DNA of 64,000 bases, from contig CAWGMQ010000012.1 of assembly GCA_963823665.1 (NCBI GenBank), positions 1 to 64,000 on the forward strand. Reading direction: 5' to 3'. Position 1 is the first letter of the stretch, and every line of letters starts with the position of its first letter. The notes beneath the pieces were generated by a model that did not search any database, was not told where the DNA came from, and saw nothing but the letters and a program-made list of their open reading frames with translations. Origin of the DNA: an uncultured Planctomycetota bacterium. GTDB lineage: Bacteria > Planctomycetota > Planctomycetia > Isosphaerales > Isosphaeraceae. This document shows positions 1 through 64,000 of the stretch, in pieces. The position numbers were made by a program, and so were the translations under genes.

Positions 1-32
1 GAACGGCCGGCGAACCTGATGAATTGCCAGCC

Positions 33-1295
33 TTAACGGAGAGCCCGGTCGGGGCCCGGCAGCCGGTTCTCGACCTTTAGCGTCGTGCTGCCGACGGCGC
101 CGGGCCGGCTTCACGGTCACGAATGCTCCGGAAACGGCCCGGTCGATGGCGCGGGCCAGGATGGGACCGTCCACCACCGAGATCGACGAGTTCTCGCGGA
201 ACGCCACGTGGCCCAGCGGCGACCAGGCATTGGCCTGGGCGAGCAGGAGGTGGCGACGATCCGGCCGCGTCTCGCCCGCCCTGGCCTCGGTCAGGATGAC
301 GCGCAGGCCCAGGGCGGGGGCGGAGCAGGGGGGCAGGGTGTCGCAGTCGACCACCTTGATCGGCAAGCCCGAGCACGCGGAGCCCGTCGAGCTGGCCGGT
401 GACGCGCTGGGCCTCGCGGGCGAGCGCGGCCCTCTGGCCCTTCCACCTGGACGAGGTCCGGGCATCGGTCAGGGCGGCCGACTCGAGCAGGTCAGGCGAG
501 GTCGATTCCTCGAGGGCCTCGACGAACCGGACGGCCAGGGCGATCTCCGACAGGTTCATGACCTTGCCGGATTGCTCCATCATCGCCTCGAACGTGAGGT
601 CGTTGCAGAGCCGCCACATCACCGCCTGGGCGACGCCGTGGCTGGTGCCGAGCGTCGAGAGGGTGCGGAGCGCCTTGCGGATCTCGCGGGTCGGTGGTGT
701 ACTCATCCACGTCCATGACGGTGAGCTTGTCGCGGCCGGTCGGGGCGGGCAGGCCATAGTTGAGGCAGACGCCGGTGATCGTGAGGTCCACGCTCTCGCC
801 GGCGGGTACGGCGACCGACCGGGATGGCGGCTCGCCGGTCGTCGGGATCGAACGCAGGCCCGCCCGCGGTGCGTCGGCCTGGAACTCGCCGAAGGCACCC
901 TCGCGGTTGCGCCACCGAGCCCAGGCCCGATGCTCTGCATTCCGCGGCCGCCGCCGACCGCGCCGCCGCCCTGGGCGACCTTGCTCGCCGCGACCAGCCC
1001 GGGCGGCACGATCACGTTGAGCCGGCGACTTGGTGCGTATTGTGCGAGGGTCAAACGGACCTTGTCCTGTCCCTGGCCGCGTGCGGCCACGGTCAGGTCG
1101 CCCGCCTTGCCGGCCTCGGAGCAGGTCCACGGTCTCGGTCGTGACCTCGGCGGGAGGCGCCGACGGCTCAGCACGGGTTGCCGCCGGGGCGGCCGGAGAC
1201 TGGGCGGTCGCGATCGACCCGCCCAGCAGCATCATTCCACTCGGTAGGCCCGCGGCCGACCAGGCCCGGACCAGGCAAAGGTGTCGCCACAACAT
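33..1295 (-). CDS. Hypothetical secreted protein (frameshifted; 3' end uncertain)
   Basis: Coding-like pieces across ORFs 492..1373 and 77..1174: signal-peptide-like N-terminus, Gly-rich linker, 'GVCLNYGLPAPT', 'GTSHGVAQAVMWRL'. Confidence 0.55.
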
Positions 1296-1887
1296 CGCGC
1301 TGATAACCTTTCTGGACGCAGCCCTTACCAGAGGCTCAACCGAGCATCCCCTCAGGGGCCGAGTCTCGTGCAACTCTTCATAGAGATGATTCGATCGCTA
1401 CGGAGCACGTTCCCACTATCGAGATATTCTGCCATATTTTGGAAGACGCAGCCGCGCGTCCGTATTTCGAACCCGCCACTTCTTCATTTTCGGTCCACGC
1501 GCGGCCGCTCATCGGTCGATTTAGCCGGAATCGAACAAATCCTGACCGGAAAAGCCGGCACGCCACAATTCGTAAAGTTATAACCATTGTAACCCGCCGA
1601 TCTTGCCAGGCGCACCTTTTTGCCTCACGATCTCGAGGCGATTGGAAATGACACATATCGCATGCCGTAGGTTACGCTCGGCAGCCTGAGGTCGGCCTGA
1701 AAGGTTGACCAGCATGGTCGCGGCCCATTGACCCGCGCACCCCGACGGATCAGAGCGGCGTGCCTCCCAGGCCTGTCAATTGGACGTGGCATTGACCAGA
1801 GGGTGTTGCGAATTTTAAACTTAAAGAAATGGCGACGATTTCTGATTGTCGTTTCCCGAAGCTTGACCGAGTAGCCCGAGGTTCCCC

Positions 1888-2384
1888 ATGAGTTTCGGTG
1901 AGGAAGACGGCGGCAACGAGGTCGAGCTTGAAACCCTCCATGGCCGGAGCTGGCCCTCGATTACTCAGTTCTCGGTTTTTCTGGAGAACCGCGTAGGCCA
2001 GCTTCGGGGAGGTGCTCCCGCGCCTTTCAGGGTTCGAAGGTCAGAATCTTGGGGCTGACGATTTCCGACTCGGCCGATTGTTCGATACTACGCCTGATCT
2101 TGAGCCACTCCGAACAAGGCCGCGAGATCTTATCGCTCAACAAGCATGCATTCGCAGAGAACGAATTGTTGGTCGTCGAACTTCCCTCCGGCCCCCATTC
2201 GCTGACGGATCTGTGCCTGGCCATGCTACAGGCTGAGATCAATATTCACTACGCCTACCCGCTTATCATCCATCCCCGCAATCGGGCCGCGGTCGCGATG
2301 CATATTGATAACTTGGAGGAAGCCAGCGGCTGTTTGCATAACATGGGCTTCGAAGTGCTCAGCGAGGCCGACCTTGCCTCGTAG
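1888..2384 (+). CDS. ACT domain-containing protein (one frameshift)
   Basis: ATG at 1888 gives MSFGEEDGGNEVELETLHGRSWPSITQFSVFLENRVGQL, continuing into ORF 2049..2384 ('EINIHYAYPL'); tandem ACT-type motifs. Confidence 0.8.
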
Positions 2385-2474
2385 AAAGCGCGGCGCCTGC
2401 CCGCGGCCGTTCTGTGACCATCCGGCGCGGCGACGGCGCCCGGACTCTGAAGGCTTGTCGCGCTCGAGACATTC

Positions 2475-3566
2475 ATGAATCAGAGCCTGCTGGCGAAGCT
2501 GGATTGGTCCGAGGACGACGCCGAGTCCGCTTCGATTGCGACGCTCTGCGATCGCCTCGCGGATGAGGATGGCCAAGCGGACCTCGCCGGAACGTGGCCC
2601 GAAGCGCTCTGGGGTCTACTGAAGATTCCTGCGCGACCAGGTGGTCGCTCCCTCACGACCATGGTGGAGCTGCCCTTCCGCGTCCATTGCTCGTCCAGCG
2701 CTACGGGCAATTGGCCGGCGGCAGCCTCACAGCGGTCTTCATTCTCTTCAGCACGATGCCGCGGTTCGGCGGCTGGTGGCTGCTGGCAATGGCACTTCGG
2801 ATCACTGGCTGCATTTGGTCGGCCAGGGGTGCGCGTTTGTCACGGTCGGTATTTCTCACCTGACGACATCGCGCCGGTCGGGAGTCAAGGCTCAGGAGAT
2901 CGCAACAGGGCGTTATAAACTCGATGGCACGATGCCGTGGGTGACCGGAGCCGAACCGGCCAATCTCTTTGTTACAGGCGCTGTTTTCGAGGACCGGCGG
3001 CAGATGTTTATTGCCTTGCCGAGAGACCGCGCGGGCGTCACCGTCTGTCCTTCCTTCGCGCTGGCACGCTCCAGGCGTCTTGCACGGCCCAGGTGACCCT
3101 CGAGTCCGTTGAAATAGAGGCTGCCGATCTGCTGGCGGGACCAGCGACCGATTTGTTGACTCAGCCCGGCGCGGTCGGAACGGCGGGACTCGAGACATCG
3201 GCGCTCGCCCTGGGCCAGGCCCGGGCGGCGCTTTCCGCGATCGTCAAACTGGCACCCGAGCGAAGCGAGCTGACCGAACCGGTTGAGCTTTTGTGCGATC
3301 ACTGGCGATCGCAGTGGCGGCAGCTCATGGCATTGGCTCGGGCGGCACCCGACGCCGGGTCGGCAACTCAACTTCGCACCCAGGCCAACGGCTTGGTCTT
3401 GCGCGCGACCCAGGCCTACTTGACGGCCAGTAAGGGTACCGGGTTCCTGCTGAGCGAGCCCGCCCAGCGCCGGGCGCGCCAGGCCCTCTTTTTCTTGGTC
3501 TGGTCGTGCCCGGCACCAGTCGCCGAAGCGGCGATCCGCGACCTGGCCGGAATCTGCCAGCAGTAA
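2475..3566 (+). CDS. Acyl-CoA dehydrogenase family protein (frameshifted)
   Basis: 'TVGISHLTT', 'YKLDGTMPWVTGA' and 'GLETSALALGQA...YLTASKGTGF' spread over three frames. Confidence 0.75.
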
Positions 3567-3662
3567 CATCAAAGTTCGCATGGCGATAGCGCGACGAATT
3601 AAGTTGGGTTCTCCGCTCATAGTGCAACCTGCACTCGGCCGTCTTCGGTACGGTAGGTGCAA

Positions 3663-5131
3663 CCACCCCTTTCAAGGTTCTTTTTTCCGTCGTTTTGCGA
3701 GTACGCGGGCGGTCGCAATGTGGTGGTTCCGACTCCCGCTCTTCTTTCTCGGTTGCGGTTTCTTTGGGCTGTGCTTGTTCTTTGGATACCTTGTGGGGGT
3801 CACACGATGAGCCAGCTTCGTCAGTGCCTTTGCAAGGGCCTTCAGTGGCATGGCTTGGTACGACTCCCAACATTCCTCTGGAACCGCTATGTCCATTCCC
3901 ACATAAACGGCGGCGACATCACTCAGCAAATGATAATCGGACAGCTTCTCCTTGATCACCTCGGCTCCATGCGCCACGCGCAACGACGCCTTCACCACGG
4001 CGTACGCGTTGTAAGCCAGCACGGCTGTCGCAAACGAGAACAACGCCGCTCGCGGATAACCCAGCGTCTCGACCTCGCAACGAAGCACATCGGTCAGGGT
4101 CTGGAATGCTCCCTCCACTGTCCACCGCGTCCCGTATGCTTCCGCCACTTGCAACGCCGTCGCCTGCTCCGCAGACAGGTTGGTCACCATGTGAATCTCT
4201 GTGTCGCCGCTCTCGGTCGGTCGGTCGAGACAGAGCGTGACCCGTCGCACCACGAGGGTCGCGCCCTCGAAGTGCAGCTCCATCGCTTGTTCGTAGACCA
4301 TCCCCGTCGAGATCCGCCCGATCCGCCGGCGCCGCCCACGGAGTTTGTAGGTCAGCGTGGAGCCGTGTTGCCGGATGATGAAAAACGCCCGCAACGACGC
4401 CAGGCCGAACAAGAATTTGCTGGTGCAGAAGTTGCGATCGGCGATAACGACGATTCCGGGTCGGAGCGCTCCAGCAGTTCCGGCAGCAGCGACCGCTCTT
4501 GCGCATGGCCGTCCTCGCACAGCACGAGGTCGGCGATCAACTCCCGTTGGGCGTCCAACAGTGCCAGGGATTGTCCCGGCAACGGCCCCTCGCGGGTGAC
4601 TCGAAGTTCCGCCAGACGGTGTTCGGTCGCCGCCAAGTGATTCCCATCGAGATAAAAGACCTCCAACCCCGGCAGGATCTCCTTTTTGGCGCCGGGCATC
4701 GCGTCGATGATATCGGCGGCGTCCCCAGCCGTCCGCCGGATCAGGACGGAGCAAGTCTCCGGCTCGACATGATTGAGCTTCTCGTAGAGCGCAGCCGGCG
4801 AGACACCCAGGCTCTCTTTCGCAGCCTGATACGCGGCGTGGACGGAACTGCGAACGCGGGTAGCGACTGCCACCATCAGCGCAACGACCTGAGAGAAAAG
4901 CAATTGCTTGACGTATTGTCGCTGCCGCGCAACCTCGAAGATCTGATCGACCCGTTCCGGAAGGAGCAGTCGCTCCAGCGACGCTCGAACCATCACAGCC
5001 GCAGGGCAACGCTCGACAAACCGATCGAGAATCGCGGTAGGCAACATCCGTGTCGTCTCCCCAGGGGCTTCTGCGCAAGATCCGTTGTGGAGACGTGTTA
5101 TACCACATTTTGATCACTTTGAAAGAGGTGG
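3663..5131 (-). mobile_element. IS4-family insertion sequence, copy 1 (1469 bp)
   Basis: Terminal inverted repeats CCACCCCTTTCAAGG / CTTTGAAAGAGGTGG. Direct repeat GTAGGTGCAA at 3653-3662 and 5132-5141 (10 bp, or 12 bp if each end is moved in by one base). Confidence 0.92.
3672..5047 (-). CDS. IS4-family DDE transposase, copy 1 (1-nt frameshift near 4465, possibly sequencing error)
   Basis: ORFs 4352..5047 and 3672..5180 together match copy 2 apart from one indel and one V/M substitution seen. Confidence 0.88.
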
Positions 5132-5180
5132 GTAGGTGCAACCCACGTGTCGCAGCTCGTCTGCGGTAGGTTGCACCCAC
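5132..5180. repeat. Core of the REP-like inverted repeat doublet targeted by both IS copies (outer parts at 3648-3662 and 6651-6665)
   Basis: Reconstructed site GTACGGTAGGTGCAACCCAC...GGTAGGTTGCACCCACCGTAC; a related uninterrupted copy lies at 28032. Confidence 0.85.
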
Positions 5181-6650
5181 CCACCCCTTTCAAGGTTCTT
5201 TTTTCCGTCGTTTTGCGAGTACGCGGGCGGTCGCAATGTGGTGGTTCCGACTCCCGCTCTTCTTTCTCGGTTGCGGTTTCTTTGGGCTGTGCTTGTTCTT
5301 TGGATACCTTGTGGGGGTCACACGATGAGCCAGCTTCGTCAGTGCCTTTGCAAGGGCCTTCAGTGGCATGGCTTGGTACGACTCCCAACATTCCTCTGGA
5401 ACCGCTATGTCCATTCCCACATAAACGGCGGCGACATCACTCAGCAAATGATAATCGGACAGCTTCTCCTTGATCACCTCGGCTCCATGCGCCATGCGCA
5501 ACGACGCCTTCACCACGGCGTACGCGTTGTAAGCCAGCACGGCTGTCGCAAACGAGAACAACGCCGCTCGCGGATAACCCAGCGTCTCGACCTCGCAACG
5601 AAGCACATCGGTCAGGGTCTGGAATGCTCCCTCCACTGTCCACCGCGTCCCGTATGCTTCCGCCACTTGCAACGCCGTCGCCTGCTCCGCAGACAGGTTG
5701 GTCACCATGTGAATCTCTGTGTCGCCGCTCTCGGTCGGTCGGTCGAGACAGAGCGTGACCCGTCGCACCACGAGGGTCGCGCCCTCGAAGTGCAGCTCCA
5801 TCGCTTGTTCGTAGACCATCCCCGTCGAGATCCGCCCGATCCGCCGGCGCCGCCCACGGAGTTTGTAGGTCAGCGTGGAGCCGTGTTGCCGGATGATGAA
5901 AAACGCCCGCAACGACGCCAGGCCGAACAAGAATTTGCTGGTGCAGAAGTTGCGATCGGCGATAACGACGATTCCGGGTCGGAGGCGCTCCAGCAGTTCC
6001 GGCAGCAGCGACCGCTCTTGCGCATGGCCGTCCTCGCACAGCACGAGGTCGGCGATCAACTCCCGTTGGGCGTCCAACAGTGCCAGGGATTGTCCCGGCA
6101 ACGGCCCCTCGCGGGTGACTCGAAGTTCCGCCAGACGGTGTTCGGTCGCCGCCAAGTGATTCCCATCGAGATAAAAGACCTCCAACCCCGGCAGGATCTC
6201 CTTTTTGGCGCCGGGCATCGCGTCGATGATATCGGCGGCGTCCCCAGCCGTCCGCCGGATCAGGACGGAGCAAGTCTCCGGCTCGACATGATTGAGCTTC
6301 TCGTAGAGCGCAGCCGGCGAGACACCCAGGCTCTCTTTCGCAGCCTGATACGCGGCGTGGACGGAACTGCGAACGCGGGTAGCGACTGCCACCATCAGCG
6401 CAACGACCTGAGAGAAAAGCAATTGCTTGACGTATTGTCGCTGCCGCGCAACCTCGAAGATCTGATCGACCCGTTCCGGAAGGAGCAGTCGCTCCAGCGA
6501 CGCTCGAACCATCACAGCCGCAGGGCAACGCTCGACAAACCGATCGAGAATCGCGGTAGGCAACATCCGTGTCGTCTCCCCAGGGGCTTCTGCGCAAGAT
6601 CCGTTGTGGAGACGTGTTATACCACATTTTGATCACTTTGAAAGAGGTGG
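5181..6650 (-). mobile_element. IS4-family insertion sequence, copy 2 (1470 bp)
   Basis: Same terminal inverted repeats as copy 1, with a different direct repeat, TTGCACCCAC, at 5171-5180 and 6651-6660. Confidence 0.93.
5190..6566 (-). CDS. IS4-family DDE transposase, intact, 458 aa
   Basis: Motifs YLDGNHL (D), IADRNF (D) and YGTRWTVEGAF (YxxRWxxE, IS4 YREK-like). Confidence 0.92.
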   Translation of the reverse strand: MLPTAILDRFVERCPAAVMVRASLERLLLPERVDQIFEVARQRQYVKQLLFSQVVALMVAVATRVRSSVHAAYQAAKESLGVSPAALYEKLNHVEPETCSVLIRRTAGDAADIIDAMPGAKKEILPGLEVFYLDGNHLAATEHRLAELRVTREGPLPGQSLALLDAQRELIADLVLCEDGHAQERSLLPELLERLRPGIVVIADRNFCTSKFLFGLASLRAFFIIRQHGSTLTYKLRGRRRRIGRISTGMVYEQAMELHFEGATLVVRRVTLCLDRPTESGDTEIHMVTNLSAEQATALQVAEAYGTRWTVEGAFQTLTDVLRCEVETLGYPRAALFSFATAVLAYNAYAVVKASLRMAHGAEVIKEKLSDYHLLSDVAAVYVGMDIAVPEECWESYQAMPLKALAKALTKLAHRVTPTRYPKNKHSPKKPQPRKKSGSRNHHIATARVLAKRRKKEP

Positions 6651-6856
6651 TTGCACCCACCGTACAAATGGCTCAAGGCGGTCGGAACCGCTGGAAGACC
6701 TGATCGGCCAAATCGTCGAGGTACGAAAGAATTGTTGAACGATTGCTGGCGCTTTTGGCTGTTTGAGCCGATGCTCGGCGGTTAGAATAGATCGCGCCGG
6801 ACGGGGAATGCAAGTGGCGCTCGACGACTTCGGGTGGGTTCATGGGCATCGCATTA

Positions 6857-7432
6857 ATGTCGTCGCGGCTGGAGGAGGCGCTGCGGTTCGCAGCCGAGTG
6901 CCACCACGGTCAAACCCGGCGTGCGGGAAAAACGCCCTATTTCGCCCACGTCGTGGCCGTCACGATTATCCTCGATCGAGCACGGTTTGACGAGGACGTC
7001 GTCATCGCCGGTCTGCTGCACGACGTCGTCGAGGATACGCCTGTAACACTTGCGGAAGTGGCCGATCGATTTGGGAATAATGTGGCGGAGATCGTTCGCC
7101 ACTGCTCTGAGATCAAGACCGACGAACTGGGGGCAAAGCGTCCCTGGATCGATCGGAAGCGCGACCACATCGCCGCGTTGGCGGAAGCCCCCGCCGCCGC
7201 GCGGGCAGTCGTGCTCGCCGACAAGCTGCACAACGCAATCTCGATTGAGGTAGACCTCCTGGAGGGCCGCCCGATCTGGTCTCAGTTCCACGCCGATCGG
7301 GATCAGGTGCTCTGGTATTACCATGCCATGATTGAGCGATGCGGGCGGGACGACGATCGGCTGGTGGAACTGGCCGAAGCGTGCCGCGAGGTGCTGAGTC
7401 GGATCGAAGGTGCGGGGTTGGTCGAGCGTTAG
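6857..7432 (+). CDS. HD-domain protein, stand-alone (p)ppGpp hydrolase-like (HD_4/MESH1/SAH type)
   Basis: 'HHGQTRRAGKTPYFAH', 'AGLLHDVVEDT', 'LADKLHN'. Confidence 0.85.
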   Translation: MSSRLEEALRFAAECHHGQTRRAGKTPYFAHVVAVTIILDRARFDEDVVIAGLLHDVVEDTPVTLAEVADRFGNNVAEIVRHCSEIKTDELGAKRPWIDRKRDHIAALAEAPAAARAVVLADKLHNAISIEVDLLEGRPIWSQFHADRDQVLWYYHAMIERCGRDDDRLVELAEACREVLSRIEGAGLVER

Positions 7433-7771
7433 CCTCCTCGCGTAACCGGTCGGGCCGACCGCCGCGTCGGATCGGTCGGGTCGGACGGATCGGACGCTCG
7501 GCGGACGCAATCCCGATACGATGGCCGCGCTCGGCGATCTCAGCGGCTCGACTGGATCGTCAGCCGCCCAGCGGAGGTTTCCTGACGCCGTTCGCCGATA
7601 TTTCGCGGATGGAGGGCATTGGCCATGTCCGAGTCTGCCGCCTAACCATTGCGGATTGGACCCCGCCAAGCCGGAGTTCCAATCGATGTTTCTGAGGCCT
7701 GGCGCCGGCGCCGCGGAGTCTTGAATCTCTGCTCGCTGGGGTGTTCACGGCCCCCGGCTTCAGATTTTTCG

Positions 7772-8846
7772 TTAACTGTCTGGACGGGTCGCTGAACCCG
7801 GCCCCACGTCGCCCTCGGCGCCACATTCAAGCTTCCCGCACAGCTCGTCATACGTTGACGGCATGCCCCGATCGTAGACGAACCGACATGGCATCCCCAC
7901 CACGCGGCTCGCTCCCAGACGAAAAAGTGCGCGCCGGCAGGCGGTCAGCTCGTGAGCCTGCAAGAGCGCCGAGACACGCCAGCCGGGACGGCCGTTCTCG
8001 TCAAAGCCTTCCCCGCGCGACGTGCAGACCGCCGCGGTCGCGCACGTGTTTGGCGACCAGGTCGGCGCTTTCGGCTCGTCCGGGCGCGGCGCTTCCAACC
8101 ACCTCGAGATGAAGCCAGTTTCCGGCGTCGCGGGCGCCGTCGATCGCGTCGAGCAAGATGGCGAGCGGGCCGGTGTCGCCCTCTTCAATCAAGCGCGCCA
8201 AGCTCGGCCTATTGCCGATCATGCAGGCCGCCGACTCGAGCACCGTTCCGCCATCGATTTCTCGGAGCCGATTGTCCTTGAGCGTCGTCCCCGAGCTGGT
8301 TAAATCGACAATGATGTCGGCGATGCCCAGGCTCGGATGCAGCTCGAGCGCACCGTCGGATTGAATCAATTGATAATAATAGATGCCGAATTTCCGGAAG
8401 TGCTGCCGCACGAGCGCGGGATACTTGGTCGAGACCCGGAACGTCCGGCCGGCAGTCTTGAATTCGGTGGTCAAGTTGACGAGATCCATGATGTGGCTAC
8501 AGTCGATCCAGCTTTCGGGCACGGCCACGGCTAGCCGGCATCCGCCGAATCCCAAGGCGTCGACAACCACCATCGCCTGGTCGGCCTCGGCGGCGTGCTC
8601 GGAAAATACGTCCAGACCGGTAACACCGAGATGGCATCGTCCTTCTTGAACCTGGATCACGATATCGGCCGGACGCATGAAGACGACGTGAAACCGGCGA
8701 TAACCGGCGATCGTCGCCTCGTACTGCCGGTCGCTGGGTCGCCTGACCTTGTAGCCGGCCGTCTTCAAGAGCTCGATCGTCCCCTCGTAAAGATGCCCCT
8801 TGGAGGGAAGTGCCAGACGGATCGGATCAATGGGTTCTCTGGACAT
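7772..8846 (-). CDS. hisG: ATP phosphoribosyltransferase with C-terminal extension (frameshift near 8010)
   Basis: 'IRLALPSKG', 'GALELHPSLGIADIIVDLTSSGTTLKDNRL'; tail continues in ORF 7772..8188. Confidence 0.92.
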
Positions 8847-8947
8847 GTGCCGAGCATCCTAGATGCCGCGTTTGATATCAAGCTCGGTGACGCGACCGGC
8901 GCCTTTTGGCGTGGCGCGAGCTTGGGCAATAATCCGGCGGTTTGCCG

Positions 8948-10209
8948 TCATGACCGGGTGAGATTGGACGTTCGGGCGGCGCAGACGTCGAACAGCCGCT
9001 CCAGCCCGAAGGCGAACCCCACGCCACGCTCGTCGCGGGCGCTACCCAAGACGCGGGATAGGCCATCGTAGCGTCCGCCTCCGCAAACGTCGATCGGTCC
9101 CTCTGGCGCCTTGACAACCAGCTCGAAAATCATCTGGGTGTAGAAGCCGATTCCGCGGCCGAAACCGAGATCGAGCTCGATCCGGCTTGGGTTGACTCCG
9201 TGTCCGGCCAGGGATGCAACCAGCTCGTGAAGACCGGATACCGATTGAGGCGCGAGCGCGGCGAACGATCCGGCCAGTTGCTCGAGGACGATCTCCGTCG
9301 GCCCCGTAGCTGGGAGAGCGCATGAACCTGCTGGCGCACTCGTCCCAGGATCTGGTCGAGCGAGTGGGCCAGGTCCCATTTCCGGCGGAGTCGGTGAATG
9401 ATCTCATGGCCCGAGCGACGGCCGGTGACGTCCGGGACGAGGTGGCGGAATAATCGGTCAACTCCGCGGTCGTCGGCCTGGCTGACGGCCGGTACGATTG
9501 CCTCGGCCTCGTCACCGGCTTTGAGCCACCCGGAAAGGCGATCCAGACTCGACTCGAGGTCCTTGATGCCTTTTCCCTCGGCGGCCGCCGCGCTCAGCAT
9601 CTCGACGAGGGCCGATGACGCCGCTTGTGGCAGGCCCGTCCGCCCCAGGATCTCGAGGATCAAGCCGACGTGTCCGATCCGAACCGACGCATCGGGAATG
9701 CCCGCATTCTCGAGCGAACGATGGGCCAGAGCGATCACCTCGGCGTCCGCGGCCGGTCCCCCGGCTCCGATCAGCTCCACGCCTACCTGGGTAAACTCGC
9801 GCAGCCGGCGGCTCGTTGGGTCGCTCTCAAACCGGAATACCGGCCCCGACGAGCTCACCCGCCAGGGCAGCGGCGGGCAAGAGGGCGCTTCCGCATAAGC
9901 CCGCACGATACTCGCGGTGAGCTCGGGTCGCAGACAGATCCCGGCTGGCCCGCCGTCGGCCAGCGCGAACAGCTTCGATACGATACCCGCGCCGCTTTTC
10001 CGCTCGTGAAGCTCGCTATATTCCAGAATCGGCGTCCGGACCGGCTCGTAGCCCGCGCGTGCAAATTCGTTGAGCAGTTGCCGCTCGAGAGCCGCAAGTC
10101 GCACGCAATCCGCCGCAAGCCAATCGCGCGTTCCGCGCACTAGCCCGACCGGCCGCTCGGGCGTTGGGATCGCGTCGTCCTGCCGAAGTTCGGTTGCCGG
10201 CGCATTCAC
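8948..10209 (-). CDS. hisZ: ATP phosphoribosyltransferase regulatory subunit (frameshifted)
   Basis: HisRS-like fold ('LRPELTASIVR', 'REFTQVGVE', 'GGGRYD', 'GFAFGLERL') without an anticodon-binding domain; adjacent to hisG. Confidence 0.88.
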
Positions 10210-11575
10210 GGACCGGTTCCTTCCTGCCTCAAGATCTCGAGCGCACTTTCGACCGAATCCTCCAGTACCGACCAGGTGAGACCCTTGTCTTCAACGCGCG
10301 AAGCCAGGTTGCGCAGATTGAAAACCTGCCTGGCTTCTTCATCCGGCCCGACGATCACCGCGAGCCGGTGGCCGCGCGACGAGCCATAGCCCATTTGCTT
10401 CCCGATCGGAATCGGGTCGGGGAACACCTCGGCGCCTATCCCCGCCGCTCGCAGCCGCGCTGCCAGCTTGACGGGTACTGCGGGGTTGGTTCCCGGAAAA
10501 TTCGCGACCAGCACCGGCACTGTCGTGGCCGGCGATTTCAGCCTGCCTGCTTCATCAAGCAGTGCCATCAGCCGGTCGAGTCCGATCGAAGCCCCCACGC
10601 CGGGTAATCGTCGCGGGGTAAACAAGCTCGCGAGATTGTCATACCGTCCGCCAGACGCGACGCTGCCGAACTTTTCCCAGCCGTTGACGGTCGTTTCAAA
10701 AACGATGCCGGTGTAATAATCAAGGCCGCGGGCCAGGCCGAGATTGATTCTGAACCGATTTCCCGGGACGCCCGCTGCGCCGAGCAGATCAATAACCGCT
10801 CGCAGGTTGGTGATGCCCTTTTCGACGAGCGCGTGAGATCCGAGCGTCTTCATCGCCTCGTCCAGGATTTCGCACGCACCGCGAAATTGCGTCGCAAGGT
10901 TGACGATCTGGCAGGCTTGGTCCGCGGGCAAACTTGCGCCGCCGGCTTCTTCTGGCTTCTTCAGTTCATCTCTGACGCCGTCGGGCCGATCTTGTCGAGC
11001 TTGTCGAGCGCCCGGAGTACCGGGCCGCTCCGACTGCCGATCCCTTGAGATTCGAGTAGCCCCGTGAGCACTCGGCGATCGTTGAGCGTGATCGTGAAGT
11101 CGGACACTCCGGCCGAAGTCGGCGCTCGATCGATGACCTGGGCGATCTCGGCATCGGCGAGAACGCTCTCGGTGCCGATCGTGTCGAAATCGCACTGGGC
11201 GAATTCGCGAAACCGGCCCCTGGCCGGCCGCTCGCCGCGAAAGACCGATCCGATGGCATAGCGTTTGAAGGGAACGCCGAGCTCATCGATGTGCTTGGCG
11301 ACAAATCGGGCCAAGGGCACGGTCAGGTCGAACCGCAGAGCCAGCTCGCCGGGAGTTCCACCTTTATTGGTGACCTCGAAGATTTGCCGTAGGACCTCGT
11401 CGGAGCCGGCTCCCTTTCCGGTCAAGACTTCCATGCGCTCGATGTGAGGGGTCTCGATCGGTACGAAGCCGAAATTGGCGAAGGTCTCGCGGAAGCCCGC
11501 CAAGATTTGCTCGCGGGGAATCATCACCGAAGGCGGTAGATCTCGAAGGCCGCTGGCCACGCGCGGGTCGATCAT
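10206..11575 (-). CDS. hisS: Histidine--tRNA ligase (frameshifted)
   Basis: 'LALRFDLTVPLAR', 'FRGERPARGRFREFAQCDFD', 'LARGLDYYTG', 'SGGRYDNL' and a C-terminal anticodon-binding domain. Confidence 0.93.
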
Positions 11576-11594
11576 GGGGCGAAGTCACCTTTTC

Positions 11595-12521
11595 TCACTT
11601 TTGGCCGGAGTCACTGAGAGGTCGCGGGACATATCGGCCGCCGTTGGCAGCGGCGATCCGCTTGAGATGGTCGCCGGCCTGTCCACCGGTCAAGTCGACG
11701 CAGTGGATCGGAACCTTGTGTTTGTTAATGGTCGTGATCTCGTCGACGGTTCCCTCGGGAAAGGCACCGTCTGAGAGCAGGAACACCGCATCCGGCTTCA
11801 TTCCCAAAGCCTGTCTCACGGCGGCGCGGGGATCGGTCCCGCCGTCCGGCTCGATCAAGCGGAGCCAGGCAAGCAGGAGGTTTTTGGACTGGAGATCCGC
11901 CGTCCGGGGCGTCGGCCCACCCGGCATGGGGTTGGATTCGTGGTTATAGAAGATCACCTCGAATCGCTGCGGCGGTTGCAGGGCCATGACGCTTCGCCGC
12001 AGCTCCATCGTCGCGCGGCATGCGCGCCTCGTCGATCATGCTTCCCGAGCTATCAACGACGTAGACGAAAAAGAGCCCCCGCTCGCGGATCCCGAAAAAT
12101 GAAGCTTGCCGCCACGGAGGCACTGCCTCCAGTCGAACGGAATCGGCAGGACTGTAGCGATCCTTGGGGTCGCTGCCCGGCGGCAACAAAAACGGGCTCT
12201 TTGCCTTTTGCATGTCGGCCAGCGTGCGCACTTGCACGGCTTCCGAGCCAGAGGCGGCCGCTGACCGAGGCGAGTCGGCAGCGGGAGCGCTCGCGGCCGG
12301 CTTTTGATCTTGTCGCGCGCCGACTTGACGCCCGCCTTGGATTTTGAGGTTGGCGTTGTCGCCGCCTGCGACCGCGCGTCCTTCTTCGGGACTGGCGTCT
12401 CTGTCGTTTTCTCCTTCGTTTGAGACCGAGACTGGCTGGGAAATTCCTTTGTTGCCGGAGACAACCGTTGGTCCTGGGCCGCCACGACGCTCGCAATAAT
12501 CAGGGCCGGCACCCACGACAT
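11595..12521 (-). CDS. Secreted von Willebrand factor A domain protein (frameshifted)
   Basis: Signal peptide, 'VYVVDSSGSM' MIDAS motif, 'GGTDP', 'VFLLSDG'. Confidence 0.8.
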
Positions 12522-12776
12522 TTTTTGATCACTCCTTTCCGGGCCAGCCGAAACCTCTCACACGGGCCCGCGCGACCGCAAAAGCCTCGGCGGCGGACGC
12601 CGCTAGTTTACCATAACGAGATTGCGGTTGGATGGTTCCTATTTTGACCACTAGGATCGTCCGCGCGTGTTTTATAGAATACAGGGGAAATGGGAGGATC
12701 GCACTCGGCGCGGCTGCCGAATGGGGCGTGAATTCTGGGTCGCGGCGAACGGGATTTCTCCGAGTGGGTATCGCAA

Positions 12777-13571
12777 ATGCTGGCGAAGCGGATCATTCCC
12801 TGTCTCGATGTCAACCACGGCCGAGTGGTCAAGGGAACGAACTTTGTCAATCTCAGGGACGCGGGCGATCCGGTTGCGGTCGCGGCGCGCTACGACGCCG
12901 AAGGAGCCGATGAGCTCGTGTTCCTGGACATCACGGCCAGCCACGAGGCTCGCGCCATCCTGCTAGACGTGGTGCGTCGCACGGCCGAGGTCTGCTTCAT
13001 GCCGCTTTGCGTCGGCGGCGGGATCCGTACGCTTGACGACATCCGAACCCTCTTGAAAGCCGGCGCCGACAAGGTCTCGATCAACTCAGCGGCGGTGCGC
13101 GATCCCGAGCTAGTCCGCCAGGCGGCTCGCCGGTTCGGCAGCCAATGTATTGTCGTCAACATCGACCCAAAGCGCGTCGAGCGAGAGGGACGTGAAATCT
13201 GGGAAGTTCACATTAATGGCGGGCGGGTGCCGACTGGCCGAGAAGCCGTTTCGTGGGCCAAGGAGGTCGAGCAATTGGGCGCCGGCGAGATCGTTCTGAC
13301 GAGCATGGACGCCGACGGCACGCAAAACGGATACGACCTGGAAATGACGCGGGCCGTGGTCAACTCTGTCGAGATCCCCGTGGTAGCCTCCGGCGGCGCA
13401 GGCAGCCCCGAACATCTTCGCGCCGCTTTGGCCGAAGGGGGTGCTAGCGCCGCACTGGCGGCAAGCATCTTTCATTACCGGCAGTATTCGATTGAAGAAA
13501 CCAAGGACTACCTGGCCCGACACGGAGTGCCCGTCCGGCTGGTCGAGCCGCGCAAGCAGGCAGTCGCCTGA
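12777..13571 (+). CDS. hisF: Imidazole glycerol phosphate synthase cyclase subunit
   Basis: '[12 protein letters not shown]...VVKG', '[13 protein letters not shown]', 'AALAASIFH'. Confidence 0.97.
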
Positions 13572-13582
13572 ATTGGACGTAT

Positions 13583-13633
13583 CTCGTAAGATAACGTAAA
13601 TCGGAGTGCTCGTAAGCTAGCGTAAATCGGAGT
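13583..13633. repeat. Tandem 25-bp direct repeat upstream of pilT
   Basis: CTCGTAAGATAACGTAAATCGGAGT (13583-13607) and CTCGTAAGCTAGCGTAAATCGGAGT (13609-13633). Confidence 0.85.
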
Positions 13634-13713
13634 CGGGCCCTGGCGGCGACGGCCGGCTCAACCGCACAATTGCATGGTTCCCCATTTACCCGGATGAACA
13701 GGAGCGCAAGTCC

Positions 13714-14866
13714 ATGGCGACGGTTACCGATTCCCCCGTCGAAATCCTGCCGAATGAGCCCGAGGCGAACAAGCTCTTTCGAATGGTGATGAAGTTCAAG
13801 GGGTCAGACCTTCACCTGAAGGTCGGCCAGCCACCCGCGATGCGGCTGGCCGGCGTGCTGCGATACATGCAGCTACCGCCGCTCGTCACCGCCGAGATGG
13901 AGCGCCTCGATGTATCCCCTGTTGTCGGCCCGGCAACGAAAAATCCTTGACGAGGAAGGCGGGGTCGATCTCGCCCATGTGGTCATCGACGGAGATCTCG
14001 AGACACGCTTTCGTGTGAACCTGTTCAGGCAGCACGGCAAGCTCAGCTTGGTCGCGCGACGCGTCAACAATTCGATTCCCAACTTCGAGGGCCTTGGCCT
14101 ACCGGCCGTGCTTGGCGAGATCGCCAGTTACGACCAGGGGATCATTATCCTCGCCGGCGTTACCGGCAGTGGAAAGTCAACGACGATCGCGTCGATGCTC
14201 CAGTATGTCAACGAGCGCGAGCGCTATCACATCGTCACCCTCGAAGACCCGATCGAATACACCTTCCGCGATGACAAGTCGATCATCAACCAGCGGGAGA
14301 TCGGCATCGACGTGATCAACTGGGATATCGCTCTGAAGCATGCGGTGCGTCAGGATCCCGACATCATCCTGGTCGGCGAGATGCGCGACAAGGACACGTT
14401 CAGCGCGGCCCTGCACGCGGCCGAAACCGGCCACCTCGTCTTCGGCACGATTCACGCTTCAAGCGCACCATCCACAATCAGCCGCATCCTCGACCTCTTC
14501 CCACGCGACATGCACGGTGCGATGCGGCAGAATCTGGCGTTCAATCTCAAGGCGATCGTTGCCCAGAAACTGCTGCCGACGACCAAGGAGCTGGCCGCCA
14601 AGGGTCAGCCCCGCGTGCCGACCTGCGAGATCTTGAGGATGAATCCGACGGTCCGCAAACTGATTCAAAACGAGGAGGATAACAAGCTTGCGGATGCGAT
14701 CCGGATCGGGAAGGAAGAAGGTATGATGGATTTCACCGAGAGTCTGCGCCAGCTTGTTGTCGCCGAAAAGATCGAGCGCGGCACCGCGTTCGAGGTCGCG
14801 CCCAGCCCCGAGGCTTTGAAAATGGCGCTCAAGGGGATTACACTCTCACAACCGGGAATTCTCTAA
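13714..14866 (+). CDS. pilT: PilT/PilU family type IV pilus ATPase (one frameshift near 13910)
   Basis: 'SDLHLKVG', Walker A 'GVTGSGKSTT', 'TLEDPIEY', 'RQDPDIILVGEMRD', 'AETGHLVFGTIH'. Confidence 0.9.
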
Positions 14867-14995
14867 CAAGTTGGCTGCCTTACCACACTGGTGGTGGCGT
14901 CGAAAGACCGCCCAGGCCGAGCTCGGCGCGACTGGATGCCGGTCGTGCAAACCGGCTGGCGGCAACCAGCCAAATCGCACCAAGAAAGGTTGGCA

Positions 14996-16748
14996 ATGTC
15001 TCGCGCGTTCCTGGCGATTCTGACATTCTCCGCAGCCGTTCTCGGCCTCAGCGCCGCGGCAGATGCCTCCGACGTCTTTTCGGTCATACTGGCGCAGTCG
15101 CCCTCGATTGTGCGGGGGACCGGGATGTATTTGAATCTCTTCAAGTTCATCCCGGTGGTGCTCGTTTACTTGCTCTGGACCTGGAGCACCGACTGGGTCG
15201 AACACGACACCCAAGAATTGAACAATCTCAAGTTTGCGATCTGGAATAGCGCCGTTTTCTTCTCCGGCGTGCTCGGGTTGCTCTTGGTCTTCGCCATCCC
15301 GATCTATCCCCTCGCGATGGGGCTGCTCTTGCTCTCCTACTTCGTGCCCATCCTGACCTATGTCTACGCCCGCAATCAGACAGTGCCCGACGATCAGAAG
15401 GTGTTGACCCCTTACCACCTCGGTGAGCTCGCCAACGACCTGTTGTTCCGGCTGGGCATGAAGCCGCTCTTTAACCGCGACGTCACGCCCGTTGATCGGG
15501 CCGGCCCACCGATCACGTTTGTCGGCAAGACCCAGGGCGGCGGCGGCGGCAAGGAAGACCCCGGTCGGGTGCGCCAGGCCGAGGAATCGCGGTCGTACAT
15601 GGCGTGCAAGGAGCTGGTCTATGACGCGGTGCTAAGGCGCGCGACCGACATCCACCTGGAGCCGACCGTCGAACAGCTATCGGTCCGCTATCGCATCGAT
15701 GGCATCCTCCACGCCGCCGAGCCGTTCGATCGGCCGACCGGCGACGCCGTCGTCAATGTGTTCAAGGTTCTCTCCGCGCTCGATATCTCCGAAAAACGGA
15801 AGCCGCAGGACGGCTCGTTCGGCGCCAAACTGCAAGGGCGCGATCTCGACTTCCGCGTGGCAACTTCGGGCTCGAAAGCCGGTGAGAAGCTGGTCATGCG
15901 TATTCTCGACAACTCGAGCGCGATCACCAAGCTGGAAGACCTGGGCATGAGGCCCAAGCTCATCGAATCAGTCCGTGGTATCGTGACCCAGCCTCACGGC
16001 ATGTTTCTCTGCTGCGGTCCGACGGGCGCTGGTAAATCCACCACCCTTTACGCGGCGCTCCGCGAGATAGACCGCTACCAGAAAAACATCATCACGGTCG
16101 AAGACCCGATCGAATACCACCTCGACAACATCACCCAGATGGAGGTCAACACCAAATCCGGTCAGACCTTCGCGGGCAGCCTGCGATCCATCCTGCGGCA
16201 AGACCCCGACGTGATCATGATCGGCGAAATCCGGGACCAGGAAACGGCCTCGATCGCCTGCCAGGCCTCGAACACCGGGCACATGGTATTCTCGACCGTC
16301 CACTCCAACGATGCCGTGACCGCCTTGTTCCGATTGCTCGACCTCGGCGTCGAGCCGTTCATGATCGCCTCGGCACTCTCGGGCGTGCTCGCCCAGCGGC
16401 TCGTCCGCCTGCTCTGCGAGGTCTGCAAGGAACCCTACAAACCCAAGCCCGATTTCCTCCGCAAGGCCAACCTCCCCGTCGAAAAGGTCGACGTCTTCTA
16501 TCGCCGCCCCGAAAACCCCGAACAGGTCTGCCAGCAATGCGGCGGGACGGGCTATTTCGGTCGAATCGGAATCTTCGAGCTGATGGTCTTGACCGAGCCG
16601 ATGAGGGACATGATCCGCGAAAACCCGTCCATTACCAAGATCAAGGCCGAGGCGCAAAAACGGCATGATCTATCTCCAGGAGGACGGCCTTCGCCAGGTG
16701 ATCCAGGGTCGTACCTCGATCGAGGAGCTACTCCGAGTCGTGAAATAG
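14996..16748 (+). CDS. GspE/PulE/PilB family ATPase with N-terminal transmembrane segments
   Basis: 'ATDIHLEP', 'YRIDGIL', 'GPTGAGKSTT', 'LRQDPDVIMIGEIRD' and a CxxC...CxxC motif; frameshift near 16655 restores 'GMIYLQEDGLRQVIQGRTSIEELLRVVK*'. Confidence 0.9.
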
Positions 16749-16847
16749 ATCACGCTGCCAGCGGAAATTCATAACGGAACTGTTCGCGCTACCTCGGGGC
16801 CAAAACCCTCTTCCGGCCCGTCGCAATCGAAACTCGAGACACTCGCC

Positions 16848-17576
16848 ATGATGACAAATGTTATCAACTTGATCATCGCCGGACTCATCCTCGGCATGAC
16901 CTATGCGCTCACGAGCGAAGGGCTCTGGGGCGCAGCCCTGATGTTCTTCAACGTCTTGTTCGGGGCGCTCGTTGCCTTCAACTTTTACGAGCCGCTGGCG
17001 ACACTCCTGGATCGGACCGGCATCAACTGGGGGTTCTCCGATACTCTCTGCATGTTGGGTCTCTTTTGCGTCACGGTGCTGCTCTTGCGGATGACGACCG
17101 AAACGATCGGTCCTGCGATGGTGCGATTTCCCATGCCGATCTACCACATCGGCCGGCTCATCTTCGGAGTTGGCGGGGCAGTCATCACCGTGGCGGTGAT
17201 CATCCTCGCATTTCACGCGGCTCCGGTTCACAAGAAGATCTTCACGGTGGTAGACTATAACACCAAGCCCCCGTTCGGCTTGGGCATTGACCACCAGTTT
17301 CTGGGCTTTTTTCAGCATGTGACCGGAACGGTATTTGCGCGGTACGGCGTCGGCGGCCGTGATCCGTTCCGGGAATACGGACATGGAGGCGCTGTCAAGG
17401 TATTCGATCCGCGAGCGGAGTGGCTGATCAACCACCAGGAAGCTCGGCCGTACGGTAACGAAACGCTCTTGGGCACAGACGAGGGCGGTGGCGAAGGTAA
17501 GGCGGAGGGTCAAGCGCCGGGTGGCAGGGGGGCCGGCCGGAGGGGAGCGCCGGGGCCAGGCAGTCCTCCGCCGTGA
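16848..17576 (+). CDS. CvpA (colicin V production)-like membrane protein
   Basis: Four hydrophobic helices, 'EGLWGAALMFFNVLFGALVAFNFYEPLA'; follows gspE. Confidence 0.7.
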   Translation: MMTNVINLIIAGLILGMTYALTSEGLWGAALMFFNVLFGALVAFNFYEPLATLLDRTGINWGFSDTLCMLGLFCVTVLLLRMTTETIGPAMVRFPMPIYHIGRLIFGVGGAVITVAVIILAFHAAPVHKKIFTVVDYNTKPPFGLGIDHQFLGFFQHVTGTVFARYGVGGRDPFREYGHGGAVKVFDPRAEWLINHQEARPYGNETLLGTDEGGGEGKAEGQAPGGRGAGRRGAPGPGSPPP

Positions 17577-17616
17577 GATTGGTGGCCCGGATCGCATGAT
17601 GAATGCGGGCTGCGCG

Positions 17617-18165
17617 TCACCGGTTTGGGCTGGCCGCGCTGGGCTTGGCATAGGACCGTAGCTCGACCAGCTCGAAGCGCGGACGGGGAGATTTTCCAAT
17701 GGTTTGCTGCGTCTGGAGCCGGTAGACCCCGACGCGGTTCGTGGTGGTTTCAAACACGTAAAGCGGCGCCCAGCCCTCGGTGTAAGCGCCCAGCGAGCCG
17801 GTGGTCATGAGGAAATGCGGGTCGTGCGATCCGTCGAGTTCGAGCCGGAAATCGGCAATCAGGTTGCGCTCCTCGAATGTGTCGATCAGGTTGAGCGACT
17901 TGGTGGTCTGGCGATAGGTTGGGATCGTCGCCAGCAGCCGACCTCCCTTATAATCGAGGAAGTAGAGAGCATCGGTCGCGATCGCCGACTTGGTTCCCTC
18001 GTCGAAGCGAACCATTACCGGACCGGTCGCCACCACGGACTCGCCCCACCGGTCGCCGGCACTCGCACGCAATGGCGCCGGCCGAATGCTCGCCAGGCAC
18101 CAGCCGAAGATAACTCCGCAAAAGAGTGTAACAATAGTCGGCATACGCATTTGGGAAACGGCCAT
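17617..18165 (-). CDS. Hypothetical protein with N-terminal membrane anchor or signal
   Basis: C-terminal part of ORF 17617..18399; 'ALYFLDYKGGRLLA', 'PHFLMTTG', 'LYVFETTT'. Confidence 0.7.
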   Translation of the reverse strand: MAVSQMRMPTIVTLFCGVIFGWCLASIRPAPLRASAGDRWGESVVATGPVMVRFDEGTKSAIATDALYFLDYKGGRLLATIPTYRQTTKSLNLIDTFEERNLIADFRLELDGSHDPHFLMTTGSLGAYTEGWAPLYVFETTTNRVGVYRLQTQQTIGKSPRPRFELVELRSYAKPSAASPNR

Positions 18166-18439
18166 GGTTGAATGACTCCCTTCCGGTTTGTCGCACGCTC
18201 GTGAATTGAGCGAGCGGGCTCTTGGGCTCCGTTTTTGACGTTCGTCGTCGTCCGTGGGCTTCGTTTTGACATTCGCCGTCGCCGTGACAGGCCAGGCATT
18301 GTGAATTGATCGGGGAAAGGCGTCTAGAGCAACAACGACGCCGACAAACCGTTTGGAAAGTCGATGACCGAATAATCCGTATCCCGCGGCGTCTCCCACA
18401 CGGGAAACTACGCGAAATCCCTCCGCCGGAGAAACCTCG

Positions 18440-20089
18440 ATGAGCGGTGTCGGTTTTCTCCTCGCTTCGGCACTTTTTCTTCAGGTGCCTCCGCCGGCAA
18501 CCACAAACAAGGCTGGAAGTGAGCTTGAAGCCGCGCGGCGGTGGATCGTCGCCCGCGAGACCGCCGCGCTCGATGGACTCGCCGACGAACTCACGCGCCT
18601 GAATAAACCGGCAGCCGCCGCCCAGCTCCGTAAGTTGTTCCCGCCTGGGGCTACTTCCGACGGTCCGACGCGCGTGATGCCGCTGCCCGAAGCGGTCGGC
18701 CCCGGAGGTATACCAGCGGGCGGAGGAGAACACCTTCCCGGCCTTGAAGAATCACAGCGTGCCCCGGCCCTTGACCCAGAGCGGCGAGCCAAGTTTGAGG
18801 AGATTCGCGGCCAAGCAGCGACAAAGCTCTTCGAGGTGGCCCAGCGTGCCGCCAAGTCGGAGCCGCCACGCTACTCATTGGCCAGCGTTTGCCTCCGCTT
18901 GGTTCTCCAGCGGCAGCCCGATCACCCCGAGGCGCGACGGCTCATGGGCTATGTCCGGCATGGCAATGGCTGGGCTCGTCCTTTCGCGATCCGGCAGCTC
19001 AAAGAGGGGCACGTGAATCACCCCATTTTCGGCTGGGTGCCGGCGGATTGGCCGCCGCATCTCGAAAAGGGTGAATTGCCCGCGCCCCAGGGACGGGGCG
19101 ACAAGCGAACCCGCTGGCTCCCCGCCGCCGAAGCCGACGGGCTGCGGGCCAATTGGGAACGTCCATGGCAGATCAACACCGAGCACTTCGAGCTTCGAAC
19201 CGATGTGACACTCGCCGAGGCGATTCGCTTCGGCCGGCGCCTGGAAGCATTTCATGACCTCTTCACCACCGTTCTCGCGGATATCCTCGGCGAAAACCTG
19301 CCGCTGGTTCGCCGGTTTCAGAACCCAGCGATGACCGGAGATCCCCCCTCCAAGCAACACGTCGTCTATTACTTCGCGTCAAAAGACGAATACGTCGCAT
19401 TTTTCCAGAACAAGGCCGGCGCTCCCGATCTCGAGCAGAGCCTGGGTTATTATGAACCACCCAAGTCCGCTCATGGTCGTGCCCCCGCCTATTTCTTCCG
19501 AGACCCCAACGGTCAGCTTCCCGTAGAGGCCAATCTCTATCACGAGGTATCGCACCAGCTTCTTTTCGAGACGGCCGGATCAAACGCCTACACCAAGAAT
19601 GTCGGGAATTACTGGGTCTTCGAGGGCTTGGGAACATACTTCGAGACGGTCTCGCCGCAAGCCGACGGGTCGCTCGAGGTCGGAGGAATCGTCGGCCGCC
19701 GCATCGAGGAAGCGCTCAAGTCGCTGATCGACCAGAAGCGGGAAATCCCCTTGGCCCGATTCATCGCGCTCGATCAGCAGGACTTCAAGAAGGACAATCC
19801 GCAGATTTATCTCTATTACCAGCAGGCGATGGCTCTGGCTGTCTTCCTGATGCAATGGCGCGACGGAACCTACCGTGACCCGTTCCTCGATTACGTACGC
19901 GACGCCTACCGAGGCCGGCTCAAGCGTAATACCGGCCGATCGCTCCAGGATCGCCTCGGCCAGCCTTATGAAATGCTCGATCGGCAGTTCTTGGTCTTTT
20001 TGGAGAGCGGTCGTGCCCGGGTGGCAAGTCACGAGCCGGATCACGCGAATGCCAAGAGCGGGGGGATCCGGACTGTCCCGAACCCTTGA
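18440..20089 (+). CDS. DUF1570-like secreted protein (HExxH metallopeptidase-like)
   Basis: Signal peptide, 'PDHPEARRLMGY', 'LYHEVSHQLL', 'WVFEGLGTYFE'. Confidence 0.78.
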   Translation: MSGVGFLLASALFLQVPPPATTNKAGSELEAARRWIVARETAALDGLADELTRLNKPAAAAQLRKLFPPGATSDGPTRVMPLPEAVGPGGIPAGGGEHLPGLEESQRAPALDPERRAKFEEIRGQAATKLFEVAQRAAKSEPPRYSLASVCLRLVLQRQPDHPEARRLMGYVRHGNGWARPFAIRQLKEGHVNHPIFGWVPADWPPHLEKGELPAPQGRGDKRTRWLPAAEADGLRANWERPWQINTEHFELRTDVTLAEAIRFGRRLEAFHDLFTTVLADILGENLPLVRRFQNPAMTGDPPSKQHVVYYFASKDEYVAFFQNKAGAPDLEQSLGYYEPPKSAHGRAPAYFFRDPNGQLPVEANLYHEVSHQLLFETAGSNAYTKNVGNYWVFEGLGTYFETVSPQADGSLEVGGIVGRRIEEALKSLIDQKREIPLARFIALDQQDFKKDNPQIYLYYQQAMALAVFLMQWRDGTYRDPFLDYVRDAYRGRLKRNTGRSLQDRLGQPYEMLDRQFLVFLESGRARVASHEPDHANAKSGGIRTVPNP

Positions 20090-20092
20090 GGT

Positions 20093-20336
20093 TTATTCGC
20101 CTACATAAGGCATCAGCGCCATGAAGCGGGCGCGCTTGACGGCGGTGCTCGAAGCTGCGCTGGAACGCCGCGCAACTGCCGCTGCGCTTGCGCGAGAAGA
20201 TCTTATTCTGATTGGTGCACAGCTTCTTGAGCAGGCCGATATCCTTGTAATCGACATAAGCCGGCCGTGGGCAGCCATCTCGGGTGCAAAACCGGCAGCG
20301 ATTCTTGCGGTTTCGTCCAAACTTCTTCCGGGGCAT
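20093..20336 (-). CDS. rpsR: 30S ribosomal protein S18 (one apparent frameshift)
   Basis: 'CRFC...VDYKDIGLLKK...KIFSRKRSG.C' followed by 'AVKRARFMALMPY'. Confidence 0.93.
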
Positions 20337-20550
20337 TTCCTTCTTATCCTTGACGCATTAAGAAATAAAAAACGGTTCGAGGGGCCGATCAAGCCACGCG
20401 ACCGGTGCGCATACGATGTCTCAAATTGTCGGAAACTATGAATTTAGCCCCATTGCTTTTTGCCGTCAAGCGCGGCAAGCGGCTTGCTCGAACAGACGGA
20501 GGATTGGCACTTCGAAGGCGCAAACATGTGCTTCGGTTTTCACTCGGACG

Positions 20551-21874
20551 TCACTGCTCGCCAAAGTAGCCAATCCAAGCCAGGTCGAGCACGTCAGGCG
20601 TCAGCTCCATGGCTTTGCCCTGGAAGCGGCAGATGTCGCAGGCTCGCTCGATCAGGTTGCGCGGCTCGCACGAGCGCGAACCCGGTTTTCGCGCGGTAAC
20701 GCTCCAGCAGTTGGGCGATCTGCTCGGGAGCGATGGCTAGCCCCCGGCGCTCGGCGTATTGCTGGAAAATCTGCGTGAATTGTTCCGGGGTGGGCGTCCC
20801 CAGATAGACGCGATAGCCAAGTCGGCGCAAGAAAGCAGGGTCAGTCACCACGTCGGGGCTGAGGTTGGTGGCGATGATCAGCACGTGACGCAACGGTAAT
20901 TGAATCTTCTGACCCGTGCGCAACGTGAAAAAATCGACCTGATACTCCATGGGCGTGATGAAACGATTGAGCAACTGGTCGGGTGAAACGCGCTCACGGC
21001 CAAAGTCATCGACCAGGAACACGCCGCCGTTGGCCTTGAGATGTGGAGGCGCCTCATATTGGTGTAGCGCGGGGCTATAAATCAAATCGAGGGACTCGAG
21101 CGTCAACTCGCCACCAACCACGACCAGCGGACGACGGATTCGAATCCATCGTTGATCGATCGATGCGGCCGTCTCGCCGTCGCTCTTTAGACGCTCATGA
21201 GCCTGATCATCGTAGAGGCGGATCACGTCGTTGCCCACGCTGATGGCGTAGGGTATCCAGTAGCCTCCGGGAAGGGCGGCATGGAGCTTCCGGCCGACAC
21301 TGCTTTTTCCGTTTCCAGGCGGCCCGAAGAGAAACAGGCTGCGCCCCGACGAGACGGCGAGGCCGGCGAGCGCCGCGGCCTTCGGTGAGATGACCAGTCC
21401 CGAGAGCGCGGCGGCCACGTTCTCGGGCTTGACCGGCCGCATGTTGGCGAATTGCCAGCGCAGCATCGCCGTATAAGACTCCAGGCTCACCGGCGCTGGC
21501 CCAATGTACCCGCAAATCTCCATCAACCGCGACGCAGTTGCACGGCCCTCGGCTGTGATCCGGTAATGGTGACCGCCTTCACCAGTCTGCCAGAGTTGTT
21601 CCATATTCCCATCCATGCAGACTCGCTCCAAGACCTGACGAGCCAGCGCGGGTGAGATGTGGAGATGCTCGGCGACCCATTCGGTGGTGAACCGGTTCTC
21701 AGTGAAGCCCCACTTCACGAGCAGGTCAGCCAGGATGTGCGGTTGCAGCCCCGTTGACCCGACGTCCTGGGGTACCTTGGGTGCGATCAGGTTTCCCACG
21801 CGGTGGAGAGGTGGCAGGTTGGGGTCTTTGGCAGTCGCCTCGGCGGTTTCGCCGCTTGTAGTCTTCTGTGCCAT
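20551..21874 (-). CDS. AAA-family ATPase with N-terminal wHTH-like region (frameshift near 20700)
   Basis: Walker A 'GPPGNGKS', 'YEAPPHLKANGGVFLVDDFGR', 'DPAFLRRLGY'. Confidence 0.85.
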
Positions 21875-22132
21875 GACGATGCTTTTCGAGTTGGAGGGAT
21901 TCGAGCGTGGAAGCAACCGGCGCGTCGTTTGATCACGCGATGCTCAGCCTACGACCCAGCTCGCCGATCAGGCACGCCAACAACCATCCTTGATAATAGT
22001 TGTGTCAGAAACGGCCGACAAGCGGCGCGCGTTTTTCCGGTAGTCGAAGGCAGCGCGACCGACCGTCGGACGGCCGTGTCTGCCGGGAACGCCTGTCCCT
22101 CATGCGTTCTCGTGCATTTGGCATACTAAGGG

Positions 22133-22645
22133 TCACCACGAGGCAAACACGTCTAGCGGCAGGTCCCGCATCCCGAGCCTGGTCTTCCATGCGGCGAGCT
22201 GATCCGGCTTGCCCCATGCATCATAGAGCCGAATCACTGGCGCTGGGCCGCCTCTGGTAGACGGGGCTTGGCTGGTGCGGAGATCTTCGTTTCCCGTGCC
22301 TTCAGTCCCTCATAGCCCGGTACGACCAGCGGCTCGGCCTCCGCGTAGCGCCTTTGGCCCAAGAGCGCCCCGCCGACTTGGCTCATGGCATTGAAGCGCG
22401 ACCCTTCGTCGGGCAGCACGGTCTCGCGGATCGCCAGGCTTTCGCGGAGCACAGTCTCGGCCTTCGCCCAACTCTCCTGTTCGAGCAGGTTTCGGCCTAA
22501 GCCGGCGAGCTCTCCGGCGAGTACGCGCATGTCGAGCGGCACGGTCTTGCGGCGCTGGGCAACGAGCCCGCGGCGCAGGGCCTCGGCCTCTGCCCACCGC
22601 CCGCGTGATTCCTGAGCAAGAATGAGCCTGGACGTGAACATCAGG
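22133..22645 (-). pseudogene. Remnant: C-terminal TPR part of a Ser/Thr kinase-TPR type protein
   Basis: 'AETVLRESLAIRE', 'YAEAEPLVVPGYEGL', 'LYDAWGKPD'; no kinase domain or clear start upstream. Confidence 0.7.
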
Positions 22646-22807
22646 GTGTTTGCGTGACGGGACCGTAAGCGCGGCAGGCGGCGGGCACTACCCGCTCCCA
22701 CAGGGCAATCGCCTCCGCTTCCCTGCCGGTCCCTTCATAGAATGCGGCGAGCACGGCCCGACCGAGGACACTCGCAGGGTGCCCGTCCCCCTGTTTCGAG
22801 TGGACTT

Positions 22808-23123
22808 AGGCGATCCGTCGTGGGCGTTGCAAGCCATCACCCGAAAGGAGGCCAGCACCTACACTGTCGATCCGAATAGTATCGCGGCTGCCTGGAACGC
22901 GGGCCAGATCATCGTCCTTTCGTCGAGCCCCAACGCAAACGACAATCTGATCGTGGGCGATTCGACGGGCACGCACGCTTACGCCGTGGTGGGCTATAGC
23001 CCTGCGAGCGTCACCCCTTTTGAGCTTTACAATCCCTGGGGTTTGAGCTCGGTAGTCGATTCTGAGATCTCTTACCAGAATCAATGGTTTACGCTGGTCC
23101 ATTCTGGATCGGGACGTCCCTGA
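22808..23123 (+). pseudogene. Remnant of a calpain-like (C2) cysteine peptidase
   Basis: 'HAYAVVGY...LYNPWG' (catalytic His/Asn region); the catalytic Cys region is missing. Confidence 0.7.
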
Positions 23124-23565
23124 TCAACCCCGACTTTGAGTCTCGATCCGCAGTTCCCGGTAGCATGACACCCTCGACCGGGCGCGCCGCCTACACGTTG
23201 ACGTCCCCCAGGGGAGCGAGCAAGGAAACCATGAGTATCGGGTTCCCAGTCGCGAAATCTCTCCGCCACTTCCCGGATTCTGCGCACAAGAAAGCGTTGG
23301 CGGGCTTCCGGTCGCTCGATCGGTGCGGGGATTCGCCCAGCCGCTGGACCAAGAAGGCAAATGGCCCGGACAATTCGCTTCCACCGAGAGGAGTGTTGCG
23401 ATCGGGGTCGCGTCCCTGAAGCTTCACTCGGCCTCATCCTCGACTTCGTCGCGTCCAGGGTTCGCCCGCGACTCCGAAGTGGGAAACCGCGCTCAGTCGC
23501 TTGACCACCGTCTACGCCGCGCCGCCAAACCAGGCGATCCAGCCGAAGTCCGGCGTGCGTGACAA

Positions 23566-24612
23566 CTAGCCATTCGCCTTCGATCCGCCCTGATCGGCCT
23601 GATCGATCCGCTGGAACGTTCTGCGGTTTTCGATGCCGTAAGGCGAGAACCATTGTCCGCCGCGAAATTCCCAGTCGGGCATCTTGGATACACCGTCCTC
23701 GATGATCCAGACGACATAGTTCTGGAAGTCGTTGTTGTTCTGGATGAGCTGCGCAGGCAGGCAATACGCCTTCTCGCCCATGCCCGGGTCGATTTCGGCC
23801 CAGCCGGAGCCGGGAAGGTAGATCTCGGCCCAAGTGTGCTGGTTTTCGAAGTCGGGGCGGGTCTTGTGCAGCGTTCCGATGCCGCTCGGCACGTTCAGGT
23901 TCAACCCCAGCACGGTTTCGAACGGGGATCCGAGCGGCGGTGCACATGGCTTCAAACAGTGCCACCTGATGGCCGCAATGGCCTCGCCTATTCTTCAAAG
24001 TCGCGGCGAGATCATCCGGACTGAACGGGACCGAGGCGTCGTAGCGGATGTGTCCGACAATCCACTCGCAAAACTCCAGCGCCGTCTGGGCCGGGGCGTG
24101 ATCTTTCTTGAGCTCGCCAACGAGGACGGCAAGCTCAATCGTGGGTGGCGCGGGATGCGTGTACCGCGATCGTAGTTGATGGCGTAGTCCGACCACTTTG
24201 CCGTTGACTTCGCAGGGTCAAACCGGCGGTCCGCCGACCGCACGCGGAACCGGCTCACAAACTCAAACTTCCGGCCCGCGGCGAGCTCCCCGCGGTATTC
24301 CCACAATACATGTTGCGACCCCTTGTCGAGGTGTTCGAGCCGCCCGTCGTTGGGTTGGAAGCCGACTTCCGAGGCACCCAATGTTCTTTGCAAACCGTCC
24401 CAGGGTCGCGCATTGGGCAGCGCATGCCAGACCGCGAGGCGAGTCAGTGCTTTCCCGTTGGCGGGAACCGTGAATTTCGTCGTGATCGCAACGTCGTAAA
24501 TTGTGGGGTTCGAGACGATGAGCTCCGGCGGCAAGCGCTGGCCGCGAACGTCGGCACCAAGCGCGACGACCGCGATCAAGGCGGCGGCGGCACGAAAATG
24601 CTTGAGATCCAT
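23566..24612 (-). CDS. Secreted transglutaminase-like domain protein (frameshifted)
   Basis: Signal peptide; 'RGHCGHQ' and 'HTWAEIYLPGSGWAEIDP' provide a Cys-His-Asp triad. Confidence 0.82.
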
Positions 24613-24834
24613 GGAAAGAGTCGCTCCATCGACGCCTACGGTGAGATCGCTCAGCTCGAGGAAGTGATCGTATTCGCGAATCGACGGGTCAACTCATCGT
24701 CGGACTGACATTCCGCTCGACTCCGATCGGGACCATCTGCGCGCGGGGTGCGGTCCCGGCTAACACGGCGGACGTTACACCCAAGTCAGATTGGAACCAC
24801 ATGACGAGACGACTGAAGCGCGGCGAACACAAGG

Positions 24835-24862
24835 GTAGGACGGATTGGGCAATCCGTCCTAC
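24835..24862. repeat. Perfect 13-bp-arm palindrome starting GTAG (REP-like; may also act as terminator)
   Basis: GTAGGACGGATTG-GG-CAATCCGTCCTAC, just downstream of the SPFH gene. Confidence 0.75.
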
Positions 24863-24894
24863 GCGATGTGGCAGCGTCAATCTACTCGCGTCAG

Positions 24895-27214
24895 CTAGGC
24901 GGTTTTACTGGCGTCGAGCGTCTCGGCAAGCTCTGGTGCGGCGGCGACTTTCGCGGTCACCGATTGCGGTGCCGCACCGTTCGATTTGGCCAAGGATGCG
25001 ACGAACGACGGATTGCTCCCCACAGTTTGTTGAAGACCGTCCATCACCTGGCGCGTAACCTGCTCGGTGAATGCCCTCAGGTCCGATCCCGCCGGTTGTT
25101 CGACGAGCTGGAATCCCGATTTTTCCGCGACCAAGAGGCTCACGAGCATGCCGAGAAGTCCGCTGCCTGCGCTTGCGCCTAAGCCCGATTGCCCGTCGCC
25201 ATTGGTCCCGCCGCCCGCGCCACCCGCGATGAATACCCGTTCGGGGACGAGGGGCTGGGTGCATTTCGCCAGATTTTGTGCGACGACCGACAGGGCGTAG
25301 AGCCGCGGGTCGGAGAAGGAGTTGATCTTCTGAAGCAGGACCGAGGCCTCGGAAAGACCTTCTTGCAGAATACGAGCGCCCTTCGCCGCGACCGGCCAGG
25401 ATTCGCTCCTGGCTTTGCGCCTGGGCGGTGACGACCACCTGCTCGGCCTGTTTGCGAGCGCGAGCCAGTTGGGCCTCGGCCTCGTTTTCGGCAATGCGCA
25501 CTTGAACCAGCGAGTTGGACAACTCGGTCTGCATCTGCGCCTGGGCTTGGGCCTCGTTGAGGACGCGCAGGTTCTGCGCCGCGATGACTTGCTTCGAGTA
25601 GGTTTCGACTTGCTCGAGTGACAGTTGACGCAACCGCAATTGCTCGAGCAACGTCTCGATCTTGCCGCCGGCCTGCTGCGTGTCGGGCTTGCCAATCAGC
25701 ACGTTGACGCACTCGATGTCGAAGTTGTGGAACTTCCGCCCGAGTTCGGCGCTGGCCTCGCCCTGGATCGAGTCGCGATCCTGGAGCAGTTCGAGCATGG
25801 TCCGCTTGTGCGCGATATCGCGGAAATATGCGCTCAAGAGCGGGTCGAGCGTCTGGGTGATCAGCTTCTTGACGTCGCCGAACCGCTGGATGACGCTCGG
25901 GGCCTTCTGGTAGTCGATGTGGACAACCACCGAAAGCGGCAACGCCGGCTCGTACGCATCCTTGGTCACCAGGTCGATCGAGCGCAGGCTTTCATCGTAG
26001 CGGTGGGCCTCGGTGCGGCCCGTGACCCAGTGCAATACGAAGTTGGTCGTCGGCACCAGGACAATATTTCCGGCATAGGTGTTGAAGGCGTACTTGCCCG
26101 GTCCGAGCGGTTTTTCCTGAACGCCGCGCTCGCCTTCGGCAACCCGTTCGCCGTGTCGGAACGCCTCGCCCGAGAGGTCGTGGCCGCTGCGCCCGTAGTA
26201 ACTCACGATCACGCCCACGTAGCCGATCGGAACGATCGTCTTGGGAATCGTCTCGATCGTGGCAAACCAGCGGTTGATGAAGTAAGTGCCGTCGGTGAGC
26301 GGAACGTACTGCTTTCCCCGGCGTCCACCTGCGCGGAGGAATGCCTCGGTGTCCTGGAAGTTGTTGTGGAAATCCTTGTCGTTGCGGTCGACGCCCACGC
26401 CTGGGGCGATGATTTCGCCCGGCGGCAGACTCGGTCCGTCGTGAACCGTTACGATTCCGATGCTGTCGACGATCAGGTTCTTATCAGGGTTGAGCGGGTC
26501 GGGTGCTTCGACCTGTCCGCCGATGATCACGGGGTCGAAGCCGTCGATCTCGTTCAGCTCGTTCTGCCAGTTTACAAGCGCTTTGAGTTCCTTGGAGCCC
26601 ACAGCCTCGAGGCGATAGACCGACTCCTCGGTCATGACCGTGAAAAGCGCCAGGTTGATCGCGTAAACGCCTTCCCGCAAGAACGCCCGCTGGCGGCCTC
26701 GCTGGCCGGGCGCGGGGTCTTGTTCGGGACTGGTCTCCGCGCCCGACAGAAAGCGGTGCGCATCCTGAAAGTTGTTGCAATCAATCACGTGGCCCAAGGT
26801 CTGGCTCGGCCGCAGCGCCTCGCCGTCGCGGGCGTACACGTAGCCGATTTTTCCTTGCGAGATTGCGACCAGGGGAGTTTTGTGGATACGGTACTGCCAG
26901 CGCCAAAGCCCAAAGTGCACGCCGCCACGCAGCACCTCGGCCTGGAAGCCGGCCTCGCCTTCGAGAGCGATGATCCCTCCCTCGGGCACCGAACCCTTGA
27001 GCGACCAGAGCTTTTCGACAATGCCTACTCGATTGTTAGCGATGTATCGCAATCCGGCCAGCTCGCAAGCGACGACGGCCGCAGCGACAATACCCAGAAG
27101 CGTGAACACACCGGCCGGCAACCACGACGGGGACGCAGCGAAGAGGGCCGGCACGCCCGGTGCAACCGACGCCCCCAATACAAATACCGCGTACTCTCCC
27201 AGTGGCGACCCCAC
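24895..27214 (-). CDS. SPFH/band 7/flotillin domain protein (frameshift near 25380)
   Basis: N-terminal TM segment, repeated 'GRGRQ/GKQ...L..G.Y' modules, 'LVTKDAYEP.LPLSVVVHID' and a coiled-coil tail. Confidence 0.85.
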
Positions 27215-27385
27215 GGCTCGACTCCTTCATGCAAGAACGAACGGCAACAGGCTGCTCGCTGGACGCCCACGACGAGCCTCAGCCTCTCTGAAGCATAGCC
27301 GATTCTTCAGTCTCAAAAGGGGAATCGTTCGGTCCCCCCGAGTTGGGGGTTATTCGTCAGGCGGGTGGAATATTGGAGGAATTCC

Positions 27386-27979
27386 ATGAGCTTCGAAGTG
27401 GAACTGAAGTACCGGCTGGCCGATTGCGACCTGCTCCTGCAAAGGCTGGCCGAACGCGGTGCCGTAGCGGGGGTTCCGATGCTTGTCGAGGATGTCTACC
27501 TCAATCATCCCGCTCGCGATTTTGCCCAAACCCATGAAGCGCTACGCATCCGACGCATTGGAAGCGAAAATCGGATCACGTACAAGGGACCGCGGCTCTC
27601 CGGGCCAACCAAGACGCGCGAGGAAATCGAGCTTCCATTTGCATCCGGCGAGGCGGCGTTCGAACAGTTGAGCCGGTTGCTGGAAAACCTCGGGTTTCGT
27701 CCGATCGCGACGGTCCAGAAGAACCGCACCCTCTTCCAACTGACCGAATCCGGACAGCGGCTGGAGATCGCCGTCGATCGCGCGGAGGGCCTGGGTGTCT
27801 TTGCCGAGATCGAAGCTCAGGCTGAAACCGCGGCTCTGCTCCCGGCAGCCCAGGCGGCCGTGCTGAGTCTCGCCAATCAACTCGGTTTAACCGAAGTCGA
27901 GCCGAGAACATACCTTCGGATGGTACTCGAAAGGCAGGGCCAACAGGAGCTCAGCCAGCAAACAACCGGGAACACGTAG
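27386..27979 (+). CDS. cyaB: CYTH domain protein (class IV adenylate cyclase/triphosphatase)
   Basis: 'FEVELKY' (ExExK), 'EALRIRR', 'TYKGP', 'KTREEIE'; GGAGG RBS. Confidence 0.85.
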   Translation: MSFEVELKYRLADCDLLLQRLAERGAVAGVPMLVEDVYLNHPARDFAQTHEALRIRRIGSENRITYKGPRLSGPTKTREEIELPFASGEAAFEQLSRLLENLGFRPIATVQKNRTLFQLTESGQRLEIAVDRAEGLGVFAEIEAQAETAALLPAAQAAVLSLANQLGLTEVEPRTYLRMVLERQGQQELSQQTTGNT

Positions 27980-28031
27980 CGGCGGTCGAGAGCCGCGCTC
28001 GATTCCTCGCCCGGCGGTAGCGGGGGTTATT

Positions 28032-28099
28032 GTAGGGTGGGTGCAACCCACCAGCCTCGCACCGCTTGCGGTAGGTTGCTCCCAACTTGCCAAATGGCT
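28032..28099. repeat. Empty REP-like doublet, same family as the IS4 target
   Basis: GTAGGGTGGGTGCAACCCACC...TGCGGTAGGTTGCTCCCAAC...CAAATGGCT; both arms and the CAAATGGCT tail match the reconstructed 3648-6672 site. Confidence 0.85.
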
Positions 28100-28392
28100 T
28101 ACCAGCGCCTGCGTGTGGAATCGCACGAGCAGGCTTGGCCGATTTGCCTAGTCAGCCCGTAGCGAATGTGGTAAGAACAGCGGCCCTCCCAGGAAACGGG
28201 AGGCGTAAACCCACTTCTTTTTTCGACAGCGGGCTCAGCCCGAATCAACTAAAACCCGAAAAGCGGCAAATCCAATCGGGCGGGCACGCCATCAACGACT
28301 CGTGCCCAGATACGTTCTGTATTGCAAGGTGAGAGCGAATTCGTGCAGCTCCGTCGGAAGAACCGTGCCCGTTAAGTTAGGAGTTCCGCGCG

Positions 28393-29247
28393 ATGGACCG
28401 CCGCCGGTTTATTCCATCCTCCGAAAAACTCGAAGGGCGCGCGCTCCAAGCGGCTGCCCTCAACCCCTTCAATGCGTTCGGCGTCCAGTTGACCACCAAC
28501 TTGAACATCCCGATCTCTTACCAGCAAAAAGCACTCAGGATCGAGCGACTCCCTTATTATCTGGAAAAGATCCGACCCGGCCGTTTCATACCCAAGCCCG
28601 AGATCCAGGAAATCAAGGATGCCTTGTTTTACATGATGGACGCAACCCGCCGACCGCCGCCGGCGGCTCTCAATCGTTTCAATTCCGAGCTTCGTCCCAT
28701 CATCTCCAAGCAATCGCTATCTGCTTCAAATATTCATAGTCTCAATTTTTCATTTGGCAAGGTCTTGCAAGCCGCTCAGACGCCTTACGCGTCGATCCAG
28801 CTTTTGAGCGCGGCATTGTTTCAAATGGTGTCGCAGGTTGACACGGCCAGCCCGCAACCGGCGTATCTGGGGACTAACGACTACACGCTCGTGCTTCAGA
28901 CTGCGCTCGCGATCGGCCGGCCGATGCCCAGCCCGCCGCTACCCAAGATCGCCAGGAACCACGGGCTCCAGGTAGACTCTCAGCACATCAAGACACCGCT
29001 CCACCACCCGACCCTGGTGGGAACGTACCATTTCCACACGTACATCCAGATCGTCTCGCCAGCCGGGATCGTGTTCGGCACAACCAATGTCCTCAGGAAC
29101 AACAATTATAAGTTGACCGTCTCGACGCCGCTCCCGGTCGGCACTTACCAGTTCCGACTGCGGGCAGTCGATGACGTCGGTCACATCAGCCGGCTCAGCA
29201 AGGCGTTTTTGATCAAGATCGTGCCGTTCCGCAATCATAAGAAGTAG
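28393..29247 (+). CDS. Hypothetical protein with planctomycete extracellular-type N-terminal motif and C-terminal Ig-like domain
   Basis: 'RRRFIPSSEKLEGRAL'; beta-rich tail 'TPLPVGTYQFRLRAVD'. Confidence 0.72.
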   Translation: MDRRRFIPSSEKLEGRALQAAALNPFNAFGVQLTTNLNIPISYQQKALRIERLPYYLEKIRPGRFIPKPEIQEIKDALFYMMDATRRPPPAALNRFNSELRPIISKQSLSASNIHSLNFSFGKVLQAAQTPYASIQLLSAALFQMVSQVDTASPQPAYLGTNDYTLVLQTALAIGRPMPSPPLPKIARNHGLQVDSQHIKTPLHHPTLVGTYHFHTYIQIVSPAGIVFGTTNVLRNNNYKLTVSTPLPVGTYQFRLRAVDDVGHISRLSKAFLIKIVPFRNHKK

Positions 29248-29363
29248 GCGACTCGCGGGAAACCGCGGGATCGCCTCGGGCGCCGAGCTTCGGATTGCGG
29301 CTTCGCCTTGATGTTGCCGCGCGTCGATCTCATAATAAGAGCCACTAACATAATGAAAGCGGC

Positions 29364-29423
29364 GGGAAGGCGAGGCGCCGTCCGAGCTATGCAAACAAGC
29401 GGCTCGGTTGGAAGTTCGCCCTC
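29364..29423. repeat. Degenerate inverted repeat pair (another REP-like family; related single arm at 34151-34176)
   Basis: GGGAAGGCGAGGCGCCGTCCGAGC...GGCTCGGTTGGAAGTTCGCCCTC versus CGGCTCACATGGAGGTTCGCTCTCCC. Confidence 0.55.
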
Positions 29424-29461
29424 GGTTTCGGTCAAGAGGATATAGCGTCGAGCTAAGAGCC

Positions 29462-29605
29462 ATGAAAACCAAAACCCGGCATCGAAAAAGCTACAAATGG
29501 CGGAAGAAGTGCGATAGCTCGCCGGTTGCGAAGGGCCGCCGGCGCAAGATCCACGGCTTGCGCAATCCGAGAAAAGCCAAGCGCGCCGGAGGCGCCGGCC
29601 TCTGA
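29462..29605 (+). CDS. Small, highly basic 47-aa protein of unknown function
   Basis: MKTKTRHRKSYKWRKKCDSSPVAKGRRRKIHGLRNPRKAKRAGGAGL; 19 K/R and 1 acidic residue; fills an intergenic gap. Confidence 0.6.
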   Translation: MKTKTRHRKSYKWRKKCDSSPVAKGRRRKIHGLRNPRKAKRAGGAGL

Positions 29606-29735
29606 CGGGAATTGCCCGAGTGCGCACCCGCTAAGTGACGCCCCAGAATCCTCTTCGTGGAATCGCCCGCTTTCCAGCAACAAAGTCGCCGCTGGCGTTG
29701 TAAGCCGACTTTCGAGACTGATCGGCACCTTAATT

Positions 29736-30965
29736 TCACATGCCGCCGAGAATGTGGGCGCGGCCGACGCGAGAGATCGCTTTCATGAATGCCGCAGTGC
29801 GCAGGCTGACTCCCTTTCGCTCGGCCAGCTCGTACATTTCATGAAACGCCTCGACCAGCCGGTGCTCCTCCTCGCGCTGGATCTGTTCGATCGGCCAGCG
29901 GAAATGCTGAAGGTTCTGGACCCACTCGAAGTAGCTGACGATGACGCCGCCGGCATTGGCGAGTACGTCCGGCACCACCGGGATGCCTCGCGAATTGAAG
30001 ATCTCGTCGGCTTCCGGACGTGTGGGGCCATTGGCAGCCTCGACGATCACCTGGGCCGCAACGGCCTTGGCCATATCACGATCGAAAACGCCGCCCAGAG
30101 CGGCGGGGATCAGGACATCGACGGGCAAGGTCAGAAGCTGCTCGTTCGTGGCGGCGTCGCCCCCCTTGAATCCGACGATCTTGTGAGACGACGCGACGTG
30201 CCGGTCGAGCTCGGCGATATCAAGGCCCTCGCGATTGACCGCGGCGCCAAAAGCGTCGCTCACCCCGATGATCTTGCCGCCCATCTGCGACAAGCAGCGG
30301 GCGGTGTGGCTCCCCACATTGCCGTAACCCTGAATGGCGAAAGTCGTACCGGCAACTGGCCGCTTGAGACGCGCCAGAACTTCGCGGGTGATGATCGCCA
30401 CGCCGAAGCCGGTGGCCGCCTCGCGGCCGGCCGAGCCGTGAAACTCGACCGGCTTGCCCGTGACACAGGCCGGGTGGAACCCCTCGTATTTCGAGTATTC
30501 GTTCATGATCCAGGCCATCACCTGCGCATCGGTCCCCATATCGGGCGCGGGGATGTCTTTGTATGGCCCGATCATATCGTGAATCTTCTCGATAAACTTG
30601 CGGGTCAGACGCTCTAACTCGGGCTTGGACAGCTTGTTAGGATTGCAGTTGATGCCGCCCTTGGAGCCGCCGTAGGGAAGATCGACAATCGCCGTTTTCC
30701 AGGTCATCAGGCTCGCCAGCGATCGCGCTTCGTCGTCGTTGACTTGAGGGTGGTATCGCAACCCACCCTTGTAGGGCCCTCGGGCATTGTCGTGTTGAAC
30801 CCGGTAGCCGATGAAGTTGCCGATTTCGCCCGAATCGAGCTCGATGGCGACCTCGACTCGGACCTCGCGATCAGGCGTGATGAGCAGGGTGCGGACATTT
30901 TCGCTCAGATTCAGGCATTTCGCCGCTTGATCGAAATAGTGGTTCGTGGCCTCGGAGGCTTGCAT
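29736..30965 (-). CDS. gdhA: Glu/Leu/Phe/Val dehydrogenase (glutamate dehydrogenase)
   Basis: 'RGPYKGGLRYHP', 'LPYGGSKGG', 'DIPAPDMGT', 'QGYGNVG', 'NAGGVIVSYFEWVQN'. Confidence 0.93.
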   Translation of the reverse strand: MQASEATNHYFDQAAKCLNLSENVRTLLITPDREVRVEVAIELDSGEIGNFIGYRVQHDNARGPYKGGLRYHPQVNDDEARSLASLMTWKTAIVDLPYGGSKGGINCNPNKLSKPELERLTRKFIEKIHDMIGPYKDIPAPDMGTDAQVMAWIMNEYSKYEGFHPACVTGKPVEFHGSAGREAATGFGVAIITREVLARLKRPVAGTTFAIQGYGNVGSHTARCLSQMGGKIIGVSDAFGAAVNREGLDIAELDRHVASSHKIVGFKGGDAATNEQLLTLPVDVLIPAALGGVFDRDMAKAVAAQVIVEAANGPTRPEADEIFNSRGIPVVPDVLANAGGVIVSYFEWVQNLQHFRWPIEQIQREEEHRLVEAFHEMYELAERKGVSLRTAAFMKAISRVGRAHILGGM

Positions 30966-31218
30966 CAGATCGCCAGTCCCGTGTTAACTGGAAACGTTGA
31001 CGATGGGAGGGAAGGTTTCATAACGCCCCGATCGTAACGGACCACCGGCGCGGCCCGCAATGGGAGTAACTTGGCGGCGAGCGGCTGGCGCTATTGCGCC
31101 GCCTGAGCCGATTTCGACCGACGTGATGATTCCGGTCTCGCGTGCGTCGATCGAGAGCGGGAGAGCCTGGCGAAATAGAACCGGCGCTTAAGACCCTTGG
31201 TGCGGGAGTGACCACAAG

Positions 31219-31995
31219 ATGCGACCGTGGCGGCTCGAGGAGTTGAACTACGGCACTGTCAAATCGTCTGCCCCTTACGATGTCGCCGTGTTACCGCTGG
31301 GCGCGACCGAGCCGCACAATCTTCACCTGCCTTATGGCACCGACACATTTCAAGTCGGTGTGATCGCCGACCGGGCGTGCGCCCTGGCACAAGAGCAGGG
31401 TGCGCGGGTGCTCCTCCTGCCGGCGATTCCCTACGGCACGGAAACCAATCAGATGCAGTTTCCGCTGGTGATGAATCTCAACCCATCGACTCTGGCGCGA
31501 GTGATCACCGATCTGGTCAACTCGCTGGCGGCCCACGGAATTCTCCGCTGCGTGCTTCTGAACGGCCACGGCGGCAATGACCTCAAATGGGTGTTGCGCG
31601 AGCTTCATCGCGCGACGCCGGTGCGGCTGTTTTTATGCAACTGGTACAAGGTTGCCAGCGACCTTTACGCCACGATCTTCCAGGAAAAAGACGATCACGC
31701 CGGCGAGATGGAAACCAGCATGGGATTGGCCCACTTCCCGGGTCTGGTGATGCTGGCATCCGCCGACGCCGGGGCGATCAAGCCGAGCCGCTTCGAGGCA
31801 GTCAATCGAGGCTGGGTCGAGATCACCAGGCCCTGGCACCTGCTGACGACCAATTCGGGCGCCGGCGACCCGCGGGCTGCCACCGCCGCCAAAGGCGAGA
31901 AACTCACGGCCCTGGTCGCAGCGCGAATCGGCGGCTTCTTGAAGGAGCTGGCCCAAAGCCCACTCGACGACGAATTTCCATTCAAACAAACGTAA
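31219..31995 (+). CDS. Creatininase family protein
   Basis: 'LPLGATEPHNLHLPYGTD', 'LNGHGGN', 'HAGEMETS'. Confidence 0.92.
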   Translation: MRPWRLEELNYGTVKSSAPYDVAVLPLGATEPHNLHLPYGTDTFQVGVIADRACALAQEQGARVLLLPAIPYGTETNQMQFPLVMNLNPSTLARVITDLVNSLAAHGILRCVLLNGHGGNDLKWVLRELHRATPVRLFLCNWYKVASDLYATIFQEKDDHAGEMETSMGLAHFPGLVMLASADAGAIKPSRFEAVNRGWVEITRPWHLLTTNSGAGDPRAATAAKGEKLTALVAARIGGFLKELAQSPLDDEFPFKQT

Positions 31996-31999
31996 CACA

Positions 32000-33029
32000 A
32001 TGTTTAATGCATATAATTGTATAGGACGTGTTGATTGTCGGACCGTCCGCGCTGCGTGTTTGGTGGCGACGGCAAGCCTGTGGCTTTCGCTTGCGGGGGG
32101 TTGCGTACCGCGCGAGACCGCTTCCGAGCCAGACGGTGCGACGGCTTCCCAGCATGCGGCCCACCTCCGCAAGAATCGAGCGCCAAGGGGGGTCGTCGCA
32201 AACGACTACAAGCTCAAGGGGGTGGTCACGAAGGTCGAACCAGAAAATTTGCATGTGAGAATACGTCACGAAGCCATTCCCAACTTCATGGACGCGATGC
32301 CGATGAGGTTTTCGCTCAAGGATCGCGAATTGCTCGCGGAATTGCACCGGGCGACGAAGTCGAGGGAACCTTGCACGTCGAGATGCTTGACGGCGCGGTC
32401 AACGATTACGAGCTGCGCGGCGTGGTCGTCACCAAGCCCGCGCCGAAGGAGACGATGGTCCTGCGCCTCTCTCAGGGAAAGGCCGAGCTAGTGCCGGCTC
32501 CCAAGCAGCTTCAGGTGGGCGAAGCGGTTCCGGATTTTGCGATGACGATGCAGGATGGCAAGGTGGTCAGATTGTCCCAGCTCCGGGGCAAGGTCGTCGT
32601 GCTGACGTTTGTCTACACCCGATGTCCGCTCCCAGACTTCTGTCCACTAATGGATAAAAAGTTCGGGGCGCTCGCCCAGAGCATCGCCGCTTTCCCCCAA
32701 CGCGCCCAGCACATCCGGCTGATCTCCCTCTCATTTGACCCGGAGCATGACACTCCCGAAGTTTTGCGCAAGCATGCGCTCATTCGCGGGGCGATGCCAC
32801 CGCTCTGGTCGTATGCCGTCGCCAATCATGAAGAACTTGCAAAGGTTGCTCCCGGTCTCGGTCTCGTCTATGGCGCGGTCGGGGCGAGGTCATTCATAAC
32901 CTCTCTACGGCCGTAATTGATGCCGACGGCAAGCTGGCTCGCGTTGAAATTGGGACCGAACACAACCGATGGGAAACTGCTGATCTCCTCAAAACAGTTT
33001 ATTCACTTATTCCGACTTCAGGTAGATGA
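32000..33029 (+). CDS. SCO family protein with N-terminal CusF-like copper-binding domain (frameshifted)
   Basis: 'IRHEAIPNFMDAMPMRF' (CusF-like), 'FVYTRCPLPDFCP' (SCO) and 'LSFDPEHDTPE'. Confidence 0.85.
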
Positions 33030-33206
33030 TTGTGAAACGGTGCTTTTCCTATATGTCGTCTGCGTAGAGGTTTATGGTTAATTCTGGGTTCCCCTTGATG
33101 TCGCAGGTTGTGTCGAATGAGCCGCGCGCTAGGGTGTAAGTTTTGGCATCGGCTTTCTCGAACAAATGTGACGGATCAAAGCAATATAAAAGATTGCAGA
33201 TTACGG

Positions 33207-33234
33207 TTGACAGTTGTTAGAATAACCTTAAGAT
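33207..33234 (+). promoter_or_regulatory. Putative sigma70 promoter
   Basis: TTGACA-N16-TAAGAT in an AT-rich intergenic stretch about 355 nt upstream of the ArsR gene. Confidence 0.55.
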
Positions 33235-33589
33235 GTCCTCAAGCACCCACGTTGAGATACGTTGGCGCAAGATCGTGATCGAGGCGTTTTGATTGTCGCC
33301 GGCTCATGCGTCAATTGATCGACGTGGCCGCAGGGCGTCGGGCAACCTCGGCTAAGAGCGTCAACACGAAGGCTCTGGGCTGGTTGGTTGATCGCACGCC
33401 CGGCCGGTTTCAGGTCGGCATCTTAGTTTGCAACCGCCAAGTCGTGTGCCGGATGCGGTTTGTCTGAGGGCGACGTAGGTCCCCAGTTCGACTGCATTCG
33501 ATGCCGTTAGCCCCGGAGATGGAGACGGGGTGCCGATGATTTCCCGCGCGCAGCAACACCGAACCAATTCAGGTCAGGAGGCTAGAGCT

Positions 33590-33952
33590 ATGCCACCGTC
33601 AGTCAAGACCAGTGTCAAAACCGCTCCCGCATCGAAAGCCGCCGTCGCTCGTCCTAAGACTCAGAAGGCAGCCGAGCAGAGGTATCACCAGGCACGCCGC
33701 GCTTCGATCCTGCTCAAGCACGTCAGCGACCCGACCCGCCTTCAGGTGATCATGATCCTGTCGCAGGGAGAGCGGCATGTCGGCGCCCTCTGCTCCCAGC
33801 TTAGCCAAAGCCAGCCCGCCGTGAGCCATCACCTCGCCCTCCTGCGTCATGGCGGCATCATCGCCCCGCGCCGCCAAGGCAAGAACAATTTCTATAGCCT
33901 CACCGACACCGGCTCCGACCTCGCCCGCGTCGTCAAGAATCTGATCGCTTGA
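33590..33952 (+). CDS. ArsR/SmtB family transcriptional regulator
   Basis: 'SDPTRLQVI', 'SQPAVSHHLALLR', 'RRQGKNNFYSL'; AGGAGG RBS. Confidence 0.92.
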   Translation: MPPSVKTSVKTAPASKAAVARPKTQKAAEQRYHQARRASILLKHVSDPTRLQVIMILSQGERHVGALCSQLSQSQPAVSHHLALLRHGGIIAPRRQGKNNFYSLTDTGSDLARVVKNLIA

Positions 33953-34196
33953 TCGCATCGCTGGCCATCCGTCGCTCGCAATTGGTCGCGACCTCCGCGA
34001 TTCATGCATACAACCAACCAGCAAATCAGCGGCGACATAGTGCCCTGTCTATCTTGAATTGAGAAGTTGGAGTCCCGACTTTAGCCGGTCCGGATTGCCT
34101 AGAGGCGGTACTCCAACTGATCAATCAACGGTCAATACGCACCAAACGGGCGGCTCACATGGAGGTTCGCTCTCCCGTTCCGTCAACTTACAGCCG

Positions 34197-35883
34197 CTAA
34201 GGAAGGATCCGCTGGCCGACCACGGTGTTGAGCGTCAGCATGCTCCGGCGATGCCGGACGGCCGAATCCAGGTAGGACTTGGCGGTGTCGTTGTACTTGC
34301 GCTGGGCGTCGAGAAAAGCAAACCGCGTCGCTTCGCCCTCGTCGAAGAGCCGCTCTCGCGCTCGCGATGCTCGCTCCAGTCCTGCGCAATACTTCGGTTC
34401 TCAGGGTGCGCGTGACGCGAAGGCTGACTGCGTATTCGGCCAGAGCTTGATGGACCTCGGTCATGACCTTGCGCTCTTGCGAATGGAGCTGAACACCGGA
34501 CTGGTTGACATTGATCCGAGCGCGCTCGATGTTTCCCTGGTTCCGGTTGAATATCGGGAAGGGCACCGTGAGCCCCACGGCCCAGGACGTTGCGCTCTCG
34601 GTGCGGTAAGGCGCGTTGTTCTGAAACGTGTAGGGCTGGTAGAGCAAATAGGCATCCGAAAAGCGATTGGCGAGCTGAAGCCGAACATTCGCTTCGGCCG
34701 CTTGAATCCCGAGTTGAAACCCCGCCAGATCAGGCCGGCACGAGAGGGCGATCTGGTACAACTCTTCCTTGGAGGGTGGCGGCGGCCCGCGATCGCCGAT
34801 CGTGCCCCGCAGGTCGATCTGCTCGGATTCCTCGGGCGAAAAGACCAAGAGCTCGCCGAGACTTCGCTTCTTCTGAAGCAGGAACTGCTCGGCATCGTCC
34901 AGCCCGGCCGCGGCGATGTCGCGCTCCGACCGCGCTGAATCGACGTCGGCACTGGTCGCATTGCTTCGCTTCAAGAGCGCCTCATTGGTTCGCACGTAAT
35001 CATCAAGCCCTAGCACGCTCGTTTTCACATATCTCACTACTTCGCGCGCGGCGAGCACGTCTACATAGGCGTTATAAAGGTTTTGAATCGCCAGCCGCAC
35101 TTCATCCTGATACTGGGCCTCCATGACCTGAAGCGCGCGGGCCGCGTAGGCCGTTCTCGCCTGCCGCTTGTGCGAGAAGTCAATCGGTTGAGAAATATTC
35201 ACATCATATTGGGTTGGGCCTCCGGGGCGGTGGATCGAGTCGCTGCCGTAAGGGACGAGCTGGCTGTCCGCGTAGAAAATCGGGTTGGGCGCAGACTGGC
35301 TGTCAAGACGTCGGCGCGGGCTTGCGGAATCTCCAGATACTTGGCTCGCAAATCGAGATTCCGGTGGACCAGGAGCTCGATCGCCTGGTCGAGAGTCAGC
35401 CCATTGGCAGGTCCCTCGTCGATCTCCTCTTTGGGTAATTCCAGCCTCCCGTAGAACGGTGCGCGAGGCAACGGATTTGGCTGGGGCGCGGCTGAACCCT
35501 GACGAGCCGGCGGCCCCTGGTAGACGCCCCCGGGCGTCGTGACCGCGGTCGGAACCCGCGGGAATGCAGTGCCGATCCGGCCCAGCAGCATGTCGTCTCG
35601 CCCAGGTTGCGTCCTGCCCACTCCACCCGCCGAGCCAGGCATCGGTCCCAAGAGCGAGTCCATCGAGCCAGGGCGTGAGTTAGTCGGCCCGGCTCCCCCG
35701 ATCATTCCCTGTTGCTCGATCGTTGGAGCCTGTGCCGCATGCCGATGGCGACCGCTCTGCTACAAACGTCCAAAGCACGAGACAGATGAGCCCCAATTCG
35801 CCGCGGCGAACCGCCATGGCTTGCAGCCCCTTCGTCTTATTGGTCAACCCAGCGTTCCCAGCCCGATACTCGTCCCGCTGCAA
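34197..35883 (-). CDS. TolC/CzcC family outer-membrane efflux protein (frameshifted; start uncertain)
   Basis: 'LTLDQAIELL...EIPQARADVLTASLR', 'RPDL', 'VPFPIFNRNQGNI.RA'. Confidence 0.85.
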
Positions 35884-36206
35884 TCACTCAGTGCGTCCGC
35901 TGTGCGATCTGTTTGCTCTTTGTGGCGACTTTATCGGCTTGATCCACAAGTCGAGTTGAACGGAATTTACGCAAGTCACGCATTTTCACTATATTCGCTA
36001 CAATCGTACCAACCGATAAAGTTTTCCCAGATTTGTTGACACTCCGTGCAGCGCGAGACGATGTGTCTTGGAAAGAACGGGGGCAGGGGAGAATCGAGTG
36101 CAACGGCATTTCGGACGCGACTTCGATCTGTCGCATCGCCGTTGGTTCGCGTTACGATGCCGGATTGGAGACGACGCGTAAGGATAATCGGGGGAGAGCA
36201 AAGGCG

Positions 36207-37515
36207 ATGAGCACGATCGAAAAAAGCGGCTCGGCAATAGCTGTTGGAATGACGCGGCGCGATTTCCTCCGGGCGGGAAGCCTCGGGATTGGGTCATTGG
36301 GTTTCAGCCAGTTTGGGCTGCTGGGCGCAACGAATGGCGCGGCTGATCGTTCGGTCATTCTGCTGCTGTTGGTCGGTGGGCCCAGTCAGTTGGAGACCTG
36401 GGATCCGAAGCCGGACTGCGCCAAGCGACGTCAGAGGTCCATTTCGGTCGATCGCGACGACGTGCCCGGGAGTGCGAGTCTGCGAGCATTTGCCGCGGTT
36501 GGCCGCGAGGATGGACCAGATCGCTCTCGTTCGATCGGTCCATCACGATGAAGCCCCCATTCACGAGACCGGCCACCAGTTGCTCCAGACGGGCAGGCTT
36601 TGCCAGGAAGCTGACGAAGCGCCTCATTTCGGCTCGATGGTCGCTCGGCTCAAGGCAACGCGATCGGGACAGCCAGTCTCGGTGATTCTCCCTCGCCCGA
36701 TCGCCAGCACCGGTGTTCCGATTCCCCATGGCCAGTCGTCCGGTTGGCTAGGCAGAGTGCGACGACTCGTTCGTGCTCGACGCCAATCCCGGGTCCCCGG
36801 ATTTCGATCCGAAATCCGCTCTGGATCGCGCATCGGCATTTGTTGACGAGGCCGCGAGCGGTCGTCCACCGCGAGCAGCGGCCCTGACCCAGACGAGCGA
36901 ATCCGTTTTGGTTCCGAGAGTTCGCAATGCCTTTGACCTGGGCGATGAGCCGAGCCAAACTCGCGAAGCTTACGGACGATCGACGTTCGGCCAGAGTTGT
37001 CTCCTGGCGCGGCGGTTGGTCGAGGCGGGGGTGCGCGTCGTCACGGTCAACATGTATGCCACCGTTTTCAACCAGGTCACCTGGGACTGCCATGGGTCAG
37101 GGCCATTCAGCACGCTGGACGACTACGCGCGCGAGGTGCTTCCCACCTTCGATCAGGCGTTTTCGGCGCTGATCGACGAACTCGACCGCTGCGGCCGGCT
37201 CGATTCGACGCTGATCGTCGCGGCGGGAGAGTTTGGCCGCACGCCGCGGCTCAATGCGTCGGGCGGCGAGCGACCACTGGCCGGGGGTCTGGAGCATCGC
37301 CCTGGCGGGCGGCGGCGTTCGCGGCGGCCAGGTGATCGGAGCCAGCGACTCCCATGGCGGTGCGCCTGCCCGAGCGCCCCGTCTCGCCGCAGGACTTACT
37401 CTCAACGATCTATCACAGCTTGGGTATCGACAGCGCTCAATACGTCAGCGGAAGCGACGGCGGGTCAACGCCGATCGTCGAGAATGGACGACCAATTCAC
37501 GAACTCTTCGTGTAA
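36207..37515 (+). CDS. DUF1501 domain protein with Tat signal (frameshifted)
   Basis: 'TRRDFLRAG', 'GGPSQLETWDPKP', 'FGQSCLLARRLVEAGVR', 'GEFGRTP'. Confidence 0.9.
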
Positions 37516-37714
37516 GATTCGGTGGGTCGCAGTAACTTGGGGTTGGATCGCCTGGGCTTGTTCACACGCCGATTCCCAGACGATCACGGCGACGCGGGCA
37601 CGACCCGACAGATCGGCGAATTCGGCAGCCCTTGTGTGCGCCTCGTTCGAACCGGACAAGCTACCGGAAGGGCGCCTCGGTCCTTTGCCGACAGCGCTCC
37701 CTGCCGAGGTTTTT

Positions 37715-37950
37715 CTCCTGCGCGAATCAGGTCGGCTATAGAGCCAAGGAGACCAAGTTCGCCGTCGCCTTCTCGGTGTCGCCACTGCCCGGGAAGTTTT
37801 CCGTGGTGGCCGCCGAGTCCGGCAAACCGGCCTTCGAAGACAAGCCCGTTCTGCTCTTCGGTGGACGCTGGGGGAAATTCGACAATCATGCCGAGCTCGA
37901 TTTCACCGAGGTTACGCAGCCGGGCCGCTACCTGCTGCGGATCGGTGAGA
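37715..37950 (+). pseudogene. Fragment resembling the N-terminal Ig-like domain of GH9 cellulases
   Basis: 'NQVGYRAKETKFAVAF...AELDFTEVTQPGRYLLRIG' with no catalytic domain following. Confidence 0.55.
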
Positions 37951-38230
37951 TGTTCACGGAGGTAGGTGGTGTGTTCCCCAAGGACGCACACCTGCAAACG
38001 ACGAAGCTCACGGTGCAATTTGTGTGCGGTGGCCTGGTGGATGGCCCCGTCTCGTCTATGCACGCATCTTCCGCTTTAGCTCGGCGTCTCGATCACTCAA
38101 CCGGACCCGTTCGCGGCTTTTCAGGACGAGCGCGCGGTTTATCACGACGACATCAAGAATTATGTGATCAACGAACCGACCATGGATGGCACGGCGGCCG
38201 CGATAATCATGTGGGTGGCAAGACCGTGAT

Positions 38231-39825
38231 TCACTCCGGCCGGAGGACCCGGAAGCTCTCGAATGTGACGACGAATGGCTGGCGTGACGAGCTGATCGCA
38301 GCGACGCCCAGCTTGAGCTTCGCAGGTAACTTGATAATGCGCGGCGGAAAGGCGCGCCAAGCCATGCCGTCGATGCTGACCTGCGCGCTGAATTGATCGC
38401 CATGACGTTCCAGGTGCAGCAGGGTTGGTTCGTCAGGGAGCTGATGGCCGCCCTCCGGCGGTATGAGCCGGCCGTCGCGACGTTCTTGAAAAAGGGAGTA
38501 CGGAATCAACTGGCCGTTCCGGACGATCGCGGCGCGTTCCAGCCGGAGGTAGTTACCCTCGTCACTCCATAGCAACAGCCCCGCACCGACGAACGGGAAA
38601 ACCCTGGGATTGGCCGACGGCCCGCCGGGCTTGAGTGTGCCCCCTACTTTGAGATCAGCGATGAAGTCTCCCTCGATTTGCGCAACACTCGCGGCGCATT
38701 GAGGGTCTTTGCCTCGGCCTCGAGACCGTGCCCTTTCCGTGGCGCTGCCGGTGCGGGTACCTTGATCGTGAGCCGGCCGTCGGCCAAGTTGAACTCGCAA
38801 TCGCCATCAGGATCGATCGGCTCGCCCCATCCCTTCAAGATGCCGCGCGAGGAGACGGCCCTCTTCTGAGTCTCGGCGACTTCGGGAGCGGGAGCGACGG
38901 CCACAATGGCGAGGGCTGGACTATCCCCGGCCGATGCCTTCCCTACCGACGCATAGGACACTGCGACTGCCCCGCCCGTCGCCAGACCGGTTGCAAGCAG
39001 GGACAGGCCGATCCATTTGAGCTGGGTGAGCTTCATGGTCGTGAGAACTCCCTCAGTGAGAGCGAGCACCGGCGCCGCTGCGGTGTCCACCTGACTCGTC
39101 GTGGCCGAGCTCCATCGAACCACCGTGTCGACGGTCGCAGAAACCAGCGACGGCGGCACGACCTCGATGCAATCCCCGGCCGGTACGCTCGGCCGGCGCC
39201 GAAGAACGCAGCCGTCGGTACGTATCCCTGTCGCGTCAGGCGTTTCTTGAGCAAGTCGCGTCCTCGAGCCAGGCGGCTGCGGCACGGTACCGACGGGGCA
39301 CGAAAGTTCCCCGGCCGCTTCGTCGTGGGTCCGCCCTTCGAGGTAGCACAATATCAGTGGCGCCCGATACCTTTCGGGCAACCGGTTCAACTCCTGTTCG
39401 AGCGCCGCGGCCGCCTCGCGGTCTTCCGAGGAATTGCTCGCTCCAAGAGCCTCGGGAGTCGCGACGAGCAGCTCGCAGTTCCGACGGCGCAGCGCACGCG
39501 CCCGTGCGTGCCGTGCGATTCGGAAAGCCACTCGGTAGAGCCATGTCGCCACAAAGGTTCGGTCGCGGATCGCCCGGCCCGTACGAGCCAGCGTCAAGAA
39601 CGTTGCCTGAAAGGTGTCTTCAACATCCCGTGGGTCGCGGAGCATCCGCCGGCACAAACCCAGCACCATCGGACCGTGCCGATCAACCAAGACCGCGAAC
39701 GCCGTCTCGTCGCCGTTCGTCAGGTAGTGCTCGAGAAGCTGTCCGTCTGCCAGACCGCCCAGCGTCCCGTCGCTAAACAGTTGACGAACTTGCCGCAAGA
39801 CAATCCCCCGCCCGGCGCACGACAT
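38231..39825 (-). CDS. ECF sigma-70 factor with TM helix and C-terminal DUF1349/lectin-like beta-sandwich (frameshifted)
   Basis: 'DETAFAVLVDRHGPMVLGLCRR', 'EDTFQATF', 'LPERYRAPLILCYLEG', then a TM segment and 'WGEPIDPDGDC...NAPRV...GDF...AGLLLW'. Confidence 0.85.
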
Positions 39826-40145
39826 CAGTTCTCCTCCTCGAATCAGATGCCCGATTACCTATGTTAGTGTGCGTGGAGCCCAAACCAATCCATGAATTTG
39901 ACAGACATCCGTTTTTTCGGTGGATTGCGAGGGCAATCGTGGAAGAGCAGGACAGACAGGTAGTCTAGAATGAATTCTGGATCTGGGCCCAATGCCATGA
40001 TCCGCTCCGCACGGCGTCGCAATGTTCCGTGAAGCAAGCTCGCCATGGGCGCCATTCTCCGGCGCGGCCCAGGTCCGCCAGGACTGCCCGTGGAGGTCAA
40101 GGTCCGTCAGAGCGACCTCTGTCGTGGAACTGACCAAAGCGCGAG

Positions 40146-41921
40146 TCACCTCGCCGCTGCCTGATCGCCCGCTCGCTTGTATCCCGGTGCGGCGATGATG
40201 GTGCGCAGCAACTTCCCATCTGCCAAATTCCATAGCCGGACTTCACCATCCCAGCTTCCCGACGCCGCGGTCTTGCTGTCGCGCGAGATGGCCAGGGAAT
40301 AGACCCAATCCTGATGGCCCGCCAATTTGCGCACCTGAGAACCTTTGTCGGTGAAGACAGCAACATTTTTATCGGCCCCACATGCCAGCAGGTTTTTTCC
40401 GTCCGGCGTGTAGCGCAGCTTGAAAACCGTACCGCCGAAACCGGCGATTTCGCGGATTGCCTTGGCCTCATTGTCGGGGTTCCAGATTCGGATACGGTTA
40501 TCCTCTCCGCCGGTGGCAATCCCTTTGCCGTCAGGGGTAAACGAAATCGTGTAAACCGGCGCGCCGTGACCCGGAAAAGTCACGATTGCTTCCTTCTTCT
40601 CCACGTCGAAGACCTTGGCCGTCTTGTCGCGGCTCGCCGTCGCCACTCGTTTGCCATCGGGGCTGAACGCGACTCCAAGCACCCAGTCGGCGTGATCTTC
40701 GACCTGAAATTGCAGCTTGCCGGTCTCGACTTCGAAGACGCGCAAAGTCCGATCGGCTCCCGCGGTGGCGATCTTCTTGCTGTCCGGGCTGAATGCGACG
40801 GCAAAGACTACGTCCTGGGTTTCGACCAGGTCAGAAACCGGCTTGAGCTCTCCTTTCGGCTCGGGCTGCCAGAGCCGGACGACGCCGAAGACTCCCGGGT
40901 CGCCGCTGGCGGTAGCCAGCCATTTGCCGTCGGGGCTGGTGGCAATATCGTAGACCCGCTCGGCCAGACCGCTCTGCCTGCGCACCAGCTTGCCAAGGGC
41001 GGTGTTCCAGAACGTGATTTCGTGATAGCCCGACGCCGCCAGAGTCGTGCCGTCCCGGCTGAATTCGAGGGCCGTGATCGGCACTGTCGCCGGATACTCC
41101 TGGGGGATCGTGACTTTTCGCGTCTTTCGCAAGACGATCGTCCAGTCGCCGGTGGGCGAGCCGCCGTCATATTTGGCTCCCTCTGCAACCCACCGCTCGA
41201 TGATCGCGATTTTTTCGGACGTCAGTGGATCTTGCTTATACGGCATGCGGGGCTGACCATCCGGGCGGATCAGCTCGACCAGATTGCTCTCGTCGGGTTT
41301 GCCCGGCTCGAGCGTGGTACCCTCGCCCTGCTGACCACCCTTGGCGAGCTGGGCAAACGTCGTCATGACATACTTGCTCTCGGTTTTCCGCGGATTGTGG
41401 CAGGCAATGCAGCTTTCGACCAGGATGGGTGCGACGTCGTGAATGAAACTCACGGCCTTGCCGGCAGGCGGTTTTGTGGCCACCGCGGGTAGGGTGGCAG
41501 ACTTGGCTTGAGCTGTCACGCCCTTGGGCGCGGCCGGCGACGCCTTCGCTTCGGCTGCGGGCGCCGATTCTGGCTTCGCGGATGGTCTCGTCGTCTTGCC
41601 AGACGCATTCGCCGTCTTGGCGGGGATCTCCGCGGTTTTGCTGGGCGCGTTCGTGGATTTCGGGGGCGCGTCCTTGGCCTTGGTCGGCTTCGCGGGCTCT
41701 TTGCTCTGCTCGGATCCGGTCCGCGCCGGGTCCTTCGACTCGCCCTTCGCTTGCACCCCGCTAGATCCGGGACGCTGGCCCTCTTGGTCTGCCTGGCCCT
41801 GGTGGGTCACGGCCAAAAATCCGACTACCAAGCTCAGCCGGAGGAAAAAGCCCGGCGAGACAGAGCGGAGCGTGTTTCGAGACATTCGCGGAATTCTCCG
41901 TGCCACGGCAATCAGTCGCAT
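40146..41921 (-). CDS. Planctomycete cytochrome c domain plus WD40 repeat protein
   Basis: 'VSFIHDVAPILVESCIACH', 'RMP...WVAEGA' and multiple 'AFSPDG' WD40 repeats. Confidence 0.9.
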   Translation of the reverse strand: MRLIAVARRIPRMSRNTLRSVSPGFFLRLSLVVGFLAVTHQGQADQEGQRPGSSGVQAKGESKDPARTGSEQSKEPAKPTKAKDAPPKSTNAPSKTAEIPAKTANASGKTTRPSAKPESAPAAEAKASPAAPKGVTAQAKSATLPAVATKPPAGKAVSFIHDVAPILVESCIACHNPRKTESKYVMTTFAQLAKGGQQGEGTTLEPGKPDESNLVELIRPDGQPRMPYKQDPLTSEKIAIIERWVAEGAKYDGGSPTGDWTIVLRKTRKVTIPQEYPATVPITALEFSRDGTTLAASGYHEITFWNTALGKLVRRQSGLAERVYDIATSPDGKWLATASGDPGVFGVVRLWQPEPKGELKPVSDLVETQDVVFAVAFSPDSKKIATAGADRTLRVFEVETGKLQFQVEDHADWVLGVAFSPDGKRVATASRDKTAKVFDVEKKEAIVTFPGHGAPVYTISFTPDGKGIATGGEDNRIRIWNPDNEAKAIREIAGFGGTVFKLRYTPDGKNLLACGADKNVAVFTDKGSQVRKLAGHQDWVYSLAISRDSKTAASGSWDGEVRLWNLADGKLLRTIIAAPGYKRAGDQAAAR

Positions 41922-41930
41922 CCCTTTATC

Positions 41931-44297
41931 CTACTTGATCGGCGCGATCTTCACAGCGAGGGGAGTCGTCGGAACCGGGTAGTCCTTCTTGTTAACCTGG
42001 AAGACCAGTGCGAGCTGCGTGTTGGCGGATGTGGGTGCGGCTTTGGGCTCGGCAGCGACTTTCAAGGCGAAGACCGTCGCCGCGCCAGTGAGCGTGACCG
42101 GATTGGCCTTCACTCCGGCCGGCAGCCCATTGATCCGCACGGTCACCGGTCCGTCAAACGATCCCTTGCGGACGAGCTTTCCTTTGAGCTCGATCGTCGA
42201 GCCCGGCTTGACCTCGACGCCGGCAGAGGCCAGCTCGACCGAGACCGGATGGACGACGTTAAGGGTCACGACGGGCACAGAGATGGTTCGGTCCGCACCG
42301 CCGAGTTTGCTCTTGGCTTCTAGCGCTAGCGTCATGCTCCCAATCGAAGTCTCCAGTGGAGCGTTCACCGTCACGCTTCCCTCGACACCCTTGGCGGCGA
42401 TCGTTGCATTGGCGACGGTCACTCCGGGAGGCAAGCTCAAGCCGGAGATCGCGATCGCCGCATCAGCGCCCTTGCTGCGAGCGACCTTGACCGGGATCTT
42501 CGCGCTGAAACCATGGGCGACTTCGATCGGATCCGAAGGGGTGTCGAGCACCACAGGTGTGGGACGGGCGGGTGCGATGACGAGCCCGTGCTGGGTGAGC
42601 GTTCCGGCCGGCGGAGTGGCCGCGGGGGTGAACACCACCAACCGTGACGCGAGCCGTTCAAACGGGCCGTCTGTCCGCTGGCCCCGCCCGATCAGTCGGA
42701 TCGGAGCGGCCGGAAACTTGGCGTCGGCGCTCGCCGCGAGCGTGATCACCCCGGTCGTCTGGCCGGCTGCGATGCTTCCCGGCCGAACCATGAGACCAGC
42801 GGGCGGCTCGGCGACGGTCAAGGTGATCGGCCCGCTGTAGCCCTTGCGCCGAACCGTCGCTAAGGCGGTCGCGAAGCCACCGCGCGGGACGCTCACCTGG
42901 GGCTCGCTCATGAGGAGCTCGAAATCGGGCAGGATCGGCTCGACCACGATCCGGTAGGGGAAGCCCACTCCTCCTCGCCGTTCGAGGTCGCGAATTAGCA
43001 GCGTGATCTCGGTGGTACCGCCCGGAATCGTCAAGTCGATTGAAGGATCGGGGAAGACGATCGGCGGGGTCGGCTGACCATTTTTGGGGGGCTGGGGGAT
43101 CGTCGTATCATCGGCATTGGCCAGAACACTGCCTCCTTTGCCGAGGACCGAAACGACGGGGTCGAGATTCGAGCCGAGGTCCGCGGCCTGTACCGTGATC
43201 CGCAGCCGCTCGCCCGGCGTTACGACCACGGTAAACCGATCGTCGTCGCCCGGAGGATCGAGCCGGCCGTTGAACACGACCGGTGCAACGGCGCGGTCGG
43301 GCTGATCGGCGCGAGCGGCTGGCTCGCGCAGCTCGGGATAACGCGAGGCAACCAGGTTCGGGAGCGATTCCACGTCATAGTTTGGCTCACCAGTGCGAAC
43401 GCCGCCCAACATTCCGGTCGTGATCCGGGGCGGGAATAGCTCGGTGCCCGGCAGGGGGATCACGGACGTCGCGGCGATCTTCACGCCGGTGAGCGAGCCT
43501 CCCCGAAGCTCAACACCCAGCGTCTCGCCTGTTCTGCCTCCCAGTGGATAGACCTCCTCGGCCATCGGCAGATCGCCGATTACGAGTCGATAACCCGGCC
43601 GGCTCGCTCCCTGGTAGCGCGAGTCGGAGATTTCGACGACGTAATCGGTATCCTCGGGCAAGATAGCAACGAGCCGCGCGTCGGTCACGAGTCCAGGCGA
43701 GTCGTCGGCCGAAGCGATATAGGTCTGCGTGGCCGACGCCTTCGTCAAACGAATGGTCGGATCGATTGCCGAGCCGAGCCTAGCGCATTGCGCGTCGATT
43801 ATGATTTTTTGCCCCCGCTTGCCGTGAAATCGAAAGAAATCGACGTCGTTGGCGGCGACTTGACCCTCCACAACAAGCGGCGGGTTGGGAATCGGCTGGG
43901 CCGATTCAAAAACGCTGTTCTCTTCCTTCTCGCCGACCTGGGGCAGTTGACCGACCGCGAAAAGGAATGGGTTGGAGATCCCATCGTCGGTCTGAACCCG
44001 GATCGGATAAACGCCCACTGCGACGTCAGCCGCAATCGTCAACCTGGTCTTCCAATTGGCTGCGGTCTGGCCCGCCGGCGGCGATTCGATCTTGAACGGA
44101 AATGGTGCGATCAGCCGAGGATTTCCCGCAAGGTCCGAGCCGGTGATTGATAGCTCCGTGGCTACACCGCGCTGTGCGCCATAAGGCGCGATCTCGCCAA
44201 TCTTCGGAGGGGTTGCGAAACACTGGCTCGAGCACGCGGTCAAAGCGATTATTGCCAGCGCGAGCGCGGCTGGCATCGAGCGGCGGGAAAAATGCAT
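41931..44297 (-). CDS. Pre-peptidase C-terminal (PPC) domain-containing secreted protein
   Basis: 'PYGAQRG', 'GISNPFLFAVG', 'NDVDFFRFHGKRGQ', 'GRLDPPGDDDRF'; 788-aa intact ORF. Confidence 0.82.
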   Translation of the reverse strand: MHFSRRSMPAALALAIIALTACSSQCFATPPKIGEIAPYGAQRGVATELSITGSDLAGNPRLIAPFPFKIESPPAGQTAANWKTRLTIAADVAVGVYPIRVQTDDGISNPFLFAVGQLPQVGEKEENSVFESAQPIPNPPLVVEGQVAANDVDFFRFHGKRGQKIIIDAQCARLGSAIDPTIRLTKASATQTYIASADDSPGLVTDARLVAILPEDTDYVVEISDSRYQGASRPGYRLVIGDLPMAEEVYPLGGRTGETLGVELRGGSLTGVKIAATSVIPLPGTELFPPRITTGMLGGVRTGEPNYDVESLPNLVASRYPELREPAARADQPDRAVAPVVFNGRLDPPGDDDRFTVVVTPGERLRITVQAADLGSNLDPVVSVLGKGGSVLANADDTTIPQPPKNGQPTPPIVFPDPSIDLTIPGGTTEITLLIRDLERRGGVGFPYRIVVEPILPDFELLMSEPQVSVPRGGFATALATVRRKGYSGPITLTVAEPPAGLMVRPGSIAAGQTTGVITLAASADAKFPAAPIRLIGRGQRTDGPFERLASRLVVFTPAATPPAGTLTQHGLVIAPARPTPVVLDTPSDPIEVAHGFSAKIPVKVARSKGADAAIAISGLSLPPGVTVANATIAAKGVEGSVTVNAPLETSIGSMTLALEAKSKLGGADRTISVPVVTLNVVHPVSVELASAGVEVKPGSTIELKGKLVRKGSFDGPVTVRINGLPAGVKANPVTLTGAATVFALKVAAEPKAAPTSANTQLALVFQVNKKDYPVPTTPLAVKIAPIK

Positions 44298-44445
44298 GGG
44301 AAAGCACTCACGGCGGGCATGAGGTCGTAGGCGGGGTGCCGTCTTGTTCTAACGTAAATTCAACGTCCCACGAACGCCGTGCTTTGTCAAGGATTTGAGC
44401 GAGCGGGACGGGCGGGCGCGCTCGACAGAGCGCGCATAAGAAAGC

Positions 44446-44832
44446 TCAGCGATGGGCCGCGGTTCGTTCCTTCCAAGCTGCCAACGCCGCTTCGAGCAGT
44501 TGCTTCAACCCAGGGTTTGCGACGTCGTCTACACTGCGGAGCTGCACATGGCGGTGAACCTTGCCGCTTCCCTGTAGCAACCCATGAGGATCCGGCAGCT
44601 CAGTGCCGCGCGCGATCCCAACTTTGACGCCAGTCTTGCTCATGAGCAGCGTGCAGATCGTGTCCTTGTATCCCGGTCCGTAACCGTAACCGAGGAGCCG
44701 CGCCGATCGATCGACCGTTTCGATCGCATTCGGCACTGTCTGCCCGACAAGCTGACGCGCTGCTCGCGCGATCTCTTTCACAGCCAGTGGATAGAGGGCC
44801 AGAAACGCGTGAACATCTGGTGGGATCGGCAT
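44446..44832 (-). CDS. DUF1801 domain protein
   Basis: 'GIARGTELPDPHGLLQGSGKVHRHV'. Confidence 0.8.
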   Translation of the reverse strand: MPIPPDVHAFLALYPLAVKEIARAARQLVGQTVPNAIETVDRSARLLGYGYGPGYKDTICTLLMSKTGVKVGIARGTELPDPHGLLQGSGKVHRHVQLRSVDDVANPGLKQLLEAALAAWKERTAAHR

Positions 44833-44977
44833 TTTGCTTCTCCTCGTTGCCGCATCGGCGCATCGGCATATGACGCGCACCGATCCTGCCTTTTCAGCCC
44901 GGCGCGTCAGTGACGGGGGAGTTAAACCAGCCTCTTGCACCCCCGGCACCCTAGTATCGTCAGACGGCCCGCTCCCT

Positions 44978-45580
44978 TCAACTCCCCGCCACCTCTTTCC
45001 ATCGCTTGTCCCATTCCCACATTTGAAGCGCCTGTTCCGGCGTTAGCGGCGCGCCGAGTTGACTTGCCCAGTGGCAGATCTGGCCCCGGTGGTGGGCATC
45101 GTGGGTGATCGCGCCGCAGACGAGGGCGACGACATCCGGACGAAGGTCGGGCACGTGGCCACCGCCTTCGATCGAGTGTTTGATCAAGCGTACCATTGCG
45201 GCCGCGCTCGTCGCGAGCGCCTCCTTGGCGTCTTCGGGTGTGACCTCCGCGCGGTCGAGTCTGGCCGGCGGATTCTCGCTCCGGAGTGACATGGCAAGCC
45301 GCATGCAGCGCACGTTATGCATGTGGGCAAACGTCGTGGCGATGTTGCGTCGTTTGGAGCAAGGGGGCTGGGCGCGCCAGATCTTGGGGTCGAGAGCGGC
45401 GATCAGGACCTGGTTGATGCGCTCATTGGTCAGGTAAGCCTCGACCAAAGCACGTCCCAAGTTGACCGGCTCGCGCCGGTTTCGTGCCGCGGCGTTGCTC
45501 GGCGGCTTGAGCGGCAATTTCTTCGTCGACTTTACCGGGTCGGGAGATTTTTTGCCGTCTGTTGCGTTGCTCTTGGGCAT
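44978..45580 (-). CDS. DinB family protein
   Basis: 'FAHMHNVR' and 'THDAHHRGQI'. Confidence 0.85.
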   Translation of the reverse strand: MPKSNATDGKKSPDPVKSTKKLPLKPPSNAAARNRREPVNLGRALVEAYLTNERINQVLIAALDPKIWRAQPPCSKRRNIATTFAHMHNVRCMRLAMSLRSENPPARLDRAEVTPEDAKEALATSAAAMVRLIKHSIEGGGHVPDLRPDVVALVCGAITHDAHHRGQICHWASQLGAPLTPEQALQMWEWDKRWKEVAGS

Positions 45581-45670
45581 GTGCGATCTCCGCAAGTGGC
45601 CGACCTGACTTTGAATGTTTCCAGGTGAATGCAATAATCGAACGGTCTGAAGCCATTGCAGGAGACCACC

Positions 45671-45860
45671 ATGCCCGCGGCATCAGTGTCAACACCCTTG
45701 CTGACTGCCGAACATTTCGCCGAGCGGCCCGATTCGGGCTACCCCGAGGAGCTTGTCCGGGAATGGATCGTCGCCATGCCTCAGCCGAAGCCCCGTCACG
45801 GCGAGATTTGGAGCAAAGCCGATCGAATCCTCGGCGTCTATGTCGAGGAGCGGGACATCA
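45671..45860 (+). pseudogene. Truncated Uma2 family endonuclease (N-terminus only)
   Basis: 'LLTAEHFAERPDSGYPEELV...MPQPKPRHG'; similarity stops where the convergent FG-GAP gene ends. Confidence 0.7.
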
Positions 45861-47225
45861 TCACTTCCTCAGAAACAGCCAGACGTAGCCATGCGGGGTA
45901 TCCTGGCCGTTGGCAATCGTTCCCGGGCCTGGAGGCTTGAGGTAGCGCTTCAGGCTCTGGATTATCGGTTCCATCTCGTCGGTGATCGCTTTGTTCTCGG
46001 GCCTCGCTTCGATCTCTGCCTGCTTTTTGCGAACTTTCGCCTGAACCTCGGCCGTGAGTTGCTCTTTAATGGGAATCGGCTCCCAGAACTTCAACATCTC
46101 CTCCTGGATCTTCCTGTTTCGTTCGGCTACGGTCGGCTCAAGCCGTTCCAGCCTAGAGCGGAGCTCGGCGACTTCCCCGCGCTCGGCTTTTGAGAGATTG
46201 GCGCGGGGCGAGATGTAGGTGCAAAAATCGCCGACAAGTAGGTCCAGTTTGCCATCGCGGTTGTAATCGGTTACGTCGATCTGGGAGCGAATGCCCGGCT
46301 TCGGCTCTTCTTCGGAGTCAAGAAACTCCGAATAGCCAATTCCCTTGTGCCGAGTGCACTAGCTCGACGGCCTCGGCCAATTCGGGGCGCCCAGCGTTTC
46401 CGACGTTTCGGAACCAGTAGACCGCCCCGGTGGCCGCGCCGGAGAGGATGTCCCAGCGTCCGTCGCCATCCCAGTCGGCAACCACCGGCGTACAATGGCC
46501 CTCCGGGATCTGGATCGGCTTGCCTCCGGCCGCGATCACGATGTTGCTCGTGGCGAACGCCGGCGCCCGACGCGTTCCTTCGTTGAGTCGTAAGTTCAGG
46601 CCGCCGACGTATGCCGCCGAAGAGGAGGTCGAGGTCTCCATCTCCGTCCCAGTCGACCATCGCCGGCCAGCTCCCGAACGACTCGACGCTAACCTCTTGA
46701 TCGGGCTTTCGCAGCACGGGCTTGCCCGACTTGTCCTTGATCGTCTCTCGGGCCTTGAACTTGCCCTTTCCCTCGCCGCGAAAGAGATAGATCTCGCCAG
46801 GGTCATACGAGCCGCTGATCAGGTCACGAGTGCCGTCGCCGTCGAGGTCCACAAACTGTGGACTGGAACCGATGCATCAGTAGATGGGCACTGTGGCGAC
46901 GACACCCCCAGCCATGAGCAACTCGCCCGCGGCGAACTTCGGCTCCAGGACCGTTCCAACGTTGCGATAGAGGCGGAACTCTCCGCTAAAATCGCCCACG
47001 AGCAGATCTCGCCGGCCGTCGCCATCCACATCGTGGAGGCACGGGCCCGGAGTGGGCCCACTGGGGGCCGGAATCGATGACCGCGCCGGCCGCCATGAGC
47101 CGGACGGGTTTCTGAAAGACCGAGTTGGGGGCATCGTCCTTCGTGGAGGTGGAGGATGGCGGCGCTTCCGCCCCGAACGCCGCAACCGCGGCCAGCGCCG
47201 CGATGGACCGGCAGAGCTTTTTCAT
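45861..47225 (-). CDS. Secreted FG-GAP/VCBS repeat protein with in-frame TGA (candidate selenoprotein; also has indel frameshifts)
   Basis: Signal peptide and repeated D.DGDG..DL motifs; ...VATVPIY-TGA(46879-46877)-CIGSSPQFVDLDGDG reads through in frame. Confidence 0.8.
46847..46863 (-). promoter_or_regulatory. Candidate bacterial SECIS hairpin
   Basis: GUCCACA-GUU-UGUGGAC, a perfect 7-bp stem beginning 13 nt after the UGA, with a loop starting GU. Confidence 0.55.
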
Positions 47226-47321
47226 TCTGTCCTCCTGTGTGGTGTCGCTCAGCTCGGCTAGTCGGATTTGAACGGGCCGTGGAGTCGAAACTGCACCGAT
47301 GGACGATTAACCGTGCTGTGG

Positions 47322-48711
47322 TCAGCGGCTCCGTCTGGCCGTCTGTGCGCGCACCTTGTTCTTTTGGTGCTGCGCTACCAAGATCTCGAACAAGTCGTCC
47401 TTCTCGCCGCGCTGGGTCAGATCCTGGCCCGATTTCACGACACCAATATATCCCACGCACATCTCGTCCGTCACTTCGTAACCCCATTTGACAATCTTGG
47501 GTGGTCGGTGGGGATTGCGCGCGTGGTCCGAGTTGTCAAAGTGGGCCACCACAGATACGACTGAGCCCCTGGTCAGACGGATTGGTTCCTCGAAGGAGTA
47601 TGTGTTCTGCCAGGAAGGGTCCCAGTCAGCGATGTAGATCAGGTCCTGCCTGCGACCGCCGGGGTAGGTGACTGTCATGCGAAAATCGCGCCCGAGCTGG
47701 TGCATGTGGGGAGTGACAGCGAGGGCTTCGACGTCGACGGGGACGTACCAGGTTGCTTTGACCTCGACGTTCTTGTTGCCGGGCGAAAGCCGGAAGTCGG
47801 AATTCGTGACGTTAGCCCACTGGAGTGTCCGTTTGACCGGCTTACGAGCGAAGTGAAGCCCCACGCGGGTGCGGTCGACCTCGCGCTTGCCGTCGGGGTG
47901 GTAGTGGACTTGCAGGATCACGTCGGCCCCGCGGGGCAAAGAGCGGCCGATCCCATCAGGGAGGCGCCGGGCTCGTTGCCGGCGGCCCAGCCGCCCAGGT
48001 CGCCGGCGATCTCGACGCCCGCGCCCGCATATGAGGTATACCCCGGCCCCGGCTCGGCCGCGTCCCGCTGGCGGCCGTAGCCGTGGGTGTCGACGAACGC
48101 CATCATATGGTGCACGACGCGGCGATTGCCCGGATTGTATTCAATCGCGGAGATCAGCACGTCACGCGGAAGGTCCGTCGGGATCACAAAGCAGCGGTAG
48201 ACATCCGGGCCCGCGGCGGGGACGTTGAAGTCTTCCGCTAGCTCGATAACGAAGTCGGGCGCACCGAGCGCCCACCCCTCGCTAAACCGCGCCGGCGCGG
48301 GCATGTGCTTCGGTTCACCCCGCGGCGCACCCGCGCCCGCCCACGCCGTGAGCACGGTGATCTCGTCGTCGGTCATCGAACGGTCGTGCATGAGTTTGGG
48401 CCGACCCCAGACGTCGGCTTCCAGGGAGGCATCGACCGGTCGAGAGCCACCGCGGCAATATCCAACGAGCGCTTCCGAACTTGCTCGTACGTCTCCAACC
48501 CGAACGGGCCGATCTCACCGCGACGATGGCAACCCTGGCACCGCTTTTGAAGGATCGCCGCCACGTCCTTGGTAAACGTCGGCGTTCCGGCTTTTCGAGC
48601 CGGCTCTTCGCCCTGCGTCACGGAAGTGCCAAGCCAAAGGCCCCAGACGGCGAAGCCCAGACGCGCGAGGATTGACCACCCCACGGCAGCACCGATTTGT
48701 CGCAACCTCAT
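47322..48711 (-). CDS. Copper type II ascorbate-dependent monooxygenase-like protein with N-terminal CxxCH (frameshifted)
   Basis: 'CQGCH', 'MPPW', 'VVHH', 'LQVHYH', 'PHMHQLG', 'DEMC'. Confidence 0.85.
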
Positions 48712-49028
48712 GCAGACGGGCCCTCAAAAGCGAAAAGAATGTGATCAAGAGGCTAACACAAACATCGCTAACAATCCAATTAATAATTCATCTATTTTCC
48801 TGTTTTCCAGAGTGGCGTTCATCACAGGTTCATGGCCCGCCTGTATACCCGGGCCCCCCTCGGCCGAGGCCCGTCGGTGGGTCACGGTGATCGCTTGAGC
48901 GTTCGCCCACGGCTCGTTCTTTTCCACGAAAGAATTCGTTCTCGTCTTGTCGCCGGAAGCCGCGCGGGAGACTGGATTGGTCATGCCTCACTCCTCGGAG
49001 TTCATTTCTCCATCCAGGGGGGTTACTC

Positions 49029-50203
49029 ATGCTTCGCTCGGTTCGCCCGCGCAGCGGGTTTACGCTCATCGAGCTCCTGGTGGTCATCGCCGTCATCGGA
49101 GTCTTGATCGGATTGCTGTTGCCGGCCGTCCAGTCGGCGAGAGAATCGGCAAGACGCACGCAGTGCGTCAACAACTTGAAACAACTGGGGCTGGCCGCGC
49201 AGAGTTACCTGACCTCAACCAATGTCTTGCCGGCACAGACTCTCGATAACGTCATGCTTCCCAATGGAACAGGGCCCGTGAATTGGTTCACGTCTTGGAC
49301 CGCGTGCCTTCTTCCCAATCTCGAACAGCGGCCGCTCTGGAACGCGATCAATTTCAACGTCCCCATGATGGAGCTGGCGCCGCCGATCTTGGGGGCCAAC
49401 ACGACAGTAGGCCTAACGACGCTCTCGACGTTGCTTTGCCCTTCCGAGAGCGTCGGCAAGGCATTGAGCTTTTCGCTTTCGTCCGGCGCGGGCACGAGCG
49501 GTTACACGGCTCAATTCGCCGTGTCCAACTACGCCGGCAACTATGGCGGACCGCCCATGATCCGCTCGTGCAACGGCGCAATCGTCCCGGTCGGCAACAA
49601 GACGCTCGTCTTCAACCTGATGACGGCGGCGAAATTGACCCCACCGGCGGTGCCAGCCGTGCGCATCCAGATGATCACCGACGGAGCCGCCAACACCGCA
49701 CTTTTCAGCGAGCACTTGCTGTCGACGACTGCTCCCTATACGGCCGGCGACGCGAGCGTCTCGCCCGGGCGCAGAATGCCCGGCGCGGGCTTTATCAGGT
49801 GCCCATCACGGTAACCTTGGATCAGGCAAGCACGGCGAATGCGCAAGCGTTCGTTAGCGCATGCGAGGGCTTACCGGCGGGCACCCCCGCGCTTGCCGGC
49901 ATCGGTTTCGGCGCCCAATGGCTCATGAGCCTCGACTACGCCACGGCCAACAACGCCTACAGCCATGTGATGGCACCTAACACCATCTCCTGCACGGGAT
50001 CGAACGACCCGACGGGTTATTACTCCAGCGACAACGGAGGTTTCGGCGCCGCGATCACCGCGACCAGCAACCATCCCGGCGGCGTGAACGTCGGCTTTTG
50101 CGACGGCTCGGTAAAATTCATCAAGAATTCCACGGCCCTCGCAACGTGGTGGGCGCTGGGAACGCGCAGCGGACATGAGATCATCAGCGCCGACACCTAT
50201 TGA
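49029..50203 (+). CDS. DUF1559 (prepilin N-methyl / H-X9-DG-CTERM) protein (one frameshift)
   Basis: '[43 protein letters not shown]' and '[16 protein letters not shown]'. Confidence 0.93.
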
Positions 50204-51509
50204 GCAGGTTTGGCTGGAACGCGGCACTCGCACACGGCACTCCAGACACGAGTCACCGAAGGCCAGGTGGGATCGGTGGACAGGAGTTTCGAGAGAGCGC
50301 AGAGACTTCAAAGGGCGAAAGGACCACCGCACACGCCTGCCTTCTGAAGTTTGTTACTGAGGCGGATCCACAGCACAATTCTGGTCTTCTCGGTGTCGTC
50401 AGCGCGGCGTGGTTTCAGCGCGGTTTTCCGCTGGTCGAGTCTGTCGGCGTGCCACGGCTAAGGCCTGTGATCGGCGTTCTCGACCGCTCCACCACTCTGC
50501 AAGGTTTTTCACACGCATGGCATTTCGGTCTCGGCCGGTACCGCGTGTTGAATCGTAGGGCTCCATGTTATGACGGATGTCGTCGAACTCCCTGGCATCA
50601 ATGTACCAGTTAAGCGTTTCGACGTTTTGCCGATCTTGGCCTGATTGCACGGTGTCGCAAGTGAAGATGGCAGAGCGGAAAAACTCTTCGTCGCCTGTTA
50701 TATTGCTGAACATCGCCTGGAGTCCCAGAATCTGTTCATCATTTCGGAAATACATCGACGAGTCGCGTGCCGTGGCGACGCCTTCAAACGGAATAAACAC
50801 GGACTTCACGCCGTCGGCCGCCAGGAAGATCAACCGGGGAAGGAAATGGGCCGCTTGCTCGATCCTGGGCTCGAGTTCATTGGTCGCTCCGTCGGCCGAG
50901 GAGAACTCCTGAATGTCCGTGTCCAGGGTCTTGAGCCGCCTTTCGTTGGGGAAGGCGGCGAATCTGGATTAGCAGCACCCCCGCCGTGTTCTTCTTGATC
51001 CAGAGGCGGTGGCTCGCAATCCAGGCGGCGGCGAGGTTCACTCCGTAGTTATCGTAGTAGCCGGCGTCGACGACGTGGCGAGGCGGTTCCGTCGGCAGGG
51101 TAACCGACGAGGTGATGTAAGGAAACGTCGCACTCATTCGCACGGCGCTCGCCAGCCGCAGATTTTTCCGACTCTCCTCCCCCAACATTTCGAACAGCTC
51201 GACGGCCGAGACCGAGGCGAGGCCCGGGTACTCCAGGTCGTAGTCGGTGGGCGATCCCTGGCTACCCGTCGTCTGCTTTTCGTTCGTGAACTGGTCGCGC
51301 AGGCCGGCGACATCATCTCCAAGCAGGGCGGTACCCAGATTGACCGCGAGGTCGTTGAGCGGTTGATTGCCGATCAGCAACCGGCGGCCATCCTCGACGA
51401 GCATCGGCGAAAAGACGATCGAGGGGATCAGTCCCTCTTGCTCGTTTTGCCTGATCTGGGCGAAGGTGTGAGCGATCCCGCGGTCGAATTCGATCCAGGC
51501 GTCCTCTAA

Positions 51510-53170
51510 GTTCGGGTTTCGCATTTTTAGGATCAGTCGTATTCAGGAACGTCGATGGTTCTCTTCGCGTCCCCGATCCGTTAGCGTCGTGCGCGTTCGA
51601 CTCGCGCCTGGTGATTTGATGTCGGCTTCCTCGCACGGAATTGGCATGCTGTCTGGGTCCAAACCGGACAACTTTCCCGGCAAGGAAGCCGACCCATGGA
51701 ACTTACACCCTCGTTCGTCCACTTGCTACAGCACTTTCACGCCGTCTTCACCGTCCGACCTTCCAGACCTTCGTGTCGATCGTCACGGGGTGGATCCTCT
51801 CCCATCGCCACCGCTATATCACCGAGGTCATCTTCTCCTGCGGCAAGGTCGGCAACGGCCATTGGTGCCGGTTCCATCGCTTCTTCAGCCACGCCGCCTG
51901 GGACCTCGACACGTTCTCCATGCACCTCGCCAAGCTCGTCGCCACCATTCTCGCTCCAGGCGCCACTCTCTCCTGGGCCGTCGACGACACGCTCTGTCGC
52001 AAACGCGGACTGACCCTCTACGGCGCCGGCATGCATTACGATCCCCTCATCTCCAGCCGCGCCAAATCCCTGGTCAGTTGGGGACACGACTGGGTCGTTC
52101 TCTGCTTGATCATCGTCCATCCCTTCTGGGCCCCCACCAAGGTCTTTGCCTTACCCGTCGCCTTCCGCCTCTACCGCAACCGCCAAGGTCTGACCAAGGG
52201 GAAAAAGAACCGGGGAAAGTCGACCAAGCCCAAGGACGATCCGAATCATCGCACGCGACCGGAATTAGCTCTTGAACTGATCAAGTTGGTCGCCGAGTGG
52301 TTTCCCAACGATGAGATCGTCGTCACCGGCGACAGCGCCTACGGCGGCCAGAGTATCTTGTCTATCTGCCGCCCAACGTTCACCTCATCAGCCATGTCCA
52401 TCCCAAAGGGGTGCTCTACGAGCCGCCCCTCCCAAGACGGAAAAGACCAAAGGGCGCCGCAAGAAAGGAAAACGCTTGCCCGGCATGAAGGAGTGGGCCG
52501 AAGATCCGAACCAACCCTGGACGAACCTCGACTTCAACCAGTTTGGGCTCCATGCCACGCTGGCGGTCAAGACGATCCAGGCCCTCTACTACACGGCTGG
52601 GAGTGACCGACTCCTGACCATCGTCTTGGTGCGCGACCTGGAGGGGAAACGACCCGAGCAGATGTTCTACTGCACCAAGCTCGATTGGACCGCCAGGCAA
52701 ATCCTCTCGACCTACGCCTGCCGTTGGGCCATCGAATGCACCTTTGAAAATTGCAAGCAACTCTTGGGTTTGGAGGATCCCGCCAATCGTCTTCCCAAGG
52801 CAGTGGAACGAACCGCACCGATGGCGCTGATCCTCTACAGCTTGGTGGTCGTTTGGTTCCACCAGACGGGTCACAGTTTCCTCGCTTTCCCTTCCGCCCC
52901 TGGTACCCCAGGAAGGAAGAGCCGTCCTTCGCCGACATGTTGACGACCCTGAGGCGGGTCAGCTACGAGGAGAAAACCGAGAGACTGCTTCCAAAACCGT
53001 CCCGTCTGAAAACCTGGGTCGCCCAGCTCACCGAGCTTCTCAGCCGCGCGGGCTGAGCGCGCACCGGCCTGCGTTTCTTGCCTCAGGTCGATCGTCTGGA
53101 TGGAATCGCCGGAGGGATTTTCACTCCCCGGGCCGCTCGCGAACTGCTTCAGAAAATGCGAAAGTCGAAC
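51510..53170 (+). mobile_element. IS701-like insertion sequence (1661 bp)
   Basis: 18-bp inverted repeats GTTCGGGTTTCGCATTTT / GTTCGACTTTCGCATTTT; TAA duplicated at 51507-51509 and 53171-53173. Confidence 0.88.
51696..53056 (+). CDS. IS701-like DDE transposase (several frameshifts)
   Basis: 'AVDDTLCRKRG', 'VTGDSAYG', 'YACRWAIECTF'. Confidence 0.85.
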
Positions 53171-55093
53171 TAAGGCGTCGCCGCGATTATATGTTGCCCA
53201 GGGGAGTAGAGAGCATGGGAAGAAGTCGCGGAAGGCGATGTGCCAGGCAATCGGTGTGAGGTAATCGGGCACTTTCAAAGGCTGGCCCGGTGCGCCGAGG
53301 ACGCCGGTTCCATCGTTGTGGCCGCTGACGTACCGTGCCGCCGAGCATGCCGCCCAAAGCACCCGTGATCAGGCGGACGTGATGGTGAAAGTCGTCGATC
53401 TTCTCGTCCAGGGATCCCAGCACGGTCTCGGTCCAGAGGGCGGCGCGAAGGGCTCCGCCGCTGGCGGTTACGACTACCAGGATTGGCTGGCGGCGTTCTG
53501 CCGACGACCCGACCGGTTTCTCGAAGGACTGAGCCCAGCGATCGAGCAGCGCCTCGCGTTCCTGCCACGCGCGGCGCGGGGCAGTCGGGGGCATGCTCTT
53601 CTGGAAACCCTGGAGGCTTACGACACGGGCACGGAGCGGGGCGCAGGCGCACGGGGGATAACCTGGTCTCGAAGCTGATTGAAGGCTGACGGGTACCAGG
53701 CGCTGAGATCGCGGACCTCGACCTCGTAGCTGAGCGTTCCGGTCGCCGCCATGAGCGCCAGCATGACGAAAACGACCGCAATCCGTGCCGGCCAGCGCTT
53801 CATCCCGAGGTAGGTGGTGAAGGTCGCCACGACGCCCAGCATGACGCAGATCGAAAACGCGGGCGGAATGATCCTGTGCATGCGGTCGTGGCCAACAAGC
53901 GGCTCGAGGAACGAGGCCGCCAGAAGAACCCCGACGATGACCAGGATATTCTTGGCGTTGGCGTGGGGGTCGAGTCTGTCTGGTGCGAGGTCGAGGACCT
54001 GCTGCAATTGGAACTGGCGCGACACGACCTGCCGCCACAGCTCATGCATCCGGGTCGCGACGCGTGCCCAGACGACGACGACGATCACCACGACGCCAAT
54101 GCCCATTCCGGCCAGCCAGGGCCATGCGATGCCCGGTGGGCCGGCCCCCGGACGCACGGCAGGAACGACTCGCCGGAACAGCCAGGGACAAGAGAGCCGG
54201 CAGCCCCGCATACGCGAGGAACCAGCGCAACCGCGGCACGCTGTCGGCGACCTCCGTCCCGCGCCGAAACAGACCGGTCAAGCCGCTGGCCTCGAGTACG
54301 GGGGCGAAGCGAACCCATACTTGGCGGTCGGGATGGTGGCGATGCACCTCGAAGTCTCGGACGAAGAGAAGGTAGAGCATCCAATACAAAAAAAGCGTTA
54401 CGCCGAGCGCGGCTTGGATCATGGTCGAAGGATTCGGGCTCCAGAACAGTCCGGGCATGCCGATGCTCGCCAGGCCGCCGTAGACTAGCCAGAGCACGAG
54501 CCGATCTCGGCCGCGACCAGCAGACCGGAGAGGCTCGAAAAGACGAGGGCCGACACCACTGGAACCAGCTTGCGGAAGTACCAGAAGGAAAGCGCCGCCA
54601 CGACCAGCACGATAGTCTTTTGAGAGTAGCCTTTCACTTGAGTGACCATGGCGGCGACCGGTCCGTCCGCCGAGGTGTTCGCTCGCGCCTGGTCGCGCGA
54701 CTCCCAACGATCGATGAATGGTGGGACGATCGCGATCAACAAAATGACGAGAACGAGAGCCCAGAGCTTTCGAGCATGGCCCCCGTGGGAAGCTGCGGGA
54801 ACAGGGCGTTCGATCACGAGATGCTCCCTCTAGCCTCTAGAGAAGTAGGCCGCTTCAACACTGCCATGTATTCCATACGTCAGGACGTCGGCACGCAAGC
54901 TCCTGCCGATCCTCTCTCCGAGTTTTGGTGGTACTCCGCAGTTGGTCGGGTTAGTAGATTCCCGCCGAGGCGGATAGATTTGTGTTGTTCACGACGAATC
55001 GGCTCTTGCAGGGGAGTCGTTGCGGGCGTTCCTTCCGTTGACGTAGAGCATCACACTCAAGTTCGCGAGAAGCCGGGGCAGGGGGCTCATTGC

Positions 55094-55869
55094 ATGGCGA
55101 ATTCTTCCGGCCCAAAACCCCGAATTGGCCTGGGGCATTTGCTCATCGCAATCGCCGGGTGTGGGATCGGCTTCGCAGCTTACCGCACACTCGTACCGGT
55201 CTCATTCCCCGCGAAGTTCGCGCTCTTGTTGTGGGGTTATAGTCTAGGCATGGGGACGGCGTTTGCGCGATTCTGGCTGGCTCATTTCTGCTGTGCTTCC
55301 GTACCTGGCGGGGCGGCGAATCGCGTCCTTATCTTCCCGGCCACTGGCTCCTGCTATTGGGCCTGGCGGTGTTGCCGGCCGACGCCGCCGCGGTTCTTGC
55401 TTACAACGACCGTGCCGCGCGCGATCCGTCCTTCACCGTCCCTGTGTACCTGGCCCAATTTATCGCCGGCAAAATGAGGACCTGGCCGCACATGCACCAT
55501 CAGGCAGCCGGATGGGGCTCAGGAGCGTTGATCACATGCGGGTTCCTCTGGTTTCTCCACGGCCGGGTCTCGCGATCGTGGTTCGCTGCGTTCCTGGTCG
55601 CTGCTCTTGGCGTGCTCATTCTCGCCGTCGGCCATATCGTCTCGTTTGTTCTGGCCGTTCGCGGAATCGCCATGCCCGGATTGAATCGGCAGTTCGTCCA
55701 CCTGTATGCCATTGGCGTGGCTTTCGCGGCGATCGCCGTCGCTTCGGCTCTAGCGGCCGACTTGAGAAGCGGCGCTCGAACGGATAATCTCCACTACGTC
55801 GGTGTTTCGGCGTGGCTTGGCATCGCTGCCATCCAACTTGGCACGTACGCCGCTTTCCTCTGGCTCTGA
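55094..55869 (+). CDS. Hypothetical multi-pass membrane protein (frameshifted)
   Basis: 'RIGLGHLLIAIAGCGIGFA' and further hydrophobic helices in ORF 55357..55869. Confidence 0.6.
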
Positions 55870-56014
55870 CGACGGCCCGTCCGGCTGATCGCTGGCGCAG
55901 GTGGAGTTACCAGAGGGTACAGGGAGAAACGAGGCAGCGGGTTGGCGGGTCGGTATAATCAGCGCTTCATCCACCGCTTCATGTCGAAGCGGTTCCCTTC
56001 CGGAGGGCGACAGC

Positions 56015-58896
56015 GTGAAAACTGCCGGCGCTGACGGTAATCTCCTTTTCGGCGTGGTTGCACTGCAGACCGACGCAATCACGCGGACGCAATTCGTCGA
56101 TGGCTGTGCCCTATGGGCCAGCCAGAAGGAGCGCTCGCTTGCGGACATTCTCGCGGAGCGGGCGTGGATCACGGCCGAGGATCGGGCCGACGTGGAGCGC
56201 GTGGTCGGTCGGAAGCTCCGTCGGCACGGCCTTCAGCCCCGACGCCCGGTCGCTGTTCGTGTCGGAAAATAAGCGATCTGTCATCAACCAGAACAACAGC
56301 TTCTTCGGTCAGGTCTGGGATCCGGGCAAGGGAAGACCGATTACTGCTCCCATGACAAGCACGAAGTCCGTTTTGTACTCGAGCGGCTGATTGTCTGGTG
56401 ACGAATACCAACAACCTGTGGGTCGTACATGATGCCAAGGACGGCCGCGTGAGGGGTGCTGGCCTTCATGCCGGGACTGCTGAATGGCTTGATTCGCGTC
56501 CGTTTGGTCGCACCATGCTTGCCGCGTCCCATCGCGACGTTCATCTGTGGCAGATATCAACGGATTCAGAGCTGGTTCTCCGTGGAGGAACCGAGTCGCA
56601 AGCATCGCTCTCGGGATCGAGCCGCGAGCCGGATGCGGGATATCACCTCATTCTGGACCGGGCTGTGGACGACGGGGCGAATCGCGATTGCACTGGCCAA
56701 GCGGGCGGGCGAGCCAGCACTGATCCGATTCTCGGATCCGGCGACGGGACGCACTCTGGGAAGGCCCGCCTCGCACTACCCCGGCTGGAAGTTCGGTAGC
56801 TTCGCAGTCAGTCCCGACGGCCGATGCCTCGCGACCGAGAGCCATCAGGACGGTCGCTTCGCGAGCGAGGTGCGACTCTGGAACGCGAGCACGGGCCGGT
56901 TGCAGTGCCCGCCGATTCCGCAACTCAACTACGTCGCGGCCCTGGCCTTCCAGTCCGACGGCAAGGTGCTGGCCACCGGCGATTTCTACGGACTGGTCCG
57001 GCTCTGGGATACCTCGACAGGCCGGGAGATCGGGCATCCGCTTTTTCAATGCGAGATCGTGCTCAGCCTGGCGTTCAGCCCGGATGGCCAGATGCTCGCG
57101 GTGGGGCTTTCCAACGATCATACCGCCAAACCGGGCGTCCGGGTCTGGGACACCGGGACACGCCAACCCGTCGGCGATTTGCTGCCGAGCACCCATCCCG
57201 TCAACCGGATTGAATTCCGTCCCGATGGTCGAGCCCTGCTCGTGGATGCCGGTCCCACCACGCGGCTCTGGGATCTGCCCCGACGGCAGACGATCGGCGA
57301 GCCGATCATTGACGAGGTGTCTTGCGGATTCCGTAGGGATGGTGGGGCGTTCCTCACGGTCGGAAGTGACGGCACGGTCAAACTTCGCGACGCAGCGACG
57401 GCGGCGGTTATTTCCAGCCTGCTCTCCAGCACGTCGCCGGCCACCTGCGCGGCGTTTCGCAGTGATGGTGCGCTCGTCGTCGCGGGGTTCGCGGATGGCA
57501 GCGCCCGGCTCTGCGACCCGGCCACATCGCAGCCGGTCGGTCCACCGCGCTTGCTAAGTCACGGCGTTCATCACGTCGCGTTCGCGCCCGAAGGCCGGAC
57601 TTTTGCCGCGATCGACGAGTTCGGCGAAGCCCGCACCTGGCCCGTTGCCGAGCCGGTCCAGGATGCCGAGCTCGCCGACTTGACGCTGCGGATCGAGGCC
57701 CGGACCGGCCTCCGGATGGACACCGGTCAGGCGATCTCGCGGCTCGACGACCGGGCCTGGCGCGACCGGCTCGAGCGGTTAGGGCAACTCGATCCCACCG
57801 CGTTGCAGCCGGATGACGATTCCGCCTGGTACGAGTTGATGCTCAGTGAGGCCGAGCGGAACGGCCATGCGTTCGCGGCGCTGTGGCATCTCGACCGCCT
57901 GATCGCCGCGCGGCCCGACGATTGGTCCCTCTATGCGCACCGGAGGCGTGCGCGGTCCTTGTCCGACAACTCCGACAGGTTCGCCAAGGCCGCCACGGAC
58001 TACGGGCAGGCGGAGCGGCTGGGCTCCCGCGAGGAGGTCTTGGATTTCCAGACTCAGTGCGTGGTCGACTGCACCGAAGCCGGGCGCTGGGCCGAGGCCC
58101 TCTGGTATCTCGACCGCCTGATCGCCGCGCGGCCCGAGGACGGTTTCCTGCACGAGGACCGCGCGGCGGTCTTCGGCAAACTGGGGCGCGAGGCCGACCG
58201 CCAGGCCGAGCTTGCCCGCGTCTTCGAGCTGGGGGCCGACCAGGGACTGGTCATTCCCCGGGCCGAGGAGCTCGGCAAGGCAGGCCGCTGGGCCAAGGCC
58301 GCGGTCCTGCTGGCGCACTGCGGCCGGACCGGTCCGCTGAGCCGGGAGCTCGCCCAGGCCTGGGTGATCGCCTGTATGAGGGCGGGTGATCGCGCGGGCT
58401 ACCGCGAGGCCTGCCTGCGTTCATCGCCTGCCATCGACCGGAACCGACGGTCTTCTGGAACACCCTGGCCGCGGCTTCGTTCATTGGCCTGGGGGCGCAG
58501 GGCCTGGACGACTACCAGGTGCCAATACACTGGTGCGAAAACCGGCTTGCCGCCGTCCCCGCGCCGGGCAAGCTGGCTCGTCACCTGTTGGTGAGCGCCT
58601 GGGAGGACTGCTGCTCCGGGCCGGCCGGGAGGATGAGGCGATCGCGCACCTGAACGAAGGAATCAACCTCGGAGTAATGGAATTCGCCACCGACTGGGCC
58701 TTCCTGGCAATGGCGGGCGCGGAAGGGAAGGATCGAACAAGCCCGCCGCTCACTGGAGCGTCTCCGCGCTGCGGCTCCGGATCCGTTGGGATCTTTCTGG
58801 GAATTCCAGGAGCTGGCCCTCCTGCGGAGCGAGGCCGAGTCAATGCTCTTCGATGCCGGGTTTCCGAGTGACCCGTTTCACGGTTCGAAGCCGTGA
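56015..58896 (+). pseudogene. Ser/Thr kinase-WD40-TPR type gene lacking the kinase domain
   Basis: Kinase-type leader 'ADGNLLFGVVALQ...SLADIL' joined directly to WD40 repeats, then TPRs and the tail 'DAGFPSDPF'. Confidence 0.72.
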
Positions 58897-59061
58897 TCCC
58901 GGCGGCATTCGTCCGACAAGCGGCTTCCGAACGCGATCTCGATTCGCTCCGAAACTACGCCGATTTCCGGGCGCTCAATGCCCGACCGGACTGTCCCACG
59001 CGATCCATTCGCTCGACCGTGACGACCTCAGTCTCATTTTTGTCTGGGCGCCGCCACTGAT

Positions 59062-59610
59062 TCATCCTTGATTGTCCTCGCGGGGAGCATGCCTTGCGGG
59101 CGGCCGTTCGGCGCACCTGGACGGGTTTAACGCCGCCGCGGCCATGCGTCGTTCGAGCACGGCGTGAAGACGGCTGACCGTTCGTAGCAAATCAGCTCGG
59201 TCAACTTCACTCAACTCATCGAATACCGTCGTCATTGCCCTGCAATGTTCTCCCCAAACCCGCTCGCCGACCTTGCTCCCTTCAGGAGTGGTTTCGATCA
59301 CGGTGGCGCGCCGGTCGGTGCAATGGGCGACGCGCCGGACCAACCCCTCGTGCTCGAGCGCATCGACCAGCTTGGTAATGTTGCGGGCCGAGACGTCGAG
59401 CCTCACGCCCAGTTCGCTCATGATCATCGGCCCTTTGACGTGTAGCATGCCGATCAGCTTGAGCCGAGCGTAGCTAATCGATCCCTTCTCATACTTTAAC
59501 TCGAGCCAACGCCTGAATAATGGCATGAGGCGCCCGAAGGCTTCAACGAGGGACTGGGAGTCGGACGTGCGGTCCGAGGAAGACCTTGACATTTCAGACT
59601 CGACTCTCAT
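59062..59610 (-). CDS. MarR family transcriptional regulator
   Basis: 'MSELGVRLDVSARNITKLVDALEHEGLVRR...DRRATVIETTPEG'. Confidence 0.92.
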   Translation of the reverse strand: MRVESEMSRSSSDRTSDSQSLVEAFGRLMPLFRRWLELKYEKGSISYARLKLIGMLHVKGPMIMSELGVRLDVSARNITKLVDALEHEGLVRRVAHCTDRRATVIETTPEGSKVGERVWGEHCRAMTTVFDELSEVDRADLLRTVSRLHAVLERRMAAAALNPSRCAERPPARHAPREDNQG

Positions 59611-59662
59611 AATACTGGACCGGTACAATATCAACTCGGTAAGTAGATCGGTCGATATTATA
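59586..59662 (+). promoter_or_regulatory. Putative sigma70 promoter and inverted-repeat operator between marR and the divergent genes
   Basis: TTGACA-N16-CATAAT (59586-59613); inverted repeat AATATCAAC-N15-GTCGATATT (59627-59659). Confidence 0.55.
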
Positions 59663-59773
59663 AACCGGCGACAGGCCCCTGGACAGCAAAGCCCTCAACC
59701 GGCCCCGACAATAAGTCGGGCTCCAGGGCGGAGGCCGACACGGGGCCTGCACAGTAAAAACGAAGGCGACGAC

Positions 59774-60205
59774 ATGGATGCGATGCTCCGGATGCTGTTG
59801 GGATCTCACCGTTGGGACGTCGCCCAACGTGAGTATCCGCGCGTTGATCGAGCCGTCGATCGGTCCAGCATCCCAGTCATGCCCAGAACAATGGAGGCGC
59901 GGAAAATGGTGCTTTATCTCCTTTGGCTTCTCACACTTTCGGCACCCTTGATTGCTCTGGCGCTAACGGCCGGTTGCACACCCTTACAGAGGACGGTTTC
60001 CGAAACGCGCTTCGTCGCGACGACCGCCAGCGATGCGACTGCTGCGGCGGCGCCACAAGAGGCCGCAGGGCAGTCTCGGAAGCGCGAGCACTCACGGGAG
60101 ATCAAAATCTGGCGCGGCGGAATTGTGTCGATCATCGAAAGGGAAGGTCCACTCGATGAAGAATCGACCGTGGGCCGACGGGTAGACCACACCGCGTCGC
60201 CGTGA
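59774..60205 (+). CDS. Hypothetical protein, possible lipoprotein
   Basis: Hydrophobic stretch ending 'LALTAGC'; lies between the marR promoter region and the MFS gene. Confidence 0.5.
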   Translation: MDAMLRMLLGSHRWDVAQREYPRVDRAVDRSSIPVMPRTMEARKMVLYLLWLLTLSAPLIALALTAGCTPLQRTVSETRFVATTASDATAAAAPQEAAGQSRKREHSREIKIWRGGIVSIIEREGPLDEESTVGRRVDHTASP

Positions 60206-60274
60206 CCGTTCGGCGGGCGGCGGCCATAAAACAAACGATTGGACCCTGATCGAGACTCTAGGGAAGGATTCTTC

Positions 60275-61227
60275 GTGCCCTCTACAGAACTCAGCCGCCG
60301 ATTGTCGCGTCAAGAACGCTTGATCTTGCTTGTCCTGGCCACAGTGCAGTTCACGTCGATCGTCGACTTCATGGTGATCATGCCGCTGGCACCTCAGCTC
60401 AAGCGGGCGATCGGCCTGACGACGGACCGATTTGCCTTGGTGGTGGCGGCCTACACCATCGCGGCAGGATTGGCCGGTCTGATTTCGACGGTCTTCCTGG
60501 ACCGGTTCGCGCGGAAACCGACGTACCTGGTGCTTTTCGCCGGGTTTCTGATCGGGACGCTCGCCTGCGGCATCGCTCCCGACTTCGTCAGCCTGTTGGC
60601 GGCCCGCGCACTGACCGGCGCGTTCGGCGGAATCTTGGGTGGCATGGCGATGACGATCATCGGCGATGTCTTCCCCGAGAATCGCCGTGGAACGGCCACC
60701 GGCATCCTGATGGTATCGTTCTCGATGGCCTCGGTCCTCGGAGTACCGATCGGCCTGACGCTCGGGCAGGAGTATGGTTGGCACATCCCGTTCCTTGTCC
60801 TCGCGGCGCTTTGCGTCCCCTTCTTCATCCTGGCAGCTCGGGTGTTGCCCCGACTGGAATGATCACCTCGAGTGTCGTCCCGCGCCTTCGGGGCGGCTTC
60901 ATGGGTGCCAACTCGGCCATTCAACATCTCTCCTCGAGCCTCGGGGTCATCGTCGCCGGTTTCATCCTGTTCGAGCCCAAGAATGGGCCGATCGAGCACT
61001 TCCCCGTCGTCGGCCTGATGGCTGCCATCGTCTCGCTCTCGACCTTGTGGCTTGCCGGCCGACTTCGGGTGGAGGGTGTTGCCGCGGACGAAGCGGCCGT
61101 GGAACCGGTGAAGTCTCAGCTTTCGGTAGCGCACGGACAGGAGAAAGTGCTAAAACCAGCCGTAACAACAAGAGTCGTCTTGTCTCGGGAGGACCAGGTC
61201 GCCCCGATCTCGGCCCGCACCGGATAG
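60275..61227 (+). pseudogene. MFS transporter with internal deletion
   Basis: TM1-6 ('LDRFARK', 'PENRRGTATG') joined out of frame to the final helices ('PRLRGGFMGANS'). Confidence 0.75.
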
Positions 61228-61248
61228 ACGGAGCAGGAGGAATCGGCC

Positions 61249-61527
61249 ATGCGCTTTGATCACATGCACTCTGCGGAATTCCTGGAACTGTGCTCCAGAT
61301 TTCCACTGACGCCGATCGAGGATGACGGTTCGTACCGGGCTGCGATCGGGATCCTCGATCGTCTCTTCGAACTTGATGACCTGCGGACTCCGGCCGAGCT
61401 GGAGTATTTCCGGACGTTGGCACAATTCGCTGCTGAATATGAAATGAAATCCAATTCGACGCCCGCCAGCGTTGTTTCCTTCGCCGGCGCGGCGAGCGAC
61501 GAAGCACTGGTGTCCGGCTCGTCTTAA
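61249..61527 (+). CDS. Small protein resembling the N-terminal half of HigA-type antitoxins, no HTH
   Basis: 'FLELCSRFPLTPIEDDGSYRAAIGILDRL...AELEYFRTLAQFAAEYE'; AGGAGG RBS. Confidence 0.65.
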   Translation: MRFDHMHSAEFLELCSRFPLTPIEDDGSYRAAIGILDRLFELDDLRTPAELEYFRTLAQFAAEYEMKSNSTPASVVSFAGAASDEALVSGSS

Positions 61528-61537
61528 CGCAGGCGGA

Positions 61538-62098
61538 TCAGAAGAACCATATCACCGGGACCGAGACCATCCACAAGGCAGCCAGGAGGCGGCCGAAACG
61601 GTCGATCCAGCTCGGCTCGGGATACCAGCGGCGAGTTGCGATCAAGCATACCCAGGCCAGCGGCGCGACGGCGGTGACCAACACTCGGAGGCTGATAACG
61701 ATGATTCGCCCGGCGGGCCCAGGAACGCCGAGGAAGGCAAAGGGCAGAGAGGCCAGGAAAACGGCGCAAGGCGGGGCACAGGCGGCGAATCCAGGCTGGC
61801 AGATCAGCGAACGCAACGGAGCACGCGGGCGCTTCAGTCGCATAATCACGAAGGCCGGCAGCAGGAAGAAGAGGAAGCAGAGCACGATGATAATGAGATA
61901 CTTTGCAAGTGTCAGGGAGTTACCGAAATTCCAGAAATAGTTGACCGGGACCGAGCGGATTTTGAATGCGAGCGAGAAGAGGGCGGGCCGGGCCAACGCG
62001 AGCCCCAGCGCCAACGCGATGATGAGGATCATGGCATCGCCCACCCTGAACGGGCGCCGCTGTCTGTGGTCGATGCCGGTGACTGTCGGGTGCTGCAT
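61538..62098 (-). CDS. Hypothetical membrane protein
   Basis: 'RPFRVGDAMILI', 'QPGFAAC', 'EPSWIDRFGR'; several TM helices. Confidence 0.72.
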   Translation of the reverse strand: MQHPTVTGIDHRQRRPFRVGDAMILIIALALGLALARPALFSLAFKIRSVPVNYFWNFGNSLTLAKYLIIIVLCFLFFLLPAFVIMRLKRPRAPLRSLICQPGFAACAPPCAVFLASLPFAFLGVPGPAGRIIVISLRVLVTAVAPLAWVCLIATRRWYPEPSWIDRFGRLLAALWMVSVPVIWFF

Positions 62099-62633
62099 CG
62101 ATCGGTCCTCTCCCCGTTCGTTGTCGGCGTGCGTCGTCTCGCCAGATAAGCCAATGGCCGCTCGCCCAGGGCGTAGGCTGCCACGTGCACTCAGCTCGGC
62201 ACCCGAAAGATGTCCGCGACCACGTTTCACCTGCTAGTATCTTTTGCGGCAGGTTGTGTCTGTTGAATGAGTTAGTGAAATATGGATGAAGCCTTGTTCT
62301 TCAGTTGGTGATGACAAGCTTGCCTTTTGTGAAGGCCAACGACTGAATTGCCAAAACCGTCGCCCAGGAAGAAGAGGACATTGCCGCCTACTTATCTCGT
62401 GTTTTCCATTGCGAGCATGATCGCTCTGGGTGTATTGCTGCCTGGATATCAGATCATCGTGTTCCCGTGGCGTGGACTCGAACGGCTGTGGACTGCGACA
62501 CCTGGGCCGGGCCAACCAGCCGAGGTTTTGTAGGTCCGGCCCTGTTGCGGTTCGGCTCGAAGCGCTGAAGGATGGAGGGGTTGATGACCGTCAATGACAA
62601 CGGACGACTGTCCGCAACCCGTTTACAACCGCC

Positions 62634-63581
62634 ATGCACGAATATGACAAGTGCGGAAAATACCAGATCCAGCACTACGGCGACTCGATTCTTCGGATGG
62701 CGCGTGTGCGGGCCATCTCATCGTGGAAGCCGGTGCAGGCCGAGCTCGTCCAGCACCGGCGGCTTCCGGATGGGCTGATCGAGGTGCTGCACGTCGGCGA
62801 AGACGAGCTCGACACGTATCTTCTGGAAATTGCCACTTACCCCGAAGCACGTGTCGCGAGTCAGGTAATGGACGACATCGCGCTTTCGTGGCTGGGGCGA
62901 CATGTACTTCCGGAGGTCGTGGTCCTATTCCTCTACCCCAAGGGAAATGTCTTGCCGGCGGAAACCATCAAGTTGAAGAGCCGCCAGGGCTGTACGACGT
63001 GGGATGCGTCATGGCGCATCGTCAAGCTGTGGGAAGTGCCGGTTGGCGAGCTACTGGCGACCGGCGATATCGGTGTAGTTCCGTGGGTGCCGCTGGCGCA
63101 GTTCGATGGACCGCCTGAGCCGATCATCCGCGAATGCCGAGCTCGCATCGACAAAGTCGGCTCGCGCGTCGAGAAGGAAAATCTGCTCGCAGTGACTCAA
63201 TTCCTGGCACGCTTGCGGTATAATGACGAGGCGTTGTTCGAGATCCTGGGAGGGCGAAAAGGCATGATCGAGTCGCCGCTGCTTCAAGAGCTCAAGAAAG
63301 AATGGACCGAAGAGGGGAAGCGCGAAGGGAAGCGCGAAGGGAAGCGCGAAGGGAAGCGCGAAGGGAAGCGCGAAGGGAAGCGCGAAGGGAAGCGCGAAGG
63401 GAAGCGCGAAGGGGAAATCGAATCCCTCATGACGTTCTTGATACGGCGGTTTGGCACCCAAGCTGCGTCGCTCAAGACAGAGATCACGGCGATCGCCGAT
63501 GACGCGCGGTTGAAAGACTTGATCGAGCATGCCGCCACGTGCCGGAGCCTGGCGGCGTTTCGCAAGAAGCTCACGTCATGA
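62634..63581 (+). CDS. Rpn/PD-(D/E)XK-like (transposase_31-related) protein with GKRE repeats
   Basis: 'RRLPDGLIEV...LLEIATY', 'IVKLWE', 'MIESPLLQE', (GKRE)n and a DUF4351-like tail 'LIRRFG'. Confidence 0.7.
   Translation: MHEYDKCGKYQIQHYGDSILRMARVRAISSWKPVQAELVQHRRLPDGLIEVLHVGEDELDTYLLEIATYPEARVASQVMDDIALSWLGRHVLPEVVVLFLYPKGNVLPAETIKLKSRQGCTTWDASWRIVKLWEVPVGELLATGDIGVVPWVPLAQFDGPPEPIIRECRARIDKVGSRVEKENLLAVTQFLARLRYNDEALFEILGGRKGMIESPLLQELKKEWTEEGKREGKREGKREGKREGKREGKREGKREGKREGEIESLMTFLIRRFGTQAASLKTEITAIADDARLKDLIEHAATCRSLAAFRKKLTS
63315..63410 (+). repeat. Coding tandem repeat, 8 x 12 bp GGGAAGCGCGAA
   Basis: Perfect repeats encoding (GKRE)8. Confidence 0.95.
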
Positions 63582-63675
63582 TGCCTTTGTCGGCTCGGCG
63601 GAGATTGTCTCTGAGCACTCTCAGGCTTGTGGCCAAACTAGCAGCGTCCCTGTTTCCGTCCCCTGTTTCCGTCCC

Positions 63676-64000
63676 ATGAAATCAATCACCGCAACGAATT
63701 ATCAGAAAGACAAACTTTATCCCGCGGTCGCGCGGGCCGTTGCGGAAATCCTCCAAACGACGAACGTGGTCACTCCGGTCGAGTTGCTGCTGCGCTTGCA
63801 GCGGATCACGAAAGCGCAGTGCGAGGATTGGCGGTTCGGACGCATCCCCTATCTGGAGCGCGTCTGCGTTGGGAACCTCTCCAAGCTCTCCGTCATCCTG
63901 CGGCTTCTTGACTACCACGCCCGAACTATCGGATTGAAACCGTCGCAAACCATATATCATAAATGGGGCCGCGGTGGTAAACATATCGTGCTTCGTTTCT
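63676..64000 (+). CDS. Hypothetical protein, runs off the window
   Basis: MKSITATNYQKDKLYPAVARAVAEIL...EDWRFGRIPYLERV...YHKWGRG, open to the window end. Confidence 0.7.
   Translation, partial: MKSITATNYQKDKLYPAVARAVAEILQTTNVVTPVELLLRLQRITKAQCEDWRFGRIPYLERVCVGNLSKLSVILRLLDYHARTIGLKPSQTIYHKWGRGGKHIVLRF

Follow-up and report, generated by a model that had tools for sequence, protein, structure and literature searches.

The bacterial SECIS element (bSECIS) is modeled, in the accessible text of PMC13188914, as a hairpin with a loop of 3 to 9 nt, a G in the first two loop positions, a stem of 4 to 16 bp, a distance of 16 to 37 nt from the UGA, and a minimum free energy of -7.5 kcal/mol or lower. 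Table S9 of PMC4807772 (2016) lists four planctomycete FG-GAP/ASPIC-UnbV candidates that are split at a UGA and have Gly homologues, with a SECIS element for three of the four. The same table has a row labeled 'hypothetical' with a Cys homologue and a SECIS element, which may or may not belong to the family described here. On the side of envelope redox chemistry, DsbD-alpha reduces periplasmic substrates, and those named as known in the accessible part of PMC3322552 are the thioredoxin-fold proteins DsbC, DsbG, and CcmG.

The window analyzed here is a stretch of 64,000 nt from an uncultured member of the Isosphaeraceae (Planctomycetota; contig CAWGMQ010000012.1), and all positions below refer to it. 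Its features of interest are collected in Table 1. We consider it very probable that a single gene on the minus strand encodes an exported five-bladed FG-GAP propeller with a vicinal selenocysteine (Sec)-Cys pair; that its in-frame UGA is decoded as Sec, giving Sec116-Cys117, appears almost certain from the sequence comparisons. The frame reads VATVPIY-TGA (46879-46877)-TGC-IGSSPQFVDLDGDG. Once three extra bases are left out, the gene comprises 453 codons, Sec being residue 116 and Cys residue 117. The N terminus of the product reaches a 9-residue hydropathy of 2.6 at best, and a comparable hydrophobic N-terminal stretch was seen in 57 of the 60 intact homologues. Among named homologues, the closest (78%) comes from an Isosphaeraceae record. 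Upstream, at 47322-48711 on the minus strand, lie three frameshifted pieces of a gene with a CxxCH-like motif and a copper type II monooxygenase C-terminal domain, which is not a conserved neighbor among the propeller family loci. Downstream, the minus strand at 44446-45840 holds a short broken ORF, a DinB-family gene, and a DUF1801 gene, and a transposase-like gene in two frames was identified by eye on the plus strand at 51641-53056.

Table 1. Positions of the features of the predicted propeller selenoprotein gene within the 64,000-nt window
Feature	Position	Strand	Basis or remark
Single gene, predicted exported FG-GAP/VCBS five-bladed beta-propeller selenoprotein	45861..47225	-	~453 aa with three extra bases discounted
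Shine-Dalgarno AGGAGG	47231..47236	-	5 nt ahead of ATG at 47225; sequence
Signal-peptide-like N terminus (basic start, hydrophobic core)	47166..47225	-	Approximate boundary; judged by hydropathy
In-frame TGA, predicted Sec116	46877..46879	-	Sequence, homologue columns, and contigs
TGC, Cys117, second residue of the predicted vicinal Sec-Cys pair	46874..46876	-	Cys after TGA in family loci
Putative bacterial SECIS: 7-bp stem, GUU loop at 46856-46854, 20 nt past UGA	46847..46863	-	Fold, recoding, and covariation; model in accessible text of PMC13188914
Long helical insertion, last blade	45940..46196 (approximate)	-	Helices 342-377, 388-403, and 405-424 in homologue model; aligned segment
C-terminal strand (G-aromatic-V-W) after helical insertion	45864..45890	-	Strand 443-447 in homologue model; Trp in 58/60
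Extra base (frameshift), probable assembly error	47049		Missing in run X1 contig; tblastn
Extra base (frameshift), probable assembly error	46614		Missing in run X4 contig, depth about 2; tblastn
Extra base (frameshift), probable assembly error	46356		Missing in run X1 and X4 contigs; tblastn

As assembled, 47225-45861 does not form one frame but is broken by the three extra bases, and an intact 450-aa homologue covers the gene in four frame segments (tblastn). Because these bases are absent from near-identical public soil metagenome contigs, some of them of low depth, they are most likely assembly errors. The preliminary description of this locus had proposed one gene read through the TGA; the homologues and the Cys-Cys forms agree with this, although the assembled sequence itself is frame-broken. 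The TGA is genuine, as it is unchanged in contigs from two other studies. The Logan contig of run X1 spans 46793-47142 with 2 other letters and that of run X2 spans 46774-47039 with 1 other letter, neither of them differing at the TGA; the two runs belong to two separate soil studies, and the evidence consists of contigs, not raw reads, with a coverage that excludes 45800-46309 and 46667-46768. At 46827, both independent contigs carry another base, which may be due to strain variation or to one more error in the assembly.

The hairpin GUCCACA-GUU-UGUGGAC (46863-46847; -8.6 kcal/mol) begins 13 nt after the TGA, where the preliminary description had placed a 17-nt hairpin, and its 3-nt GUU loop, its 7 bp, its distance of 20 nt, and its energy lie within the bSECIS model as given in the accessible text of PMC13188914. 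The full pattern of TGA and hairpin occurs once in the 16.5-Mb genome and not at all in the reversed control. Folding of the 20-mer was matched by 2 of 200 shuffles (z = -3.4), and stretches of 40 and 60 nt of the window copy folded no better than shuffles (z = -1.1 and +0.6). Because the fold of a single copy is weak evidence, it is the comparison across the family that carries weight. The conserved hairpin core is UCCAC-AGUUN-GUGGA, and its five pairs were formed in 98.7% of the cells at TGA sites, versus 21 to 50% with slid partners. In 85 of 86 cases, synonymous recoding gave a weaker fold than the real segment, and Pro(+6) is encoded by CCA in 106/134, as compared with 16/301 for the same motif in other repeats of the same genes. 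In 19 contexts the pair A18-U26 is replaced by G18-C26 at the cost of a Val-to-Ala change; the change went in the same direction in 7.8 of 12 independent tree pairs and never in the opposite one (p about 0.008). Residue +7 is Gln or Arg at 136 of the 137 TGA sites and is free in Cys-Cys proteins. Median hairpin energy was -9.6 kcal/mol at TGA sites versus -3.6 at the 9 Cys-codon sites, and values of -7.5 kcal/mol or lower were reached by 97 of 137 TGA sites and none of the 9 Cys sites; the 40 TGA-site hairpins weaker than this threshold count against the element. The hairpin thus covaries at TGA sites and decays in Cys-codon genes, and, as judged from these alignments, the putative SECIS after the UGA is under selection.

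The recoded column was followed across homologues. A set of 147 distinct sequence contexts, pooled from all loci and restricted to sites with Cys at +1, contained 137 TGA, 9 TGC or TGT, and 1 TTG; TGG, TAA, and TAG were absent from these 147 sites. Two samples were free of the +1 Cys restriction. Among 121 genomes of the bacterial family, all 37 best places contained TGA, and TGA-Cys was found at the same column in all 29 close loci that were fetched, a thirtieth being a weak hit to another repeat protein. In a genome scan of all species, 79 loci yielded 63 with TGA-Cys (66 sites, every one of them followed by Cys), 1 with TGC, and 1 with TTG; of the remainder, 6 matched other repeat proteins weakly and 8 gave no hit. 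At the protein level, the best 120 of 824 database hits comprised 80 full-length Cys-Cys proteins, 38 C-halves starting just past the TGA site, and 2 others; three of the Cys-Cys proteins were traced to DNA, which confirmed the Cys codons. An additional TAG was observed within the match of G500. In an unrooted FastTree tree of 209 rows, 16 changes between Sec and Cys were required, 9 of which were forced by supported branches; the place of the window copy in it is unreliable, since its frameshifted sequence was included. In terms of sequence, UGA is seen to alternate with Cys codons across the family. Several full-length members (G407, P0219, P0246, P0248, and P0249) lack the Sec/Cys pair and P0208 retains one Cys of it; the pair is therefore dispensable for the fold.

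The preliminary description had recommended a search of the genome for the Sec machinery, and all four components were present: selA (503 bits, cutoff 268), selB (364 bits, cutoff 242), selD (381 bits, cutoff 125), and a tRNA-Sec with a UCA anticodon (selC). Among 401 genomes of the phylum, each at least 90% complete, 78 contained matches to the propeller family, 73 with TGA and 5 without a stop. A selA match was found in 72 of the 73 TGA genomes versus 271 of the 401 overall, related genomes not being independent. The sole exception, G175, is 90% complete, in 410 contigs, and has an intact TGA gene. Three 99 to 100% complete genomes of a genus without a selA match (0/7) carried Cys-Cys forms, and G407 had neither the Sec/Cys residue nor selA. 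Cys forms in selA-positive genomes were seen in G340, where it is a Cys-Cys form, and in G121. In the bacterial family sample, selA was present in 27 of 29 TGA genomes versus 86 of 121 overall, and the two TGA genomes lacking it are 73% and 76% complete, with only partial, sub-cutoff selB matches. The UGA form thus occurs almost only where the Sec machinery is present, as far as sequence matches tell. Together with the column of TGA and Cys codons and the selected hairpin, this supports the earlier proposal of a vicinal Sec-Cys pair as the likely reading. The presence of selA in 271/401 genomes implies that Sec use is widespread in the phylum. The genome also has 81 AhpC/TSA matches, four of which contain TGA. 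Two of these, L238 (G000:C6:1670717-1671106) and L259 (G000:C4:2630214-2630654), are peroxiredoxin-like UxxC genes with W-U-P-Y-C and SECIS-like hairpins whose spacing is similar to that in the propeller gene, one with the same GUU loop, and serve as an internal positive control; the other two TGA-containing matches lie at C4:2823527 and C3:1914.

The product contains FG-GAP repeats (PF13517, 66.6 bits versus a cutoff of 26.9) and five DxDxDG loops. An AlphaFold2 model of an intact homologue, based on a 60-row alignment, had a pLDDT of 92.1 and a pTM of 0.88, and its best fold matches were GH62/GH43-type hydrolase propellers (Z 18.4, rmsd 3.4, 257 aligned residues, 5 to 14% identity). GH62/GH43-type propellers are five-bladed. 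The beta-propeller guessed at earlier is consequently predicted to be five-bladed, which is borne out in the homologue model and is in line with the five DxDxDG loops and the GH62/GH43 match, and the C-terminal strand probably closes it. Sequence matches included CRTAC1, integrins, and fungal GlcNAc lectins, and Foldseek matches to CRTAC1, lectins, and integrins had a TM of about 0.3. Similarity to Tc-toxin B (Pfam and Foldseek) consisted of weak partial hits (TM of 0.33 or below) over the shared FG-GAP propeller, and a toxin role was rejected. In the model, the Sec-Cys pair falls in the loop that leads into the first strand of blade 2, probably near the central pocket and on the other side of the propeller from the five calcium-type DxDxDG loops; by analogy to the integrin FG-GAP architecture, we take this loop to be on the ligand face. 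In the pocket-side loops of 60 homologues, His and Tyr precede blade 1 in 28 and 27 cases, His and Asp precede blade 4 in 38 and 17, and a third Cys precedes blade 3 in 28. The Cys forms L134-L136, P0251, and P0258 have a second Cys-Cys (HCC) before blade 4.

Outside the phylum, the propeller family is sparse: it was found in 2 of the 151 genomes sampled from the phylum of G123 and in 1 of the 201 from the order of G122, which carries 3 copies; members were also found in records labeled Verrucomicrobiales, Akkermansiaceae, Marinifilaceae, Fimbriimonadales, Alcaligenaceae, and Actinomycetes, which are source labels of bins that may be impure. Copy number reaches 9 TGA copies in G215, and about a dozen copies, some in tandem, were observed in one named assembly (L064, L070, L077, L082, L089, L093, L095, L103, L110, L115, and L127). 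Four protein records (P0233, P0256, P0293, and P0294) start downstream of one Sec site and, in those cases where the end is shown, stop at a second one, and are probably multi-Sec tandem propellers, judging from these records. In P0256, a DsbD_N domain sits between tandem propellers. A profile search against 1.84 billion representatives returned mostly long repeat proteins and added little.

Clustering of gene neighborhoods (4,523 frames) showed no conserved operon, and the only recurring neighbor was a generic kinase-like gene at 14 loci. The recurring partner of propeller relatives is a DsbD N-terminal-type domain (DsbD_N) that contains a CxxxxC pair. This domain is fused to the propeller in 17 aligned Cys-form database proteins and in the TGA forms L138, L158, L097, and P0256, and it forms the overlapping next gene in L134-L136; in the FastTree tree, the fusions fall in several separate clades. 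With a profile built from the family's own fusions, DsbD_N was found near 6 of 9 Cys sites and 5 of 137 TGA sites but at none of 103 unrelated loci; among the 108 TGA sites followed by 1.7 kb or more of DNA, it was nearby in only 5. The window copy has no DsbD_N domain fused or nearby, and the genome carries 5 matches. One observation concerns L234:28-1875 (G000:C3), a protein of 615 aa that begins with a signal-like stretch, contains an internal CxC, and carries a DsbD_N-like domain at its C terminus; by its sequence, it suggests that DsbD_N may serve as an add-on module in several exported proteins with Cys motifs. When the two domains of one natural Cys-form fusion were subjected to complex prediction, the score was weak at 0.37, versus 0.01 for the best control, and no interface was obtained; the runs agreed in at least 63% of contacts, and partner pLDDT was at least 83. 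Of the solved pairs, 116 of 157 reach the score mark, as do 2 of 215 mismatched pairs; with scores of 0.60 or below, 18 of the 157 solved pairs and both mismatches do so.

Because relatives repeatedly fuse to or adjoin DsbD_N, the pair may be an envelope redox site that is re-reduced via DsbD-type proteins. We lean, by a little more than half, toward this reading and favor it over metal binding and over redox-gated binding or hydrolysis. In the proposed mechanism, SelB-bound Sec-tRNA would decode the UGA to yield Sec116-Cys117, and the pair would cycle between the selenol/thiol and a vicinal selenenylsulfide (a disulfide in the Cys-Cys forms). The pair would reduce an extracytoplasmic substrate and be recharged by a DsbD N-terminal-type domain, acting in trans on the window copy. 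More tentatively, with doubt slightly outweighing confidence, we propose that propellers with a Sec-Cys redox site take electrons directly from the DsbD N-terminal domain and make up a large exported family that includes tandem multi-Sec forms. If true, this would add a DsbD-alpha substrate without a thioredoxin fold and a propeller selenoenzyme, in a family present in about a sixth of the sampled phylum genomes with up to 9 copies each.

A different role for the pair would be the binding of a soft metal or metalloid (Cu, Hg, or As) in the envelope, with DsbD-type domains only keeping it reduced. Vicinal CU/UC motifs occur in the metal-related selenoproteins SaoL, HgcA, MbdU, and CopZ-like of Table 1 in PMC13188914, and the His/Tyr, His/Asp, and third Cys residues of the pocket-side loops point the same way. 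However, recurring metal-resistance or transport genes were not seen beside the family loci, and the 9 copies in G215 fit diversification of substrates better, so that we regard this role as rather unlikely. Somewhat less likely still is a lectin, adhesin, or hydrolase-like propeller in which Sec-Cys serves as a redox switch or pocket nucleophile. The GH62/GH43 fold matches, the sequence matches to CRTAC1, integrins, and lectins, and the members without any pair are consistent with it, but identity to the hydrolases is low, the inspected pocket-side loops, which were not structurally aligned to GH43, contain no invariant acidic residue, and the repeated DsbD_N fusion points to electron transfer.

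All of these roles presuppose a selenoprotein, which standard annotation, as predicted earlier, splits in two. The C-halves among the best 120 hits are one instance, and the C-half is also stored separately as atlas clusters of 292 to 316 aa; source names of the homologues are 'hypothetical', 'FG-GAP-like', or 'VCBS'. The preliminary description saw neither room nor a ribosome binding site for a new gene after the TGA: inspection by eye found no Shine-Dalgarno-like sequence between the TGA and the GTG at 46852, yet gene callers do start a second ORF at this GTG, within the hairpin. That the TGA is a sequencing error, disrupts a decayed gene, or divides two distinct genes is nonetheless highly improbable: the three indels in the assembly and the separately stored C-halves would fit it, but the TGA recurs in contigs from two other studies, UGA occupies nearly all homologous sites with UAA or UAG never at the column, uninterrupted Cys-Cys forms exist, and, in the homologue model, a split would detach blade 1 from the other four, which would then lack a signal peptide. 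Readthrough as another residue, by a Trp or Gly code or by leaky Cys insertion, can hardly apply either: it has the TTG of one locus (L082, at a contig end) in its favor, but the alternative residue at the column is otherwise Cys, homologous genes, the window copy included, often terminate in TGA, the hairpin and selA accompany the in-frame TGA, and the only UCA-anticodon tRNA seen in a partial tRNA inventory is tRNA-Sec.

The predicted Sec-Cys propeller would extend the bacterial selenoproteome by a fold and a motif, and it points toward reductive chemistry that depends on selenium beyond the cytoplasm. It also exposes a systematic annotation error: 73 of 401 sampled genomes contain such genes, which are cut at the UGA. 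The planctomycete SECIS elements of the family further form a large set that covaries and at the same time constrains protein sequence, and its many natural switches between Sec and Cys, with decaying SECIS elements, offer a test of why Sec is retained.

The recoding is canonical and the carrier protein is uncatalogued. Table 1 of PMC13188914 (2026) contains no FG-GAP, VCBS, or propeller family among its 119 families, in keeping with the earlier remark that this fold is not classically that of a selenoprotein, and no NCBIfam 20.0 model scored over its cutoff for 8 queries. A literature search that covered sources outside subscription, including the accessible parts of PMC13188914, PMC12013277, PMC13326102, PMC13745706, and bioRxiv 10.1101/2022.07.06.499078, returned no description of a propeller selenoprotein family. 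The ASPIC-UnbV candidates in Table S9 of PMC4807772 are likewise planctomycete FG-GAP genes cut at a UGA, but they have the ASPIC-UnbV domain and a Gly homologue, whereas the propeller family has Cys, and the ASPIC-UnbV Pfam domain had no hit in the window pieces or the full-length homologues. By both of these available tests the two are different families, set apart by the descriptions in that table only. With the bSECIS selenoprotein genes in the accessible text of PMC13188914, the locus shares the in-frame UGA, a loop starting with G and then U 20 nt downstream, selA/B/C/D, and Cys homologues, and differs in its carrier, an FG-GAP five-bladed propeller. Adjacent Sec and Cys also occur in SaoL, SaoC, HgcA, MbdU, KCU-star, and CopZ-like GxUC (Table 1 of PMC13188914), and SaoC is exported according to the accessible part of bioRxiv 10.1101/2022.07.06.499078, as is predicted for the propeller protein. 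These vicinal CU/UC selenoproteins, as tabulated there, have different folds and mostly the CU order, and none of their NCBIfam models hits the propeller protein. The GH43/GH62 hydrolases share the five-bladed fold at only 5 to 14% identity, and a GH Pfam domain had no hit in the family homologues. FG-GAP propellers such as CRTAC1 (9etn), integrin alpha, and the PVL/AAL2 lectins have the DxDxDG loop repeats in common with the family, but at a TM of only about 0.3, and the family is distinguished by its five repeats, the helical insertion, and the Sec-Cys loop. Finally, the link to the DsbD-alpha pathway is the fused or adjacent DsbD N-terminal-type domain with its Cys pair in relatives; with the substrates named in the accessible part of PMC3322552 being thioredoxin-fold proteins, a propeller would be a new kind of substrate for it.
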